A stretch of DNA of 63,947 bases, counting the filler, from Octopus bimaculoides (taxonomy: Eukaryota): NCBI RefSeq assembly GCF_001194135.2. It is 10 parts of 10 records of this genome, joined end to end, with 100 filler letters (N's around TTAATTAATTAA, not from the genome) between each part and the next. Parts side by side here need not be neighbours in the genome. Positions count along the whole stretch, not along the records: positions 27,943 to 48,235 come from NC_068991.1; 9 more parts are not named here. One strand, written 5' to 3'. Every line of letters begins with the position of its first letter. Position 1 is the first letter of the stretch. Both the position numbers and the translations under genes were made by a program. The notes beneath the pieces are model-generated. The model was not told the origin of the DNA, ran no database searches, and worked only from the letters and a program-made list of their open reading frames with translations. Positions 1 through 63,947 of the stretch are shown here, one piece after another.

Positions 1-26516: not shown

Positions 26517-27023
26517 TCCACAGTTTATTTCAAGATTTCTTTCAAATAGAGAAAGAACCGGTTTTTAACCTAGATCCAAGGTTCTTTCATTGGAATTTTA
26601 ACATCAATAACGGGGTATTTTTGTTTATTTGTTTGTATGTATGCATGTATGTGCAGATTTGTATGTTTTATGTATGGATTCTAATGCATATATTTACACA
26701 TCTAGACACGCTCATATATATTCAAATGATAAACTTCGGGAAAGTTTTACAGATTTTTACAATTCCAGTGATGGATTGGATATGTAGCCTTCGAATTCGC
26801 TTTCTGGTTTTGAGAAGCCTAATTTCTCAAGAGTGGTATTTAGGCAGTGTGTTATATATTGCAGGCTCCCAATAATTACAGGTATAAATCTGAACTTGTA
26901 ATCCAGATAGAGTAACTGCCGATTTCTCAATAGATCAACGTAGGTATTCTCTTTTTCACTGATCTTCAGCTTTATGTTAACATCAGCTGAGCAGCCAATT
27001 TCCAGAATTGTGCACAGTTTCTC
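26517..27023 (-). mobile_element. R4/Dong LINE 3' fragment, same subfamily as 2872-4487
   Basis: Aligns by eye with 2872-3400 (cagttttatttcaagatttc...ggaaagttttacagattttac...gatcttcagc). The 3' end abuts (TACA)n and the 5' end abuts (GACA)/(GATA)n. Confidence 0.88.
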
Positions 27024-29555
27024 TGTCTGCCTGTCTGTCTGTCTGATTGTCTATCTGTTTATATTTCTCTCTCTCTCTCTATCTATCTATATATATNNNN
27101 NNNNNNNNNNNNNNNNNNNNNNNNNNNNNNNNNNNNNNNNNNNNNNNNNNNNNNNNNNNNNNNNNNNNNNNNNNNNNNNNNNNNNNNNNNNNNNNNNNNN
27201 NNNNNNNNNNNNATATATATTTATATATATATATTTATCTGTTCGTATACGCATAAATGCCATAAAGTGTACTCACTACTTAGAGTGTTACCATTTACTG
27301 GAAGTTGAACGAAACCTTACTGATGATGTATGGGATTATGAAGAGAATTCTTAAGCAATAGAGGGATGAACATTCAAACTAGAGACTCGATTATACCATA
27401 AAATATTTTTTGATTTATTTTCAAATGTGGGAATATTGATAATGGCCGCATAATATATTGTATCTGTAAAATGGTTATTACAAGGTGACCTGTTATAAAA
27501 ATAATGATCACAAATGTTGGGAACTAATATTGGCATCTAAAAATAAAGAAGATATACTTCCAACAATATTAGGGAACAAAATTGACTAAAATAGTTCAGA
27601 GAATTGATTATGAGACGCACTGCAATATGCTGATTGTACTTGTGGACGTTTACATGCTAAGATATACTGGAGGTATACTCAACCATATTTGTGTATGTGT
27701 TTTGTATGTGTGTGTATGTGTATGTGGGTGTGCGTGCATGTGTATGTTTGCGTGTGGTTGTGCTGTTGTGTGTTCGCATGTATTCAGTATTTGTAAACAT
27801 ATATATATATACACACATATGTATATGTATGTATATACCTATNNNNNNNNNNNNNNNNNNNNNNNNNNNNNNNNNNNNNNNNNNNNTTAATTAATTAANN
27901 NNNNNNNNNNNNNNNNNNNNNNNNNNNNNNNNNNNNNNNNNNTAGAACACATTACCGAAAACGAAAATCGCCTAACTTAAAAAATAAAAAAGTTACACCC
28001 ATTTTCCCTCAGTGTCTAATTCCAATGTCCACCAAATTCTTTCCCATAAATCCTTATATACTTTGAATCCACGGCATCTAAGTGGTATTTGTTGAAATTT
28101 TCGTTAAAAAGGATCCATTTTTCTGGAAGTTATGAGGCAACAAAGTCGTGGGAAGAGGTACACATATGTGGTTATGCCGACTCTAATATATTATGTCTTA
28201 TTTTATCTAACTCGAAAGGATGAAATGCAAAGTTGATTCCGGCGATATTTAAACTCAGCGCGTAAAGAGACAGAGGAAATATTATCCAACAGAAGGACGG
28301 GGTAGCGAAAGACAGCACGAATATCTGCTTACAGGTCAACGGGATCAGCAATGACCTGGAGTTTAAATAATAAAATCGACCACGATATACTTAAAAAGAA
28401 AGTTAAACGGTTAAAAAAACAGACTATTTATACGTACAGTAGAGTGGGTGTGGTCGACTGTTCGTCAGGTACTTGCTGGCATCGCACGGTAATAAAACGC
28501 ACCGTAAAACACCTCTGCTTATAACCTAGTTTTCTTCCTTCGTAAATATTAAAATAGTTTGAAACGTTACACTAGATATAAAACAGTTTGATTGTAGAGG
28601 AACTGCTGATAAATATACAACTATGAAGGGAGGTAATGGGACAAACAGGAGTAAAAGTTGGAAATGTATTTGCTTGAGTGCGTTCTAATTAGATCCCACT
28701 GTATGAAATGTTCTGGTTAAACGAAATGTTTATGTTTACCAATGTAGGCATGTGTGTATATTTGTCTCTTATCTATAAGACATGCTGTCTCACTACTTTA
28801 CTACGCACCTACATATGTATGTTATGCATCTGTTTAAATGTGTTGTGTGTGTGTGCATGTATGTTTAATTATTGAGTTGGTAAGAAAGTAATTTCGTTTT
28901 TCGCATATAGATAGTTAGGATTTTTTTATGCTTTTTGCCAACGTTATAATTTTTCCCTTTTGACATTTTATTGCCGTTACTGTTAGTTTACTTAAGAAGC
29001 TAATTGCGCGTAATTTTGTTTACAGCTATTAGTTCAGTATCAATTTTAACATGGAGTGCAAAAAGCTGCAGAGGCTCACAAAGAAATACGTGAAGTTTAT
29101 GGTGTTGATTGCTGAACAAAACGCACATGTCAAAAATAGTTTCAAAAATTCTGTTCTGGAGATTTTTGACTCAAAAATGACCAACTTTCTGGCCGATCTT
29201 CTGAAGTTGATGATGACCGAATCAAAGCCATAATTGAATCTTGTCATATAACTGTGCGAGAAACTTCAGAGAGGTTAAATGTATCACAACAAACAAAAAT
29301 CACTTAAAATGTATTGGACTTCTTAAGACGCGCGATATTTGGGTTCCACATAGATTGAAAGAGATTCATTTAACACAACAAAACAATATTTATGATATGC
29401 ATCTCAAACGCAATGAAATCGACCTTTTTCTATTGAAACAAATCATCACTGGTGATGAAAAATGATTTGTCTACAATATCATCAATCGAAAAGGTAATGA
29501 ACCAGCACAAACCACATCGAAAGCTGAATTGCATCTGAAAAAAGAAAAAAAAAGG

Positions 29556-30401
29556 TGTAACAAGAGTTTAAGAGTTGGGCTTTACCAGTTTAGGAAGTAT
29601 ATTTAGATGTGTGCACGTAAGAAGGTTTGGAATGTATAAATGCATGTTTTACATAAAGGTACTAATAAATATCAGAAGGCAATGTTTTTGGTTAACAAAC
29701 ATAATTTAGGTACTACTAAAGCAGCGCGGACCCGAACGCGCAGTCGCGCGTCCTCGCTAGCTAGTCTTGAGTGGTCGATCCTAACCCTATCCCTAACCCT
29801 AACCCTAACCCTATCCCTAAACCGCGTGTGCAAATGAATACGTGTTTAGGGTTAGGGTTAGGGTTAGGATCGACCACTCACGACTAGCTAGCGCGGACGC
29901 GCGACTGCGCGTTCGGGTCCGCGCTGCTTTAGTAGTACCCATAATTTATTCCTTACTCACACATGAAGTAGCTAGCACAACAGAGATAAGTGTACAAGAC
30001 AACAGGGTGTAGGTGACATGAGTTAATTCCTCAATGCACATCAAGGTAGTTAACTCCGGTACTTGGCTGCAAATCTAAAATATCCAATAAGTTTTGAAGT
30101 GGCAGTGAGGTGAGGCAGAAATCCCGTAGCATGTCGAGCTAGATGAGCCACAAGCTTTTTGATAGTTTAGTGTCTACATCTGAATGGGATAAAGCAAAGC
30201 AGTGATGAAAGGGAACCAAGTGTTAACATTCTGACATTTAGATAGCAACTGAATAAATGCTCTTGAAAAGCTAGCATTGTTACTCTGGGCAGAAGTTGTC
30301 ATGTGTATTCTTCTGCCACTAGCTTTTAAAGAATGAAGGAATGCAGCACCAGTGTGCTGCTATGCTGGGGCGAGGTAATTCGACTGCCCTGCTATGCTAC
30401 A
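29556..30401. mobile_element. solo LTR inserted in the mariner transposase
   Basis: Termini TGTAACA...TGCTACA with 4-bp TSD AAGG (29552-29555, 30402-30405). Removing it restores AAG GTC ATG CTG (KVML). Confidence 0.8.
29709..29939. mobile_element. 231-bp foldback MITE with GG...CC ends, 9-bp TSD and telomeric-repeat core (Merlin- or Mutator-like)
   Basis: TIR about 90 bp (ggtactactaaagcagcgcggacccgaacgcgcagtcgcgcgtcc...) with about 3 mismatches. TSD CATAATTTA (29700-29708, 29940-29948). (CCCTAA)-type tract 29780-29820 and (TTAGGG) tract 29846-29868. Confidence 0.9.
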
Positions 30402-31470
30402 AAGGTCATGCTGTAAGTTTGGTGGGATTACAAAAGTATTGTGTATTTTGAGTTGCTTCCAAGGAACCAAACGATCAATTCAGATGTTTATTGTCAACAA
30501 CGAATGAAACTGGAGGAAGCAATTACAGAAAAACGGCAAGAATTGGCAAATCTTAAAGGATTGGTGTTCCACTATGACAACGCTGGATTACACATATCTT
30601 TGCTAACTCATGAAAAATTATTGGAACTTGGTTGGGAAGTGATATCACATCCACCATATAGTCCTAACCTTGCACCAACAGATTACCATTTATTTCGTAG
30701 TTTGCAAAATTCTTTGAATGGTAAAACTTTCAATAATGATGATGACCTGAAATTAGACTTGCTTCAGTTTTTGACTGATAAGGACCAGAAGTTCTATGAG
30801 CGTGGAATCATGAAGTTGCCAGAAAGACAACAAAAGGTCATCGAACAAAATGGAAAATATATAATTGATTAAAGCTTATTCTTTGTATGAAAAAAAAAAT
30901 GACTTCCTTGCCAACCCAATATAACCAAGGAGCAAATCCATAGATGAACTTAATACAGTAAACTCTAGGTTCACACCCAAAAGAAATTATGTATATGTAT
31001 ATATATGTATATATATATAAGAGGCAACACATAATTTTATACATGTATGAATGCACCAACAAAGAAAAACAAAGAGAAAAATAATACACTACCAGATTTA
31101 AAAAAAGTAGTGTACATGTTTGATTCAAATAAATCAAAAGAAATTGGTCAGTCAATAAAATCACTTTTCTATCCCACAGACTGCTTCTATGAAGTCACTG
31201 CAATGATTAGCTCCTAGGATTAGGTGGCTTCATCTATGCTGCCCACCATCCCTGCATTGCCAGCATCCAATGAGTTCTTACCACTGTGGTGCCACCAGCT
31301 ATACCCTCCCTCGATGAAACCTGGGAACATAGCAATTGCATTATTGGCAGCATTATTAATGTTGCCAATATAAAATCACAATTTTATGCTAAATTTCAGT
31401 CGAATAAAATGTTAAAAATTGCTTTAAAAATGGTAGATAAGAAAGAACAGAATGTTACAGTTCAAATATG

Positions 31471-31518
<48 letters not shown>

Positions 31519-32409
31519 CATAATGGGTAATTGGGGTAAAATAAGTAATTTCTAATTTCTTGTTATATTTTCCTTACCCGTTTGAAACAATTACATTGCA
31601 AGTACTACATCACCATCTTGTATTGTTGATTCATCTTTGGGAATAAAAATTGGTCAGCATCATTGTTGTTGAAATTGAGAGTTTGAGACAGTCAGGTGAC
31701 AAATACTTTTTTTTTCAAGAAATTTTTCTTCAGCTTTGATATGATTGTAATTGAGGTTGCTAATAAAATATCTGACTAATCTATTGTTCTTAACATTCAA
31801 AATTCTTTACTCTTGTTAGATTTCAAGTCAATTTTTCCTACACTAATGTCTAGTTTGATAGTTTACAATTTCTAAAACATGATGTCTTAAGTGGGACAAA
31901 ATGAGTAAAGATTAATTTCAATAATCTTTTTATCTTTTTAATAGAATGGTACCTAAATATACCAGGAAGAGATCATGAAGAAGCTAATGAGAATATTTTT
32001 ATGTTGAGTTTTTAGATTTAGTCAAGTTTCACTAATTTGATGTTATGTGCCATTTTCCCAAGATCCTTTTTGATATGACCTAGATATTTTAAACTTTTGT
32101 TGCATTTCTGATCCTTTTGATGTCTAAGGATGGATACTGATGTGTATGAATCTTTTCCCAAATGTATATTTCAAGAACTGACAAGGTAAATTTACTTTGT
32201 CTTGGCTTACTCATTTTGCCCCAGCTAAATTTGTCTTTCATATGTTCAAAGAGAACGGAGATAATTTTCTGAAATAGTGTTCTGAATATTAGAAATGATC
32301 TAATTATAAATCTCACCACTGCTGCTTAATTCTTTCTGTGAGATTTATAATTAGATCATTTCTAATTTTTGTAATCAGTGAATGTGTTTTCACTAAAAAT
32401 ATATATATT

Positions 32410-32570
32410 TGTGAGTGGGTGGGGCTGCTTGTCTCCCTCTTGCAAATATAAGGACACAGGAAATGTGTCAAGGCCAACAGGAAGCAGTCCAGCTTCCTAG
32501 GGCTAAATAGCAGCAGTATGATTCCCTTATTGGGACTGTCACATTGAGTTGAAAGTATATAATTGTTCTG
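32410..32570. mobile_element. MITE family C, right-arm fragment
   Basis: cttgtctccctcttgcaaatataaggacacaggaaatgtg...ttcctagggctaaatagcagcag...gggactgtcacattgagttg. Confidence 0.65.
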
Positions 32571-32639
32571 AATATGTTATAGTGTTTTTAATGCATTTAG
32601 AGCTCATTTGCTAAGCTGATATAGTTTTTGTAAGATACT

Positions 32640-33033
32640 CTCTTTTAAATGTCTCAGTCATTTGACTGTGGCCATGCTGGAGCACTGTCTTTACTTGAAG
32701 AAATCGACCCCAGAACTTATTCTTTGTAAGCCTAGTACTTATTCTATCGGTCTCTTTTGCCAAACCAATAAGTTACAGGGACGTAAACACACCAACATCA
32801 GTTGTCAAATGATGGTGGAGGTGGGGACAAACACAGACACAAATACATGCACACACACACACACACACATATACATACGCAACAGGCTTCTTGCAGTTTT
32901 TGTCATCCAAATCCACTCAAGGCTTTGGTCAGCCTGAGGCTATAATAGAAGACGCTTGTCCAAGGTACCATGCAATGGGACTGAACCCAGAACCATGTGG
33001 TTGGGAAGCAAACTTCTTACCACACGGCCACTC

Positions 33034-33034
<1 letters not shown>
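32640..33034 (-). mobile_element. SINE family A, full length
   Basis: Tail cagtcatttgactgtggccatgctggagcac. Head gggactgaacccagaaccatgtggttgggaagcaaacttcttaccacacggccac. Confidence 0.88.
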
Positions 33035-33081
<47 letters not shown>

Positions 33082-33339
33082 ATATATATATTATTATATG
33101 TATTTATTTTCTCCTAATTAATAAATAACTCGGACAAAATAAATTGGTTAATAGATACCAGGGTAGCAAAGATCACAAAATAACTGTGGTGTAACTCCTA
33201 TATAATTTGTAATCTTCGAAACATATGTTGGAAATAAAAGTATACAGTTAACATAAGCGTTTTACTCATTAAATTTACTTCATTAAATTTATATATATAT
33301 ATACACATACACACACACATATATATATACACATATATG

Positions 33340-33431
<92 letters not shown>

Positions 33432-33918
33432 AATTAAGCAGAAAATGGAGAAATCTTTCTCAACAACAATTAATTAACATTGATTATTATTTTTTAATAC
33501 AACATCTAAAAGCCGTTTCTGCTTCCAATGTCATACTTTGTTGCCATTGAAAATTCTGAGAATAATATTAGTCATATTTTGTAACACATCCGATCTGAAA
33601 ATGGAGCTTCATCAGAGTGAAGAAAAATACATAAAGAAAAGAAAAGAAAAAGAGCCTTGAGAGGAAGAATGAAGGCTCAATATATTTAAATCATACTATT
33701 TTGTAGTGTAATGCTTCAGGACATTGAGTAAATGACTAAACTAGAACTTAAACTGACCGATTATATCGAAAGCTGGACTTTGGTCAATCCCATTATGGGC
33801 AATAGGTGGTTGGTCTTGACAACATATCAGCAAGTAAATAATTGTTATCAATTGATGGGCATTTTATTAGGATTAACTATTAATTAGTACTATTAACATA
33901 ACCTTCAGAACTATTATG

Positions 33919-34480
33919 GGATCTTTTTTAAAACGGGGGCCACATTTTTCATTAATGTTTTACGTAGTGTTTTTGGTACGGAAAGACTTTCAAACTTCGT
34001 ATACTTATCTATTTTGTGTTATAGAACCGAAAAATATTTTTGTATTCGAATTTATTTCATGTAAAAAATTGTCTTATTTCGATAATTTCAACCAATCACT
34101 GACGTCCATTCAGTCGATATACATTAAGTGCCGACTACATAAACAAACAATTCTTCGTTTTATTTGCTTTTTTCATTTTAAATTTGCTTTAACCCTAACC
34201 CTAACCTTAACCCTAACCCTAGGGTTAGGGTTAGAGTTAGGGTTAGGGTTAGGATTAATTGTTTCAGAATCGTTTGTTTATGTATATCGGCTGAATGGAC
34301 GTCAGTGATTGGTTGAAATTACAGAAATACGACAACTTTAACATGGAATAATTTATGGATTTCTTTTTTTTTAAAGAAGACTAAGAGAAAAAGATGTTTT
34401 ATATGACACATTCTACCAGTGTTCCAAGTTTCAAAGTGTTTTGTTAATGAAAAATGTGGCCCCCGTTTTAAAAAAGATCC
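33919..34480. mobile_element. 562-bp MITE with GG...CC ends, 37-bp perfect TIR, 8-bp TSD and central telomeric palindrome (Merlin- or hAT-like)
   Basis: TIR ggatcttttttaaaacgggggccacatttttcattaa. TSD CTATTATG (33911-33918, 34481-34488). Inner inverted repeat 34084-34124 / 34280-34320. (CCCTAA)5|(TTAGGG)5-type core at 34190-34253. Confidence 0.9.
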
Positions 34481-34908
34481 CTATTATGATTACTTCTAAA
34501 CATTATGGCACTATCACTCCATCTTTTTCTAGACCTATTGGCATATCCCATTATGGTAAAGTATTTGTTTTACTTTTTTATTATTTATATGCCCTGTTAC
34601 CCCTAAAGAAAGATTAACCCACTAATTAATATTTTACAGCTGTTAGATGGAATAAAGTTTTGTATCAAAAAATAATAATCGATGTTAGTCAATTGTTGTT
34701 GATTAAGATTTCTCCATTTCTTGCTTAATTTAAATTTGATTCCTGATAAACTCATGTTTATCTTTGTTGTTGCCTGTATCCTATGAGCATAATATGGTTG
34801 CATATGTATACCCAGGGTTAACATAGGTAATTATACCGGTTGTAAAATGGATATTTTTATATCCCTTAGACAGTTATTCTAACCTCTAACCTTATATATA
34901 TGTATGTA

Positions 34909-34944
<36 letters not shown>

Positions 34945-35149
34945 CATACATACATATATTTATATACATATAGGGAAAGAAAGCTTCTTACCACACAACA
35001 TGTCTGTGCCTGTGAACATTTATAAACTATTTTTTCTCAAAGTCAAAAATACAGTGAATATTACTCATTCTGCCCCACCCCTATTATAATGAATGATTTT
35101 TATTTACATTTTTATTTATATTCCTTAATTTATATTCAGCATTGAGAAA

Positions 35150-36480
35150 TAATTTCTTCATTTCCACAATTTCAGCTTCAGCTGCAGTCTCTGGGTCTTG
35201 ACTTTTGTATACATCGAAGGTCCCAATCTTGTTAGATACAGGTTTTGAAATATCGAAAGTTTTGCAGCATTTGAGCTCTCATTTTAGGTCATATTTTACA
35301 GAAAGCATTGCCTGGAAGAATTTTAGTTGAACAAATCGACCCTAGTACTTACTTCTCTTTTAAGCCTGATACTTATTCTATTGGTCTCTTTTGCTGAACC
35401 ACTAAGTTATGAGGATATAAACGCACCAATACTGATTGTCAAGCAGTGGTAGGAGGGACAAAGACACACGCACACACACAACCCCTCCCCCACACACAAC
35501 CCCTCNNNNNNNNNNNNNNNNNNNNNNNNNNNNNNNNNNNNNNNNNNNNNNNNNNNNNNNNNNNNNNNNNNNNNNNNNNNNNNNNNNNNNNNNNNNNNNN
35601 NNNNNNNNNNNNNNNNNNNNNNNNNNNNNNNNNNNNNNNNNNNNNNNNNNNNNNNNNNNNNNNNNNNNNNNNNNNNNNNNNNNNNNNNNNNNNNNNNNNN
35701 NNNNNNNNNNNNNNNNNNNNNNNNNNNNNNNNNNNNNNNNNNNNGAGCGCTTTATACAGGTAGAGTAAAAATTGTTGTACTCTTTTATGAATATTATTTC
35801 CTTTGGTAGCTGTTACAGTCTTCTTAATTATCATCTCTGTTATCTTTCTCTTGAGCCTGTAGCTTAAATTTGGTTTAGAATTAAAAAAATTCTTCAATAT
35901 ACGCATTAGGACCAATTGTACATGTTAGCATTACTATCAAATTAGCAATAGATTTGATTAAATTTAGTTTAACTTTGATTCAAACAGCTTGTTTGCTTCT
36001 TGAAAATGTTTTAGAACTGGATGCAAAAATAAAGTGGAATTTCATTCCTAGAATCACAAAACATTTCGTATATTGTTTGAGCTGTAAAGCACTTTTCTTT
36101 TGGACTTGTAGTTTGGAAACGAGTTTATAATTCAAATTAAAATGGCTTAAAATTCTACTTACAGCTGGTTCTTTTGAAAGCTACCTAGATGCATAAGAGT
36201 TTATAATCTTCAAGGGCTCCTTATCATTGATTGCAAAGTAAAACTGCTTGTAGGTTCTTTGACCAGTTGCAGAGTGAGAGATGCTAAAAATTCTAAGTTT
36301 CTAGGCAGGCATTCAGCACAAGTGAGGGATACTGCCAACTGTAAAGAATGACATACACATTTAAATAAAAGTAATGATGAAACTTCCTCTCTTAATTTCT
36401 GGAAAACACCATTGTTGATTCCTACTGTTACACTGGTATTGTTGGTTCCTATGGCCAGCAAATTTTATGTAGAGGACTCA
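35150..36480 (-). pseudogene. decayed hAT-superfamily (ZNF862/Charlie-like) transposase, split by a SINE and a gap
   Basis: ORF 36210-36461 has IGTNNTSVTVGINNGVFQKLREEVSSLLLFKCVCHSLQLAVS (D..ASVMVG / CxxH motif). C-terminal AMLSVKYDLK*ELKCCKTFDISKPVSNKIGTF lies at about 35200-35310. Confidence 0.75.
35322..35470 (-). mobile_element. SINE family A, 3' half, inserted in the hAT relic
   Basis: gaacaaatcgaccctagtact...ctattggtctcttttgctgaaccactaagtt...gacaaagacac. Confidence 0.75.
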
Positions 36481-37974
36481 GATGTTGACATGAGTTATCT
36501 TCCCACCCCTGCATTTGCTCAGGCCTGAAAAGTTAACAATAAAGTACAAACTTTGGAGTATTGTGAAACTGAAAGAAAAAAATTCAACAACAAGTGATAG
36601 TACTAAAAAAAAAGAAGAAAGTAAAACAAGTAGAAAAAAGAGGAAAAAGAGAAGATAGAAAAAGATTAACTATTGTGAAAATGTCATAATCAGAGGAAAA
36701 TGCTAAAAACATGTAAAATAAATGTTTCCAAAACTGTTAGTTTCCCTGGTAAATGCTTAGAAAAAATGCTAGACCTTGCATTAAAAATGCTAAATTGGTA
36801 ACATTAGACATAATGTTGAAGTTACATGATACATGGCTCTCTGCTCTCACATGATATAAATTTCCCCCTCCACATCATGTAGAATTTGTGTCTCATGAGT
36901 TTCTACATCACATGCCAGGAAGTTGACTCCACCACTTTTTGGTGATGTTCTTCTTAGTCTCACTGGAGTGGCTGTTGATAATGTCTTGAGTTTTTCAGCA
37001 CCAGCTCAGCTATCTTGGTGGCATTTGTTTACTGAGAATGTTTCTGCCTTTTGGCCATGGACAACAAGTCCTTGTTAGAGGCCTCCAGCTTTTTCCTGTT
37101 CCTGAACACAAAAGTTTCGACCATGTTCATGAAGCTGATGGTCTCCTTATCAATATAGTTAGTGGGTAGAGCCACTTGGATGGTATACTTTGTCAGAAAC
37201 ATTTATGTGTATCAGCCATAGAATGTGTGAGTACGTTTAGAACTTTTACTTGTATCAGTCATTAGACTGCAGCCATGCTGGGGGCACCACCTTGAAGAAT
37301 TGTAATTGTTTAATTAATGATGAGTTGTTAAAGCTACAAATTTGCAAGTCAGGTTATCTACTAACATGCTAGCCTAATTTGTGACTGCTTTATGTAGCAA
37401 CTGATCTCTGCTATTGATTAGGGAAGGAAGCTGAGTCATCTTCTCTGCTGAATGATTTACAAATTGTAAAATGCTTTGTCAGGAGACTCTGTTCTCTTGT
37501 TTTTATACATCAATAACACAGAAAGAATGGGTTTAAGTTAGGGTGAAATTGAAATTTATTTAAGTTCTTTTAGTTTATGCTGTGTTGTGCATAAAAAAAG
37601 ATGTCCTTCAATATATTTACATATGTTGAAAGTTTAATCATATATATTCTGTGGTTGTATTGTTAAAACTATTGCTTGATTACAGGTTCAATCCTGCTCT
37701 GTCTTTCGTCACTTAGTAAAGCTGTGTGTGTGCGGTGGTTGGGTGATGGGAGACCAGTACCTCTGGGTGTTTTTGAGTGTTAGGGGAGAGGGGAGGAAAC
37801 ACCCTCAATCAGAAACTTGGTCCAAATGTTTGCAAAAGGTACTCCAAGTGACAAGTGGTGGTGATGATAATGATAGTGAAGGGTGTTGGTGGTGGTTGTG
37901 GTGGTATTAAACCATAAGACAACTTAAAAGATGCAAATATTCAGAGCAGACATCTTACCTTGATGTCCTTACAA

Positions 37975-38110
37975 TTGCACCATCCAGTCATCTGCAGCCG
38001 ATACTTTATTTTATTGACTCCAGAATGCTAAAGGGCAAAGTTAACCTCAGCAGGATTTGAACTCAGAATGTAGAGATCTGGAACAAATACTGCTTGGCAT
38101 TTTGTGCTCT
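37975..38110 (-). mobile_element. SINE family B fragment
   Basis: atactttattttattgactcc...aaagggcaaagttaacctcagcaggatttgaactcagaatgtag. Confidence 0.65.
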
Positions 38111-38691
38111 GCTTTAGATATTTTACCACCACCCCGCTCTACTAATCCATCGTACTATGATAATACACCGTATCTCCCCGTTACTCCACTGCATCTCTTT
38201 GCAAATTTGCGGCATCTCAGTCATTTAGGTTGGACAATATGTTGTTAGTAAAATTTGGCAGATGAAAACTGGGTGGTAGTTGCACGCAAGCACGCACATA
38301 CACATATGTGCGCATGAATGGCTAAAAAGTTTGCTTCCCAATCGCGAGACCTTGTGTTCAATACCATTGCCTAGTATCGATTGTCTTTGACCCCTTCCTT
38401 CGACACGTGCCCCAGGAATACTCAGCGCTTTACATGTCAATTCAAGAAGTAGGCTGTTCCGTTGATCATGCAATTAAAAGCATTCAACTTCGAAACCATC
38501 GGAGACTCCATTTTAATATTTATGTATAGTGGCATCTCTTTTGCTAACATATATCAAGGAAGAGTGTAACCAACTTTTTAAAAAATGGTTTACAACTGGT
38601 ACTCTTTGAAAGAAATCCCTTGCGATATTTGTTTTGCACTGAGTTATACCCACTACCTTGCCCCTCTCACCTTCAGAAATGCAGTAAACCA

Positions 38692-38757
38692 ATCAGTTGC
38701 ACCAATGAAAACCAAGGATGTTGTTGAACAATTCCAAAACTCAAGCAAAAAAAAACA

Positions 38758-38791
<34 letters not shown>

Positions 38792-38902
38792 CAGTTGCAC
38801 CAATGAAAACCAAGGATGTTGTTGAACAATTCCAAAACACAAGCAAAAAAAAAACAAAAAAAACAAAACAAAACAAAATAAAACAAAACAAAACAAAAAT
38901 TC
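38692..38902. repeat. about 100-bp tandem duplication ending in (AAAAC)n
   Basis: cagttgcaccaatgaaaaccaaggatgttgttgaacaattccaaaac...aaaacaaaaatt occurs twice head-to-tail. Confidence 0.92.
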
Positions 38903-39624
38903 ACCCCCTCCACAAATAAGTATTTGTTACAGAATGGATAAAAATTCCCACGCACAACTACTACAATCCGGTTTCAAATTTCAGGTGCAGTTAAAACAAC
39001 ACTATGAGACACCTGTCATTAAACAAAACAGCACTTGCTATATTTAACATTCATTGCATTATGGGTGAATTTGCCTTTTCATCGTTACGTATCAGATTGT
39101 AGAATTTTGAAGATATGTAACTCTGATAACTACAAAATGCACCAGTGGAGAGATAACTTCATTTAGTGCAGTGGTACTCAAGGTTTTGTTTTTTTATATA
39201 TTGTTTAATGATCTCTTTCGGTACATAAATTATCTCCGAGGACCCTTCACAGAGGATATTAGTTGGGTGGGGAAAAAGCAGAAAACGAAACAAAACTGTA
39301 AAAGGTTTGATAGTAGTGATAGTGACTTTGTAGAGACTTTAGTCTCTCTATCATCTTTCAACAGCATTATGAATGAAGAGACATTAGAACAATTAACAAC
39401 ATAATAAAAGGTTTATTTATGATGATACTTGGTTGTTCAGTTCCTGTCATTCAGCTTAGCAGCCGCTGATTGAGTTGTAGTTGGTAATGGAAGGTTAAGG
39501 TCTTCCTTGATGCCTGCCAGAGAACAGTGCAAAAGTGCTTCATGGAGGAACGAGGTGTTGTTACGTAGAAGGTCGTAGGCTCAACTCGCTAAGAAAATGA
39601 AACTCTCTGTTTAAGTACGAGTTT

Positions 39625-39730
39625 CACTACGCATGCGCAACTCGAGGGGCTTCCGGTGGTGAAGTCCCCCGCGCATGCGCAGAATAGTACTTCCTCAATG
39701 GCGGCTATAATTTCGCGCCACTACAAAACA
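39625..39730. promoter_or_regulatory. putative TATA-less housekeeping-type promoter (NRF1 x2, ETS x2, YY1, E2F, ACTACA motif)
   Basis: acgcatgcgc 39629-39638, cttccgg 39650-39656, gcgcatgcgc 39671-39680, acttcc 39689-39694, aatggcggc 39697-39705, tttcgcgcc 39711-39719, actacaa 39720-39726. CpG-dense in an AT-rich background. Confidence 0.55.
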
Positions 39731-39774
39731 AAACATCCTATAACCTCCTGATTTTATATTAATCACATCAGTGA

Positions 39775-39910
39775 TCGTTAGCATGCCGGGCAATATGTTT
39801 TGCAGCATTTCGTTCGTCTTAACGTTCTGAGTTCAAATTTTGCCGAGGTCGACTTTGCATTCTATCCCTTCGGGGGTCAATAAAATAAGTACCAGTTAAA
39901 TACTGGTATA
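39775..39910 (+). mobile_element. SINE family B (octopus OK-like), partial
   Basis: cgttagcatgccgggcaa...acgttctgagttcaaattttgccgaggtcgactttgc...ggggtcaataaaataagtaccagtt. Confidence 0.8.
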
Positions 39911-40177
39911 TGTGCACACTTCTATAAAAATGCCGAATGAATTATTATATAATGCAAACAAAGAATTGATGGAAACAATTTTGACAGTATTATATATTCC
40001 CTATTAAATCACAGACAAGCACTCACGCAAGCAAACACGCAAGCAATGACAGAGTTTTAGTAGTAGTAGTAGTAGTAATAGTATATATATATATATACAC
40101 TCCTTTCCCGAGCGTCTAGTAACACAATCTGTATCACGTCCTCGCGTTGTTGTTTTTTTGTCTTTTTCCTTTTTTTG

Positions 40178-40209
<32 letters not shown>

Positions 40210-40715
40210 NNNNNNNNNNNNNNNNNNNNNNNNNNNNNNNNNNNNNNNNNNNNNNNNNNNNNNNNNNNNNNNNNNNNNNNNNNNNNNNNNNNNNNNNNNN
40301 NNNNNNNNNNNNNNNNNNNNNNNNNNNNNNNNNNNNNNNNNNNNNNNNNNNNNNNNNNNNNNNNNNNNNNNNNNNNNNNNNNNNNNNNNNNNNNNNNNNN
40401 NNNNNNNNNNNNNNNNNNNNNNNNNNNNNNNNNNNNNNNNNNNNNNNNNNNNNNNNNNNNNNNNNNNNNNNNNNNNNNNNNNNNNNNNNNNNNNNNNNNN
40501 NNNNNNNNNNNNNNNNNNNNNNNNNNNNNNNNNNNNNNNNNNNNNNNNNNNNNNNNNNNNNNNNNNNNNNNNNNNNNNNNNNNNNNNNNNNNNNNNNNNN
40601 NNNNNNNNNNNNNNNNNNNNNNNNNNNNNNNNNNNNNNNNNNNNNNNNNNNNNNNNNNNNNNNNNNNNNNNNNNNNNNNNNNNNNNNNNNNNNNNNNNNN
40701 NNNNNNNNNNNNNNN

Positions 40716-40759
<44 letters not shown>

Positions 40760-41510
40760 ACATACACGCACACACACATATTCAACAGAGTTGAAACGCT
40801 GTTTGATTTATTTTTTTGAGCGTACAATTTTCATCATCCCACTACCAAGTATGACATCACTCCTTCCTTCCTTATTCATCTATCACCCCTTCCTTTCTCA
40901 TTCAAGAGTATTATTATACTAGATTATCTCGGTAATCACGGGAGCTATGAAAAAAATACAAATCCCAAGATCACCACCGGATCATTCTACACATCTGTGT
41001 AATTTTTAGCGCAATTCCACCCAGCTGTTTGATCGTGAATCCCAAGACAAGAAAGAATCGCCCTTGCCAAATTCATATGTATAGATATATACATATAAAA
41101 TAAAAACATTGACATTTTATTCATTGTGAATTTGTGTGGCTGATACACGATCAACTAATTTTTTCTATATCTAGTTGCAGTATTGCAGTGACTACGAAGT
41201 TTCCTTCTTCTTCAAGGCAACTGTGAGTTTTTGAAAATAGGTAAGTCAACCAGATTAAACAAGATAAAAAATGAAAAAAAGCAATAACAAACAAAAATAT
41301 TTATACTCTTGAAATTATATGGGGATAATGATAAGGTGACCGTATTTATTTGAGTTGAATTTGTGTGTGGCTCTCCTCAGATACTTTTGTGGTCTCCTAG
41401 AAACATGCTGCGGTTCCTCAAATGTCCCATTTATCTATTCAAAGCACATACAAAAATGGTATAGCACATTTGGGCGGCCATATAGCTCATATAGTTGAGA
41501 ATCGCTGATT

Positions 41511-41563
<53 letters not shown>

Positions 41564-42394
41564 ATAGGTGATAGTCGTTGCTTAACCCCAGGTCAGCCAT
41601 GACCGAACAGAATATCTTCAGAAGTTACAACTTCAGCGCTTACTTATGCATCAACATCCACAGCCTCCCGAAACTCAAAAGTGGAAGTTAGCAGCAGTTG
41701 AACCTCTAACCAGTGGAACCCATTCATTCCTCAAGCATCGGAAGAGAAGGCCCTCCATTATGGGTAAATAGTCTCTTATTTAAGATGTGACCGTTAGGCA
41801 GTATACCAACGAAACAATGGNNNNNNNNNNNNNNNNNNNNNNNNNNNNNNNNNNNNNNNNNNNNNNNNNNNNNNNNNNNNNNNNNNNNNNNNNNNNNNNN
41901 NNNNNNNNNNNNNNNNNNNNNNNNNNNNNNNNNNNNNNNNNNNNNNNNNNNNNNNNNNNNNNNNNNNNNNNNNNNNNNNNNNNNNNNNNNNNNNNNNNNN
42001 NNNNNNNNNNNNNNNNNNNNNNNNNNNNNNNNNNNNNNNNNNNNNNNNNNNNNNNNNNNNNNNNNNNNNNNNNNNNNNNNNNNNNNNNNNNNNNNNNNNN
42101 NNNNNNNNNNNNNNNNNNNNNNNNNNNNNNNNNNNNNNNNNNNNNNNNNNNNNNNNNNNNNNNNNNNNNNNNNNNNNNNNNNNNNNNNNNNNNNNNNNNN
42201 NNNNNNNNNNNNNNNNNNNNNNNNNNNNNNNNNNNNNNNNNNNNNNNNNNNNNNNNNNNNNNNNNNNNNNNNNNNNNNNNNNNNNNNNNNNNNNNNNNNN
42301 NNNNNNNNNNNNNNNNNNNNNNNNNNNNNNNNNNNNNNNNNNNNNNNNNNNNNNNNNNNNNNNNNNNNNNNNNNNNNNNNNNNNNNNNNNNNNN

Positions 42395-42617
42395 ATCAGC
42401 CAAAGGAGTAAATCTAAACAACTGAATACTTGTCAGTGATTGGTTGAAATTATCGAAATAAGACAATTTTTTACATGAAATAAATTCGAATACAAAAATA
42501 TTTTTCTGTTCTATAACACAAAATAGATAAGTATACGAAGTTTGAAAGTCTTTCGGTACCAAAAACACTACGTAAAACATTAATGAAAAATGTGGCCCCC
42601 CGTTTTAAAAAAGATCC
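42395..42617 (-). mobile_element. second copy of the 33919-34480 MITE family, opposite orientation, remainder in gap
   Basis: Reverse complement of 33919-34105, ending in ...ggcccccgttttaaaaaagatcc. Confidence 0.88.
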
Positions 42618-42829
42618 GGCAATTGTTCATTTTGTCAATAACCACTTCTAAGTTTCTGAGAATCTGGAGATCTTGACGATATCAGATCTCAACTATTTTA
42701 AACAGTTTGGTACAAAATACTGGACGAGATGGGCTTGCTGAAGCGCAAGCCTACGGTTATTTGAATTCAGCGTTCCAGCGTTCGATGTTATGATCATCAC
42801 CCACGCGCGCGTGCGTATGTATGTATGTA

Positions 42830-42860
<31 letters not shown>

Positions 42861-43025
42861 ATGTGTGTATGTGTATGTGTATAAGTGTGCGTGTATGTAT
42901 GATTGGTGACGTTTGTGTGTACAATGGAAGAACCATGACCAGCACACCTATTTCTATTTTTCCAGACACAATGTGCCTAAAACTATATTATACAAATATA
43001 CCCTCCTTTTGTAAGTCTATAAGAT

Positions 43026-45002
43026 TGTAGCGACCAAATATATAAAAAACACAAAGATGGAATGAGGTAAGTGCCAACAAGAAAAGAGAGAGACTCAACC
43101 AGTAAAGATGTATAAAAGTAAGGTTTATTGGTTGTCAACTAGAATGTCTGTGTGAGTGTGACTGCGACATAATAAAACAATATAAGACGAGCCGTCATGT
43201 AAACAAAGAGTGTGTATACAAATATGTGTATGTGAATGCAAGAGATACAGAGCATAGAAAACAGTCTATAATAAGGACTTTAAAAGTCCAGACACAAGGA
43301 TGTGAAATACCAGTTCGTAACTGAGGTACACAGTAGGTTGAAACGCTGTACCAAGAGGCTGTGGCGTTGTAGGCAGAGCCGAGTAAGACACATGTCGTGT
43401 AGGAAGTTGAAGATATTTCACAAACAGTATTGAGTGAACCTGTGCGGGCGCTGTTGGTGGTGTGTACGTAGAGACGTCGGTGTAGACGCTAAGAAGCTGG
43501 AAGTAGCGACGAAGATGGAGTTTGCAGCAAGGTGTTGAAAGAAGTGGTGTGTCGTCGATGGAACTGGCTGGTGCTATGTGGTCAGTGGCTAGACCTCAGA
43601 AGGTCTAAGGCCAAAGACAACTTTAGTGCAGACAAGCAAGCTATTTAAGAGAAAAAATCGGCTCAAGCAGGGGTTCAGAAAACCGTTCCACGTGACCTTA
43701 TCAGAAGGCTGCGATTGGTTGGTATGCACCTTGGCGCGAAATAAAACTAGAGACAAAAGTGCGCCAATACCAACCAATCTCAGTGGTGGACACAACAGGG
43801 TCCAAAGATGCGGTCGAAAGCTAGATGTTATCTGCTACGTCTGCATTCACATATATATAACTGAGAGAGAAGCTTCGCTACAGAGCCCCCCACCAGTCAT
43901 TTTGCGCAAGACAAAACAGACGATACAGGAAATAACTGTAGCGAAAAAGCTGAAAGAAACGTTGGTCATAAAGCTGGCACTTGGTCACCATTTAGTAAAA
44001 CGCTCGTGTGTACGTCGGGCTGCGCGTTGGGATCACGTCAGGGTCACCAGTTTGTAGCGGACCGTGCGACCAGGAGATGGTGACGAAGGAACGGCTCCTT
44101 TAGCACATCACACGATCGGCACAAATATATAAAAAACGCAAAGATGGAATGAGGTAAGTGCCAACAACAAAAGAGAGAGACTCAACCGGTAAAGATGTAT
44201 AAAAGTAAGGTTTATTGGTTGTCAATTAGAATGTCTGTGTGAGTGTGAACGCGACATGATAAAACACAATATAAGACAGGCCGTCATGTAAACAAAGAGT
44301 GTGTATACAAATATATGTATGTGAATGCAAGAGATACAGAGTATAGAAAACAGTCTATAATAAGGACGTTAAAAGTCTAGACACAAGGATGTGAAATACC
44401 AGTTCGTATTCATGGTACACAGTGGTAAAGGTGCTGTACAAGAAGTCGTGGACGAATAGCAGAGCCTGGAGAAAAGATACATGTCACCCGAGAAGTTGAG
44501 GCTACGATGCTGCGACCGGTTACTTGGTACAGAGGGTCTCGCTGGTGAAGCAATTCACACAAACAGTGTTGAGAGAAAGTTATGTTAGCGTTGCTGGTTT
44601 GGTGTGTACGTTGAGACGTCGGTGTAGACGCTGGCGATGAAGAAGCTTGTAGTAAACAGTTAGTTGAACGGTGGTGTGTCGTCGCTGGAACTGGCTGGTG
44701 GTCAGTGGCTAGACCTTAGAAGGTCTAAAGTCAAAGACAACTTTAGTGCAGACAAGCAAGCTATTTAAGAGAAAAAATCGGCTCAAGCAGGGGTTCAGAA
44801 AACCGTTCCACGTGACCTTATCAGAAGGCTGCGATTGGTTGGTATGCACCCTGGCGCGAAATAGAACTAGAGACAAAAGTGCGCCAATACCAACCAATCA
44901 GAGTGGTGGACACAACAGAGTCCAAAGATGCAGCCGAAGGCTAGCTGTTATCTGCTACGTCCGCATTCACATATATATAACTGAGAGAGAAGCTTCACTA
45001 CA
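43026..45002 (-). mobile_element. non-autonomous LTR retrotransposon: two long LTRs and a 170-bp internal region (Gypsy, CsRn1-like PBS)
   Basis: LTRs 43026-43882 and 44053-45002, TGTAGCG...CTACA ends, 4-bp TSD AGAT (43022-43025, 45003-45006). PBS at 44032-44049 (plus strand atcacgtcagggtcacca, the 3' end of tRNA-Trp). PPT actggtgggggctc (minus strand) adjoins the 3' LTR at 43883-43896. Confidence 0.92.
44032..44049 (-). promoter_or_regulatory. primer-binding site complementary to tRNA-Trp
   Basis: TGGTGACCCTGACGTGAT lies 3 nt from the 5' LTR. It matches the eukaryotic tRNA-Trp 3' end (AUCACGUCGGGGUCACCA, recalled) at 17 of 18 positions, the exception being a G:U wobble. Confidence 0.85.
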
Positions 45003-46042
45003 AGATATAACTTGAGGGAAATTTAGTTGTTATTTCTCGCATGTCAAACGTCTTCGTAGAGGTTTCCTCTCGAAATCCTCTTCTGACCAAAGACTTTTAC
45101 TAGTCTTCTTTAGCCTTCTGTCTTCCATTATGACTCCATTCACATCCAGGGTGCTTTACAAGAATATTTAATCGACCTGAGTATATGACTGGTACTTTCT
45201 TTTATCGACCCTAGTAGGATGAAAAGAGCCGTTGACCTTGAGATTTGGACAAAGAACATAAAGAGCCATATATAAACACCACTAGGTATTTTGCTCGACA
45301 TTCTAACATTTCTATAAAACCAATAGAATCGTCTTAACGAAATGTTATGTTTTCAATGTGGAATCTTTAGAGAACAGTTTTTTGGAATTTGCTTCTCTGA
45401 GAAATTAATTTCCACTGGGTTACGAATTGTAAAGGATTAAGGTCTTTGTTGTGTAACCCTGGGTCGACTTAAGCTCAGCGCCAAATCATCCCCAGGTCAT
45501 CCTCAGCTCATCTATAGTTAGAGATGACATGATTAAAAAAGACGTTGTGTAATTTGAATAAGATTTTGATGCTATTTTTCGTATGTCGAACGACCTCGTA
45601 GAGGTTCCTGTGCACCATATGTATTATAAACAGAAAGGAGAGCTAACCAGACTTCAGTTGTAAACCAGAACTCTCTTCACCAACTCGAATCCTCATGAAA
45701 TGCAGTCATTACATAGCAGATAGATTACTCACCACACTCTTTTATAATGCAATGTTGCATATTTAGCTTGTTTGCTGTTAATATTTTTTTTTTTTAGATA
45801 ATTCGCACTACTTTCTTATAATCCACTGCGTAGTTTCTAATTTAGTAATTCAGATCCAATTTTCTGCTTTTGTTTTTGGCATTTTTCCATTAATGCAAGA
45901 CCATAAAAATTTCATGCGAACTCAGTTGTAAAAAATTACAAACCATGTTCAGATATAAAGAGAAAAGGGTCTAATTGGTGCCTAGTCATTGTTCAGTCAG
46001 TACATTTTCAGTATTTTTAACATATTTCACAAGAGTAATGTA

Positions 46043-46200
46043 CCTCACTTGTTTAATGTACACCACTTGCTGAGTGTAATTACTCGTTTAACGAGCCTCA
46101 CTTGTTTAACAAACACCATTTGTTTAATGTAATCACTCGTTTAACGAGCCTCACTTGTTTAACGAACAACAATTGTTTAATGTAATCACTCGTTTAACGA
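46043..46200. repeat. about 52-bp minisatellite, 3 units, with near-palindromic ctcgtttaacgag
   Basis: cctcacttgtttaa...cacc...tgtttaatgtaatcactcgtttaacgag repeated. Confidence 0.85.
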
Positions 46201-46317
46201 AATTTTGTATTTTATTTATCAAAAGTTGTAGGTAATCGAGGAAAATAAAATATAAACAAGGTCACCTATTTTGTTTTATTCACGTATCAATAACGAAAAA
46301 CAATCGCACCTTTAAAA

Positions 46318-46523
46318 TACGTCACTTGTTTCAGTCATGAGACTGCGGCTGTGCTGGGGAATTGTCTTGAAGGGTTTAGTCGAAAAAGTCAACGCCAGTA
46401 CTTTTTTTATAAAGCCTGGTGTGTATTCTATTGGTCTATTTTGCCGAACCGTTAACCTACGGGACGTATACAAACCAGCGCCGGTTGTCAGGCAATGAGA
46501 GAGGACAAATCGAAAGGTGCGCG

Positions 46524-46590
<67 letters not shown>

Positions 46591-46925
46591 GACGGGCTTC
46601 TTTCAGTTACCATCTTGCAAATTCACTCGCAAGCCTTTGGTCGGTCCGAGCTGGATTGAACGCGGAACCATGTGATTGTACGCATACGCTCTACAGATTT
46701 TCTTTATCTTACATCTTTTGCTTGTTTCAGTCATTAGACTGCAGTCATGCTGGAGCACCACCTTGAAGAATTTCTAGTCGAATGAATCGACCCTAGTACT
46801 TATTTATAAAAAAGCTTACTACTTATTGTATCGGACTCTTTTGCCGAACCGCTAAGTTACGGTGACGTAAGCACACCAACACCGGTTGTCAAGCGGCGGT
46901 AGGGGACAAACACAGACATAAACAC
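46318..46925 (-). mobile_element. two tandem SINE family A copies (46318-46680 and 46715-46925)
   Basis: Each begins on the plus strand with ttgtttcagtca...gactgc...gctgg, followed by the conserved body. Confidence 0.85.
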
Positions 46926-47601
46926 AGATATATGGTATATATTCAACGTGACGAGTTGAATTTTTCATTTGGTGAGACTTACTGAAGAGAGCTAAGGTTT
47001 TTCGCCAAAACTCGAATCAAGATACAAGTATATCCAAATACCAAATTGTATAGCATTTAGCAGTGATGGTATGTCACGTTTTTGCTCGCTTGCCCGACTA
47101 CTGTTATCTGTTGAAATTTTCAGTGTCATTGGTTGTTAAGTTGAGGGGTTTAGCTTCACTTTCTAGCAGGTAGGCGATTCATGTGCCCAGCTATCTCACG
47201 CTATTTAACGCCTACAGCCACCTATATCATTGTTGTTGTTATTATCATTTTATATTTATCACAGATAATAATAACAATACTAATATCTATAGAAATATTC
47301 GCTTTTGAATATTTACTCATTATATACATACATACATAAACACAGACACAGACACACGCGCGCACGCACACACACACACACACACACACACATTTGAAAT
47401 AATGAGTAGTACACACATTTTTTTCAGTTTGAAAACGGCTACGAGACGCTTGAAACTCATATAAGAGTAACTCCCTGTAAACATTATTATAAAGATTAAA
47501 TTAAATATTATCCCCCAAAAGCCGTCTCTACTCATTCTTTCAAATATATTTATAATACTGTACGAAGAACTTTCCCTTTATCATTCTACTATATATATGT
47601 A

Positions 47602-47740
<139 letters not shown>

Positions 47741-48199
47741 AATGACAACAAAAGAATGAGACCGCGAAATTAGGTAATCAGCAGAATATATATATATATA
47801 TATAACTTAGGACAATCAGTAACTTGTCATAATAGGACTCAGAGTTTCAAATGCTGGAGCTAAGAGCTACGATGCGTTCTCATCGGCTATTATGAAAATA
47901 GATGCTATAAAAAAAAACCCCGTTGAATAAAAGGGAAGTTACTCCTATAGGTAGGAAAAATATAGAAGATAAAAAATACACGCAGCTATATTCTCACAAT
48001 ACATAGACATAAAAACCTCATGAGCTCATAACGTCTACATACGTACACACTCACAAACATGTATATGTACATCCCCATACAGACACAAGCATACATGTGC
48101 ATTTACGTACTCATACACATATCCACACAAACATAAACACGCACGCACATACATATAATTATATATATATGTATGTATGTATGTATGTGTGTATGTATG

Positions 48200-48235
<36 letters not shown>

Positions 48236-48335
48236 NNNNNNNNNNNNNNNNNNNNNNNNNNNNNNNNNNNNNNNNNNNNTTAATTAATTAANNNNNNNNN
48301 NNNNNNNNNNNNNNNNNNNNNNNNNNNNNNNNNNN

Positions 48336-48380
<45 letters not shown>

Positions 48381-48384
48381 GTAT

Positions 48385-48590
48385 ATGTTTGTGTGTCTGC
48401 GTTTGTCCTCAACCATCGCTTGACAATCGATGTTAGTGTGTTTACAACCAGATAACTCAGCGGTTCAGCAAAAGATAACGATAGAATAAGTATTGGGCTT
48501 ACAAGAAATAAGTCCTGGGGTCGATTTCTTCGACTAAAGCCGGTGCTCCAGCATGGCCGAAGTCAAATAACTGAAACAAGTAAAAGAAGA
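48385..48590 (+). mobile_element. SINE family A, 3' half
   Basis: gtctgcgtttgtcctcaaccatcgcttgacaatcg...gccggtgctccagcatggccgaagtcaaataactgaaacaagtaaaaga. Confidence 0.85.
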
Positions 48591-48699
48591 GGACACAACA
48601 CTCTGCCGGCAACCGAACTCGCTGCCCTACGATGGCGAACCGAACTCCCTTACCACTAAGCCACACGATTTCACACGTGACCAATAACTACACTAATCT

Positions 48700-49035
48700 C
48701 ACTTATAAATCCAGCTTTGATTAATTATGATTAACTTCTGGGACAGCATCCCCACCATACAGGTGTGTATGTAACGCTATGTAATGTCTATAAGGAGTCG
48801 TTATAATCACATCGGTAATTAATATGAATTAACTGTATGTGAAAGCATCATCATTATATCTGTAGGTATGTAATATAAGGGCTCATTATAATCACAGCAA
48901 TAATTAATATTAATCAATGGCTGTGACGTCACCATAATTACCATACCTGTATACATGTATGTTCATAAGGGCTCTTTATAATCACAACAATAATTACTGT
49001 TAATTAGTGACTGTAACATTAACATTACTACACAT
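48700..49035. repeat. degenerate about 90-bp tandem repeat, 3-4 units
   Basis: Recurring tataagg..(c/t)..ttataatcaca.c..taatta..(a/g)ttaa motif. Confidence 0.7.
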
Positions 49036-49038
49036 GTA

Positions 49039-49083
<45 letters not shown>

Positions 49084-49849
49084 TAGTATTTATAAGTAAT
49101 AACTAGTAATAAAAATAAGGAAATTAAATATAGCAAGTAAAGTTATTCATGTTTCGTTTCGTATTTCGGTTACTTGTCATGAAAGAGAAGAGAGAACATA
49201 AGAAAGAGAAAGTGTGTGAGTTGTTAGGTAAACGATGTGGTTATAATGTAAGAGTCGTGGGTGGAGGAAAGGTGCAGGCAGCTTGTGAATAGGAGGGATC
49301 GAAGAGGTTATGTCGGACATGCACCAAATGAATGCTAAGCAACAACCACGGCGGGAGCGGCAGCAGCAGACCTAGGGTATGTGTTTATGAAAGTGAGTGT
49401 GTTCATGTGTTTGGGCAAACAGTGTGTATGAATGAGTGAACGAGAAAGTGGAATATGCGAGTTCGTGTGTGTGTGTCTTTTTGTATCAGGAGAGAGATGG
49501 GGGTGAAAGGAGGTAATGAGAAATTAGGGGATATAAATGGTTGTTGAGACCCATAGGGCGGAAGTGCACAGTTGGGAAATAAGTTGTCGATCACGGTGGG
49601 GAATAGAAAAGAGAGATAATAGTATTGGAATAAACCGGAAATAGAAAGATGGTGATAGAAGTGTACGTGGAGTTGAAATGGTCATCCATATGTTGATGTG
49701 TTTGTGGAGTCTGGGGATGTAGTAACGCACATCAAACAAGTTCTCTTTGAAGTAATTTATCAAGAAAGATCTGGAGGTAGTGTGGAAAAAAAAAGGGGTG
49801 AGAAATGTGAGTGAAAAATGGGCAGTTTCAAATTTATTCACTCCAGCTG

Positions 49850-50090
49850 AATAATATACCTCTTTACACCTATATAATAACACACCTGTCCATCCTATAT
49901 AATAACACACCTGTGTGATAAAGCATCTGTCTACCCCTATATAATAACAAACTTACCTCTATATTATAACGTACCCTGTATAATAATATTTTAATTTATG
50001 CATAAGAAACTTAGCTCTCCACTTTCTTCAGCCATTCTTGTCAAGATTTCTGTGTAATAACACACCTGTCCCCGCTCTATAATAACAAAT
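49850..50090. repeat. degenerate short minisatellite (ctatataataacacacctgtc)
   Basis: Motif recurs 5-6 times. Confidence 0.7.
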
Positions 50091-50470
50091 CCATTTTCTT
50101 CTGTTTTCTTGATTTTTTTTTTCCATTTTGAAAAACAAGCCGTGTGTTCACAGTTGATAAAATTCCTTCTTTCCTTTGTCGGCCGCGAATCCATCGCCTT
50201 TACATTTGTTTCTATTTTCGCTCATTGCGTTTAGTTTTATTGTTATCAAATTGTTTATGTGTCAAATCTTGATATACAGAATCTACGTGGAAGAGCCTAT
50301 CGGATGGATTGGATCCGTCATTGGAGAAGCTATTCTTGTCACCTGCAGTATCATGTTGACCCTGTCTTAGGTTTACGTTAAGGACCAGGGAACAGTGGAA
50401 TATTCACAGAGGAATACAAGACAAGTGACAACTGTAATTCAATAATTCAAGGAGGACATAGGCGTGTCAA

Positions 50471-50508
<38 letters not shown>

Positions 50509-50671
50509 GATTTATCTGGGGATTGCATTAAAGATAGAAATATCTGCTGAATATTAAGCTTCATGTACAATAATTTAATGAGAAGATGGTTATTGACCAA
50601 ACAACTGGAATTCCATACATGAAAACCGACCCCAAATCAATTATTCAAATATTATGAGTTTATCAAAAGCA

Positions 50672-50870
50672 GCAATCTGCCAGAATCGTTAACATGTAAA
50701 ATACTTTCGCGACATTTCATTGCCTTCACCTTCTGAGTTCGAATTCAGCCAAGGTTGACTCTGCCTTTCGTCGATTCGGAGTCGATGTACAAGGGTCGAT
50801 GTACTGGAGCCGGTTTGTCCCTACGACCTGAATCGCTGGCCTTGGGCCAAAATCTGAAACCAGTGTTATG
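50672..50870 (+). mobile_element. SINE family B, diverged
   Basis: gcagcaatctgccagaatcgttaac...ttctgagttcgaattcagccaaggttgactctgcctttcg. Confidence 0.7.
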
Positions 50871-51039
50871 AATCTATCAATAAATTCTATGACTGTTTAT
50901 CAGTGTTCATTAAGTAACGGATTATTGTTATCGATAACCGATAATATCGAACTATAGTTATATAATCTGGTCGTGGGCAATAAAACTGTTAAATGGTGGG
51001 TACATGCAATTCAGTTGGAATTCGTTGTAAAGTTTAATA

Positions 51040-51112
51040 GTTGTGAGTTTTATCCGTTGTGAGTCTTCTCTGCTGTGAGTCTTATCTGTTGTGAGTCTTG
51101 TCTGTTGTGATG
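51040..51112. repeat. 17-bp tandem repeat, about 4-5 units
   Basis: gttgtgagt(t/c)tt(a/c/g)tc(c/t) repeated. Confidence 0.85.
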
Positions 51113-51531
51113 TTTATTTGTTTTACCATTATGGAAGACATGCTGCTCTTGAATTCGAAATCCAATCAAGCACAATCTCTACACCCAGATAAAGGTTACG
51201 GCTTTGTTACAATTCTTTGGAAACTGTATTTTCTTCAATTATATTAAATATATGTAAACATCATTTAAACTTATTTCAAACAGAAAGAGCCATCGTAACG
51301 TTTAGAGAAAACTAAATGAGATGAAAATAATGAGAAAAACATTTTGTGAGCTCACTGGAGTTGTACATTAGTTTTGGCAGTTACTTGCCATCCACTTAGT
51401 TTGTACACAGACAGACAGATATGCACACACATATCGTTGCTATTATGCAAAAGTGTCGTAAGTCCAAAACGTTGCTTTTTCAGAAAATGAAAAAATTGTT
51501 TCACCATTCCATAGCAAAACTGTTGTACTGC

Positions 51532-63947: not shown

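What the first reader, a model, noticed from the sequence alone, without database searches (positions are those of the whole stretch)
43026..45002. Miniature LTR retrotransposon with giant LTRs: 170-bp core holding only a tRNA-Trp PBS and a PPT
Seen: two LTRs (857 and 950 bp) with TG...CA ends and an AGAT TSD, a PBS 3 nt from the 5' LTR, a PPT touching the 3' LTR, and no gag/pol. The core also has a second TGGTGACC and an internal TGTAGCGA that mimics the LTR terminus. Known: tRNA-Trp priming with 4-bp TSDs is associated with CsRn1-clade Gypsy elements, and TRIMs normally have short (a few hundred bp) LTRs. Inference: either a mobilisable non-autonomous family with a TRIM-sized core and full-size LTRs, or a one-off internal deletion.
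Basis: partly seen in the sequence, partly recalled or inferred. Interest (0 to 1): 0.7.

Follow-up and report, generated by a model that had tools for sequence, protein, structure and literature searches.

The report
Gutted tRNA-Trp-primed LTR retrotransposon copy
This is an old, non-coding copy of an LTR retrotransposon: two ~900-bp repeats around a 170-bp remnant that keeps the tRNA-Trp primer site. It is an ordinary kind of genomic fossil, and I could not test whether it spread in this short form.

Summary
Two direct repeats, 43026-43882 (857 bp) and 44053-45002 (950 bp), have sharp TGTAGCG...CGCTACA ends. AGAT flanks both sides, and a 170-bp core lies between them.

The element lies on the minus strand. 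An 18-nt site 3 nt after the right-hand repeat matches the complement of the tRNA-Trp 3' end at 17/18, and the mismatch is a G.U wobble. A G-run (GGTGGGGGG) sits 3 nt before the left-hand repeat, not touching it. There is no gag or pol in any frame.

New here: the two LTRs are a mosaic. The outer ~300 bp on each side are 95% identical. The middle is about 86% identical with 21 indel events. The 3' LTR also lacks 59 bp near its U5 end. So the copy is old and was reshaped after insertion, or the short-read scaffold is chimeric there.

tRNA-Trp priming and a 4-bp duplication fit CsRn1-type Gypsy elements, which papers report as common in cephalopods. With no gag or pol, clade membership cannot be tested.

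"Mobilised family or one-off" stays open. Long LTRs with a tiny interior are already described in plants. Interest is low to moderate.

The parts
43022..43025 (.). Left copy of the 4-bp target-site duplication, AGAT
   Evidence: Identical to 45003-45006. Chance of a 4-bp match at fixed boundaries is 1/256.
43026..43882 (-). 3' LTR in element orientation, 857 bp. Plus strand reads TGTAGCGACC...CTTCGCTACA.
   Evidence: Direct repeat of 44053-45002 (blastn E=0; alignments). It lacks 59 bp present near the U5-side end of the other LTR but keeps the terminal GGTCGCTACA.
43124..43129 (-). AATAAA on the minus strand in the 3' LTR. The same motif is at 44211-44216 in the 5' LTR. Inferred polyadenylation signal.
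   Evidence: Read from the sequence and conserved in both LTRs. A GT-rich stretch (TTTTGTTGTTGG) follows ~45 nt downstream, which is the layout reported for animal Metaviridae LTRs (PMC3601003). Function is inferred, not tested.
43713..43779 (.). Interrupted palindrome in the LTR, GATTGGTTGGTAT...ATACCAACCAATC, carrying four CCAAT/ATTGG motifs. The second copy is at 44833-44899. A CACGTG motif lies at 43689-43694.
   Evidence: Folds at -29 to -33.5 kcal/mol with z -4.3 to -5.6, and no shuffle of 200 folds as well. It lies in the best-conserved LTR segment, 98-100% identical. A promoter or enhancer role is inferred only.
43883..44052 (-). Internal region (core), 170 bp, non-coding
   Evidence: No Pfam match in six frames. 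Contains the PBS, the G-run and two recurrences of terminal motifs.
43886..43894 (-). Polypurine-tract-like G-run, GGTGGGGGG, 3 nt (CTC) upstream of the 3' LTR
   Evidence: Read from the sequence. It is weak: 9 nt, interrupted by a T, and not adjacent to the LTR.
43937..43951 (+). Inverted copy of the LTR 5' terminus inside the core: TGTAGCGAAAAAGCT versus the LTR start TGTAGCGAAGCT
   Evidence: Exact 9-mer TGTAGCGAA, or 12/12 if a 3-nt insertion is allowed. The 8-mer occurs in 0.4% of shuffles. It pairs with the start of the 3' LTR in the predicted fold, but the whole region's z-score is only -1.4. Origin unexplained.
43983..43990 (-). Second TGGTGACC, with a similar upstream context (ACTAAA versus ACAAAC)
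   Evidence: 0.38% of shuffles. Meaning unknown.
44032..44049 (-). Primer-binding site TGGTGACCCTGACGTGAT, complementary to the 3' end of tRNA-Trp
   Evidence: 17/18 to the complement of ATCACGTCGGGGTCACCA (mouse tRNA-Trp-CCA 3' fragment, PMC7555719; antisense human tRNA-Trp). The mismatch puts U opposite a tRNA G. It is the only match of 14/18 or better in the piece.
44050..44052 (-). 3-nt spacer (AAC on the minus strand) between the 5' LTR and the PBS
44053..45002 (-). 5' LTR in element orientation, 950 bp. Plus strand reads TGTAGCGGACC...CTTCACTACA.
44064..44122 (-). 59-bp U5-side segment present only in the 5' LTR
   Evidence: Gap in the alignment. The terminal ~10 bp are kept in both LTRs.
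45003..45006 (.). Right copy of the target-site duplication, AGAT

Best explanation
A non-autonomous LTR retrotransposon copy lying on the minus strand.

Inferred mechanism: a short RNA (R-U5-PBS-~150 nt-G-run-U3-R) was transcribed from an LTR promoter. It was packaged and reverse-transcribed from a tRNA-Trp primer by proteins supplied in trans by an autonomous Ty3/Gypsy element of the tRNA-Trp-primed (CsRn1-like) kind. Integrase then inserted it with a 4-bp staggered cut (AGAT).

On this reading the copy was already short when it integrated. It was either a member of a non-autonomous family or a single defective cDNA made by template switching.

The copy then aged. Substitutions and many indels accumulated. 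The 3' LTR lost 59 bp of U5-side sequence, a part not needed for a further round of copying. The outer parts of the two LTRs, only 170 bp apart, were probably kept similar by LTR-LTR gene conversion while the indel-ridden middle drifted.

Shown: the anatomy, the strand, the PBS match, the absence of coding capacity and the mosaic divergence.
Inferred: trans-mobilisation, short form at integration, gene conversion, and the U3/R/U5 layout.
For: The LTR pair has sharp TG...CA ends, an 8-bp terminal inverted repeat and a 4-bp TSD.

The PBS matches tRNA-Trp at 17/18, lies 3 nt from the LTR and is unique in the piece.

The minus strand carries AATAAA plus a GT-rich stretch in the last quarter of both LTRs, as in animal Metaviridae LTRs (PMC3601003).

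There is no protein domain in six frames.

For 'short at integration': at least ~4 kb of interior is gone, yet both priming sites survive within 170 bp. The indel runs seen in the LTRs are at most 59 bp each. Erosion by such small deletions cannot explain the loss, and a single random large deletion would rarely end this close to both LTRs.

Non-coding LTR elements with long LTRs and very short interiors exist as families elsewhere (PMC13570524). Non-autonomous LTR families are known in animals (PMC3532108, PMC3286476).

The CsRn1 lineage uses a tRNA-Trp PBS and typically a 4-bp TSD (PMC3630058, PMC2582038) and is well represented in cephalopods (PMC6238403).
Against: No second copy of the LTR or the core could be found. 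There is none in the 20-kb piece and none in any searchable collection, but none of those collections appears to hold the host genome. A family is therefore undemonstrated.

The two LTRs are far from identical. The middle has K2P 0.15 with 21 indel events, against 0.048 and 1 event in the outer parts. Nothing about the state at integration can be read from them.

The G-run is a weak PPT.

A single-locus sequence cannot distinguish 'short at integration' from 'deleted later'.
Confidence: 0.5

Rival explanations
1. A full-length autonomous element inserted here, and one or a few large illegitimate-recombination deletions later removed gag-pol in place. This leaves a unique dead relic that never moved in this form.
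For: The copy is clearly old and deletion-prone: 21 indel events in the LTR middle and a 59-bp loss in the 3' LTR. Internal deletion of old LTR elements is a well-documented decay route (Devos 2002 and Ma 2004, as cited in PMC13570524; PMC3615480). No other copy of the core was found.
Against: Both deletion end points would have to fall within about 150 nt of the LTRs and spare the PBS and the G-run, which is unlikely for random end points. The indel runs actually seen are at most 59 bp each. The failure to find other copies says nothing, because the host genome could not be searched.
Confidence: 0.3
2. Assembly artefact. The piece is a gapped short-read scaffold, and the LTR-core-LTR arrangement, or the mosaic LTR sequence, is a collapse or chimera of reads from several copies of a repeat family.
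For: N gaps at 35506-35744, 40210-40715 and 41821-42394 mark a short-read scaffold. The pattern of conserved LTR parts nearly identical and the variable middle very different is what consensus-like assembly of a multi-copy family could produce.
Against: The stretch 42395-48235 is contiguous. The two LTRs were resolved as distinct sequences. A 170-bp interior is short enough for single reads or read pairs to span. The matching AGAT flanks and the correctly placed PBS and G-run are not expected from a random mis-join.
Confidence: 0.1
3. Not a single insertion. The two LTRs come from two different family members, joined by inter-element recombination or adjacent insertions, and the AGAT match is chance.
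For: The LTR middle differs by K2P 0.15 with a transversion-rich spectrum (12 ts: 19 tv) and 21 indel events. The outer parts differ by 0.048 (21 ts: 6 tv). This looks like two subfamily variants.
Against: A 4-bp flank match has 1/256 chance. The right-hand LTR taken alone has only a 3/4 flank match (AGTT/AGAT). The PBS and the G-run sit in the correct order and orientation between the LTRs. Ectopic or intra-element gene conversion explains the mosaic without a second insertion.
Confidence: 0.07

Closest known systems
CsRn1 clade of Ty3/Gypsy LTR retrotransposons (CsRn1, PwRn1, Kabuki, AgCR, CsRn1_Cv1)
   Same: A PBS complementary to the 3' end of tRNA-Trp. The published consensus is TGGTGA(G/C)CCCG(T/A); here it is TGGTGACCCTGA. 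A 4-bp target-site duplication and TG...CA LTR ends. The clade is reported in 9 of 12 cephalopod species surveyed (PMC2582038, PMC3630058, PMC6238403).
   Different: This copy has no gag, pol or integrase, so the clade-defining CHCC Gag motif, GPY/F integrase motif and RT phylogeny are absent. The LTRs here (857-950 bp) are longer than the 179-381 bp quoted for CsRn1_Cv1 and PwRn1. tRNA-Trp priming is not exclusive to this clade.
[quoted passage not shown] PbTRIM of ants
   Same: A non-coding interior of a few hundred bp or less, holding little more than a PBS and a PPT. 4-bp TSD. Presumed mobilisation in trans (PMC3532108).
   Different: TRIMs are under 1 kb (or under 1.5 kb in the extended definition) with LTRs of ~100-350 bp. 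This element is 1977 bp with 857-950-bp LTRs. Copy number and mobility, which are central to TRIM descriptions, are not shown here.
Non-autonomous LTR retrotransposons of intermediate size, the 1.5-4 kb continuum described in sugar beet
   Same: Non-coding, with LTRs making up nearly the whole element. Total length over LTR length is about 2.2 here. That study reports many families with very short interiors, especially those with long LTRs (PMC13570524).
   Different: Those are plant families supported by multiple copies and high LTR identity. This is a single animal locus with strongly diverged LTRs.
LARDs (large retrotransposon derivatives)
   Same: Full-size LTRs around a non-coding interior.
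   Different: LARDs have ~4.4-kb LTRs and a ~3.5-kb interior, with a total above 4 kb (PMC3532108, PMC13570524).

Membership tests
LTR retrotransposon (structural definition) | Two long direct repeats with TG...CA ends and short terminal inverted repeats | tested here: met
   43026-43882 and 44053-45002, with TGTAGCGA...TCGCTACA ends
LTR retrotransposon (structural definition) | Target-site duplication flanking the whole element | tested here: met
   AGAT at 43022-43025 and 45003-45006
LTR retrotransposon (structural definition) | PBS complementary to a tRNA 3' end just inside the 5' LTR | tested here: met
   17/18 to tRNA-Trp, 3 nt from the LTR. The host's own tRNA-Trp was not available, and no tRNA gene lies in the piece.
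LTR retrotransposon (structural definition) | Polypurine tract immediately upstream of the 3' LTR | tested here: inconclusive
   Only GGTGGGGGG, 3 nt away from the LTR
LTR retrotransposon (structural definition) | gag and pol coding capacity (autonomous element) | tested here: not met
   No Pfam match in six frames of 42900-45130, so the copy is non-autonomous
CsRn1 clade (Ty3/Gypsy) | tRNA-Trp PBS | tested here: met
   Definition from PMC3630058 and PMC2582038.
CsRn1 clade (Ty3/Gypsy) | [quoted passage not shown] | tested here: met
   AGAT; PMC3630058
CsRn1 clade (Ty3/Gypsy) | CHCC zinc-finger motif in Gag | not testable with these tools
   There is no gag in this copy, and an autonomous partner could not be retrieved
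CsRn1 clade (Ty3/Gypsy) | GPY/F motif in integrase, and RT/RNase H grouping with CsRn1 and Kabuki | not testable with these tools
   There is no pol in this copy, and the host genome is not searchable here
TRIM | Total length under 1 kb (or under 1.5 kb, extended), with LTRs of ~100-350 bp | tested here: not met
   1977 bp total, with LTRs of 857 and 950 bp. Definitions from PMC3532108 and PMC13570524.
TRIM | Non-coding interior containing a PBS and a PPT | tested here: met
   (the PPT is weak)
TRIM | Multiple dispersed copies with different TSDs (evidence of mobility) | not testable with these tools
No relatives.
LARD | Total above 4 kb, with multi-kb LTRs and a multi-kb non-coding interior | tested here: not met
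   1977 bp total with a 170-bp interior

The most novel reading that the evidence does not exclude
The locus is one member of a cephalopod family of ~2-kb non-autonomous LTR retrotransposons. These would be almost all LTR, with a minimal tRNA-Trp PBS/PPT core, and would be copied in trans by CsRn1-type Gypsy elements. Each copy would spread two LTRs that carry a conserved palindromic quadruple-CCAAT hairpin and an E-box, making the family a source of dispersed promoter or enhancer modules. It would be the first animal example of the long-LTR, tiny-interior end of the non-autonomous continuum.
Probability: 0.3. Interest if true: 0.4.

Novelty: new member of a known kind. Interest (0 to 1): 0.22.

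Why it matters
If the short form turns out to be a multi-copy family, it would extend the continuum of non-autonomous LTR elements recently documented in plants to molluscs. It would also add a tractable parasite-of-a-parasite pair, this element plus a CsRn1-like partner, in cephalopods, where LTR elements make up less than 1% of the genome (PMC6238403). If it is a single relic, it matters only for repeat annotation. It is also a caution for dating: LTR divergence here is strongly heterogeneous, so the usual LTR-identity clock would mislead.

Tried and rejected
No read support, copy number or RNA evidence could be obtained.

2. A protein search with the LTR-to-core ORF 43626-44054 found nothing. 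A search with every stop-free segment of at least 28 aa from all six frames of the element also found nothing.

3. Exact look-ups of two window ORFs found no record.

4. Exact 24-mer scans with the best-conserved LTR stretch found nothing in metagenome, prokaryote-genome or viral contigs. These collections are not expected to hold cephalopod DNA.

5. There is no other LTR copy, and no paralogous empty site spanning the junction, in the 20-kb piece.

6. An Rfam scan of 42700-45400 found nothing above chance. The only hits were microsatellite-driven miRNA look-alikes. ARAGORN found no tRNA in the piece.

7. I tested whether the core beyond the PBS is a read-through copy of the whole tRNA-Trp. 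The local alignment is no better than shuffles. The 14 nt right after the PBS match 9/14, which is suggestive only.

8. I tested whether the core is built from LTR fragments. Shared 9-mers are at chance level, and the best local alignment has p~0.03, which is not robust.

9. The leader/core RNA fold has z -1.4, so there is no support for a special structure.

10. The plus-strand orientation was rejected. There is no TGG-starting PBS after the left LTR, no purine run before the right LTR, and the plus-strand AATAAA motifs are not conserved between the LTRs.

11. The supplements of the mollusc LTR survey hold no sequences to compare.

Full report
**What is there.**
The region holds two direct repeats, 43026-43882 (857 bp) and 44053-45002 (950 bp), separated by 170 bp. 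Both repeats begin TGTAGCG and end C(G/A)CTACA. In the left copy the ends form a perfect 8-bp inverted repeat, TGTAGCGA...TCGCTACA. Similarity stops exactly at these ends, and the sequences just outside are unrelated. The tetranucleotide AGAT flanks the whole structure (43022-43025 and 45003-45006). Self-BLAST of the 20-kb piece finds the pair at E=0 and no further copy.

**Orientation and priming sites.**
- Read on the minus strand, the right-hand repeat is followed by AAC and then TGGTGACCCTGACGTGAT (44049..44032).
- The 3' end of tRNA-Trp is printed as ATCACGTCGGGGTCACCA for mouse tRNA-Trp-CCA (PMC7555719). The same 18-mer appears among Aedes small RNAs (PMC4303268). The antisense human tRNA-Trp is given in bioRxiv 10.1101/400127.
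- The site matches the complement at 17/18. The single difference puts a U opposite a tRNA G, which is a wobble pair.
- It is the only match of 14/18 or better on either strand of the piece.
- Upstream of the left-hand repeat, again on the minus strand, lies GGTGGGGGG followed by CTC. This is a short, interrupted purine run 3 nt from the LTR.
- Both repeats carry AATAAA on the minus strand about 160 nt (5' LTR) and 100 nt (3' LTR) before their ends, followed by a GT-rich stretch. This is the layout described for animal Metaviridae LTRs (PMC3601003).
- The plus-strand AATAAA motifs are not conserved between the repeats.
- The element therefore lies on the minus strand. The 950-bp copy is the 5' LTR and the 857-bp copy is the 3' LTR.

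**Coding capacity.**
- Six-frame translation of 42900-45130 has no Pfam match of note.
- The rest of the piece yields only a mariner-type transposase remnant.
- The element is non-coding, and no autonomous partner lies nearby.

**The LTRs are a mosaic.**

| Segment | Identical / aligned | K2P | ts : tv | Gap events |
|---|---|---|---|---|
| Outer ~300 bp on each side | 554 / 581 | 0.048 | 21 : 6 | 1 |
| Middle ~250-300 bp | 192 / 223 | 0.154 | 12 : 19 | 21 (117 gap columns) |

- The difference in mismatch rate between the segments has Fisher p = 2e-5.
- The 3' LTR also lacks 59 bp (44064-44122 in the 5' LTR) just inside its U5-side end, yet keeps the terminal ~10 bp.
- Reverse transcription makes the two LTRs of a new copy identical, so this heterogeneity arose after integration or is an assembly effect.
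- My preferred reading is an old insertion. Its LTRs are only 170 bp apart, and gene conversion kept homogenising their outer parts. Indels in the middle blocked conversion there.
- Ectopic conversion of the middle from another family member is equally compatible.
- A chimeric short-read assembly is also possible. The piece has three N gaps.
- LTR identity is not a usable clock here. At 1-5e-9 substitutions per site per year, the outer parts suggest 5-24 My and the middle 15-77 My. The rate is assumed, so this is inference only.

**The core.**
- Besides the PBS and the G-run, the core holds a second TGGTGACC (43983-43990) with a similar upstream context.
- On the opposite strand it holds TGTAGCGAAAAAGCT (43937-43951). 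This copies the first 12 nt of the LTR apart from a 3-nt insertion.
- Each 8-mer recurs in about 0.4% of shuffles, and both together in 1.5e-5.
- The inverted terminus can pair with the start of the 3' LTR and enclose the G-run in a loop. The fold of the whole region is not unusual, however (z -1.4).
- Similarity to tRNA-Trp beyond the PBS is not significant by local alignment, although the next 14 nt match 9/14.
- Similarity between core and LTR is at or near chance.
- These recurrences are real but unexplained. They hint at a rearranged interior rather than a simple join.

**What it most likely is and how it works.**
- The anatomy is that of an LTR retrotransposon that cannot encode its own proteins.
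- It must have been made by reverse transcription from a tRNA-Trp primer and inserted by an integrase that makes 4-bp staggered cuts.
- Whether it was already short at that moment cannot be read from one locus.
- I lean to 'short at integration' (confidence 0.5). At least ~4 kb of interior is gone, yet both priming sites survive within 170 bp.
- The indel runs seen in the LTRs are at most 59 bp each. The loss therefore needs one large event, and its two end points would rarely fall this close to both LTRs by chance.
- 'Short at integration' covers two cases: a mobilised non-autonomous family, or a single defective cDNA made by template switching.
- Deletion in place (0.3), an assembly artefact (0.1) and a two-element recombinant (0.07) remain open.

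**Comparison with known families.**
- The CsRn1 lineage of Gypsy is characterised by a tRNA-Trp PBS, a CHCC Gag motif, a GPY integrase motif and typically a 4-bp TSD (PMC3630058, PMC2582038).
- That lineage is reported in 9 of 12 cephalopods surveyed (PMC6238403).
- Two of these features are met here. The others cannot be tested because gag and pol are missing, so CsRn1 membership is a lead, not a finding.
- The element fails the TRIM size criteria (under 1-1.5 kb, LTRs 100-350 bp) and the LARD criteria (over 4 kb) (PMC3532108).
- A 2026 survey of sugar beet shows that non-autonomous LTR elements form a continuum. It includes many families with long LTRs and very short interiors, and the 1.5-4 kb range simply has no name (PMC13570524).
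- Non-autonomous LTR families without a known master copy are also described in ants and mosquitoes (PMC3532108, PMC3286476).
- The architecture is therefore not new. At most this is a new member, in a mollusc, of a known kind.

**Limits.**
- Protein searches with all six frames of the element found nothing.
- Exact-ORF look-ups found nothing.
- DNA pattern scans found nothing.
- None of these collections appears to contain the host genome, so these negatives do not bear on copy number.
- The host was not identified here.

Noticed in passing
window 43713-43779 and 44833-44899: Each LTR carries a 67-bp interrupted palindrome with four CCAAT/ATTGG motifs, next to a CACGTG E-box (43689-43694). 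It folds far better than shuffles (z -4.3 to -5.6) and sits in the most conserved LTR segment. It could be an NF-Y-type bidirectional promoter or enhancer module, or a source of hairpin RNA.
   Followed up: partly
window 29170-29462 and 30417-30869 (+): Remnants of a mariner-type transposase (Pfam Transposase_1, E=2e-13). They are split by about 1 kb that includes a 253-bp self-complementary stretch at 29701-29949 (85% identity).
   Followed up: partly
window 32641-32865, 35311-35498, 46325-46509, 46714-46926: Four copies, 68-77% alike, of a ~200-bp dispersed repeat. At least two of them abut (CA)n microsatellites. This is probably a SINE-like family.
   Followed up: no
window 33908-34114 and 42421-42628: A pair of 208-bp inverted repeats, 94.7% identical and about 8.3 kb apart. 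One lies beside the N gap 41821-42394. A 306-bp weak palindrome lies at 34049-34354.
   Followed up: no
window 46025-46213: A tandem array of about 3.5 copies of a 53-bp unit, 76-78% alike (families D7 and D10).
   Followed up: no
window 45008-45064 and 45550-45606: The right flank of the element, starting 5 nt after the LTR end, is 77% identical to a stretch 542 bp downstream. The insertion may lie at the edge of another repeat.
   Followed up: partly
window 38693-38788 and 38791-38888: A tandem duplication of ~97 bp at 95% identity.
   Followed up: no
window 44078-44084: The U5-side part of the 5' LTR has TGGTGAC on the plus strand, so its RNA could pair with the first 7 nt of the PBS 28 nt downstream. 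The minimum-energy fold did not use this pairing. This segment is the part missing from the 3' LTR.
   Followed up: partly
window 35506-35744, 40210-40715, 41821-42394: Three runs of N. The piece is a gapped scaffold, so repeat sequences in it may be consensus-like or chimeric.
   Followed up: no
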